From Basidiobolus meristosporus CBS 931.73 (taxonomy: Eukaryota > Fungi > Basidiobolomycota), in NCBI GenBank assembly GCA_002104905.1, contig MCFE01000553.1:1-59103 (forward strand): a DNA stretch of 59,103 nt. The letters run 5' to 3'. This document shows positions 1 through 59,103 of this stretch, one piece after another; the first letter of the stretch is position 1, and each line of letters starts with the position of its first letter. Made by a program: the position numbers and the translations under genes. The notes below the pieces were generated by a model, which saw nothing but the letters and a program-made list of their open reading frames with translations, searched no databases and was not told the origin of the DNA.

Positions 1-2014
1 AAAATGCTGTGCCATAGAGGGAGGGATCTATTGGTGGATAGAATATGCGCTGCCATTATTCAACAGCCACTCTACCATTACTGTGATCGATCTATCCGCT
101 GCATGCTTACTTCATGTTTGGCTGAAATATGGGAAAGACGGATGTCCCTACCTTCATGGTCATTTTGTGGTATGGAACCCATTGTGGCCAGCGAAGATCA
201 AAGGGTGCTGATACTCCAAGGGCTACGGAGTTATTCTTCCTACGGCTCACGGATAATGGAAAAACAGGGCCAATGTTGCAATCGCGATATAGCCAGTGTC
301 CGAGACCCACACCCATTGGTAGTGAGGGTGTTTCTTAGGGTGATCAATAGTATCAAAAAGGCTAAAACACAGTCTCTCAAATCCAAATTTGGTGGTTACT
401 CATATTTCCCAAAGTGTGCCGCAGTCCAACCGGCAGTGTGTACTGCCTCCCCTTGTCATTAATATCCTCCATCATGACTTGCTGGTTTTGAATGAATGAC
501 GAGCAAAAAGGCACATACAAGTATGAGATGGACGTACAAATTCCTGTTTGCCGTATGAGGGCACATTCTTATTGCCATATATCGCCACTGGTTTCGGCCA
601 ACTACATATATAGCATTGTCGCAATTAGTGAGTCAACTGCATCTTTCCTCCTTATGGAACAAGAAGGATCAAATTGGTTCAGAAAATCAGTCCACCATCC
701 GATCCCAGCGATCCCACATGCAGTAATGTAGAGATCCCTACCTCCTTGGAACTCAATGAAACCTCGTGAGCATGTTGCTTCGACCACTTGAAGCTTGCAA
801 AGTCAGCTTCGCTGGTGTAAACAGAATGTGGGCCAGAGGAGTCTGGACTCTTCGAAGCCTGAATCCAGCATTCCCAAGGCCAACTTTATCGTCGCCCATG
901 GATCAATCCACCATCGACCGTAGGCCTCCATGCGTCTTCAGCTCGGCCTTCTGATTTCGAAACATCATGCTAAATTTAGTCAAATGCTGCCTCATTGTTA
1001 CAGATCATGGAAGGATACGATATTGCCAGTCATCCATCTCTTGTGTATGGAGTGAGACCTCAGCTAACTGTGAACTCGTTTAACTCCGTTTACTTTGCAA
1101 ATAATGGTGCTTATGCTGAGCCCACTTGCGTGGATGATATCATATCAGAGACATTGGTGTTTGAATCTATTGTCCGTTAAAAACCAGGGGCTCTGAATGT
1201 GATGCCATACCATAACGCCGTCGATCCACTATCATTGGCATATATAGAATGCGTCTAATAATTCCTGGTAGGTGTGTGGTCCTGGACAGAAAGTTACATG
1301 TACAATTGACTTCAAAGCAGCTACTATATGCCACTCTAGCTTCTAACGTTTCTGATCCCCAGGATTCACTCACCCTTAATGAGGCTAATTCGTATATATG
1401 TATCATTTCTTATTAGCTACTATTCATCGAATAGGAATTTTCAAATGCAAGTGTGGATTATAAATTATTTATTACCTTAATTAATTAAGTTGCATATAAA
1501 AATTCCCTCTAACCGATGCCCAAGACCGCTATTATCAGTATGCATTCTTAACAACATAAAAAGACAGATCCTCTTTCCATATTCTAGGTCCCGAATTGTT
1601 ACAATCCAGCCCCCACTTGTTTACTATTGCCTTATTTATATAATTGAGCCCCGGTGTAGGTCTTCCCCGCGTTCCTTATTCGTCTTTCCTTCTACATTCT
1701 ATCATTTGAGGCATTTTTGAATTCGTCTCTTGATCATTCAGCTTATCAACCACTGTTCATAAGTCTTCATAGGTTTTTGCCTCACACTTTACGAAACCAG
1801 CAGTGACCATACATTATCAGCATAACTTGTAAGATATCTCAGTAGTGTTTCCATAGTTGTGCTTTTCTCCCGTAAAAATCCCGCCACATTCAGTAAGTAG
1901 AATACACTCCCTTATTCATTTGAGTGCATAGAGTTGTCTACTTTGGTGCTTTACCGTGTTGAACAAGCTTTCGTAGCCTACTGGTCCTTTCCCACATTAA
2001 CTGTCTTTATAGTC

Positions 2015-3139
2015 ATGAACCGTAACGAGTCCCCCAACATATCTCAAGGATTGGCTACTAAGGATGAAACTCGTGGAACCAAACGTGAATTTGAAGAGGA
2101 AGAGGATGCCGATTCTGATGATAGCCTTCCCAAAAATGAGAAACGTTCTGGTCGACGCAAGATAAAAATTGAGTATATCGACGACAAAAACCGTCGGCAT
2201 ATCACTTTTAGTAAGCGTAAAGCAGGAATCATGAAAAAGGTGAGCCTTTCTCTATCAAAGTGATTTTCGGCTGTTGTGGTGCTAATATTCACGATACTAG
2301 GCATATGAGTTAAGCACTCTTACTGGAACACAGGTTCTATTATTAGTGGTATCAGAAACTGGGCTAGTTTATACTTTCACTACTCCAAAACTGCAACCTT
2401 TGGTCACTCAACCTGAGGGCAAGAATTTAATCCAGTCATGTCTAAATGCTCCAGATACTACATCCAAAGATACTACAGAATCAGCCGTAAGTCATCAACA
2501 TATGTAAAATGTCCTTGTGTGTATGACTAATACAGTTCCTACCACCATTGATGCAGCCTACTCAACAAACAACGGTTACTCCACAGTCAGCTCAGCCTCA
2601 GGGACCTATCCCTTCACAGATTCCATCACCAAAACTTCAGCGTCAGCGGGTACAACAACCTCAGGCGTTACCCTCACACGGACAATCCCAGCAAACAACG
2701 CCTGGTTATGGATCTGATCCATCTTCTGGCGTCGATGTGAACTCAGGGAATATGTATGGGAGCGATAGATCAGTACGTGTCTTATGTGCCAAGTAATCAC
2801 AGGTGTTATGTATTAACATATCTACTTCAGAATGTTCGAGGTTTACAACAGCAAACATCCACTCAAGGCTATAACCCATCACTCGCAAATATGAATTACG
2901 GCCACCAGTATGGAGGACTGCCTACACAGATGCCAGCACAAGTTTCTATGGGGAGTGTTGCTAATTATATTAATAATCAGCAATATTCTCAATATAGTCA
3001 ACCTCCTATGGGCTCTTACGCACCACCGAATAATCAATATATGGCTCAACCCAATTACTGGTCGAATGGGGGAGATAATGCGAACGGTGCGCCCAAACCT
3101 TCCCAGTATTCTTCACCGCAGCCTGGAACGCAAAAGTAG
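2015..3139 (+). CDS. MCM1: MADS-box transcription factor, SRF/Mcm1 type (4 exons)
   Basis: GRRKIKIEYIDDKNRRHITFSKRKAGIMKK|AYELSTLTGTQVLLLVVSETGLVYTFTTPKLQP is a type-I MADS domain. Exons 2015-2239, 2301-2486, 2536-2772 and 2831-3139 are all in phase with GT-AG introns. Q/P/N-rich C-terminal tail. Confidence 0.92.
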
Positions 3140-6100
3140 AGCTTTAGCATAATTTCAATATCTTAACGCTCATTCATTACACCATGGGGTCACGAATCTA
3201 CCCGCTTTCTTGATCTTTGTCTTCCTACTCATAGTGTCTTCTTTCGTTTTGTTATTTTTTAAACTTTGGCTTACGTATTTCATATTCATCGTACTATAAT
3301 TGTTAGTTTTCCCCTTTTCAATATTGTCCCTAGAAAGCTTTCAACCATCACTAAATGAAGTGACAAGACTATACCATATTTATCCAGGATCCTCCAATAT
3401 TAACATTGGCGTAGGGCACTAGTGAAGAATGATATAGACTACTACCAAACAGAGCTCCAAGCAAGGGTGCAGATTAAAGCAAGCCTATGTCAAAAAGCTT
3501 AGGTTGGGCCTCTATCTGTTAGCTTGGAGGATCAATATGCCGCACATGAATGTATTTGGAATAACATCTTGCTCGTTCTGGCAACTCTAATACAACCAAG
3601 TCACACCAATTGACTTGATGAAAGTACGTACAACAAATGTACCATGAAATATGAAACGGACATTGCAGGCCAAGGAGCATTTTCTATGCTCCTGGATTAG
3701 GAATTTGTCAGGCCAATAATCATCTAGATGTCAAACCAGTCGAGTCCAATAGGAAAGTATACTTGGTGGCAGCTTCTGAACAGTAGAATATGTACTTATG
3801 ACACCGCTCCCACCCTAGAAATCAGGTCCGCGCGCCCCAACCTCTAAATGGGGATAATTTGAAATGTGTACACCATCACCCATAATGTTTATTCCATCAG
3901 GGCCATACACTCAATATTTATCCACAAGATTTATCATTTATTCAAGCCTGGCCCTATGCCTTAACCTATCCTATGATGTACCTATACAATACCCAAAACC
4001 TCATGATATTCAACCCGCACTCTCAAACCACGAATTCAAACCTGCAAACATCTAACGCATTCTCAAATCCCCGCCAACAAGCCTATGATAGCAGCATTCC
4101 ATAGCAACAGGCTTGGAATGACCAAAATATCGGGATTACATATAAATATATACGGGTTTCTATAGTACACCGTCCTCGTAATAGTGTATCGAAACCAGTG
4201 AGATTCAAGGGTATTACTATAGCCCGAGACGTCAGAATAACCAAACTCGTGCTATCTGTGCATTGCGGCCTCCCAAATCCATTAAAGCAACAGATATCAC
4301 CAAAACTTCAGCACATCTCACCAACTAACGTCGTGGATTCTTTTCGGCTTTCGTTGGCTAAATTTTAGAGAAGATTAGTTGATCCGGCTGGATTTTTGAC
4401 ATTTTATTCCATATCAAGTCGCTTGGATCTTTACCAATCCATGACTAGAAAGGTCTATATCTGCATACCGAATGTGTTTTTGAATGTATACCATTGGCCT
4501 CAAGATCATCAGCCATGTAAGATTTGGACATCCTAGGACTTGTTTGTATTATCCGAACTGGTGAATTATATTAGGCTTTCTTATTAATCTGTGAGCCTGG
4601 TCTATATTACATAATATCTATAATTGGGCTGATTGTAGTAGATCTCCAAAAAACCATTTTCGATACCGAACCATCGAAAATCGACAAATACTGAACTGCG
4701 GAGTTCAATTGGGTTATACTTGGCTGATGGAAATCTGATTTCACGCAGTGAGTATAATATAGTATGTTTATATCAATTATTTGATGAGCAAGATTACTCC
4801 CACATTTATAGGCGCAATAGAATTGTTCAATGTCATGAAGTTCATGGCATTTTGTTGACTGGGGTCCCAAATTGGCGATGCAAATGCTTCTCAGTCATAT
4901 GTGGATGAGTTCGTAAAGCCATGTTGACGACGAGGGTGATGCTCCTGGGTCAAACCTGATTGATCACTGGGCCTCTAAAAACACAATATAGGCCGTGCGG
5001 CAATATCACTATGTGGCCACGGTATCGATAATTGATTTGAAATCAAATTTCAAGCTCACCAAACTAACGACTGGTTTGGGCGCTGTATTCCTGATGAAAC
5101 GGGCGACACAGCGCACTGGTGAGCCGAAAAGAAGATTTCGGGATTTCCGATGTTGATACAGAGTATAAGATGCATCACGCAAATTACTACGATCAAGCAC
5201 ATCTCCCTACTTCAATTCAATTAGGGCAATCTTGATAACAAAGCGCCAGCTTTGCATTAGAGCAAAGCCAAATGAGGCACGATGGGCTTCCAAGCATTTG
5301 TTGTCATTCCTCGAAGATTCTATTAGTGCCGAAACCGGCTCAGTAACGTCAAATTCTAATTTAAGTATATCGCTCGCACGCATAATGTGACTCGAGTTAA
5401 ACCACTAATATGGCTTGTTAGTTATATCAGGAAATCGGCTAATACCAAGATCTAAGTGTGTTTTCTTCAAGGCTATTGGATTCGAGAGAGAAAGAGAGAG
5501 ATCGCTTCAGTTGACTCAGCCAAGTATTGGCTTAAAAATACCGCATGTAGCAAAGCTTCGATCCATGCCAATGAGGCAACACCAAGGTCATGATTTAATT
5601 CCAATTCCCCACGTAATGGAAAACTGGCATGTATGCACGGATTCTATGCTATTGTTAATACTATCTGTACGTTTATAGTATACAAAAAATAGGCCCCACC
5701 AGAGACTGGAACGTTCCATTACTCCGATTGCAATCTTGACAAGATGTGCCACTCTTGCCCACACGAAATAATTATGCCATTGTGAGCTCCATACACTTAC
5801 TCAAGACTTCAATTTGGGTCATGATGAATATATTGTGGTGCCTTTGGTCATATGACATAAAGAAATTTTGTTTGTAACAGATGTGCATCGTCACGACTAT
5901 AGGTATTTCTCACCATATTCTATGGTTCAGCAGAATTATTCTCCGGAATTGCCCAAATCTGGACACATCCCCATGGTTTATAAATCGGCTTTCATCTAGT
6001 CGACAATTTTGGCAATAATATATTGAAACATGATTCCTATATTATATAGTGCCATTGTATATATAGAAATGTCCCATATGTGAACAGATTGCCCCACATG

Positions 6101-6797
6101 GAGTGAAGGAAAGCTCTTTAGTATTCAAAATCCACTGGCTTCTCCACCATGCTCGATTCTAAAACGGGCATCCTAACTTGCGGCATTGTTTGACTCATCA
6201 AGTTGATGCGAGTATTGGTGCCTTTCATGTCTTTTTCTATGCCAATCAAAAGTTGGCTTGTCTCTCGCTCCCCATTAAATGAAAATCTTTTCCTGAATAC
6301 TATGGACGATGATTTCAATGCGTGCTGAGACTGGACTTGCCATCTTGAATTTGCTATTACCACCCAAATGGGATACAAACATATCGAAGCTCTTACAGGA
6401 TTCCCAAATTTATTTTACTTCCATCAATTAACCAATTTTCAATCTAGAAACCAGTCAGTGAGCGGGATTATTCGATTCGCACCTGGGGATGGGGATACGT
6501 TTAGAATCGAATTATCGCCTTATTCTTGGCCAATGGACCGTAAATACCATTTCATTCATCAGCGAATATGGCCTTTCGCCAATCACAATTCGGCTTAAAA
6601 TTCAGTCCTGTTCTTATATGGTTACCTCTTCCCTTCTCTTCTTTGTTACTTAGTCCTTTCAATTTGAACTCCACTCTCGTAAAGCATTCGATTCGTATTC
6701 TATTCTACATACTGCACTATTACTCATTGACCCAACACAAGCAACAGCTGCCAAAGTATACAACCCTGATCACTTGTGAAAGTTACTATACCTCAAT

Positions 6798-8960
6798 ATG
6801 TCAGCTGCTCCAGGTGTTCCTGACTTTGTAAAAAAGCTATACAGGTACCGAATCTGATTATGCCGTACATCACAAATATTAGTGAATTTACACTCGTTCT
6901 TGTTTCAGAATGCTCGAAGACAATTCGTACAGCCACATAGTGTCTTGGGGGCTGAACGGAGATACCTTTGTTGTCAAAGAGCCCAATGAATTCGCCAAAA
7001 CGATTCTACCCAAACACTTTAAACATAGCAATTTCGCGAGTTTTGTTCGTCAACTAAACAAATACGACTTTCACAAGATAAAGAATACCGACGACTCCAA
7101 TAAACCTTATGGTGAACATGTATGTTTCTTGATTGCTTCTACCAAATCCTTGTCAAACACAGGAGGGCACAGGTTAGAATAGACATTAACCTAACGTGAT
7201 TTCTTAGGCTTGGGAATTTCAGCATCCGAATTTCCAATACAACAAATGCGAACTGTTGGAATCGATTAAGGTAAACTCTGAATTCTGAACTAAAGGTGTA
7301 ACTCTTACTCACAAAGTAATTTAGCGGAAAATTCCCAACAAAAGCAAGCCTGGTATTGGTGGTATCGGAACTAGCATGCTTCCTGAAGAAATCAGAATGG
7401 TCGCCGAGGATCTTCAAGGACAGGTTAATTCCGTGTCTAAGTTACAATCAGATATGGGAAATTACCTCCAATCTTTAAGCAAGAATTACCAAGTTATGGT
7501 AGAGGAAATACTAAGTTTCCGGAAAAACATTGTCGCCCAAGACCAGCTTCTTCAAAACATCGTTCAATATGTTCTAAACCAAGACTCAAGTAAGTTGCAA
7601 TATCTACCACAAATCACAAGCAAGTATTGACGTTATCATATCAAAGATCGGAATCGGGAGCAAAAGAACTTAAACGAAAATCCTGGATATGCCCCTCCCT
7701 TCTCCAACGCAAACTCTTCAACTGATATGTTAAAACTACTGAACTCATACAACGAGTTATCAAAAGCATCGCTCAGCCAGGTCGATGATTTCTCAAAAAG
7801 GGCGCAATCTCTTCAAGAGTTTGCCAATACAACACTGTCACAATTTACGGCTCCTATGATGTGTAATGGCGGTGGAGGATTGTTCGGTGGGCACACTGAC
7901 GATTTGAGTGGTGCCGATCTTAGCGGATACAACGGTGGCGACAACACTTTCACTCATCCAAACATCGAAAGCTTAGAAATCTCGCTCAATCAACTTGAGC
8001 ATAGAGACGGCATGAATGAAAAGGCTTTCAATTTCGCTAGTAACCCCATGGATAACAATGGCGTGATACAGGGTAATATTGGAAATCCTTTGGGCAACAG
8101 CAATGCTCCAGCCAAAAATAATGCTCCGAATAATCAACTCCGCAAATCCTCATTTACGCCGAATTGGGCTACTCCACCTAAAGTTCTCTTGGTTGAGGAT
8201 GATGCTGTCTGCAGAAGGTTGAGCACTAAACTGCTTCAAATATTTGGATGTTCATTTGACGTTGCCACCGACGGGGTTGCTGCTGTTAACAAGATGAACC
8301 TAGAGAAATATGATATAGTGCTGATGGTATGCATTACGGATGACTTTATAATTGATAGCACTGTTTTAATCATTTCATTTGCAGGACATTGTTATGCCAA
8401 ACTTGGACGGTGTTTCGGCTACTACGAGAATTCGTCAGTTCGATGCTATCACACCCATTATCTCCATGACATCGAACACAACCGAAAATGATTGCATGAC
8501 TTACCTGGCTAATGGTATGAACGATATTCTTGCCAAGCCGTTTTCGAAAGCTGGTCTCTATGGAATGTTAGAAAAGTATTGTATGCATCTACGCTCTATT
8601 AGAGATATGAACCACATCGGCCGAAACCCTAGTCCTTATCCCGCTCTTTCCACGACATTAATGAACGGAAACCTCTTGAATGATAATGAAGAAGGTACCT
8701 CATCTTCTGCCTCCACCTCCGCACCAATGTCCACGGGTTCTTACTCTACGATCCCAGTCATGAATATGGGTCAAAACAATGGATACAATTTGTCCATGAT
8801 GGCAGGAATTGCCATACCTAACGATGGTTCGATGGGGCAAGGTGCAACTATTATTCCGTCAATCATGTTTGCTGCCAACTCTAATACCCGGCCTTCTGGA
8901 GATTATCCATACGACGATGACGATCGTAGAAAGCGGCCTAGACTGGAAGTGATTGAGTAA
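6798..8960 (+). CDS. SKN7: HSF-type DNA-binding plus response-regulator receiver transcription factor (Skn7/Prr1)
   Basis: MSAAPGVPDFVKKLYR|MLED...WGLNGDTFVVKEPNEFAKTILPKHFKHSNFASFVRQLNKYDFHK (HSF domain), then a coiled coil, then the receiver KVLLVEDDAVCR...YDIVLM|DIVMPNLDG...ILAKPF. About 5 introns. C-terminal basic RRKRPR. Confidence 0.93.
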
Positions 8961-9677
8961 AATCCGGGAAGAGCATCAGGTAGTAATCGACATGCATATT
9001 TTATCCGTTTGCTAGTAATTCTCGCTCCGCCTTTCATACTTCTCAGCCACAATCAGGCTTTGAGAGCGTTCCTACAACTTGAACTTGATCTGGTGACATA
9101 TGCCCAAGCCGCCCGGCCTATGGCTGGTCACAATGGCTCAGCATCGATACATTGATCCTCAAGTTACTTTTATGTGCATTACCATTACTCTCTAAGCTAA
9201 CCTTCAGATTAGTTTATCTTCATGTGTACAAATTTTCTACCCTTGGTACCTTATTTTATCTTGATTTTGTTTTCAATACTTAGCCTATATCGCTCACCTT
9301 GGCTGTCGAATATTTTTGTTGCTTACTTTGATGGCGCGCCAAAGACTTTGTATCCAAAAGATCTCAGACATAAGGTGGATGCTGATTTCTTATTCACATA
9401 ATTGTTAATAAATTCTAGTGACGCAGTTACGACGTACCCTTCGCCATTCTGATTAATCTCAAATCACTCCCTACATGTTATTATGGAGATTACAGCGTGC
9501 CAATCAGTGCTCAGAGACAGTCAAATATTGGATTTTCGGAACACTTTCACCCATATTTTTCCAAGATATGGGTGAAAATACTCGACTGTTAGGTTTAATC
9601 GATTCTCTTTTTTTACATCTATTTTCCTGATTAAGTTGAAAGAAGGCTGGGACTTTGCTTTATTCATTTTTTACACG

Positions 9678-12015
9678 ATGACGAGCAACAGAAAGGAGCC
9701 TTTGTCTTTGGAGGAGCTAATTCGACAAAAAGAGAAAAGCAAAGAGGCAGAGAAGGTACGCGGTCCTTCTCAGGAGCAGAACATCGTTGCGTTGTTGCTA
9801 GCGATCCACTTTTTAACCCTTGTGACCCTTTCTATTTTTAGCCGGTATTTTTGACCAAAGAGCAGCGCGCGAAAATCGCTCTTGAGAAGAGGCAGAGGGA
9901 GGTCGAGGAGATCAAAAGAAAGCAAGAGGAGGAGCGTAAATATCGAGAGCAATTCGAAAAAGAGGCCGAAAAAGAACGTAGATCAGGTTCGTGCTTTTAT
10001 TCAATTTTTGGAATTGACCGACCTTCTAAACAAACAAAAATATACCTAGGCAGAGAAAAGGAACGTGAAAGAGATCGTCGTGATTATCGTGACCGTTCCC
10101 GCGAGAGAGATCGCGGTAGAGATAGACACAGGCATGAGCGACGTAGAGATGGCAGAGACAGAAGTCCTGATCGCCATGCATCTCGGGCAGACCCAGAGAC
10201 AGACCAGGATAGCATCAACAAATTGGGGGACAAGGAATTAGAGCAGATAAGGGTAATTAGCCTTCCAGGTATTTTGTGGTACTTCTACTAATCACAGTTA
10301 CCACCACACAGGAGCGTTACATGGGCGGTGAGCGTCGTAAAAGAAAGATTAGAAAAATGAACGAGAAAAAGTTCGTATTTGATTGGGATGCAAATGAGGA
10401 TACATCCAAGGATGTTAACCCCATTTACTCAGACAGACATGGTGCTCAGATGTTTGGTAGAGGCCATATTGCTGGCATAGACATTGTGGAGCAGAAAAAT
10501 GCTAGATCTGAATTTTATCAAGAGCTGCTGGAGAAGCGAAGAACCGACGATGAGAAACATCGCGCGGAGCTGTTGCTAGAGCGAGAGTCTAAGAGAGAAG
10601 CGAAATCTATGTGGGATGACCGACATTGGTCTGAGAAGCCACTTTCTGAGATGAAGGAGCGTGATTGGAGAATTTTCAAGGAGGATTTCAACATCTCTAC
10701 CAAGGGTGGAAGCTTACCCAACCCTATACGTTCCTGGAACGAATCGGATCTGCCAAACAAGATCCTGGATGTTATAGAGAAGGTTGGGTACAACGAGCCT
10801 ACACCCATCCAAAGACAAGCTATTCCCATCGGTCTTCAGAATCGGGATATTATTGGTATCGCAGAGACCGGTAGTGGTAAAACTGCTTCTTTCGTTATCC
10901 CCATGCTCGTCTTCATATCTCGTCTCCCGCCACTGAACGAAGACAACATGGGTGATGGGCCATATGCATTGATCCTAGTGCCTACTCGTGAACTTGCGCA
11001 GCAAATTGAACAGGAAACACTCAAATTTGCCACACAGCTCGGCTACAACTGCGTATCAATCGTCGGTGGTCATGCTATGGAGGAACAAGCTTTCAATTTA
11101 AGAAATGGTGCAGAGATCATCATCGCGACCCCTGGTCGTTTGAAGGATTGTTTAGATCGACGTGTCCTTGTTCTCAACCAATGTACCTATGTTGTTATGG
11201 ATGAAGCTGACCGAATGATTGATATGGGTTTCGAGCTGGACGTCAACTTTATCCTAGATGCGCTACCGGTTTCGAACATCAAGCCAGAGGTAGAGGATGG
11301 AGAGACTCCAATGGAGCTTTCCGGCAACGATTTGGTCAAATACCGACAAACCACGATGTTTTCAGCTACCATGCCCACAGCAGTAGAAAGACTTGCCAAG
11401 CGCTATTTGCGCAGACCAGCGGTGGTAACCATCGGTACTGCTGGTCAAGCCGTCGATACCGTTGAACAAAGAGTAGAGATGATCAATGAAGAAGGTCGGA
11501 AGAAGAACAGACTGCTTGAAATCCTCAACAGCCAACAGTACGAGCCTCCTATCATCATCTTTGTCAATCAGAAAAAAGGCTGCGATGTGCTTGCTAAAGC
11601 TCTTAACAAACTTGGTTATCGAGTCACCACATTGCACGGCGGCAAGTCACAAGAGCAAAGAGAGTACTCTCTTGCTCAGCTTAAGAATGGTACAATGGAC
11701 ATTCTGGTAGCTACGGATGTTGCTGGGCGTGGTATTGATATCAAGAATGTCTCATTGGTCATCAATTATGACATGGCCAAGAATGTCGAGGACTACACAC
11801 ATAGAATAGGTCGTACTGGCCGTGCTGGTAATAAGGGTACAGCAATCACCTTTTTGGGCAACAACGATACAGATGTTATGTATGATCTCAAGCAAATGCT
11901 ACTGAAGTCCCCGCTTTCCAGAGTGCCACCCGAATTGGCCAACCATGAGGCAGCTCAGATCAAGCCCGGCACATTCAAAGCTAAACGAAAGCACGAAGAA
12001 ACCATCTACACTTGA
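9678..12015 (+). CDS. PRP28: DEAD-box pre-mRNA splicing helicase Prp28/DDX23
   Basis: Motifs [23 protein letters not shown] and [10 protein letters not shown], plus Prp28-specific WDDRHWSEK and [14 protein letters not shown]-rich N-terminus. Introns near 9756-9841, 9988-10050 and 10253-10310. Confidence 0.95.
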
Positions 12016-12686
12016 TCTTTTAAGCACTCAGCGTGTACCTTTAATCAGTTTTTATCAGTTGTTTCTTAGTAACATTTTGTGCAATGCAAGCATATTTAAT
12101 AAAAATATCTTTGAAATATCAAATTCATGGTAGAATATCTACCGCAAACCATCCAGACAGAATCTCCGCATTTACCCGTATACAGGGCTTGATGTACTTT
12201 GAGCATAGTGCTAGGATGAGGCATTTCAAGCAACTCTTGACACCAAACCATGAACGCCAAGTAAAGACTGGATGTTGGTGTTGCTCGTGGAAATCCATGG
12301 TACATCGTTGCCAAGTAGAGGTACTCTAATCAATGCTGTATGGTGTATGTATGGATGTATGGAGGATAAGTGGCATTCATGTGCTCCGAACTATGCGCAT
12401 GCATAGACATGGCCCACTGTTAATTCAGGATTTGACCAGCGCACGTTACCAGCAGGATGAAATTACAATCATGCTTTGATAAGCACAAACTGCTTCGAAT
12501 TGCCAAAAATAGCAACGGTTGGACTAGTGTTAGTGGTCTTGACAATGTATGCATGTGTAGAGTGGAGTCTTCATCATCCCTCATGTAGTGAATTGGTCCA
12601 ATCTACATTCTAGCTCCGTAAGGGGTATCGGATACTTGTATATAAGTCTGCTGTCACGCAAAGGTTCACCGAGAAGCTCAGTTCGA

Positions 12687-13082
12687 ATGCGCAACCTCCT
12701 TTTACTTTCGATTGTTTTTATCTTGCTGCTAGGTTTGCTACAACAGTATGAATCGGCAGGAGTGACCAAATCCACCTCTATAAACTCACCCTCCTCCGCA
12801 GCGAAAAACGAGGGCACCACGGACACTGATGATGACGATGACTCAGCCGGTAATCTCACGTCGGCAACTGGAACTCAGAAACTCCCTGGCTCGAGCGTAG
12901 CCTCTCCCACCAAGACCATTTCAGTTACAACTACGTCAATGAGCACTGCCACCATTGTCTCATCTAGTCGCTTGATCCCAATCACATCACAGACCCCATA
13001 TGTAAGTATTGGCCTCCGCGTTACTCCAATCAATGGCCTACTACTTCTGGGAGGGGGATTTCTACTGAAGTGCATTTACTAA
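12687..13082 (+). CDS. Small secreted Ser/Thr-rich protein, possibly GPI-anchored
   Basis: Single exon. MRNLLLLSIVFILLLGLL is signal-peptide-like, followed by an S/T-rich body, an acidic DTDDDDD patch and a hydrophobic C-terminus (GLLLLGGGFLLKCIY). Confidence 0.6.
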   Translation: MRNLLLLSIVFILLLGLLQQYESAGVTKSTSINSPSSAAKNEGTTDTDDDDDSAGNLTSATGTQKLPGSSVASPTKTISVTTTSMSTATIVSSSRLIPITSQTPYVSIGLRVTPINGLLLLGGGFLLKCIY

Positions 13083-14037
13083 ATTGAATTTTCGTTTTCT
13101 TCTAATTCTTTACCCGCTAATAAACAGTCTTTTGTCACACAGCACTACGTGTATTTCTGTGCCAGCTCAACTACAATCGAAGGGTCTTCAAATGCACCCT
13201 ATTAGGACAGTCTTACTGGTGATCAATACGGGTAGAATATATTTGAATATTTATATAAGAAACCAAGTCTACATGAAATTGCCCTGAAAGCATAACATCG
13301 CTCAAAAGTTTTCAGATCAAACATCTTACTGCTTCAATGAGCTGATGTAGAGCACTGTAGCAAGATTGGATTAGTGAGATTGGTAGGTTGACAAGGGCTC
13401 AAAACTAATTACCGTTGTTCCCTCTAATAAATGCATCTCCATATTTGTTTTTTAATTGTCCGTTAACATACTCCTCGGTTTGTTCCAGAGCGATGTTCAT
13501 GTACCCATCAAGGCAGGCAAGCACTCCTATTGAATTCGTAAGAACTCGATTTTGATCAACAAGTCAGCAGGTTGAAAAAATACCTCTATAGTCAACTCCT
13601 GAGTTCAGCTTAACTAGGACTGGGCGTCCGATGATATGGTTCAAAAATTCGGAAGGGGATTTCTCGTGAGATGGCTCCATGCTTCAAAGCTACAGGTCTT
13701 GGTAAGGATTAGCCTACAGTAACCAAAATCAACTTTGTTTAGTCTCTCATCGAACTTACACCAGAAAAAGGGTTATCTACACGGTCCTTTTTTTTCATCT
13801 TATCTTTCACCTCAGTACTAGATCAGTGAACTGAACAATTTGGTCGGGATCCCTCATGAATACAAAAAAAAAACCTCAGCATGTGGAATATGATGGATCT
13901 TCCATGATGAATTTTGAACGACAACGACTAGTGGATATCAATCTCAAAGTTTATACTATTCCGAACATAGTTGCATCAACGTTTCACTTGATATCCCATT
14001 TACCTCAGTTTTGGGTTGAACTAGAAGATTCGTCATT

Positions 14038-17000
14038 ATGTCCCAGTACTCTGACTTTAGCGAGCGTAGACTTCGCCCTATTTACGGTACACCATTCAAT
14101 GTTGACTGCGCAGCCAGCGGCCTTGTTTAACACGGGTTCCTCTTCTAGATGCCATTGATAACCAGAATTATAAGCAGGCTCTGCAATTATGTAGTAAAAT
14201 CCTGAAGAAGCAGAACGACATTCTCATTGTGCAGGTAAGTATTATAGCTTAGTGTATATATGGCAATGGAAATGCTCAGCCTTCTGCTTCAATAGGCATT
14301 GAAAGCGTTAACTTTGGAGCGTACCGGAAAGGAGGAAGAAGCATTGGAGATTTGCAAGTTCATCAAAAAAAGAATGCCAATTGATGAACCTACTTTGCAA
14401 ATTGTAGGCATGGTGTACCGTTCCCTGGGAAATCGTAAGTGCTTTATCAACATGTTTTCGGGCAGCATCACCAATTGTATTGGGTTAACTTTTTGATCTA
14501 ACTCAACCTTGGCTGTTCTTGTAGATCAAGATATGGTGGATCTGTATGGCAACGCATCCAAAATGTTGCCCAATAATGAGGAGCTTGCCAACCACTGGTT
14601 TATGGCAATGGTCCGCGCAAACGATTTCAAAGGGCAGCAGCAGGTAATGACTATGCGGGAAAGGCTCGAAAGTACCACAATATTCACCAGGGTCTAATAT
14701 ACACGTTTTGATCTCTTAGGCTGCCTTGAAGCTTCATAAGACCTTCAAACACAATAAATATCTCTTTTGGGCCATTATGAGCCTTGTACTTCAGGTTTGT
14801 GGATTTTAATATGGCCTAGATACCAAGCAAATACACATAATGCATCGATTCAGGCTAAAGAGAACGAGGGTCAGAGAGCTTTATTCAACTCTTTGTCAGA
14901 GCGGATGATGAAGAAGGCCGCTGAAGAGGGGCGTTTAGAAACTACTGAAGGTCGTAATATTAGCCAAGCTATGATATGCTCTCGTGAGTTAACCGTTCTA
15001 TTCATCCAGATGTTCATCTGTATTTGGCCGTATTGTTGTCGCAAGAAAAACATACCGAAGCTCTGGAATTGATTGAGGGAGACCTGGGCTCCAAGTGCAA
15101 AGCAGACATGGAATTCCACAGAATTAGATTAGAGCTATTGTCCAAACTCAACAAATGGGAGCAGATTCTCGATATCTCCAAGAAGAAGTTGAAGGAAAAG
15201 TGAGTGTATACCCCTCAAGTACTAATGAACCTTCAAATTGGTTGACCATCTATTCTAATCACCCTAGCTATGACGACTGGAACCATTATCAATATTACTT
15301 CACTGCGTTGATGAACTTTACAAAAGCAAACCCCGAGGAGAAAGCCACCTTGTAATGTCAAACCACCAACTTGCTTTCTTTCGATAGACAGTTAATGTTC
15401 CCACGATCGTAGATTCGAAGAAGCAAGACGTTTCCTGAGCGAATTCGTTGACAAGGCCTCTTCCACCCCCAATCCTAAGCGAGGTCCCTTCCTCAGCATG
15501 TTAGAGTTCGAAAAGGAATTAATCAACGAGGGAAGCGGTAAGTATAGGTCATATGCTTTATTTTTCAAACGCAGATATTCAAATAACATTCTGCGGTAGT
15601 GACGAACAATGTAAAGTTGATAGAGCTAATCGTTCAATATTTCGAGAAATTCGGATCCAAGTTCTGTTGCTTTGAGGATCTCCAGCCATACTTGAACTTG
15701 ATTACCAAGGAACAAGCCCAAGAGGTTCTTGAGAAGTTCTTGAAATCTGTACCCCAGGTTGAAAAAGACGACAAAGCCAACAGTGTCAAGAATGTTCAAA
15801 GGAATATCAATATCCGGAAAGTAGAGCGTTATGTTGGTCTTTACTCTGAGCTCTCAACCGAGCAAACCATTGAGCACGTCAACCAACTTGTTAAAGCGTA
15901 CATCGAGGCCCTTGATTATGGTACATACCCCACGCCGCTTATCGGCAACCAGCTCTGTGCATTAATGAATTTCTCCAGGGCGTGATCTTGAAGAAACTGA
16001 AAAGCAGTATGGTGACGATTACATTGTGCTTGCTACACACGCTTTGGTAGACATATGGAAGAAATCTGGTACGCTCATGCTCCGCTGTCCCATCCGCCCT
16101 TTTGATTATTTACCCGTCTCACATAGGCGATGTCAGCTTCTTGTTCCAAGCCCTTGTGCTTCTTGAAAATGCGCTCAAGAAGAGTACATACAACTTCCAG
16201 TTTAAGTTCTTGGCTATTCGTCTGTATCAAATCTTGGGTGTGTTCCAACGCAGTCTAGAGCTATACAAGAGCATGGATATCAAGCATATTCAGTTGGATA
16301 CGCTGAGGTAATTGTAATCTCACCTTTGTATGAGTTCACCCACTGAAATGATTGTAGCCATATGATAGTCGAATCCGGCGCTGATCTTGGCTTCTCCGAA
16401 GATCTGGTTGGGGTGATTTACGAATCCTTGGGTATCTATAGTAGCAACACTACAGAGGTATGGAACATACCTCACATAGCTATCTGTGATACATTCTAAC
16501 CTCCTAGTAGACCCCCGAGATGATCGTGCAAGCCTACAAATACGGCACTTACTCAAAGGTCAGAAAAGATGAGCCATTTTGTTCAACATCATGTTTCCAA
16601 CAAATTCCGTGTAGATTGAGGAGTTCATCGATTTCCGCAGAAGACTTGAAGACTCTCTGCAGCGTCACCTCCTCGACCGTGGTCTGGTTCAGGAAGAATT
16701 GGCTGGGTTGACGTCTCTGGATCATTTGAGAAATTACTTCAACGACTTCGATGTGACCGCATTGAAGCATGATGGTAACGTATCTGCTTTGTCTCATTCT
16801 GCGACCTTTACCTTCTGGTTAGCTCATTCTTCATTAGATAAGTTCTGCGATTCCCTTTGCGACAATAGAGATTATGAAGCATATGCCAATTGGAACCCGT
16901 TGTCAGAGAAAACTTGCGAGAAGCTTACCAGACCAAACCCTCAGAGAGCGGTAGCTATCGAGAATACCCCATCGCATTCAAGCAATCCGAAGTATTTATG

Positions 17001-18130
17001 CGCTTCTATTTCTAGATTCGCTGGTTAAAACTCCGCTCTGTCATTCCTGCAGTTTTGAAGGCCATTGCCAATGACGACCAAGAGCTTACGCTCGCGGAGA
17101 CCACCGGCTTTTTGGAATCCCTCCTAGATGAACAATCCAAAGAACCAGCTGACCAAGAGGTTCGTCCACTCCATGCTAATGCTCAGGTTTCCGTTTCGGG
17201 ACTGATGATCGGTTTTGCATCTCAGGGCCTATCGCATAACGATATCTGGACAACCAAGGTTTTGATCGGCCTGGCCAGAGTTATTGGACAAACAGTTGGT
17301 GCGGATCTTGGTATCAGTAAGTAGTTCCTATTCTGCACAATTGGGTGAGCCCACACAATTGACGATCTCTCCCCATAGATGTTGAAAGTGTATTGAGCGG
17401 TGTTGCCGGTCTTTTCCGAGGTTAGTAAATGAGGTCCATCAGATGCGCGAGTATAGCGTTCTAAAGAAACGGCCCGATTTCACCCGGCAGAGGCGCTCTC
17501 GTCCATTAAGGAAACCGATACTCCTACTCCAGGCCTTCTCGTTAGATCGATAAGCGGATACTTGGAGGTGAATCAACTAATCGATGTTCTGCGCACACTA
17601 GCTATCAAGACTAACCCACTCTACGCATCACTAGGCGCTCAACTATTTGAATTTCGCGTTTAGCATCTTCCAGAAGTATACCAATCCCAAGGGCAAGAAG
17701 CAAGGACATCGTGCAATGGTAAATCCTCAGTGAACTTTGAACCCATGGTAACAACACATTCTTACCACGAATTACCCGCCATCCGAAGGACGCTGATACC
17801 GCCAAAATCGTCGAGAAATTTGTGGAAGAGATGAAAACCCTGTCGAGGGAGTTCAAGCAGTACCTCAAAGAGCTGTCCGATTCGACCACCCCCAAGTCGA
17901 AAACCAAGTATCTGGCAGAACTCACCAAGGTCTCCATTGAGTTCGTCACCAATAAGGTAAGCTCCCTCCCCGATTCCCTAGCGCACGATTCGTCACTAAG
18001 CAGGTCTTGTGATTTCTAGGAAAATAATGGAATCACAAATCAAACGATTCAATATTGCACCAGCAGCTGGTCCAACGTATTCAAGCACATGAGCAAAGAG
18101 TTGGAAAAGAGATCGACTCTGTTCAAGTAG
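14038..18130 (+). CDS. NAA25: NatB N-terminal acetyltransferase auxiliary subunit (Naa25/Mdm20), many introns
   Basis: Spliced N-terminus MSQYSDFSERRLRPIY|DAIDNQNYKQALQ. Conserved blocks NEELANHWFMAMVR, KYLFWAIMS, KFGSKFCCFEDL, QYGDDYIVLA, LDIKHIQLDTL-like (MDIKHIQLDTL) and ETPEMIVQAYKYGTYSK. Stop TAG at 18128-18130. Confidence 0.9.
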
Positions 18131-18925
18131 TGGGCTGGCAAATCGTACATGACCGTCAGAAATATAGGAATCATATCACCTTTTGCTCCTCGATACGAAA
18201 TAAATTTTAGAAATTCATCTAACCTCGGGGGCCGACTGGTCATACACCCAGCGATACAGCTACTAACCAAGCCAGTAGCCAGTTGTACTAATGGTGGGGA
18301 TTCATTTAAACATATACGTATCAGTGTAAATATAGTTATGACCTTTCCCAGAAGGTCACTTGAACGGTTGTCGCAGTATGTTTGCGCACTGATCCAAGTA
18401 CTCTGGATCAGGAGTTGGTTCAGTGAGCTTAGCATCTTTACGGCTAACCATATAGGTAGCGGATAAGCATGAACATCCAATGAACCCCAGTATGTGATTG
18501 AAAGTATGGTGTGGCCAGTGTGCCATGTGCAACTGGAATGATCTAATAATATTATCACTAATCATTATCGATTGTCGACGATCTGTAGTAAAATTGCTAA
18601 TTCTATTACACAATAGAAATATTTCTACGTGGCTCGAAGATACGGGAATAAGTTGATGAGAGGGGTGAGAGTAAATCAGATATGACCCACAACAGAGATG
18701 TCAAAATTATGGGAGGCAAGCAAATAATTATCCAATCTCAACGTGGTAGAGTTTGCCTCACGTATTGCTAGGTGATTTACATACGGTGATAAGTTGGGGA
18801 GAAGTGATATAAAACTAGTACTTCATAGCAATGGCTTAAGTAGTTGTCTGATAATCACTTGGATCTTTGCTACAGATCGAGGATTGTTACTAGCGTTCAT
18901 TTGTGATAATGCTGGGTGGGAATGC

Positions 18926-19497
18926 TTACCTTAAAGCCATCTCTTGGCGGCTCTTGTCTTTTTCGGCGGCTTGGTCCATGCTGCGAGACATCTTTGCTTC
19001 GGAAGCCTTGTTAGTGGGGGTAAGGTTGGTTGAATGACCTGCTGTGTCATCGAAATTCAAGACTGCGGCAATTTCGGCCATTTGTTTTTTGATTTTTTCG
19101 GGCTGTTGAATCGAATGTGGTTAGGAAAAAGAAATCGATGCCATGAAGAGGTACAAACTCACGTCTACACGGTCAACTATCCCGTTACGAATTTCACCAA
19201 TACCTGGGTAATCGTGGGTAAGCATGTATTCGCTAGAGTGCTGGGTGAAGGGTATTTACCAATATGGCCAGTATGCTAGTTCAGGAGTGTGGTGAGGCAG
19301 CAGTTAGTATTGCGATTCAAGTACCAAAGGTGAGGAAGAGGTACCTGGAAGTTCGAGGGCTTTCCTATGGCGCTCTTGTCAATTTTGCGTCTTGGTCTTT
19401 TGTCGTTGGGTCTAGGAGCTTGATTGTATGGTCTCTCTGTTAGTAACACGTCGTCGTCATCAACACCAAAACAATTGCACATCTTTAGGAGACCCAT
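18926..19497 (-). CDS. CRIB-domain microprotein (~128 aa), CDC42 small effector (CDC42SE/SPEC)-like
   Basis: Exons 19497-19345, 19275-19260, 19203-19163 and 19102-18926 splice in phase to MGLLKMCNCFG...KRPRRKIDKSAIGKPSNFQ|HTGHIG|IGEIRNG...|PEKIKKQMAEIAAVL. Basic patch plus CRIB consensus IGxPxNFxHxxHIG. Confidence 0.75.
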
Positions 19498-20975
19498 CTA
19501 GGAAATGTATAAGGAATTGGGTGTAATATATAGAGGTACGCGTAGTAAGAAGGGCAAAGGTGAACACTTGAGGCAGGGCGGTTCTTAACACAAGTGGGTT
19601 ACAGAGGCCACGAACAATACAAGGATAGGGCGAGGAGCAAAGGCGTGAAATTAACTGGTCGAAGAGTCTAGTGGGACTCTTAAAGAACGCGGAAGGGATT
19701 GTGTAAAGAAAATGGAAATTATGGCAAACTTGAAACGGAAAGAAACAATAAATAATAAGAAGAGATGGCAATGGCAACAATATAAATGTGATTTCCAGAA
19801 GTTTGAGAAGGACTGATCATCCACCGGGTATGACCAAAAACCGATTAATTACCCTGGATTGTTTACCAAGTTTTGTAGACAGATCCCACGGAAATTTTGC
19901 TATGACCAAATAACTTCCGAGTCCTTTTAATAAACATTCCCCTGGCGAATCAAACGCCACCGCGAAGATTCATGAAGTCCCAAACCCACCCTCATGAATC
20001 AATGCTCGACTGACTGGACGGTGATTTCATGTTGCCCGCTAGCCATTGGCTGTTTCGAGTACGCAGAATCATCGAATGTTTGATTCCTGATCCACCTAAA
20101 TTTAACCAAATGTATCAACCTCACGAGTCCAGATCAATGCTCGTGAGTGGCCCATGACGAAACTGGAGTTCCGCTCTGAGGTCAGCGCCCATTGCTTCGA
20201 ATCCAATTTGGCTCACGGGCAAGGTTTGAGGTTCCTCAGCAATAATCCAACTGGTTTCAAAGGTGAAATGACTGAGATTCATGTTGTAGCGGACTCTCAT
20301 CAGGCCGGGGTTCAATCCACCCCCACCATATGAGTGTTTAATCAAGGAAAATCTTGTTTCGAGTGGGCACAGTCAACACTGAGATTTTCACAGCAATGTT
20401 TCCAGTTGCTTCGATTGAAGTCTCCTCATCCCTTGGAGATTCCAGAGTAGTGCGGAGACCATCTTCGAAGGGCAGCCAATGGTGGCATCTCGCATGCTCC
20501 CAGCCCACCCGAACTCATAGAAAACGCGTCCATCGACCTCCACGTTGCACTTGGTGGCCATTCACCTACCCCTAGCCCTTGTCTTAGGTACGCGCATGTT
20601 CTCGCCACCCTAGCTTGGCTCCAACCCTCATTGCCCTCATTGCCCTCATTGCCGATGGGAATCATGCTGCATTGCATGTTCGTTCGTAATGCGGATATTT
20701 ACGAGGCCAATCCAGTTTGCTGTATTTATTGGAATGAATTCTCCACCGTTATGAATATGGGATAATTTAACCATTTCCTCCCAACCATTGAATATTCACT
20801 GGTGGCTCGGAGTAGGCCTTGATCAAATATGCCTTTGACAGATCTTGCCAAAATACTCAATCGAGCTCTTATTGTTTACCTTTCCCTTCACTTATACTTG
20901 AGCCATTTCTTTCCTTAATCTCCAGATACCTCTCTTCTTTACGAATATTTTGAACTATTTATTGGACTTGATAGA

Positions 20976-23197
<2,222 letters not shown>

Positions 23198-24364
23198 TGC
23201 CCTCTCTCCCCCCCAACCCTCGAGCACAGAACCCTCTTTGCTGTATACCCCGATTCTCATTACCCCCTTCAGTCTGATTTTTCAATCTTGATGGTGCTTT
23301 CACTGGATGAATAGGTTTCGTGTTGTAGTGGGCAATTGGTAAATCAACCACCCCCATCCATTTTACTTGAGTATGCAGTCACCCCCCCCATCCCACCTGT
23401 CGCTTCGGGCGCTTCCTTTGAATCATGTCTCGTCATCAATTTTTTTCCAATATATTCTTCAAAGTGCACGTGTATACATTGAACGTTGTGTGCGATACAC
23501 TTGAGGGGCTTTTACGAAAGAGGACTATGCCTTTCTATCTGTTGGGGGCTTGACCAATCGACTGGATAGAATCCCAAAATTCCATCACTCCGATCTCACT
23601 GGTAGGACAAGAGTCCGGGGGTGATTGGCATGGTCGACCTTCGTGGAGTCAAATCTCCAGACTTTGCGTCGATGGGTATGTTAGATCTGATCGGGTATTA
23701 TTGTGGGAGTGGGATGTGGAGCTTCTATGGTGCACGATGGTACACCAGAAGGGTTCTCTGGCTTCCCAGTCATAAAATCGTGATCAATCATGACGGACCG
23801 CATTTACAGCCCCTGAGCTGATAAAACTACCAACCCTATCATACGGGCCATTTATCAACTTGCTGATCTTTCTAGCCTTCCATCTCATGACGGCACTTGA
23901 CCTGATGGTAGACGTATGAGCGGAAGGAGCTGACCTACAATGAGAAGGAATAACAATCCCCCGGATGGTTGATCCAGTAAGAACAAGGTTTCCCTTGGAA
24001 AAGATTCTGGCGATTCAACTGGATTTGAAATGGCCAATGGTCTGAGGATTTGGAGTGTCAATCCGGATTCTGGGAATGCTGGAGGTTTGTTGAGGAAGAT
24101 GGTTTGCCAAGTGTGAAATCTCGAGGAATAAGTGATTGGGCACAATGCAGTTCATGCATGGTATCCCTACCATCAACTAGGTACTGCGATACATTTGGAA
24201 ACAAGCAGAGTTCAGGCTTGGAAGTGATCCAAAGGAACTGTGGATTCCCTGGAAGATTCATGGGTTCCAACCCATGCACATAGCCCTGAGAGAAAAAATA
24301 ACCAAAGGCCGGTAGAATTCCAAGCTTCTCTGAGCTTACCACCATCAGTCTCATAGGTTCTAAC

Positions 24365-24634
24365 TGTTGTAAGAGTCTTGGAGATATTAGAAGTGATTGG
24401 GAGAACAAGTAGATTATGTGGTTTTCACTTAATGATTTATTGAATGTAAAAGTAGTATTTATACTTACAAAGTTTAGGGCTGTTTGGACAACTTGGAATA
24501 TTTACCCAGAACATGAAAATTCTCAAAGTAAATCCTGACAAGGAATTTGGTCAGTATTCTCTAGGATTTGAAGCTAATGATCTAAGTGACTAAGTTTGGT
24601 GAATATTTAGGCGGAATTACAAACTTTTACAATG
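24365..24634 (-). repeat. Family-1 LTR, 3' LTR of element A, with ~60-bp deletion, 17-bp deletion and internal inversion
   Basis: Aligns to the LTR at 58151-58500. Abuts PPT AGTGGGAG and the RNase H stop. Confidence 0.9.
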
Positions 24635-25584
24635 CTCCCACTCAGCTAAATGCTCATACTGACTAGTCCTAATTTTGACCAAGATATTCAAACTTGGCTC
24701 TTGCTAATGGTTTGGTATATATGTCTGCAATCATTTCATCTGAAGTACAGTAAACTAAGCTAAGTTATTCTCTATAGCTTCATGTATGAAATGATGTCTA
24801 ATATCTATGTGCTTAATACTAGCATGAAAGGTTGGATATCTACCTAATTGTATACATCCTTGATTATCTTGAAATAAAGTAATAAGCATTTTTTGACATA
24901 GGCCTATATCTGTAAGAGGCTCTGTTAACCACATTGCTTCTTTTGTAGCTTCACAGGCTCCCATATACTCTGCCTCTTTGGTAGAGAGTGCTACAGTTGG
25001 TTGCTTTCCTGAGTTCCATGAAATTGCTCCTTGACAGCAAAGAAAGGTGTATCCTGTGGTGGACCTTGTGTCTTCTAAATTTTGTCCCCTATCAGCTTCA
25101 GAGTATCCCACAAGATCCTGTTCTGAATCCTCACAAGTGTATCTTGAGCAGACATCAGCAGTTCCTTGCAGGTATCTAAATATCTGCTCAACTGCTGCAA
25201 TATGATCAGATCCATGGTTCTGATTATGCTGGCTGACAACTCCCACTGAATATGAGATATCTGGACATGTTCCAAGCACAATATACATCAGACTGCCAAC
25301 CATAGATTGATAAGCAAAGTCAGGGCCTTCAGATGGCATCAAGCTCTCTTGATTTAGTTGAGTTTTGACCAAGTTAAGGTTTGTCTCCATTGGGTAGCTG
25401 CCAGTTTACCGTCTTCCATTTGGTACTTCTTTAGTATATCTTGAATATACTTGGATTGGCTTAGGGTGATAGTCTGTATACTTCTGTCTATGGAGAGCTT
25501 TATCACTAAGTAGTAGCTGAGTTCTCCTAGATCAGATATCTTGAACTCTCCAGATAGGCTGGATTTAGTTACTTCCAATGTTTT

Positions 25585-25932
25585 TGTTGCAAAAATTTGT
25601 AATTCCACCTAAATATTCACCTAACCTAGTCACTTAGATCATTACCTTCAAATCCTAGTGAATACTGACCAAATTCCTTGTTGGGATCTACTTACAATAT
25701 TATCACCAAATCACCAGGTACCCAGAACATAAAAATTCTTAAAGGTGTCTAAACAGTCCAAACTTTACACACATGTTCTTGGGACTTTCCTTAACCTATT
25801 CTATGTGTTTGTAATGCCATGACCATGTAAAAGTATGAATACTGCTTTTACATTTAATAAATCATTAAGTGATAACCACACAATCTACTTGTACTCCCAA
25901 TCACTTCCAATATCTCCAAGACTCTTATAACT
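25585..25932 (+). repeat. Family-1 LTR, opposite orientation inside element A
   Basis: TGTTGCAAAAATTTGTAATTCCACC...AAGACTCTTATAACT, full-length match to the other copies. No PBS follows it. Confidence 0.9.
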
Positions 25933-27474
25933 GTATGTGCTACACAATCCAATGGAAGAATGCTATACCTGTATCAAGTGTTTTGATACTGAAATCAATG
26001 TACCAGGAGCTAAATATGGAGCTGTTAGACATGCCATCTCTCTGTTTAAGTCTCAAAACAGTAGGAGTAAGTATTTTACAAATTTAGCAAAATCAACTCA
26101 GGAAGATTCTACCACCAGCCAGAAAGAGTGAAGCAAATGATTGCAAGCCTGGCTGGAGTATACAACCAAGCAACAGTTGGCCAGTATACAACCACAAGCC
26201 ATTTGGAAGATAGCATAGTACTTTATACATGTTATGTGTATATCACTTATCACATTGGAGGCAACACATTGTGACATTTGATTTTCTGGATCAGATCAGA
26301 AGAATTGTGATTGATCAAGTCACTGCCAAGCTCTGCAACTCAAAAAGCTGATATATTGGAGTCTGCTACCCAAGTACTGATGAAACTAGCTTTCAAGTGC
26401 AGTTTATTTGGTCAAATTTGGTCAACTCTATCTAACATTATGATTGATCTAAGTGGATGACAATTTTGATTATATCACTCTCAAATAGTGATATATTCTG
26501 GACCAATGATGTCGTGAGGACTTCTATGCTAAAACACGCTGGGGTACCACCTGTAAGGAAGTCCAGGACCATCCTGCAAAAGGAGTTTCCCTTGGATCAT
26601 CAGCAGAAAAAGAAAACTAGAAAAATGGGAAATGACTACTGCCACAAATTAGGGTACTTCCCAAATGAAGCCAAAACCTTTGTAGGCTATATTTGGACTA
26701 TCTGGCAATGCAGATATTGTTGTGCATCAACATTTAAAACCTAACCTATTTTACTCTGTTAGAAATCTAGTACCCTGACTGATTTTCCCCAACCCAAACA
26801 TAACTAATCCCAGTTGTGGTTTATTTTATCACTTCTCAGAATCTATTTTCAGCTGTCACACCTGATCAATTTTCATGTGGTCATTATGTCCTCAACTGAT
26901 CTGCTAAGCCTTTCTAAGTGATTAGTCATCTGAGATCTATCCAACCACTTGGCAGTTGCCAAGACATCAGCTGATTAATGATGCAATTTTTCATTTATCA
27001 TATGCACCTATGAACACCTCAACAGATTTCAATTAGTCCAATCTCTTGGTGCTTACTAATTCAACTTGGTCAGAAAAATATAAATAAAGTTTACTGAATC
27101 CTTTGGTTTAGTGTGTATCTCAACAAAATGAAGATTGTGCCTCAGCAAAATTAAGAATTCAACAATTCCATTCTAGTTTCTACCCAAGCCTAGCATATCT
27201 AGCACTCTCAAGAACACCAAGCCTAGCCTGCTGTTTTGAATAGACACAAGGTAGGAGAGTAGAGCTAGGTAAGGCAGGACTAGGAAAGAACTTGGATGTG
27301 GATGAACAAGGCAAGATGTGTTTCCAAGGCAAGGCTGTTTATTCAAGACCTGTGTTTATCAGACTGAGGAATGCATAAGGGGGATAAGACTATATCTACT
27401 TTTTGGCAATATGGATGCCAAGAGATATTGGCTAATACTGATGGGGTTCTGGGGTGAGGCACAGTAAGTGTGTC

Positions 27475-27823
27475 TGTTGTAGAAATTTGTAATTCCACCT
27501 AAATATTCACCTAACTTGGTCACTTAGATCATTACTCTCAAATCCTAGAGAATACTGACCAAATTCCTTGTTGTGATTTACTTAAAATATTTTCACCAAA
27601 ATACCAGGTACCCAGAACATGAAAATTCTCAAAGTTGTCCAAACAGCCCCAAACTTTGCACACATGCTCTTGGGACCTTCCTTAACCTATTCTATGTGTT
27701 TGTAATGCCAAGACCAGGTAAAAGTATAAATACTACTTTTACATTCAATAAATCATTAAGTGAAAACCACATAATCTACTTGTTCTCCCAATCACTTCCA
27801 ATATCTCCAACACTCTTACAACA
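27475..27823 (+). repeat. Family-1 LTR, opposite orientation, interrupting the protease region of element A
   Basis: TGTTGTAGAAA...CTCTTACAACA, 349 bp. Flanks are GTGTC / GCATC. Confidence 0.92.
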
Positions 27824-28788
27824 GCATCAAGTGCTCTATTGTCACCCATGAAAACCTTCTTGATTGGAATTTCTTCAAATTGGGTAAAAAGTTCTTTTTG
27901 GTGTGTAAAGTGTTGAGATGCTCCAGAGTCAATATACCACGTCTGAGAATCCTTGTTTGTGGTCATATTTAGTGCAGATACAAATAGTCTATCTTCAGTT
28001 GTTGCAGCATTTCCATATTCAGGCTTCTTTTGCTGATAATCTCTCTTTTTGAGACACTAGTCTGATGTGTGTTCTTTCCTTTTGCAGTAGTTGCAAAACA
28101 GGTTGCTGTTGCCTTTGTAGGGTCTTGGGTACCTCCTTTGTTGGTTATCATTGCCTATAGAGGATTTTTTTTCTTCCTTCTTATTGATGCTTGATTTTCT
28201 TAATTCTTCATTCAGGAGCTTTCATATTTGCAATTTAAGGTCAAATCTTCAGTTCTGCACTCTATGGCTGATACAAGGCCCTGAAACTAGTCTGCCAGGC
28301 TATTCAGGATGGTAACTATCACATCCTCATCAGTAGTTGGTATGCCCACAGATTTCATGTCACCCACCAGCATGGTAATTCTGTTAATTAGATTTTTCAT
28401 TTCTTCTCCTTGCTGCATCTTTGTAGTAAAGAGTTTTTGTCTCAGATACATTTTCTTGGCAGCTGAACATGACTGGTAGGTGTCTTCTAATGCCTTCCAG
28501 ACATTCTTTGCCATTTTTGCTCATGAGCATTGAATTAGCAATTTGTCCTTAACATTAAGGCAAATGCAGTTAAAGGCCCTTTGTTCTTTCTTGTGGTACT
28601 TTAAGGCTTCCTCTCCCACATTTTTAGGAGAACATTCTTCTCCCATGACAATATCCCAAAGGCCTCTTTCTTGTAGCAGCATCTTCATCTTCACCATCCA
28701 CACTTGGTAGTTAGATCCATCCAACTTTTCAGTAGAGGGGAGAATTCCAGTAATAGCAGTAGTAGATATTGCAGAGAGTGATAGCTTG

Positions 28789-28800
28789 GGGCTCATAGCC
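28789..28800 (-). promoter_or_regulatory. Primer-binding site complementary to the anticodon arm of initiator tRNA-Met (half-tRNA primer)
   Basis: GGCTATGAGCCC lies directly after the LTR end ...ACAACA and is 11/12 to GGTTATGAGCCC, the reverse complement of GGGCUCAUAACC in fungal tRNAiMet. Confidence 0.85.
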
Positions 28801-29132
28801 TGTTGTAAGAGTCTTGGAGATATTGGAAGTGATTGGGAGGACAAGTAGATTATGTGGTTTTCACTTAATGATTTATTGAATGTAAAAGTAGTATTTATAC
28901 TTTTACATGGTCTTGGCATTACAAACACATAGAATAGGTTAAGAAAGGTCCCAAGAACATGTATGCAAAGTTTGGGGATGTTTGGACAACCTATCTAATT
29001 TTCATGTTCTGGGTTAATATTCTAAGTAAATCCCAACAAGGAATTTGGTCAGTATTCTCTAGGATTGGAAGGTAATGATTTAAGTGACAAAGTTAGGTGA
29101 ATATTTAGGTGGAATTCCGAGTTTTTATAGCA
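28801..29132 (-). repeat. Family-1 LTR, 5' LTR of element A
   Basis: Followed by PBS and gag. Shares the 17-bp deletion (ACCTGGTATTTTGGTGA) with the 24365 copy. Confidence 0.92.
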
Positions 29133-29148
29133 TTTTCAGCGTGCCTTT

Positions 29149-29267
29149 TGCCAAGACTATGTAAAAGTATAAGTATTACTTTTATATTCATTGAATCATT
29201 GATGTGAGAACCACATTATCAATTTGCGCTTCCAATCACTTCCAATATCTTCAAAACTCTTACAATA
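29149..29267 (+). repeat. Partial family-1 LTR (3' third), diverged
   Basis: TGCCAAGACTATGTAAAAGTATAAGTATTACTTTTAT...CCAATCACTTCCAATATCTTCAAAACTCTTACAATA matches the LTR 3' end. Confidence 0.8.
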
Positions 29268-32200
29268 TCTAAATCTAAATACTGAGAAATGAGTAATTCT
29301 CAACTTGTTGGACTGTGTTACCAGGTAGATTGTGAAGTCAGCAAAACAACCATGAAGCAACGGGGGTATTTAGAGGATGCAAAGTCATTACTGGGCTGAG
29401 TGCCGACAAAGTATACATGCCTTTGGTAGGGGTTCATAAAGGTGACTATTTAGAATGACTCAGTTTTCTCAAGATCCCCACAATTCTAAAGAATTAGCAA
29501 TCCACTACAATGAAGATATTCCAGCTCTACTGCTACCACTGAATGTGAGATCTTCCCATATGGAGCTCAGTCTCTTGGCATTTACTTTTGGGATTTTTGA
29601 GTAGTTGCATTCAACCATTATGAGCAGTGTCATTTGACACGATTAGGAACTATCCAAGAGAATAAGTCTCGAAACCTCTAAAATCAATTCTTCAGCATCT
29701 ACAGTGCGTAGTGCCAGTTTAAGGGATCTTTAGAAGACAGACATTGATCTTCGCATAACGTCGACAACGTCTACCTTTTTCATAGTTTTATGGCCATGGA
29801 GAGCCACCAGAATTATGTTGTGCAATTAATCTCCACTTATTAAACGTAACCTAACATGCAACCATATCATATGAATGAATAAGCGGAAAACTAAGCGGTC
29901 GCAGCGTATATTGGGTAAAGATATTTGGTCGACCAACGTATAACCAAGGAATGTAATGTCCCTCAACAGCCCTAGTTACAGTTTTCTGCCAGGATTTATT
30001 GACAAAACAAACCACATCCCCAAACAACTTGGGGTGTCGATCCTTCCATCATACAATGCAGAAAGTCATGGCCAACATGCCAAGTGTGGTCCATCATTAG
30101 GGAATATCGAATACAACAATGAGGAGTCCCTAGTGATTAGGATACGGTATAAAATCATCCAGTTTAAGGTGACCCAGTTGGTAAGGGATATGTCTTTCAC
30201 TTCGATTATGGACACGCATTGCATATACATACTCTGCTTTTCATGATAGATGCAGTGCGTACAAGAACCTTGCTGACCCTTGGATGCCACCCATATTAGA
30301 AGCGGGATCCAGATCCGCGGTCTCAATATTCAGTATGTTTGAGACAACTCAACCAGTTTGTTCAACCTAAGCTCAATCGCTGTCTGCAGCCAATCTCACA
30401 ACGTGGGTATAGAAAGGCCCGTCAACATCATCCCGCTACTCAATCACGAATAGGCAACTCCATACGCCTGGGATGGCTGGATTTTCAACGCTATTTGTGA
30501 ATAAAGACCAAGTTGTAATAGGATACTTCACTTGGCGAGAATGAGACATCGTACCAATCCAATCTTCCATAAGAACATCCAATTTACACGGATCTTGGCG
30601 CCCGTATATTTAGACAGAATGTTGAATCCCAACCGACTGACGTAATGGTCTGTAAGCCTTGGCTTCGTACTTCCTTGTGTCCCAATTTACCTCTATGTAT
30701 CCGAGCAGAGTTTTTCAGCCACGGCTGGACTCAAAAGACGCATCCACTCCACAACAGAGCGCATCAGGCAAGCAAATGACTCTCGACAAATCCGGCACCA
30801 TTACGTAACAGCCGGTAGTCAAGTGTTGAGCCTTGCTTCTTGCCCTCGGAGGTTAAATTCAAACGGAGCATATATTAAACATCGTGCAGACGAGGGATTT
30901 TAGGTTAATAGATTAGGCTGACCTCCATACCTGTAATGTGATGGATCAAGGTTTTAACTGCTTTGCAGCCTCAGCCAGGTCATATGCCACCCACAATGTT
31001 CGCCAAACAGGAAATCCTTGGAAGCTCAACAACCATGGGTATCAGAAGTGCGCCAGGCACCCAATTCCCGTAATAGTTCCAGTTCCCGTTTATAACGTCA
31101 TCAGCGTCACTGATTGTAAATCCCCTACACAGGTAGTAGCCGAGAGCGCCCTGCAACTAACACTAGAGATATCGAGTATGAGACAGCAATATGCTGCACT
31201 TGGCTCGAGGATAGATCACCCAAGACATACGTGTGGGCTCCCAGTGTCGAGGAGGTCGATTCCAACCTGATAACATCCTGTTTGGGTCTGATACCAATTA
31301 TCAGAGCTATCACGAACTCCCTCATGTACCTGGTGGTGTATGTACAGTCCCGTGCTGCTTCAAGTCGAGTACCTTTGGTATGACCCTTGCCCAATCTCAT
31401 CAACTCTGTACTTATTAGGTGAGCCATGGAAGCAACAATCATGAAACTCCTCAGTGTATGCTGGATATGTCGGAATCCGATGGCAATAAATGCACAGCAC
31501 AATATGTCTCCACAAAGGGCATCCGTGTGGACAACCTCATACCTACCGCCCCTTGATTAATTTGTCTGAGCCTGTATCACGGCCGTTTTCACAGCATCAC
31601 CCATGGCGCTTGCTCACCACTCCTCTAATCCAACTTGGCATGAGCGCTATATCTTGTCATCTAAATTACCAATTGGTGGTAGCTGGCTTTCTTTGATACA
31701 TTTACCAGGTACAGACACCGGAACCATGGCCAATCTCACTGAGCTCTTTGATAAGAAATAGCCCAGGCTTATCGATTTCCCTGGATCGAGGCTGCAGTTG
31801 TATTACGAATCAATGTTGAATATGGCGAATGTCCGCTTACTCTGATGGCCAAATTTAGCCCGACTCAGCTGCAAAATGGCGCCCTCGCAGCTCGAAATCA
31901 TCGAAATTCAGATGCTTTTCAAATCAACGGAATTTCATCCGAATACAGAGGCACCGAACCCACCTCTATCCCAATGGGCTAATGATGCGACAACAGTGAG
32001 CCTTTGACTCAAACGGACTGAGCCTCCAGATCATGGTTTCCCAGCCTCCTCGAAACTTTGGGTGGTTTCATCGCTGGGGCAGGTGCGCTGGTGAGTAAAC
32101 TCGATCCACAAAGGGGCCAGGGGTGTTAGCCACCATCCATGCGAACAGAGATCACCCGTACACACAGCCGTACAATGGCCCTGTAAATTCCATCATGCAA

Positions 32201-34086
32201 AGGCTTTAGCTCGGAACTCGATCCTATTTAGGGAAAACATTGAACCGACCAGCATTCGCATTCATTTCAAGGCCAGCACTATATCCGGCAGCTGCTATAA
32301 TCGGCCATGACTCTCAATGGTTCAGTGAGGATTTAGGTACTGCCATGTCCAAACAGTGTGACTCAGAGCTGACACCAAAGAGATGCTGATCGTAGGCACT
32401 ACAGGTACGGATACCGCCACTCCGCTTCGCCCTTCGCCTCTCGCCAATCGGCCATCTGGGGAATTGCCATTATAGTGGTGGGGCAAGCTCAGACATCATT
32501 AGCCTCATTGATGCATGGCCAAATGGGCCTCTGTTGTTTTCCATGATTGCATATATGACGATACTCCTGGTATTCGCATCTTAATCCCAACTCGACTGAT
32601 CAGAGCCACTGGACCTCAACCGCTCTGTCACTGGATTCGCCAGACCGCCAGATCCAAGCTCCATTAAGGTTGGGGGATCGAATGGGCTGAGATCTAGATC
32701 ACGAGTGATCCTTATACATGGGATCCCCACTCCCGATAATGTAAGACTCCAACCACGGGCCCATTCGACACAGCTTCCTTCCATGACTTCCACATCTCCG
32801 TGTAGAACTGATGGCTACTATTTGGGATCCTACGATTCCCGAAATCATCCATATTGCCTGAGGAATATATTGGGCAACTGAGCACCCACTTTGCCCGATA
32901 GCGTGATCCCACCGATAACGAATCATATTCCCACCATTTTCGCGTGATGGCCATGGATTTCCTGCTGCTGTCAACTTCCTAACCCCACTGGATAACCGTT
33001 TATCCTTAATTCGGCCGGCCACCACTCATGTAGATCCATATATATGGAAGTCCAGGTGCGAATTGGCGTTGCCCATGATTTTCAGCTTAAAACAGCCGGC
33101 GGACAAATCTGGTATTTCCACTGATTTGCCATTCGACGTAAATCTTCCCCCATGACGAAATCCATCCACCATCGCGTTTGACATGACCCCGATGCGTCAC
33201 ACCAGGGGATTAAGACCAAGAGCTCGCGGTGTCGCCCATGGCAGGGCGTAGACACGGCTCATGCTCTAACCATAAAGATGTTCGCCCAAGTGTGTCAGCT
33301 CATGATTCCGGTTAGAAACCTAAACCCATTTGGAGGCTTCAGGATAGGCTACCCTCTGATTGCGTCGCAAGAATCCAATCATCGGCGAGCTCGACGATGG
33401 AAGCAGGCTTCACCCATCCAGGGAACGAGTTTCTAGACGCTGAGATGCCAAACAAAGGCATGGATGGGGAATTGGATTGATTTTGTCCATCTGCGGTTCG
33501 ATGGTAGAGACATCATTTCTACTCGGGATACTTAGGGCGGATTCATTGTGGGACGTCTTTATTTGTTCATGAGAAATGATTCCTAGACTCTGGCCGATCT
33601 AGGGATCCTAGTCAGATAAGATACATCTAATTCGATGCTCGTTTTTCCTTCACGGAGAATTCGCTCCCTTGAAATTCCCTAGTATATTTCTACATGTACA
33701 TTTGGGCGATCACTAGCCTCGACGGGTGGATGCGTGTTCTTCCTTTTGCTGCTTGTGTCGGAGCAGGTTCTCATTAGCTCGAGTCTTTCTCCCAACCCCA
33801 CGAATGCGTAGAACTGTCGTAGCTGGGATGCTTTATGCGGCAACCGTGTTTTCTATAGAACATCTATATCGCGGGGGTTTATTAGTTTGGCTACTCTCCC
33901 GAATAATATACAGTGGGGAACGGACGAAAGAGGTCAAGTGATGTTTAGTTGTTACTACGTTCGGTTCGCTCCACTATAATGCTAGTAAACATTCTTCTCG
34001 GTTCGAATGGTTGTGCATTGCATATAGAAGATAAAATTGATATTAACAGTAATTACAATGATTAGAGGAGGCTGTCGATGGTTGGT

Positions 34087-35155
34087 TTACGCCAGGCTGG
34101 ATTTTGGTGGGAAATCCTCGGGAAGAGTCATGCACGGCATGCTTGTAAGCGAGGGATCCATATAGGCTGCTCCATTGGGAACAGAGGCATCCTCTACACT
34201 GCTCACGTTGGGAACGGATATTGTGGTCGCTAGGGACGATGTAAAGAACCCGTCCATATTAGCGGGCAGGAAACATGTGTTGCTTCCGTCGTGAAGATAC
34301 ATAGGCTGGTTGAGAATGTCCAGGTCAACCGGCTGAAAAGCCTCCCCTTGCAAGCTATACCCCGCAGAGCTGATCATAAATGGCTCCAAGGCAATGTGTG
34401 CCATAGTGTTGAGGTCGGGGGTAAGCTCCGGCGCCATGTTGAAGTCGTAGCACCCGGAGTTATTGCTGCTTGGTGGTGTAGGCTCTGTGGAATGTGGTGA
34501 ATCGTGCTCACAATCGTCGTCGGTGCTGACCATCTCAGGATCGTCGTCAGATCGCAACTCCATTTTCGCACTACAATCATCATCATGGGTATTGGAATAA
34601 GAGTTCCCTGGGCCTGAGCAGCATTCGTCTACAATATCCACGATAGGTGGTAGCGGGGTGTAGTCGGGCTTAGGTGGTAGGGGGGGAAGGCCCACCTGTG
34701 CCCTTAGCGCATTAAGCTCTTCCCGGAGATTTTTGTTTTCCGAGCGAAGGTTGTCAAACTCACGAACGTATATTCGGGCATTGGATTTGGCCTTTTGAAC
34801 GAAATCTAAGGATTTTTGGACAATGATAGATTTCGAGGGTTTGCGAACACGATGAAGTGAGGGAATAGCCCAGGCGAGTTCCTGGAACTTGTTGTTCAAG
34901 GACTCACGACGTGCACGCTCCACCGCATTATGGTTGGCGCGCTTCTGGGCGGAGTTGATGAACTTTTTGGCCGAACTTCCGTCTAAACGATGGAATGCTG
35001 GTTAGGGGGGCGGGTGATTGAAATGGTTACACAGCTCAAAGCTTACTGGAGGATATCTGAAAAGTGAAGCTTGCGCCTCCGGCATGTCTCTTGGAGGTTG
35101 ATGGAGCAACAGCTGGAAATTGAAGAACACCGGTATTAGCTGCTTCCATTTTCAT
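34087..35155 (-). CDS. bHLH-leucine zipper transcription factor (Max/Mlx-like), 2 exons
   Basis: Exons 35155-35047 and 34982-34087 in phase. KRANHNAVERARRESLNNKFQELAWAIP...KPSKSIIVQKSLDFV, then a zipper LRSENKNLREELNALRAQV. Confidence 0.88.
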
Positions 35156-38100
35156 CGGAGAAACGTATTTGCTACCAAGATGAGACGAAATGATCAACAA
35201 CTTGTGAAGGGGAAACTAGCCAGGGGATATAGGAGGGATTCAAAGTTTATGTAATACAAATCGATTTGATTAGGTTTGAGTAAAGCAACAACTGGGTTGC
35301 GCCACCGGAAATAATGTGGTGATATGGGAATATGACAAGTGTAGTAAAATAGAATGAACGAGGATGGGTGAGCGCTCGCGCTATTTTATAGTCAAGCTGA
35401 ATCCAGTATCTATTGGGAAACGCTAGAAATCAGGACAACCATCCCATTCATCACGTCTATTGGCTCCAATGAAATATCTGCGGTTGATTTCAATCAGGTT
35501 TGCTTTGAGTGGTGGAAAAAAGCCCTCCTCAATGGAGGTGGTTGAAAAGAGCATGGGTTTTGATTGGCCTCAAGTGACTACCAGTAATCTTGCGCGCCAA
35601 GTAACTGCCTTTGTGAGACAATTGAGGTAACTACTACAAAATATTTGATTGAGAATTAGGATAAATGGTTGCCTCTGAAATGGATATATGCACCAATTCG
35701 TTTAGGATCGGGAATCCCTATCTTATTAACCCTCTTCGTTCTTAAATTACTCTAGAGCGGCAGTATAAACAAAGCTGCATCGTAATGTGTAGAGGCAGGT
35801 AGGAAGATGCAGCAGCCATGTGCTTGAGAGATGAGCCAGGAATAGATGTATTGATACAGGCAGTTGTAGAGTACTTCTCCCCACGGAGGTGCAATCTCCC
35901 GGGGGTCTCTGCACCGATGTCAACGAGACGCCGCCTTGTTACGACCTTGGGATGCGCAAAATCTAAAAGCGCCGCCGCCAAGGCACAGCCCTCTCTATGT
36001 TGAACCCATGGAGGGATTTACATTGGTTTTCCATTGCCAATCCATGAGGTGGGTTGGACTGGCCATCAGGTTTCCATCACATCACATATATGCTCTTTGG
36101 GCTTTCCAAATGCTTCAGCGACAGATGAGTTTGGAATTGTCAGCATTTGTCATCCCCGAGGCTCATGTGACCGGTGGTAGCGGTATATTAAGTTCAATAA
36201 TGCAATAACCTACAACCAGACACCACTCTCGGTTCTAGAATTCGATTGAGGCAATCTCGATGATCACACAGTGTCACCGCAACATTCCGGTTACAAAGAA
36301 GTCAAAAGTTTGTATAACTTCGTGGCTTAAATTTAAGGTAACAAGATCTCCCAATTTTATGGGTGAACTAGTTCGAAAAGGACAAAAAGTCGAATGGGAA
36401 TGTGCTACAAATAGGTGTGAGTTGGGTTACAATGTTCCCTTAAACGATGACAGGGTCCACAGCAAGGAGCGGCGCTGGTGTGGTAACCTATGCTCGTCTT
36501 GCGTATTGAAAAGAGGCGACGACCGTAGCCAGAGTTGAATCGCCACATCCGGATGCGAGTACGTCGCAATGATGATTCATTCCTCTTATGCGGGGAAATG
36601 TGGCAAAGAAGAGTGGCATATTCCCCCTTTCCTATGGTGGTGCCAGATGGATCGTAATCATCGTGGTGCCAGCCATTGGATTTTCATGCACTATTGAGAT
36701 ACTCCATGTTTTGAGTTTGCTAGCGATCAGCCGATAAGTGTGCTCGCAGCCTCACCTGCGGTCTTGCAGTCGTCATAGAGTATTTGAACTGCATCAGGGA
36801 ATGGAGGATGGCATGGATGGCATGGATGTCACGATCCCATGTTCACACGCCAAGATCAGATCCTGGAAATATTTTACCCATCACCACTGGAACGTCATTA
36901 GCGAAGACCATATATACCCAAAACAATAGGGTATTTGCCCCTTGAGTCAGTGTTTTGAAAACAATATCCATACTGTCGGATAGGTGCCATGAATACCTGG
37001 TTACATCACAGGATATTCAGTTACGAGGGCTTTCCTGAATGATGATTTGATCTGATGGAGCAAGCCTGACAATGGTCCACTGGCACTGGTGGCACTTGAA
37101 ATTCAGCCCATTTACGGGTATCCAGATACCTAAACCATGCTGACAAAAATTGCAGCAGGCGAGCCTTACATGGGTTGCCAGTCAGGTCTTGGCTGCTCCT
37201 ACGAATGTGATCATGCCTACGTGAGGGCAGCATATCTAGGCTGCGGACACTTCCATGCTCAATTGCTGATAAGATACTACGCACTTCATTTCACAAGAAT
37301 GTATCAAGTGTGTCTCAGACCTTGCTATAGATAGCACCAATTGGTATTCCAAAAAAGTCAACTAATCACATGTACGGTGTCGATAAGCATGATGATCAAT
37401 AGCCAACAGACGATTAATTCGCTTTAGTCGAGTGCACGTTGATTTTGTGTCAGATCCCCTCCGATCGCCCTTTTCTTCATTGCTGAAATGGAAATATTAA
37501 CCAGCAGCTGGCTCTGAGGCTGCCTGGATACTAGCTTGATACTGGAATAGGGCATGCAAGGTTGGGTTAGTGTACACCTTGGGTTGTTATCTATCTGGAG
37601 AATCCTCATCTCTCGGGTCTTGATTATGTTTGACAATGCTGACTAGCATGGCATCCTGTCCAATATATCTCGGTTGGGGCGAATAATTATGGCAGTGGTT
37701 TGTGAAAGATTACACAGGTGATTTGGTATTTAGTATTGTCCAGAAGATTCCAATTTACTAGAGCTCATTTCCCCCATGTCTAATTTGACTCGGCAATGCA
37801 TACAAAAAAATTCGAAAAATTCCAAGGCTCCTGGCCAGCTGCAACTTGATCTGATTTTTATATCACTAGATATCTGGGCCTTTTATTTAATTTAGTGCTG
37901 TGAAATGGGCATCTATGATCAATCATTGACCTTACAAAGTTTTGGCAAACTAATTGCGTGTTAGTCATCCCAGTTGATAGCATCTATACAGATCAAGCTT
38001 TCTAGAGTGGGCCATACTAGATGAGTGTATGTGAGGCTTACCAAATATGATCAGCTCCATAGTGTTGCATTTTTATTCAGTACTTCTCTTCACCTCTGCG

Positions 38101-39268
38101 TTCAGTTAATTTTTTTTTGATTCCAGCGATCCCACAGCGTAACCTAAGATGCTGCTTGAACTTCAATCTCACTATCATAAAGATCCCATGAAATAAGTGG
38201 AGTTACGATGTTGAAGGTACTTGCAAAAGGTATTATGTGCGGTCATAAAGCAGTGTGCGAAGTTCGAAGGTGTTGGTAAACTTTGACAATAATTGAAATC
38301 TGAAGAATTAGGCTTTACTGAGCACTGCCACAACACTAATGAGTTGCTATGGATGCTACGTTTTATTATACCAAATACACCACATGTTTGCCCAGTAGTT
38401 TTGAATCTAAAGATATCATCTGGAAGCTTCATGGCATTTCTACTGACCTCTTCTGATTTGTTAAGGCAAACAGGTAAAGTCTGACTTTTGTATTTCACGC
38501 ATTAAATAATCAGGCTCTGCAATCAGTTTGTTACATGAAGCTAGTTAAGCACTCAAGTCATGCATTGTGTTACATTACTTGTCTTATGCCTAAAGTTCTT
38601 AATATCATTATATAATTTGAGAGTAGAGTTTCTTACTGCGACTATTCCCATATATTTGTGGAAGTCCTGAAAATTACCTTAGGTTTCAAATTGGCTGTTG
38701 CTCCTCTTTCCTCAGGTTTTTGATTACAGTTATTAAGTCCTACTCCAAGTATCCATACTTCAGCTCAATAAACCAACAAATGCCATCCCCATCATTTGTA
38801 ATTCTAAATCGCTTTCAGATTCTGTGCAGTCCGATGCTTACTTCAAAAGTAGTTAATTATATATCAAGGAGGATAATCTCTATGGAGGCTTGTGAGTATG
38901 CATAGATGTCAAAATAGTCTACTTGTTCTTCATTACAGATAAAAGAGCCCTTACAAACGTGTTACCTGACGTACCAAGAGACTGTTTCACGATGTAAGAA
39001 CGCTATGAAACACTGGTTCGATTATTAGCCTGACATTTGCACTGATGGTGGGTGTCCACCATAATGGATTGGCAATAATAGTGCCATGACCAGGGAAAAC
39101 TAGAATCAATAGATGTAATTGGTATTGCTGGCGAGAAAGGGACGTCAGGTATGACCCCATTTGCTTCACTCATGACATTCATGACTGGAAAAATCGATTT
39201 ATCAATGTCATAAATTCAGTGGATTATGTTGCTACACTGAATCCTTTAAACTCCAGAGGTGAGATATC

Positions 39269-41896
39269 ATGGATTCGTTCGCGTTACCAGCACCGAAGCA
39301 AAAATCTGTCAAGTCGAATGAGTCGGAGCCCCCGATTTCCGAGAAGAAAAGTGCAGAATTTAAAGTTCCCGCTGCTTTAACTCCAAGTAATTTTTAGTCA
39401 CCTCAAGGGTTTGAATCAAGCTCGTTTGGAATGTTCTAATGTATAACTTATCACCAAGGCGAGGCTTCAACAGATAGTTCCTCTAGCGACAGCGCGCCAA
39501 CCATACCCCCACTCAACTATCAGAAACCAGATTGGAGTGGTCTACCTACTCGAAGCTATCATTTCGATGTAATCAAAGGCGGACTCCTTATCGAAACTTT
39601 CGAAGTAACCACCGAAAAAGAGTTTATAGTCGTAGGTCAGTTTCATGCCACCACTACAGCGAAACCTGATCCAATTTCTAAATCGCAACATGTTAGGACG
39701 TTTGCCGTTTTGTGACGTATCGTTAGAGCATCCAGTAAGGATACGCTTTTCTTCGTGAAAAGATATATGGCTAATTAGCTTATCGTCTTTTAGTCCGTCT
39801 CACGGTATCACGCAATCATACAATTCCAGAACAATGGTACTTTCTTTTCCGAAGCTGTATCAGAGATGTTCATTTTAACCCTCTCATTCTAGGGGAGATC
39901 TTCCTGTATGATTTGAAAAGCGCCCAAGGAACTCGAGTAAACAAGCAGTCATTACCGCCCAGAAAATACCATCGGATTCGAGTTGGTGATCAGATTCGGT
40001 TCGGTCAAAGTACGCGTCTGTTTGTTCTCCAAGGCCTGGAAGAGGATACGCTTGCCGAGTCGGAACACTTAATTCACGATGGAGAAATAAGCACAAACTC
40101 TGCCAACCGGTATGTTCTTCATCTTAAATGTCTATACATGAGCCCACACATTTACTCCGCCTTTTCTTCAGGGAGTTGCACGGTGGCGGTATCGAGGAAG
40201 AAGAAGTCTTTCCCTCCGATGACTCAAAGTATATCGAGGATGAGAATATCTTTTATCGCAAAGATCCTAAGAAGGCACTCAAGAATTTCCTCGAGGTTAG
40301 TCCATCTATTCTAGTGCCAGTGGCAAAGAGTGCGATTCTTATACGCATAACAGAATCAAGGGGAGGAGATGGAATTTGAAGTAGAGGAGGAAGGAACCGG
40401 CGAGGAGCGAATGTATTTAGTTAGGTAGTTACACCATTACGAGAATCCATTGCTTGTGGGATGACTAACCGCTTATTCTAGAGTAAAGCTCCCGTTATTT
40501 GAGACCGACACTTACGGTATTGGCCAAGACTCCAAAAGGAAGTAAGTGATTGCCATATGCCTGATGATGCTGATGTTGAAGATGTTGCTGAACAACCTCG
40601 AACCATCAGAGATGCAGAGAAATTGGCTGCCTTAGATGCATGCATCCGGTTAGATAGAATGGGCATACTCCGCAACAGCAACGAGTCTGAATTAGGTTGG
40701 GATATGCCGCGCGTCCAGCAAAGTCTAGCATAAGCTGACCAGTTGATTTCTAGCGAAGAGAAAAAACCACATGAAAGAGCTGTTGGGCGATGATGACAGC
40801 GACGACGACAGTTTCTTCGACAGGACGGGTGCAGGTATATACGTCGGTGTTTCTAACCTTTGAATGTGGAATGCCAATCCCTTTCACCTTTTAGCTGAGA
40901 AATCGAAGCAGAAGAAAGCCCAAAAGAAGAGCAGTGAAACTGTCCAGACATACGAGTCATTGTGTGAGAAGAAATCTGAACTACAGGCCAAGATTGACTC
41001 TCTCGCCAACAAGATATCGGAAGGCATTGTTCAGACTGGTAACTCTTGTTGATGGTTTATCCTCCTATCTGCTACTCATCCAAGCATTCTTAGAAAATCT
41101 TGCAAAAAAGGCCCAGGCAGAGGAGGATGATTTGGATGAATATATGGCCTCACTTGACCGGGATATCAAAGGCAGTAATATCAGTGTCCTAAAGAGGCAG
41201 CTTCAGGGCATGGAGATGGTAAGATATTTCCTGATCTCAATCGACACCCAGAAACCAGCTCACGTAGTTGTAGGAAATGCAAAAACTCGATAAATTGATA
41301 GAGATAACAAAGCCAACGGACATCTTTGCCTCTCTTTCGGCGAGCACGGACAAGTGAGACCAATCTGTATTAGTATTTGCCAAACTCAACGCTCACTCAC
41401 CACATCACTCGTATGTATCTAGAGCTGTACGCAACACGCAAGTAAGATGATCAGTCGGTCCTCATCCTATTGAAGGACTAACCCACCAATACAATTTCAG
41501 GGAAATGGACTAGACAAAGCACCCTATTCGGACATCACAGAGCTTAAACCAGCCGTCCAGGCGCCCACTGGTGCATCGGCCTCCAAACCAAGCATTCCAA
41601 AGAAGACTGATATTCAACCTTCAGAGCCAGCTTTCCCGGAGAGCGAGGGGGTCGAACTACCACCGCCGGATAAGGCCCCGGAGTCTGTTCAAAGCAAGCG
41701 GCCCAACTCTGACAACACTACGGTGCCATCAAAACGACGCCAGTTTGGCGTACCGACCAGAGAAGAATATGAAGCAAAAGACAAGGAAGCCGAAGTAGCG
41801 CAAGAGATTGAGGCTGAGGAAGATGTCACCTGGCAGCCTCCCGAGGGCCAGACAGGTGATGGAAAGACTGCACTAAATGCCAAATATGGCTACTAG
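39269..41896 (+). CDS. SLC4A1AP: Kanadaptin-like protein (FHA + dsRBD-like + coiled coil), many introns
   Basis: YQKPDWSG, FHA motifs GRLPFCDVSLEHP|SVSRYHAII and YDLKSAQGTRVNK...GDQIRFGQSTRLF, KDPKKALKNF, AEKLAALDACIRLD, DDDDSFFDRTG, and the hallmark C-terminus WQPPEGQTGDGKTALNAKYGY*. Confidence 0.88.
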
Positions 41897-42099
41897 CCAG
41901 CAGTAATGAGAAAAGCAGGTTTATTTGGAGTGAATGCTTGGATTAACAAGTTCACCGTACTTGCGGCATGCTTCAAGTTGGAAAAGAAGAGTAGTAAAAA
42001 GAACAGTTACGCAAAGAAAATAGAAGGCTTTGTAGTGCCTAGAATGTTTTGGTAGTGAATTAAACGAGGGAATTGCTAATCTATCGAGGGAATATTTGT

Positions 42100-43865
42100 C
42101 TACATGGTATATCGGAATTTGGATAGGACGGACTTTCCTTCCAGCTCAACTGTGGGGTCCTTGTTGAGCCTGTTGTTTTGCCTGATGAGGTAGAAACGCA
42201 ACATGGTGGCTGATGCACTTACTAACAAAAGCATGGATAGATTGATCAAGTGACTCTGAAGATAGCGTGGGGCCTCTTCAGCTCGATACAATTGCCCAGC
42301 AAGGATCCCTACGATGGCAAAATGGGTCAGCTGCTGTTGTACACATTGACACCTCTGCTTACCTCCTAGACTTCCTGCGGATGCCCCCAGGGCCGTTGCA
42401 GTTGCGGTCCTGGTGGAGCCAACCATGTTGTTGGTGAGCCAACTGAGGGAGATAGCACTGTAGGAGAAGGTTCCGATTGCAGTGATGCAAGCAGCCATGT
42501 AGAGAGCGTGAACATCCTGGAATACCATAAGCAACACAAAACCAACTACCCCGATTAAAGGCTGTAGTATGACATGGATTGAACGTTTGTGGCGTCGATC
42601 CGACAAGTAAGACATCGATATACTCATGATGGCGGCCAAAATAAACGGTGGTGAGGTTAACAGCAATGCGTTCATGTTCGCAAAGCCCATGTCGCGAAGA
42701 ATCGTTGGCAGGAGAAGGGAAATGGAAGCCCATGGGGTTGCTTGCCCGAAGCAGATCACCATGTACATCCAAATGATCGGGTCCTTGAACGTATCGAGAA
42801 ATTGTTGTTTATCAAACGTCTTCATCGATTTCTCGCGGAAATCATTCTGCAGCCGATGTGCGGCCAGGGCCTTCTCTCTCTCGGTCAACCAACCTGCTTC
42901 ATTCGGGGAGTCCGGCATAAAAAACCAGGTGAAGATTCCGAGGAATATAGTAGGCGTTCCTTCAACGATAAAGAGCCATTGCCAACCCGAGAGATTCGCG
43001 TATCCAGATAGCTGTATAATCCCATACGAAAACACCCCGCCGAAAGCGCTTGCAAGATTGCTGATCGACGTGAACAGAGCAAACCGCAAGCTCTGCTCCT
43101 TGCCCGTGTACCAGAATGTTAGATAAAAGACGAGTCCTGGGAAGAGCCTAGAGATCGATTTGGATCGTGAGCAGGTAGACGATGGGAGATACACTGTTGT
43201 TTGCTTACCCTGCCTCAGAGAGACCTAAAAAAAACCGGATCGCCATCAATCCTGCGAAATTCTGTACAGCTGCCGTGAATACTGTGCATAGCCCCCAAGA
43301 GATCATGATTCTTGAAATCCATTTTGAGGGGCTAAAGCGCTTGAGTAGCAGGTTGGATGGCACCTCGCAAAAAACGTAACCTGAGGGAGTTCATATCTTA
43401 GTGGGGACGGATTGGGAGATTGTGAGGTAGACAGCCCTACTGATATAGAATACAGACAAACAGAGGGAATACTGGCTTGGGGTGAGATTCAGATCCGCTT
43501 CAAGACCGGCCAGCCGCGCACTACCTAAAACTCAGGTTAACTTCATCTCGAGCTCTGCCAGGCTCCACTTGAAATCACCAACCAATATTCGCGCGATCAA
43601 GCACGGCAAACAGATTCAGTATCCCAGCATACACCAGAACTCGAAAGTCAATCTTCTTGACCAATGCCTTCTCTTCCTCCTCTGTGAAATAGTTGTCGTC
43701 TACAATCAGGTCCTCGGTGTGGCGAGACGCGCCTCCAGCCTTCTTGAGAATCCCTCCGGTCACATCCGTGGCGCCCCTGTTCGACTCGTCGGGAATATCG
43801 CCCTCCCTCATCGGGACATCCCCGACCATGTTCCTAGTCACCAAATCAACTTCGTTGCTCTTCAT
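42100..43865 (-). CDS. MFS transporter, anion:cation symporter (Dal5/Tna1-like) family
   Basis: EEKALVKKIDFRVL, LDRANIG, CEVPSN, LSEAG|LFPG, WQWLFIVEGTP, GWLTEREK and C-terminal FRYTM*. About 4 GT-AG introns. Confidence 0.92.
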
Positions 43866-45040
43866 TAATGTGGCAGATCCAACTTGAATTGATGGATGTA
43901 GAACGAGCAGGGCTCGTATTTAAGCAACCCACATTCCATCCGCATGCCACACGTTTTCGCTCTTTTCAGCATGATTCAAGGGAAAACAAAAAGAGGCTAT
44001 GTCACATGGTGCCCTTCGACAATCCATCAGATGTAAGGTGAAGCACCGGACTACCTGGAGAGAGCATTGGCGAATCCACAGGCACCAACTCCTCTACACA
44101 TATTTGCATCGAATCGCTCAAGCCCTTTTCCTAGATATCCATCTCAAATGCCATTAATATCACTACAATAAGTGGCATTGGGCGAAATCAACACCATGCA
44201 CCCTGGGTCGTTTATGCACTTTCCCGCTTGGCTATTACCACCAGAGCTGCAGCGATTGATTGAGAATGGAATCGGTATTAGAGATTGCCCGAAACCCTCA
44301 TTCCAACGAAAGCTCAGTTGTCGTTTCGCGGAACACTATGCGTAGATTTTCCAATAGCCAACTAGGTGTCACATCACAGGGAGGCCAATTTAGAGCCCGC
44401 ATACCCGATCTGAAAACCATGTTTGCTATTGCAAACCTGACTTTCATACAATTACATCGTCAACTGGATGCAATCTCGCATAGGTCACGTACAGTCCGAT
44501 GAATCAATATATCCGACATGTTCTTGACAGAACATCACCTCGGCGCAAATCATATACAATGCATTGTAGCAAGATACTCGATGCGCCACCTTTGTCCTCC
44601 ATGAAGTCACTGGACGCTTGCGAACGAAACCATGATTTGCCTAAAGACCCGGAGCATTCAAAAATTAAAATTCAAGTCCAGGGTTTTGCAGCTGGGCCAT
44701 TAATCCCCGATGTGGGTGGTGGGGCCCTTGTGACACCAAGACACAACCTATGCCAATGATGGCAGTGAGCACTTGGTATGCTAAGGTTATTCGTACTCTC
44801 AGGACTCGGCTGTATGTTGCTTGGGCTGAGAAATAATCAACTGTGCATGATTAAACCCGAACAAACAACATCGATATCGTACAACATCAGATTTGATCAA
44901 CTACAGTCACCATTTCCCAGGACTGTGTCGAGAAGCAATTCCGCAGTAGATATGACTGTGGGAAGATATTATAAATGTTCAGCAAGCAAGTATATTTATT
45001 TGCCCGTGCAAGGGTATTCACTGCCACCTATTAACCAGCA

Positions 45041-46105
45041 ATGCCCTCAAGCAGTACCTACTCCGTTATACAAACCAACCCAGCACAGACTCATCAAGCA
45101 CACGACAATACCCACGAGGCCTGGGATCGCAATTTAACTCCAGAGAAGTTTCATGAGCGAGAGGATCGTCTAGACAACTGTGAATTTGCTCGAGATAATC
45201 TGAAAACATATGCTCTAATCAGAGCGGACAATCCGGAGACGTTGGATCTCCTGTCGCATCTAGAGGTATTCATCCGACCCGCTCTGGTTAGATTTCCTCA
45301 AAACCCCGGTCAGGTGGAGAGGGTCAAAGCAGCCAGCGTCGCTTCGGTTTTCACGCCGAGCAAGTATCGTCAGAACGGATATGCGAAACAGCTTTTGCTT
45401 GGTGTCCTCGATACTCTGCGAAACCAAGGCATTGTCGTGTCGAATCTGTACTCTGATGTTGGGCCCGAATTATACTCCAGGCTAGGTTGGCGCGTCTATT
45501 CACCCGAACATCTTCAAATTGAGGTCGGCCAACGGAACATAGCGCTGTCTGATATAAATTTGAAGCCCCAACCCATCAAAAATGAGCTACTCGGCAAGAT
45601 TGTGCAACGAGATTGCGAGTTGCTAGAGAAGGAGTTTACGTCAAACGCACAACTGGGCCACAGGAAACCTGCGGTTCTACTTTTGCCCACTGAACCGGTG
45701 TATCATTGGTTTTGGGAGCGCAGTAACTTCTACGCAACCGAGGTGGAAAGCCAACCCAAAATATCCAAGCTAGGTGTCTACCTTCCAGGGACTCCCTATT
45801 TTGCCATTTGGTATCCAGATTATCTAGAAAAATCTCTAGTTGTCCTACGGATAAGACTTCCTAAGGATGATCCCAATGCTATCTTTGAAGCATTCATGCA
45901 CCATGCCAAAGAGGAGGCCATCGCACACAAACTAACCCATGTCGTTATCTGGAATTTAGATCACAATGTATGGAAAGGTCGTTATGATCAGGAGCCGGGG
46001 ATCAATTGGATCACTAGAACTGGGGCGCTTTCATCAATGGCATGGATACCTGATTTAAGCCAAGAGGTAGAATGGTACAACAACGAAAAGTTCTGCTGGG
46101 TCTAA
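45041..46105 (+). CDS. GNAT-family N-acetyltransferase (LYC1-like), intronless
   Basis: 354-aa ORF with acetyl-CoA motif A (VASVFTPSKYRQNGYAKQLL) and SNLYSDVGPELYSRLGW, plus a LYC1-like C-terminal region. Confidence 0.85.
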   Translation: MPSSSTYSVIQTNPAQTHQAHDNTHEAWDRNLTPEKFHEREDRLDNCEFARDNLKTYALIRADNPETLDLLSHLEVFIRPALVRFPQNPGQVERVKAASVASVFTPSKYRQNGYAKQLLLGVLDTLRNQGIVVSNLYSDVGPELYSRLGWRVYSPEHLQIEVGQRNIALSDINLKPQPIKNELLGKIVQRDCELLEKEFTSNAQLGHRKPAVLLLPTEPVYHWFWERSNFYATEVESQPKISKLGVYLPGTPYFAIWYPDYLEKSLVVLRIRLPKDDPNAIFEAFMHHAKEEAIAHKLTHVVIWNLDHNVWKGRYDQEPGINWITRTGALSSMAWIPDLSQEVEWYNNEKFCWV

Positions 46106-47608
46106 GAGGACGTTCTGCGATCTTGAAATAAAGCAAGCAACACGCGTTTTTCACGCCATACTACTGGGAGCCTCATTTGGTGTAGATATGTTTGGTATGG
46201 CGAGTCCAGTAAACATGGACGATTTGTCCGGGTCTGTTCAAATATAGGAACAGGGATATGGGCGCATTGGGAGCAGGATTTATTGCATGCCATAGTAATA
46301 CTGGTAACAAACATTACTTTCCAGAATATGCCCGTTGTATTTCGCAATGCCAATGTGGTCGATACTCCCAATACTTGCTCAATTCATGAAGGGAGCATAC
46401 TGGCAATGAGCTCCCTCCACGAATCAGAAGCCAAAAGAGTCGGATGTTCTCAATACATTTTGCTGTTTTAAATACCAATTCTCTGAACCCGTCGAAGCGC
46501 GAAAGCAGCGACGAAAACGGATCATCTTCCTATCATGCTTCATACAGCGGAAGCGTACCATCGAGCCGAGACGTACATATATAGATGGAAAGCCCGACAA
46601 GAAGTCCATTGCCTTGACATTGATAAGTAATTTCGTCAGGAGCGAGCCCTATTGCAGCCAACCTCCCAGACCAGATCTGAGATGGAAGATATTCCTCGAA
46701 CGGAATTATGTATCAAGAATAGCCACTTCTCGTGAATCAAGTGCTGCATCCCCATAGCCCAAATCAATTCGAGGGCATTTGATTGGTGGTGTAATACTGA
46801 TACAACATCACTTGTGAATGGGGCAGCGAATGGGTATCTGCTTCCAAGGCCAACAGGTTAAAAATATGTTGACCAAAAACGTGCGATCGGTAATGAAGGA
46901 TGGGCAATCGCCCAGGACTGCTGATTAAAAGATTGGTGTTTTTTTGCTGAAATCCTCGTGGAATCGCATATGTGGGATCTGATATGAGCCATCGTATGGC
47001 AGGAGCGTTGCAGTAGATATGAAATTGGCGCCTCTTCCTTGTCAATGGCGCCAGCAATGATGGCCTCCTAATGTCGGGCAGCAGAATTCTAGCTTATTGC
47101 TGCTTGCATGAGCAATCAAACACAGCATAATCCAATGATTTGCGGATAAAACTGATCTGCCGACAGGTGCTGAGCCCAGGTATGATTCCCCTAGTCGACT
47201 GGACATCATGATGTCAACTTGGTTTCATATATGAGGTGGGCTTCGCGGCTGTGTATACAAACAGCGCCAAATGATGAGATGCAGTGCTCGGCAGTCTATC
47301 TGAAACCCTGGTCCGGATTTGGAAAGGCTTCCTTGGTGTGTAGTATTTCGACGTACAAGTAAATAGGAAATTTCCTGATGAAACCTCCGTCCCCTTTTGG
47401 AAAACACTGGCTCATCGCCAGAATCTTGATTCATCATATTAGTTTTTAATTATGTGTAAGACGAGGTAAATAGTGAGGTGGATATTTCGGTTCTACAGTA
47501 TGTGTGCCAAATGGTGGCCTTCAGCGAAGCTATTTGGATACATTGGATGTCTAGTGAGTATGAAGAGGATGACGTTATACAGGTGTAATGCATGGAATGC
47601 GGATGGAT

Positions 47609-48478
47609 TTAGACGGACTTCTTGACCCAGAGTTTGTACGTGCCCAAGGCCCCGGAGATGAAGCCGGCCGATACCTGGAAGGTCTCTGAGAAATCGCATT
47701 TGAAGAAGTCGTATCCGCAGAATGCGAGGTCACCTAGCAGTTTGGCTATGCTTATTCCATTCCAATACATCTTGTCCTGAAGTTTGGGTTTGTCAAGTGT
47801 GTAGGATTCGGTATTGATCTGGCGTTGTAAATCCAGGCGGTCTTTAACGAGCTCGTGTATGTCTAACCAAATGGCCACAAACCACAGCTTTGTAGACAGA
47901 GAATCCGATCGCTTTCCCCAGGACTTTGGAACTACGCCCATCTTGCTCAAGCAGAAGATGTCATCGCTGATGCAGTTAACTACCTCCAGTGTGGACTTGC
48001 AGACGCCGTAAACGTATGCAAGTTTTTCACTGCCGTTCATGATGGAGAAATTCTTGTAAGATCCAGCGAAGACATCCTGCACAGTTCCATAGGGCTCCAG
48101 GAAATTTCCTAGCCGTAGGATTTTCCGCGTGCTCGAAAAGGCGCTCACCATTGAACTCATTCGTTTATATACATTCGGGTACCGCTTTGGGTTTTTTAGG
48201 ACAATTAGGAGCAGGAGCTTGCTGAAGTATTGGATCACCTTGAGGAATTTATCGCGTCCATCGGTTAGAAGTAGGCATTTTTTGAATATGGTCAGTGCAG
48301 AGAGCGTGGGCTTTTTAACCACTTTTGTTTCTACCAGCACTGGTTTCTTTTCGTCCATGAGCAATACTGATGTGTCATAGCCCGCTACTGTGTACTCGGG
48401 CGGGAGAACGAGCCCCGTTGGGACCAACTTCTGGGTAGCCGTGTCCAGGGATACGTTTTGAACGAGATCGGATGCCAT
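47609..48478 (-). CDS. PEX11: Peroxisomal biogenesis factor 11 family protein, intronless
   Basis: TDGRDKFLKVIQYFSKLL, FSSTRKILRLGNFL, ISIAKLLGDL and GFISGALGTYKLW are Pex11 motifs. The start could be 48496 or 48478. Confidence 0.87.
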   Translation of the reverse strand: MASDLVQNVSLDTATQKLVPTGLVLPPEYTVAGYDTSVLLMDEKKPVLVETKVVKKPTLSALTIFKKCLLLTDGRDKFLKVIQYFSKLLLLIVLKNPKRYPNVYKRMSSMVSAFSSTRKILRLGNFLEPYGTVQDVFAGSYKNFSIMNGSEKLAYVYGVCKSTLEVVNCISDDIFCLSKMGVVPKSWGKRSDSLSTKLWFVAIWLDIHELVKDRLDLQRQINTESYTLDKPKLQDKMYWNGISIAKLLGDLAFCGYDFFKCDFSETFQVSAGFISGALGTYKLWVKKSV

Positions 48479-50912
48479 TGTGGATTTGTGGGGCAATGCA
48501 AAGGCTGGTTGACGCGAGTTTTCAATACAAAATGAATTGAAAGAAAAGAATGGATGATGAGATGGCAGGAGCAGCCCGTCAATTTATTCAAATGCAAGAG
48601 ATGTCACAAGGAGTGACTTCTCTGGACAGACACCAAATTAAACCACAATTCGAATCTCAAATTGGCGTTATCTATTTTGAGACCAATGAGTCTAATAACC
48701 TAATGGACGAATCATTGTGTTGTTTCTATTGTATCAACGCCCCTAAGAGTGATAATGCACAGCGTCATATATAGTATGCTTCAATTAGCTTTGTGGAATC
48801 CCATTAATAGAGTAGCACATTCGTTGATGGGCAGATCTATACTGCATTCCCATTCCAATCCCAGCATCGATTATTTCTCAATACATTTCTTCTTGCAGCC
48901 ATAGATGAGGTCGTATTGTGAGGGAAAATGCCGATTGCACATGGTGGCCAGCCTTATCATAGTATCCCACGACTAAGATAGAGAAATGGCAGTCCATGGG
49001 TTACACCTGAGTTTACTAGAACCAAGGCCTGATTTCTGTGATTACGCTAGGCCAATAAAGTGTGCTCTGAAAAGCACTTCGCATGGTAACAACTCAGATC
49101 AGCAACATACCTGGATATGGAACCTCGTAGTGAGTTTAAAAAATCCCCAAGTGAAACCGGGTCAAATCGGGAAATGGAAATTGTACTCTGTTTCAACTCC
49201 AAACATCCCTACACCATGCTGATAAGCCCCACCACCAATCTTTGAAACACTCTCCCATATTTGGGTGGATGTTTATGAACTAAATTTGCTTGTGATATAT
49301 TTAGTTGGCACAAACTGCGTGCTATTAATACACGAGTGGTTTGCTCTTGGATGCACGTTTGATGGGCATCAATCGGAAATTGCATTACCCTAGAACGCAT
49401 CTTCGGCGGGTTGGCCTGCTGGCGACTCTTGAATGACCTGACGTATATATGTTGGTTTCTCCGAATATCACTGGCCATGTTTCACGTGACAATAGCGCAG
49501 AGCTTCAGAGGAACCAGTTGAGATCTAGGTCGGTATGCCATCATGGTTGCGATATGACGGTCTGATAGGCCTTATGATAAGCGGCTCTTGAGGTGAAAGC
49601 AATCATTGTTTGTACCAGCCCACAGCTTTTGTCGTTAGGGCATTCCCCACGTGACTGGGTCGGAGCCAGATAGAGTCGCTGCCATCTCTATCTGATGCTG
49701 TAGGCAGTTCATGCAGCCGCGCCTAATTACTTGGGGCCTAATCCTCCAATGTGGTAATAATGGCTGGTACTTCCTAGATGGCAAGCATGCGAACACGGAT
49801 AATTGCGGATCCAACCAGATGATTGGATATCACTTTATCTTCGAAGCGAGTTGCAGAAGACTCGAATGACAAAGATGCTTGCTGAGGTAACGCGCATAGC
49901 CACTTGGAATGGCAATGCCCGATCACGCTGCTATTAGTGACATGAGCGCGCGATATTGGTGGCCCGTAAATTGGCTGGGGTCAGGAATTTATTTTGATGC
50001 GCGCGCCGAATCTACCATCACAGATGTCTCAGGAAAATGTGGGCTCATGTATCGCATAAGCATTACTATTTATCTCAAGGCGCAAATGGAGTAACGCCAG
50101 TTACCCGTCCCATCGATATTGGCACATTAGAGAGGCTAGAGGGGTTTTTACGTTACATGAGCCTGGCTTATCTGGATATGGCCAGCTGCTCCGCTGATTG
50201 TGTACCAGATGGCTCTTCAGTTTGCGCAAAAGCCATTGGATCAAATTTCGAAACTTCCTGACATTCGGCGGAGATGCCCAATCACCCATGGATCAGAGTT
50301 ATAAATAATGATGTAGGAAAAATAGGTCCTTGAACGCGAATCTGGCCAGCTCGGCCTCTGGATCAAGCAGCTATCTTCAATATCGTGGAGTATTTGTAGA
50401 GTTCCATCCCTGTGACTTGGGTGTCATGAAGAATCACCCAATACGTGATGCAGATTTGAATTGGATAGGGTTGATGTTTCACAAGCAAATCGTTGGGTCC
50501 CTTGACGATGATCTACACCAGGTGATTGAAGACACAGATCCGACTACACTATTAATTCGGCATTTAAATAGCTCCGGAGAGTATATGCAGGTTTTCTCAT
50601 AAGTTTGATTAGTACAACGCCATGCTGGAGACCCAGTTAGTACTCAGCTTTTCCCTGACAAAGCAACAAGTTATACAACTTTTACACAAGTGGCGAATGG
50701 TCCACTCTGTCGGACGCAATTAGGTTGGTCAACCATACTCTCCATCCACACATATTTCATAGAAAAGGATAATTTTCAAATACGCCCAATTCCAATCTAG
50801 TTCGCATTGTTTAACTACGTAATAATATGGTTATTTGGAGCGTCGTCGGAAATATTTCCATGGTGGGGTTTCCTCAACTGCATACAAGGTATCCATAAGA
50901 ATTCCTACAACC

Positions 50913-52290
50913 ATGAGTGCCGGTGAACCTGTCAACATTTGTTATTACGTTTCTTGTCACGGTAATGGCACTGATACCTATTGTCACTCTGTGAAACATA
51001 CTTCTGACTTGGTTTCTACCATCACCATGTGCTACGCCGTTCTATAGGTTTTGGCCATTCTACTCGCTCTGCCCAAGTTATTACCAAATTGATCGAACTA
51101 AGCAAGGGAGATGTTTTTGTTACCGTTGTTGCGCACGGAAAAGAATTCTTATTTGAAGAAATGTTGTCGGTATATCCAAGCGCCACCTGGGCGTACCGTC
51201 ATTCGGTGATTGATCCGGTAGTAGAGCAACCACTGCCTTACGACGTCGATCGAATCACCAGTTTAACCAACCTCGAATGTTTCATGGAGCGTTACGAGGA
51301 GAAGGTGGAAGAGGAAGTCGCATGGCTTACCTCCATCAAGGCTAATCTAGTCGTCTCTGATGCACCGTTCTTACCTTGGTTAGTGGCTTTCGCTATTGAA
51401 ACTCTCCGTCGATCTATACAAACTAACCTGTCCTACACAGTGCCGCTGCGCGGCGGTGTAATGTCCCCTGTGTCATAGCAAGCAATTTCACTTTTGATAA
51501 AGTCTACGAAGGACTACTAGCTGGGGACGCATACGACAAAATCCTCCACAAATGGCTCCCAATCATCACAAACGCCTACAAGCAAGCCGACACTCTACTT
51601 CGGATGCCAGGGTTTATTGAGATTCCTGCCTTTCCAAGCAGCAACGATGCCGCGGTCATAGATACGCCGCTCTTTGGTAGAAGGTCCCGCCTTTCCAAGA
51701 TGGAAGTTCTGAAAAGTTTCGGCCTCGCTCGGGAGGATGCCGAGGCCATCCCCAAAGTACTGCTCATCGCCTTTGGTGGTCACAGCATGAAAGAGGAAAA
51801 ATGGAGCCGTGCGTTGCCAGATGGTTGGGTCGGAATTGTTTGTGGTATCAACCCAGCGGAATACAAGCTTCCAGCAAACTTCGTTTGCGCAGACCGTAGC
51901 ACCTATGTCCCGGATTTGGTGAATTGCTCCGACGTTGTCCTTGGTAAACTGGTAAGCAATCAGAGCAACTCCTTGTCCCCCTCCTTTCAATTCCCCACAC
52001 AGTCACTGATTCACCTGTAGGGATTTGGTACATGCACTGAATGTATCCTACACAGGAAGCCTATGCTGTTTGTCAGTCGACCGGCCTTTATCGAAGAGCC
52101 CGGACTACTGTCCATGATGCAGCAGTACGGCGTTGGAATTGAAATACCTCGTGACAACTTTGAGCGTGGGGATTGGCAGGAATTCGTTTTGAATGCGAGT
52201 GAAGCCACCTACGCCGAATCCGATGTGACCGCATTAAGTGGTGATGAGTTCATCGCTAAAAAGCTGTTGGCATTGGGATCAAGTGATTAG
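50913..52290 (+). CDS. Protein resembling the N-terminal glycosyltransferase-B-like domain of plant L-arabinokinase, without the GHMP kinase domain
   Basis: Spliced ICYYVSCHG|FGHSTRSAQV (cf. YYVTGHGFGHATR), LVVSDAPFLP, ASNFTFD, LLIAFGG, YVPDLVNCSDVVLGKL|GFGTCTECI and FVSRPAFIEEPGL. 3 introns. Confidence 0.8.
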
Positions 52291-52889
52291 AGGTCTTACC
52301 TATGCTTCTGAGCGTGATGTCTTGGGCGAAAACCATTGCGTTCATAGAATCGCCATACTTCTGATAGCCTACACTGCATATCTCCGGTATCCTCACCAGG
52401 CCGATGAAGAGGCAAGACTATTTCATGAAGAACATTTCCGGATCAAAATCGATTCCCATCCAATCACTAAATAAAGCCCTATCCATAGATGGCTAACCAC
52501 ATACAGTCCCTTATTTCCCGCACTTCCCTAGCGTGTTCTTGATTAGTCCCCTTCCCTCTTCTCACCAATGGTCGTACTTCAGTACCCTTTGGGCTTTTCT
52601 GGTGATGTACACTCACGGATTGGCTATTTAACACTTGAATGCAGTTTCACGCTTTTCCTACTACACAGGAAACAGAGCTTGAAGCCATGAGGATGAGAAT
52701 CGATGGTGAAGTGATCATCTATCCCTACGAAAAATATCAAACCTGGATTTCAAATGGCATTCTGCTGGTCTTTTTCATTCAAGTTTTCAAGAGTAAATAT
52801 CCCAGGAGTCGATGAGCTGACCAAAACCCCCTAGGACATACGTTCACTTGTCCCTAAGAAGGCTAGAACTTCAAATACTACAAAGTTAT

Positions 52890-53400
52890 TGTTGTAAATT
52901 TCGTAATTACACCTAAATATTCGCTTAAATTTGTCACTTGGATTGCAGTCTACAAATCTAGGATAATTCAGCCCAAATTCCTTGTTGGGATTAACTTTGA
53001 AATCCTTCATGTCCAGGGTACCTGATATTTTGGTGAGAATCTTCAAAGTTGTAAAGACCACAGTTACATTTAATATATCCTCAAGTGCGATCCACCTAAT
53101 CTACTTGTTCTCCCAATCACTTCCAATATCTCCAAAACTCTTACAACTGGTTATGAGCCCAAGCAATCACTCTCCAGAATCTCTACTACTTTTACTGGAA
53201 TCTTTCCCCTCTGCTGAGAAATTGGATGGATCTAACTACTAAGTCTAGTAGATGATGATGATGATGCTTCAGGAAAGAGGCCTTTGGGATATTGTCATGG
53301 GAGAAGAATGCCATCCTAAAGGTGTGGAAGAAGCCTTCTAGTGCCAGAGAAATGAACAAAGTCCCTTTGACTGCATGTCTTAATGTTAACCCTATGAAGA
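52890..53400 (+). mobile_element. Diverged family-1 LTR variant (52890-53148) plus PBS and truncated gag
   Basis: TGTTGTAAATTTCG...CTCTTACAACT, a perfect GGTTATGAGCCC at 53149-53160, then gag remnant EKLDGSNY*...LQERGLWDIVMGEEC. The TATA region is deleted. Confidence 0.85.
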
Positions 53401-53833
53401 ATAATTGTGATGATCCTGTCAAAGGGCTGTCCCAAAATTTTAATCCTGCAACCAAGAGGTATTGATGCAATGAGGGCACTGTGCAAAGACCATCAAAAAT
53501 TCATACCCCAGATTTCACAAAAAACTTGATCAAAATTTCTCATCACAAGAATACTTATGTGACTTTTGATTGGTTCTCTGCCAATTCTGTCACATTCTGA
53601 TCCTATACACTCAATTACCTCCTATGTTAGTGATTATTGATTGGTTATTGCCTCTTTTTAACACTCCTTACTTTGTTACTCAAACAGTGCTTTTACTTTT
53701 CATGCATACAAATTGGTTTATTTCTGTTCAATCTTCAGTTGTAACTCAATTTCCAATTGTACTGTATTGTACTAACCTATACAAGTCCCTGTACCCAGCA
53801 CCAATATTAAAACCAACCTCACACTCAACATAT

Positions 53834-54182
53834 TGTTATAAAAATCTGTAATAATACCTAAATATTCACCTAACTTAGTCACTTAGATCATTACCTTCAA
53901 GTCCTAAAGAATACTGACCAAAATCTTTGTTGGGATTTACTTAGACTATTTTCACCAAAATATCAGGTACCCAGAACATGAAAATTCTCAAGGTTGTCCA
54001 AACATCCCCAAACTTTGCACATATACTCTTGGAACCTTCCTAAGCCTATTCTGTGTGTTTGTTATGCCAATATCATGTAAAAGTATATATACTACCTTTA
54101 CATTCAATAAATCATTAAGTGAAAACCGCATAATCTACTTTTCCCCCCAATCACTTCCAATAACTCCAAGACTCTTAAGATA
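53834..54182 (+). repeat. Family-1 LTR, 5' LTR of element B
   Basis: Full-length match, followed by GGTTATGAGACC (PBS, 54183-54194) and gag. Confidence 0.9.
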
Positions 54183-57100
54183 GGTTATGAGACCCAAGCT
54201 GTCATTCTCTGCAATGTCTACTACTGCTCTCACTGTAATATTTCCCTCTGTAAAAAGCTGGAAGGATCTAACTACCAAGTGTGGAAGGTGAAGATGAAGA
54301 TGGTGCTAGAAGAAAGAGGCCTTTGGGAAATTGTCATGGGAGAAGTATGCCCTATTAAAAGTGTAGGAGAGGCAGCCTTAAAGTACCAGAAGAAAGAACA
54401 AAGTGTCTTTAAGTGCATGCCTCAGTGTCAAAGACAAATTGCTAATTTAATGCTCAAGAGCAAAAACCACAAAGAATGCCTGGAAGGGATTAGAAGACAC
54501 ATACCAGTCATATTCAGCAGCTCAATATTGAGTGAAAATGGACAGAATTAGCATTGTGAATCAGCAATCACAATATATACAAGTTACAATGCAAGATCAA
54601 TATAGCTGAGTATGTCAACATTGATGAAACTGATGAAACAAGCTGGGAGATGTGGCATAGGAGGCTAGGACACATTGGGCAATAGAAAATGAGCCAATTG
54701 GAGAAAAATCAGCTTGTTTTGGGCCTAAATTACCCAATTTCAGTCAAATTAAGTGTCTGTCAGGGATGTTCATATGGTAAACAAGCTAGGCAACATTTCA
54801 GGAGCTCAGGAGGCATTAACACCACCAATGTATTGGCTATTGTGCACTCAGATATATGCAGGCCCATGAGAACACTGCTGTTTGGAGCCAAGAGATACTT
54901 TATGATATATATTGATGACAAGACAAGATGTACATGAGTGTACTTTCTCAACACAAAGAACAAGGCTTTAGAGATGTTTTGGCACTTCAAGAACATGGCA
55001 GAAACACAAGCTGGGTGTAAATTGAAGGTTATTTGAAGTGACAATGGAGGGGAATACTGCTCAAGGGAGTTTGCAAAATACTGCTCATCTACTGGCAAAC
55101 TATGGCAGAACACTATTCCACAAACCCCACAGCAAAATAGCGTAGCAGAATGTGCAAATAGAGATGGTAAGATCTATGGTACATGAAAAGGGAATGGACT
55201 ACAAGATCTGGGCTGAATCTGTTGCTACTACAGTATACATCAAAAATAGATGCCCTACAATGGGACTGCTTGTTTCATCACCCTTTGAAGCAAGAACCAG
55301 ACCTCCAGAACCTCAGGATCTGTGGCAGAGATGTTTTCTATCACATCCCTGACAAAAAATGCTATAAGCTGGAACCAAAGAGTAGAAAAGGGATCTTTCT
55401 TGGGTATTGTGAGGACACTAAAGGGTATAGGGTGTATGATGGCAAAACTCAGAAGCTGATCAAGAGCAGGGATGTTGTAGTTGAAGAGAATTCAGATCAG
55501 AAAGCCACTTAACTCATTGGCCAGCTGACTGATAATGCAATCAATGCTAATGAAGAAAATACATACCTAATTCAGCCAGATATGGAAGATAATTCTATCA
55601 GTTCCAGAGCAGAGCAGATTACTCCAGTTAGGAGATCTACCAGAATAAGAAATGCCCTTGGATCTTGGTGGCAGACATCCAATAATCATCAAGAGGCTTA
55701 TCTTGCCTTATGTGCTAAACATCAAAATCTGGAACAGGCAGTGCAAGGTCCAGATGCTACTATGTGGCAACAAGCCAAGCAGGAGGAGTACCAATCACTG
55801 ATAAGGGCAAAAATATGGGAGCTGGTAGATTTACCAAATGGGAGAAAGTCAATAGGATATAGATGGAGCTACAAGATCAAGATAACCTCAAATGTTACCG
55901 TTGATAAATACAAAGCTAGATTGGTGGCTTAAGGCTATGCCCAGATCCAGGGACTAGACTTTAAGTAAACATTTGCTCTGGTAGCCAAATTTAACTCCAT
56001 TAGGGCAATTCTAACCCTGGCAGCTGTACAGAGTCTAGATCTACACCAAATGGACATCAAAACAGCTTTTCTAAATGGGGATCTGCAAGAAACTATATAT
56101 ATGGAGTAGCCTGAAGGCTTTACCAATCTAAAAGACCCCCATAAGGTGTGCAGACTTGAAAAATTACTATATGGGCTTAAACAGGCATCCAGAGCATGGT
56201 ATAGCAAGATTGACCCATATCTTGAGGAGATTGGGTTCATTTGTAGCACTGCAGGACACAGTATATATGTGAAGCAGCTTAAAAAGGCAATGATTACCCT
56301 GGTACATTGTGCAGAGAGCCTAATAATAGCTACAAGTGACCAGCAGGCACTTGAACAGAAAAAATCAGATCTCTTCAGCAAGTTTGAGATGAAAGATCTT
56401 GGAAAACTGCGCTATTTCTTGAAATTGAAGTCACATTTGACATAGCTATGCAGCAAATTGTGTTGAATCAGTCTGGGTACATTAGAGACATTTTCAGATG
56501 CTTCAAAATGAAAAATTGCAAGCCTGCAGCTACACCTAGGGACAATAATCTAAATTTGAGCAAATCTCAGCTAGTTTTAGGTGAAAACAGCTCAAATATG
56601 GACCAAACCTTTCCCTATCAGTTGATGGCTGGTAGTTTGATGTACTTGATGGTGTCTACACATCCAGATATAGCAGTGGCAGTTGAAATGGCTGGTTAGT
56701 TGATACAGAATTATGGATCTGCTCAAATTACAGCAGTTAAGCAATTCTTCAAATATCTGCAAGGTATCATTGATATGGTTCTGGAATACTCTGGAACAAC
56801 CAATAGGCATAGCTTTAATGACTATAGTGATTTAGATTGGGGTAGGATCTAATTGGCAGATGCTCTATCACTGGGCATGAAATTTTATATGCTGGTGTTG
56901 CTATTACTGGGAATTGCAAGAAACAACCAACTGTGGACCTATCTACCATGAAAGCTGAGCATATTGATGCTTGTGAAGCAACTAAGGAGGCTATATGGCT
57001 ACAAATATTATTCAAAGGCCTAGGTCTTATCTCAGATGAACTGAGATGTATTTACAAAGATAAACAAAGTTGTGTTACATTAACTGGGAATCCTACTAAT

Positions 57101-57295
57101 CATGCCAGAACTAAGCATATAGATATAAAACATCACTTTGTGAGGGAAGCTGTAGAAAGTATCTTAGTAGAGCTAGTTTACTGCCCAACTGACAAAATGG
57201 TAGCAGATATATTGACAAAACCACTAGCTAGACCACAATTTGAGAATCTCAGAGAGGAATTAGAACAAAGTTATTTACTTGAGGGGGAGTACTGA
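53834..57295 (+). mobile_element. Degenerate Ty1/copia element B (gag fragment, integrase, RT, RNase H)
   Basis: gag 54187-54521, WHRRLGHI (~54652), VHSDICRPM, DNGGEY, PQQNSVAE, YKARLVA*GYAQ, QMDIKTAFLNG, LYGLKQASRAW, KHIDIKHHFVRE, ADILTKPL. PPT GAGGGGGAG at 57281-57289. Many stops and frameshifts. Confidence 0.92.
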
Positions 57296-58150
57296 AATAT
57301 TGGACTACTTGGTATCATTCAGCAGCTAAAAATTTAACAACTCTAGACTAGTCTTGGTCACTGTAGGACTAATTTAGAGCCCTAACCTTGCCACTTTCTT
57401 CAGATCTATGATCCTATGCTTATTTCCCTATAGACAAGATCAAATTAGCACTTTTACCTAACATTTGACTTGTTCCATTTCACCATGCCAGGGAGCACAG
57501 CACAATCTGTGGTTTCTAAGAACAATTGGGTGCAATATTGAAGCTACCAATAGGTTGGATTGCTCTTGGACAATCTTGAACACTATGGCACAATCTGACA
57601 TGATAAGGTTGACATGGATGATTGTGCCAACTTGTAATGTTTACACCACATGTGCAATTAGATACCATTATTATGGTAGGTAAAGTCCAGTATTTGGATA
57701 TGTTTGTTTAATGTAAATGGAAATAAATGCATATCACACAATGAGCTACGCTGATACTTACTAATTTGGTTACCATCACTCCAATTGGATGGTATCTCAG
57801 TGGTTAATTGATCCAAAAGTCTCCTGAAGCTGTCAGCCCCCAATTGGCTCTTTGACCAATATACAAGCTACCTGATTCATCATAAATATCCCATTTTGCC
57901 CATTGAGCAACGGAATCCCTGACCCTAGTGATTGGACAAGCTGGCATAGCTAGCACACAACCAACTGGACATGTGCGCAATAGATCAAATGACTGCACTG
58001 GTGTTACAGATGATGTATATATATACAGGGTGTTTATTTATAGTGGCTCTGTCTCAAATGTGAGACAACCTTGATATTACTTGTATCAGAAGTTTAGTGA
58101 TCACTGATTTGCAATGGCTTAGTTTGGATTGCAAAAAAATGTGTTGTTTG

Positions 58151-58500
58151 TGTTGTAAGAGTCTTGGAGATATTGGAAGTGATTTGGAGAACAAGTAGAT
58201 TATGTGGTTTTCACTTAATGATTTATTGAATGTAAAAGTAGTATTTATACTTTTACATGGTCTTGGCATTGCAAACACGTAGAATAGGTTAAGGAAGGTC
58301 CCAAGAACATGTGTGCAAAGTTTGGGGCTGTTTGGACAACTTTGAGAATTTTCATGTTCTGGGTACCTGGTATTTTGGTGAAAATATTCTAAGTAAATCC
58401 CAACAAGGAATTTGGTCAGTATTCTCTAGGATTTGAAGGTGATGATCTGAGTGACTAAGTTAGGTGAATATTTAGGTGGAAAATACGAATTTTTACAACA
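58151..58500 (-). repeat. Family-1 LTR, 3' LTR of element C (350 bp, TGTTGTAA...TTACAACA)
   Basis: Perfect 8-bp terminal inverted repeat, TATAAATA and AATAAA signals, PPT AGTGGGAG at 58508-58501. Confidence 0.95.
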
Positions 58501-59103
58501 CTCCCACTCAGCTAAATGTTCATACTGACTAGTCCTAATTTTGACCTAAGATATTCAAACTTGTCTCTAGCTAATGGTTTGGTAAATATGTCTGCAATCA
58601 TTTCATCTGTAGGACAGTAAACTAAGCTAACTAAGTTATTCTCTATAGCTTCACGTATGAAATGATGTCTAATATCTATGTGCTTGGTTCTAGCATGAAA
58701 AGTTGGATTTCTACCTAATTGTATACATCCTTGATTATCTTGAAATAAAGTAATAGGCGTTTTTTGACATAGGCCTAAATCTGTAAAGAGCTTTCTTAAC
58801 CACATTGCTTCTTTTGTAGCTTCACAGGCTGCCATATACTCTGCCTCTGTAGTAGAAAGTGCTACGGTTGGTTGCTTTCTTGAATTCCATGAAATGGCTC
58901 CTTTACAGTAGAGAAAGGTGTATCCTGTGGTGGATCTTCTGTCTTCTAAATTTCGTCCCCAATCAGCATCAGAGTATCCCACAAGATCCTGTTCTGAATC
59001 CTTATAAGTGTATCTTAAGCAGATATCAGCAGTTCCTTTTAGGTATCTAAAAATCCGCTTAACTGCTGCAATATGATCAGATCCATAATTCTGATTATGT
59101 TGG
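58151..59103 (-). mobile_element. 3' end of a younger family-1 copia element (element C), continuing beyond the window
   Basis: Uninterrupted frame from the window edge to 58512: AVKRIFRYLKGT...GYSDADWG...RRSTTGY...KQPTVALSTTEAEY...RTKHIDIRHHF...ADIFTKPL. Confidence 0.93.

Follow-up and report, generated by a model that had tools for sequence, protein, structure and literature searches.

Can a short segment of a retrotransposon turn round in place, and if it can, does the inversion record an accident of DNA synthesis or the working of a switch? The question is raised by 59,103 nt of nuclear DNA from the early-diverging fungus Basidiobolus meristosporus (the whole stretch analyzed, hereafter the window), where a first-pass annotation had described a 56-bp quasi-palindrome in the U3 region of a repeated long terminal repeat (LTR), five copies having it in one orientation and two in the other. 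The annotation saw in this a recurrent flip-flop site, and offered as explanation either a template-switch hotspot acting in reverse transcription or replication, or a two-state promoter module. Here the LTR copies were collected by repeat finding, BLASTN and alignment (Table 1). Our preferred reading is that the segment is a mutational weak spot, which was inverted as a whole, in place and in chromosomal DNA, at least once and probably twice independently, and that the flips are neutral lesions produced by template switching.

All the copies belong to one Ty1/copia LTR family of about 350 bp, with seven copies (A to G) and one remnant (H) in the window. They lie in nested Ty1/copia elements forming two clusters, at 24.3–29.3 kb and 52.9–59.1 kb, and pieces of protease, integrase, reverse transcriptase (RT) and RNase H are found in copia order. 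The LTRs begin with TGTTG and end with CAACA, thus having the TG...CA termini of Ty1/copia LTRs. A primer-binding-site-like GGTTATGAGCCC follows LTRs C, D and F, and a purine-rich GAGTGGGAG precedes LTRs E and G. The ORF after LTR F matches the Pfam families DUF4219 and Retrotran_gag_2; in the D element, as read by eye without a Pfam scan, integrase-like ORFs precede RT-like and RNase H-like ORFs. The LTR ends, primer-binding site, polypurine tract, gag and domain order all fit, and on these sequence features the host element is classified as a Ty1/copia LTR retrotransposon. Six of the LTRs (A, B, D, E, F, and G) are 84–98% alike. The outlier is C, with an identity to the others of 72–77% in the 5′ part and 76–86% in the 3′ part; its gag is interrupted by stops. 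LTR G, which is full-length, served as the reference copy for comparisons. In a protein word search of a large collection, the RNase H end had thousands of copia-like relatives, the best of them only 74–80% identical and on short contigs, so this genome is not closely represented in that collection. Exact-pattern scans of metagenome contigs gave no match for the U5 block and none for the loop/arm sequence, and Rfam returned no family in the window.

Table 1. LTR copies of the family and their U3 segments in the window (arms, matching positions between the two 16-nt arms).
Feature	Position	Strand	Length	Orientation	Arms	Remarks
LTR A	25585-25932	+	348 bp			abuts RT coding sequence of the E/F element
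LTR B	27475-27823	+	349 bp			abuts protease coding sequence of the E/F element
LTR C	52890-53148	+	259 bp			5′ LTR, then primer-binding site and broken gag
LTR D	53834-54182	+	349 bp			5′ LTR with primer-binding site and gag
LTR E	24365-24634	-	270 bp			3′ LTR, preceded by polypurine tract and RT/RNase H coding sequence
LTR F	28801-29132	-	332 bp			5′ LTR, then primer-binding site, gag (DUF4219, Retrotran_gag_2) and protease
LTR G	58151-58500	-	350 bp			3′ LTR, preceded by polypurine tract and RNase H end
Remnant H	29149-29265	+				3′ LTR remnant without the segment
Segment A	25690-25745	+	56 bp	unflipped	9/16	
Segment B	27580-27635	+	56 bp	unflipped	12/16	
Segment C	52994-53049	+	56 bp	flipped	11/16	
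Segment D	53939-53994	+	56 bp	unflipped	12/16	
Segment E	24491-24529	-	39 bp	flipped		17-nt internal deletion; arms swapped too
Segment F	28989-29027	-	39 bp	unflipped		17-nt deletion
Segment G	58339-58394	-	56 bp	unflipped	13/16	

The segment occupies LTR positions 106–161 in U3 and is A+T-rich, with two 16-nt arms around a 24-nt spacer (the loop). Its description in the first-pass annotation was borne out, the stated coordinates, counts and second flipped copy being all correct. The TATA box, said to lie about 90 bp downstream, starts as a TATAAATA box 89 nt downstream of the segment in copies B and G; the claimed arm complementarity of 13/16 is that of G, and A, B, C, and D have 9–12 matches; and A, B, D, F, and G do share one loop orientation. 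Compared with the four full-length unflipped copies (A, B, D, and G), segment C matches at 21–27 of 56 positions forward and at 40–46 when reverse-complemented, while unflipped copies among themselves give 46–55 matches forward and 23–27 reversed. With G, the count for C is 46/56 reversed (about 45 had been claimed) versus 27/56 forward. The loop alone gives 2–3 matches of 24 between C and the full-length unflipped copies forward and 19–22 reversed (3 and 21, respectively, with G). The second flipped copy, which had been placed at 24491, is equally clear: segment E matches G without the 17 deleted nucleotides at 38 of 39 positions reversed versus 22 forward. By the same measure, F matches at 33/39 forward and 19/39 reversed.

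BLASTN, unprompted, returned opposite-strand alignments for the flipped segments with collinear flanks. This upholds the statement that the flanks of C stay collinear, although on the right side only about 3 nt do so before a gap of about 89 nt. A 24-nt loop/arm probe matches E on the strand opposite its LTR, where no chance hits are expected. The inversion preserves length: 56 nt remain 56 nt, and both E and F have 39 nt. The flips are real, and the matches go well beyond what chance would give.

The hairpin itself is a weak structure. Folded as DNA, the 56-mers gave −0.6 to −4 kcal/mol (z −1.0 to +0.9), and the two arms pair with each other in the optimal DNA fold of G and C only. In RNA folding the arms do pair, but z reaches only −0.9 to −1.4. 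An inverted repeat matching at 13/16 positions (16-nt arms, loop of up to 40 nt) was obtained from 16 of 300 dinucleotide-shuffled versions of the G LTR (~5%), and one matching at 12/16, the level at which this comparison placed B and C, in about one third of them. The arms drift between copies without compensatory change, and arm comparison, DNA and RNA folding and the shuffles gave no sign of selection on arms or fold. The repeat is not a conserved structural element; its relevance lies solely in the fact that the inversions start and end exactly there. When the segment of G (58339-58394) was folded as RNA, the strand of flipped orientation had −11.1 kcal/mol and the usual sense −5.4 kcal/mol, a difference due to G-U pairs; neither value is significant against shuffles.

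The anatomy of E locates the ends of the inversion. In all copies the segment starts with ACTT and ends with AAGT. The left arm of E is identical at 16/16 positions to the reverse complement of the usual right arm, and what survives of its right arm corresponds, apart from one change, to the usual left arm reverse-complemented. The three arm positions that normally distinguish the two arms (5, 8, and 9) have all switched sides. It follows that the whole 39-bp unit was inverted, rather than the spacer alone, with both junctions in the outermost bases, ACTT/AAGT. For E, a crossover between its arms is disfavored, because it would be expected in their longest shared run (the inner 7 bp) and would have left the outer markers in place, whereas the exchange of the arms is complete. 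This exchange would also be compatible with breaks at the base of the repeat followed by rejoining. The arms of C are too diverged to place its junctions relative to them.

Further lesions cluster at or next to the segment, namely the 17-nt deletion, a 62-nt gap in LTR E and the 89-nt gap in LTR C. Segments E and F lack the same 17 nt, and the best start of the deletion is identical in both; because F has an extra T>A change at the junction, the two deletions are presumed rather than shown to be strictly identical. The gap in LTR E starts 24 nt downstream of the segment, between it and the TATA box, and that in LTR C removes the canonical TATA / TATAAATA box. When each was aligned with a single long gap, the E gap was nested in the C gap, their ends differing by 21 nt on the left and 6 nt on the right in a region where the alignment of C is ambiguous. 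Both flipped LTRs thus lack sequence between segment and TATA box (24400-24490 in E; 53050-53060 in C), either through one complex event together with the flip or by coincidence. The right arm of F (28989-29004, minus strand) carries a multinucleotide cluster of five substitutions within 8 nt. A template-switch copy from within the LTR was tried as its source and gave no significant result, with a score of 16 against a 95% null level of 18. Two other derivations were discarded for E. LTR A was considered as the donor of its flipped segment, but E has neither the private changes of A nor a full-length segment. A chimeric origin was suggested by the 98% identity of its 3′ part and the 84–89% identity of its 5′ part, but the same contrast exists among B, F, and G.

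Do the two flipped copies represent one event or two? To see whether they group together, a substitution tree was built from the flanks of the LTR copies, with the segment excluded and no outgroup. This tree is a star without support for any inner branch; it rejects neither C+E as a clade (AU p = 0.36) nor E+F (p = 0.11), and no parsimony-informative substitution places E. More can be drawn from position and from the deletion. E and F share a strand, are separated by 4.1 kb and are ordered as the 3′ and 5′ LTRs of one element would be; the interior is rearranged and contains LTRs A and B, both on the plus strand, together with 1.5 kb of unrelated sequence. No target-site duplication was found for E/F (the outer 5-mers, CTAAC and TTTTC, differ), and none pairing A with B; the missing half of remnant H was not found to the left of E. 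E and F are probably the two LTRs of one old minus-strand element, which would have inherited the deletion before E flipped. Since they carry the same 17-nt deletion in opposite orientations, their pairing as LTRs of one element implies a second flip, independent of that of C and later than integration. The post-integration timing of the E flip is accordingly stated as probable: it rests on one rare character in a pair with no target-site duplication. The direction of change in E, from unflipped to flipped, likewise comes from its probable partner F and the deletion common to both. On balance, two independent flips in the family, one separating C from the rest and one in E, are likely on the sequence evidence. 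As for the annotation's recurrent flip-flop site, recurrence is therefore likely, though unproven, on the E/F deletion and receives no help from the star-shaped tree; in this probable pair the 5′ and 3′ LTRs disagree in orientation.

The most serious competitor is a single ancient inversion, by which C and E would descend from one flipped lineage and the other five copies from the unflipped one, the 17-nt deletions of E and F being separate events. The C+E clade permitted by the flank tree agrees with such a descent, as does the loss in both flipped copies of sequence between segment and TATA box, with the E gap inside the C gap. The gap ends do not coincide, however, and none of the 10 substitutions of C within the segment is found in E. 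The same 17 nt would have had to be deleted twice independently with only 1 nt of microhomology, and the placement of E and F as two LTRs of one element would remain unaccounted for. We regard a single inversion as unlikely, though it is the best placed of the alternatives.

An event during retrotransposition is less probable still. U3 is copied twice in reverse transcription, and reverse transcriptases readily switch templates; a switch at a U3 hairpin would leave the two LTRs of the new copy in the same orientation. As a 3′ LTR, E has the U3 that is transcribed, and C could stand for a whole flipped subfamily. If E and F come from one insertion, however, their LTRs disagree, which a pre-integration event cannot produce. 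Inversion in place would moreover need copying of the same-sense strand, unlike the usual strand transfer of reverse transcriptase, and BLASTN found no second copy of either flipped form in the window. The annotation's proposal of a template-switch hotspot in reverse transcription or replication is supported as far as the hotspot is concerned, given that the inversions are in place, length-preserving and bounded by inverted repeats, with other lesions clustered around them; as to the stage, the E/F deletion points to DNA replication or repair and away from reverse transcription.

Inter-strand template switching is the most likely mechanism, as judged from the sequence of one assembly. One flip would fall on the branch between C, an old and divergent copy, and the remaining copies, and the other in copy E. 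In replication or in repair synthesis, the growing strand would halt at the foot of the inverted repeat, re-pair through the outer ACTT/AAGT with the opposite strand, copy the segment backwards and then return to its original template. Junctions within the outer 4 nt fall where a template hairpin would be expected to arrest the polymerase, at its base. Several points weigh against this reading. Only seven copies are available, and the star-shaped flank tree rejects neither the C+E nor the E+F clade. Without a target-site duplication and with a rearranged interior, E and F are unproven as a single insertion. In thermodynamic terms the repeat is weak, and a spacer of 24 nt exceeds the 2–8 nt typical of documented template-switch inversions. 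We nevertheless consider template switching, acting on decaying LTRs, the probable origin of the flips, which would then be neutral lesions rather than states of a regulated switch.

A regulatory role for the flips can be framed in two ways. In the first, U3 would flip and flop at a high rate after integration, with the orientation altering the LTR enhancer or the RNA structure of the 3′ end. If this were true, replication template switching would have generated a heritable, reversible two-state regulatory element with no recombinase, but we think it very improbable. In the second, which is more doubtful again, the segment would be a programmed, invertible promoter or enhancer module of the retrotransposon, as the first-pass annotation had considered. 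Both orientations do exist, the segment lies in U3 at 89 bp upstream of the TATA box, and its flipped sense folds somewhat better as RNA (see above). The facts otherwise speak against a module of this kind: no site-specific recombinase is encoded nearby, the ORFs around all copies coding for copia gag, protease, integrase, RT and RNase H or belonging to unrelated host genes; the segment does not contain the TATA box; the match between the arms is imperfect and decays (9–13/16), with no compensatory change; the fold is no better than that of shuffles; and both flipped LTRs are crippled, C lacking the TATAAATA box and E 62 nt of U3. Finally, an artefact of assembly or alignment, or a chance resemblance, is scarcely credible even for repeat-rich nested transposon clusters that are hard to assemble, as each flipped copy has its own, uniquely diverged surroundings, the matches go far beyond chance (loop 21/24 vs. 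3/24; no chance probe hits expected), and an in-place inversion of 39–56 bp is not a usual assembler error.

Mutation by template switching at quasi-palindromes is described by the Ripley model. Programmed inversion of promoters is exemplified by the bacterial invertons, such as fimS, and by the FLP system of the yeast 2-micron plasmid. The segment resembles an inverton in that inverted repeats flank it, a transcription start lies downstream of it and both orientations occur, but it has no recombinase, its repeats are imperfect and decaying, the promoter core lies outside it, and the two states are found at different loci. It also recalls the flip/flop terminal hairpins of parvoviruses, in which the asymmetric interior of a palindrome has two orientations. 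Those hairpins, however, are terminal, and hairpin-primed replication gives both states in each round, whereas the segment is located 105 nt into an LTR and plays no part in priming.

Closer parallels are spacer inversions between short inverted repeats, as described in four papers. In Saccharomyces, such inversions recur in parallel and revert (“flip”), and longer arms favor them (Abraham and Hazkani-Covo, 2021; PMC8604942). A human–chimpanzee comparison yielded spacer inversions implying inter-strand switches (Loytynoja and Goldman, 2017; PMC5453318), and loop inversions have been reported for rRNA and microRNA hairpins (PMC8794818). In plastid spacers, homoplasious small inversions between inverted repeats have long been known (Kelchner and Wendel, 1996, cited in PMC2903610). 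The events in the window agree with template-switch spacer inversions in that they are in place, keep their length, are bounded by short imperfect inverted repeats and have junctions in an inverted microhomology of a few bases; the known events recur, revert and occur in nuclear DNA, including that of fungi. They differ in the 24-nt spacer (56 nt with the arms, against the usual 2–8 nt), in the arms of E, which were exchanged and not made alike, and in their setting, which is a retrotransposon LTR U3 where paralogous copies rather than orthologous loci are compared. The minute inversions of chloroplast hairpins (trnH-psbA) are similar in that loops of tens of bases flip repeatedly and homoplasiously, are neutral and mislead alignments, but they belong to an organelle and have mostly perfect stems with a presumed role in mRNA stability, whereas the segment belongs to nuclear DNA, its stem is weak and nothing points to a function.

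A full-text literature search for inversions of this kind in LTRs or retrotransposons returned nothing specific. The annotation's impression that the phenomenon had not been described holds for LTRs only; for spacer inversion as such, repeated flips included, the papers above contradict it. The flips are a fresh instance of an already known mutational type; what is unusual is where they occur and how long the inverted tract is.

These flips reveal no novel regulatory device. They offer, in the nuclear DNA of an early-diverging fungus, a clean example of a short inverted repeat causing in-place inversions and neighboring deletions, and they indicate that micro-inversions can be read from paralogous LTR copies. 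A flip of 56 bp reads as about 30 substitutions; it inflates divergence and can mislead LTR dating, subfamily calls and alignments. If the pairing of E and F is true, the flip in E is dated to after integration, which favors replication or repair over reverse transcription.

The neighborhood of the copies shows further rearrangement. The 1.5 kb between LTRs A and B (25585-27823) shows no similarity to copia sequence, and the host element lacks some 2.3 kb, covering integrase and RT; the region suggests two nested insertions followed by a deletion. The outer end of F lies 16 bp from remnant H (29133-29265), an older plus-strand LTR of the same family that is truncated at about LTR position 233, some 18 bp before its TATA box. 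Element D (53834-58150) seems to be a chimera. Its LTR and initial ~340 nt of gag have 85–89% DNA identity to F, its RT/RNase H has only 40–62% protein identity to the pieces upstream of E and G, and the end of its RNase H (57295) is followed by no 3′ LTR, but by 850 bp of unrelated DNA and then the opposite-strand LTR G. Between the transposon clusters, host genes (7727-12015, 34087-34923, 42100-48496) include a response-regulator-like ORF, a DDX23-like DEAD-box helicase, an HLH protein, an MFS transporter, a LYC1-like GNAT acetyltransferase and PEX11.
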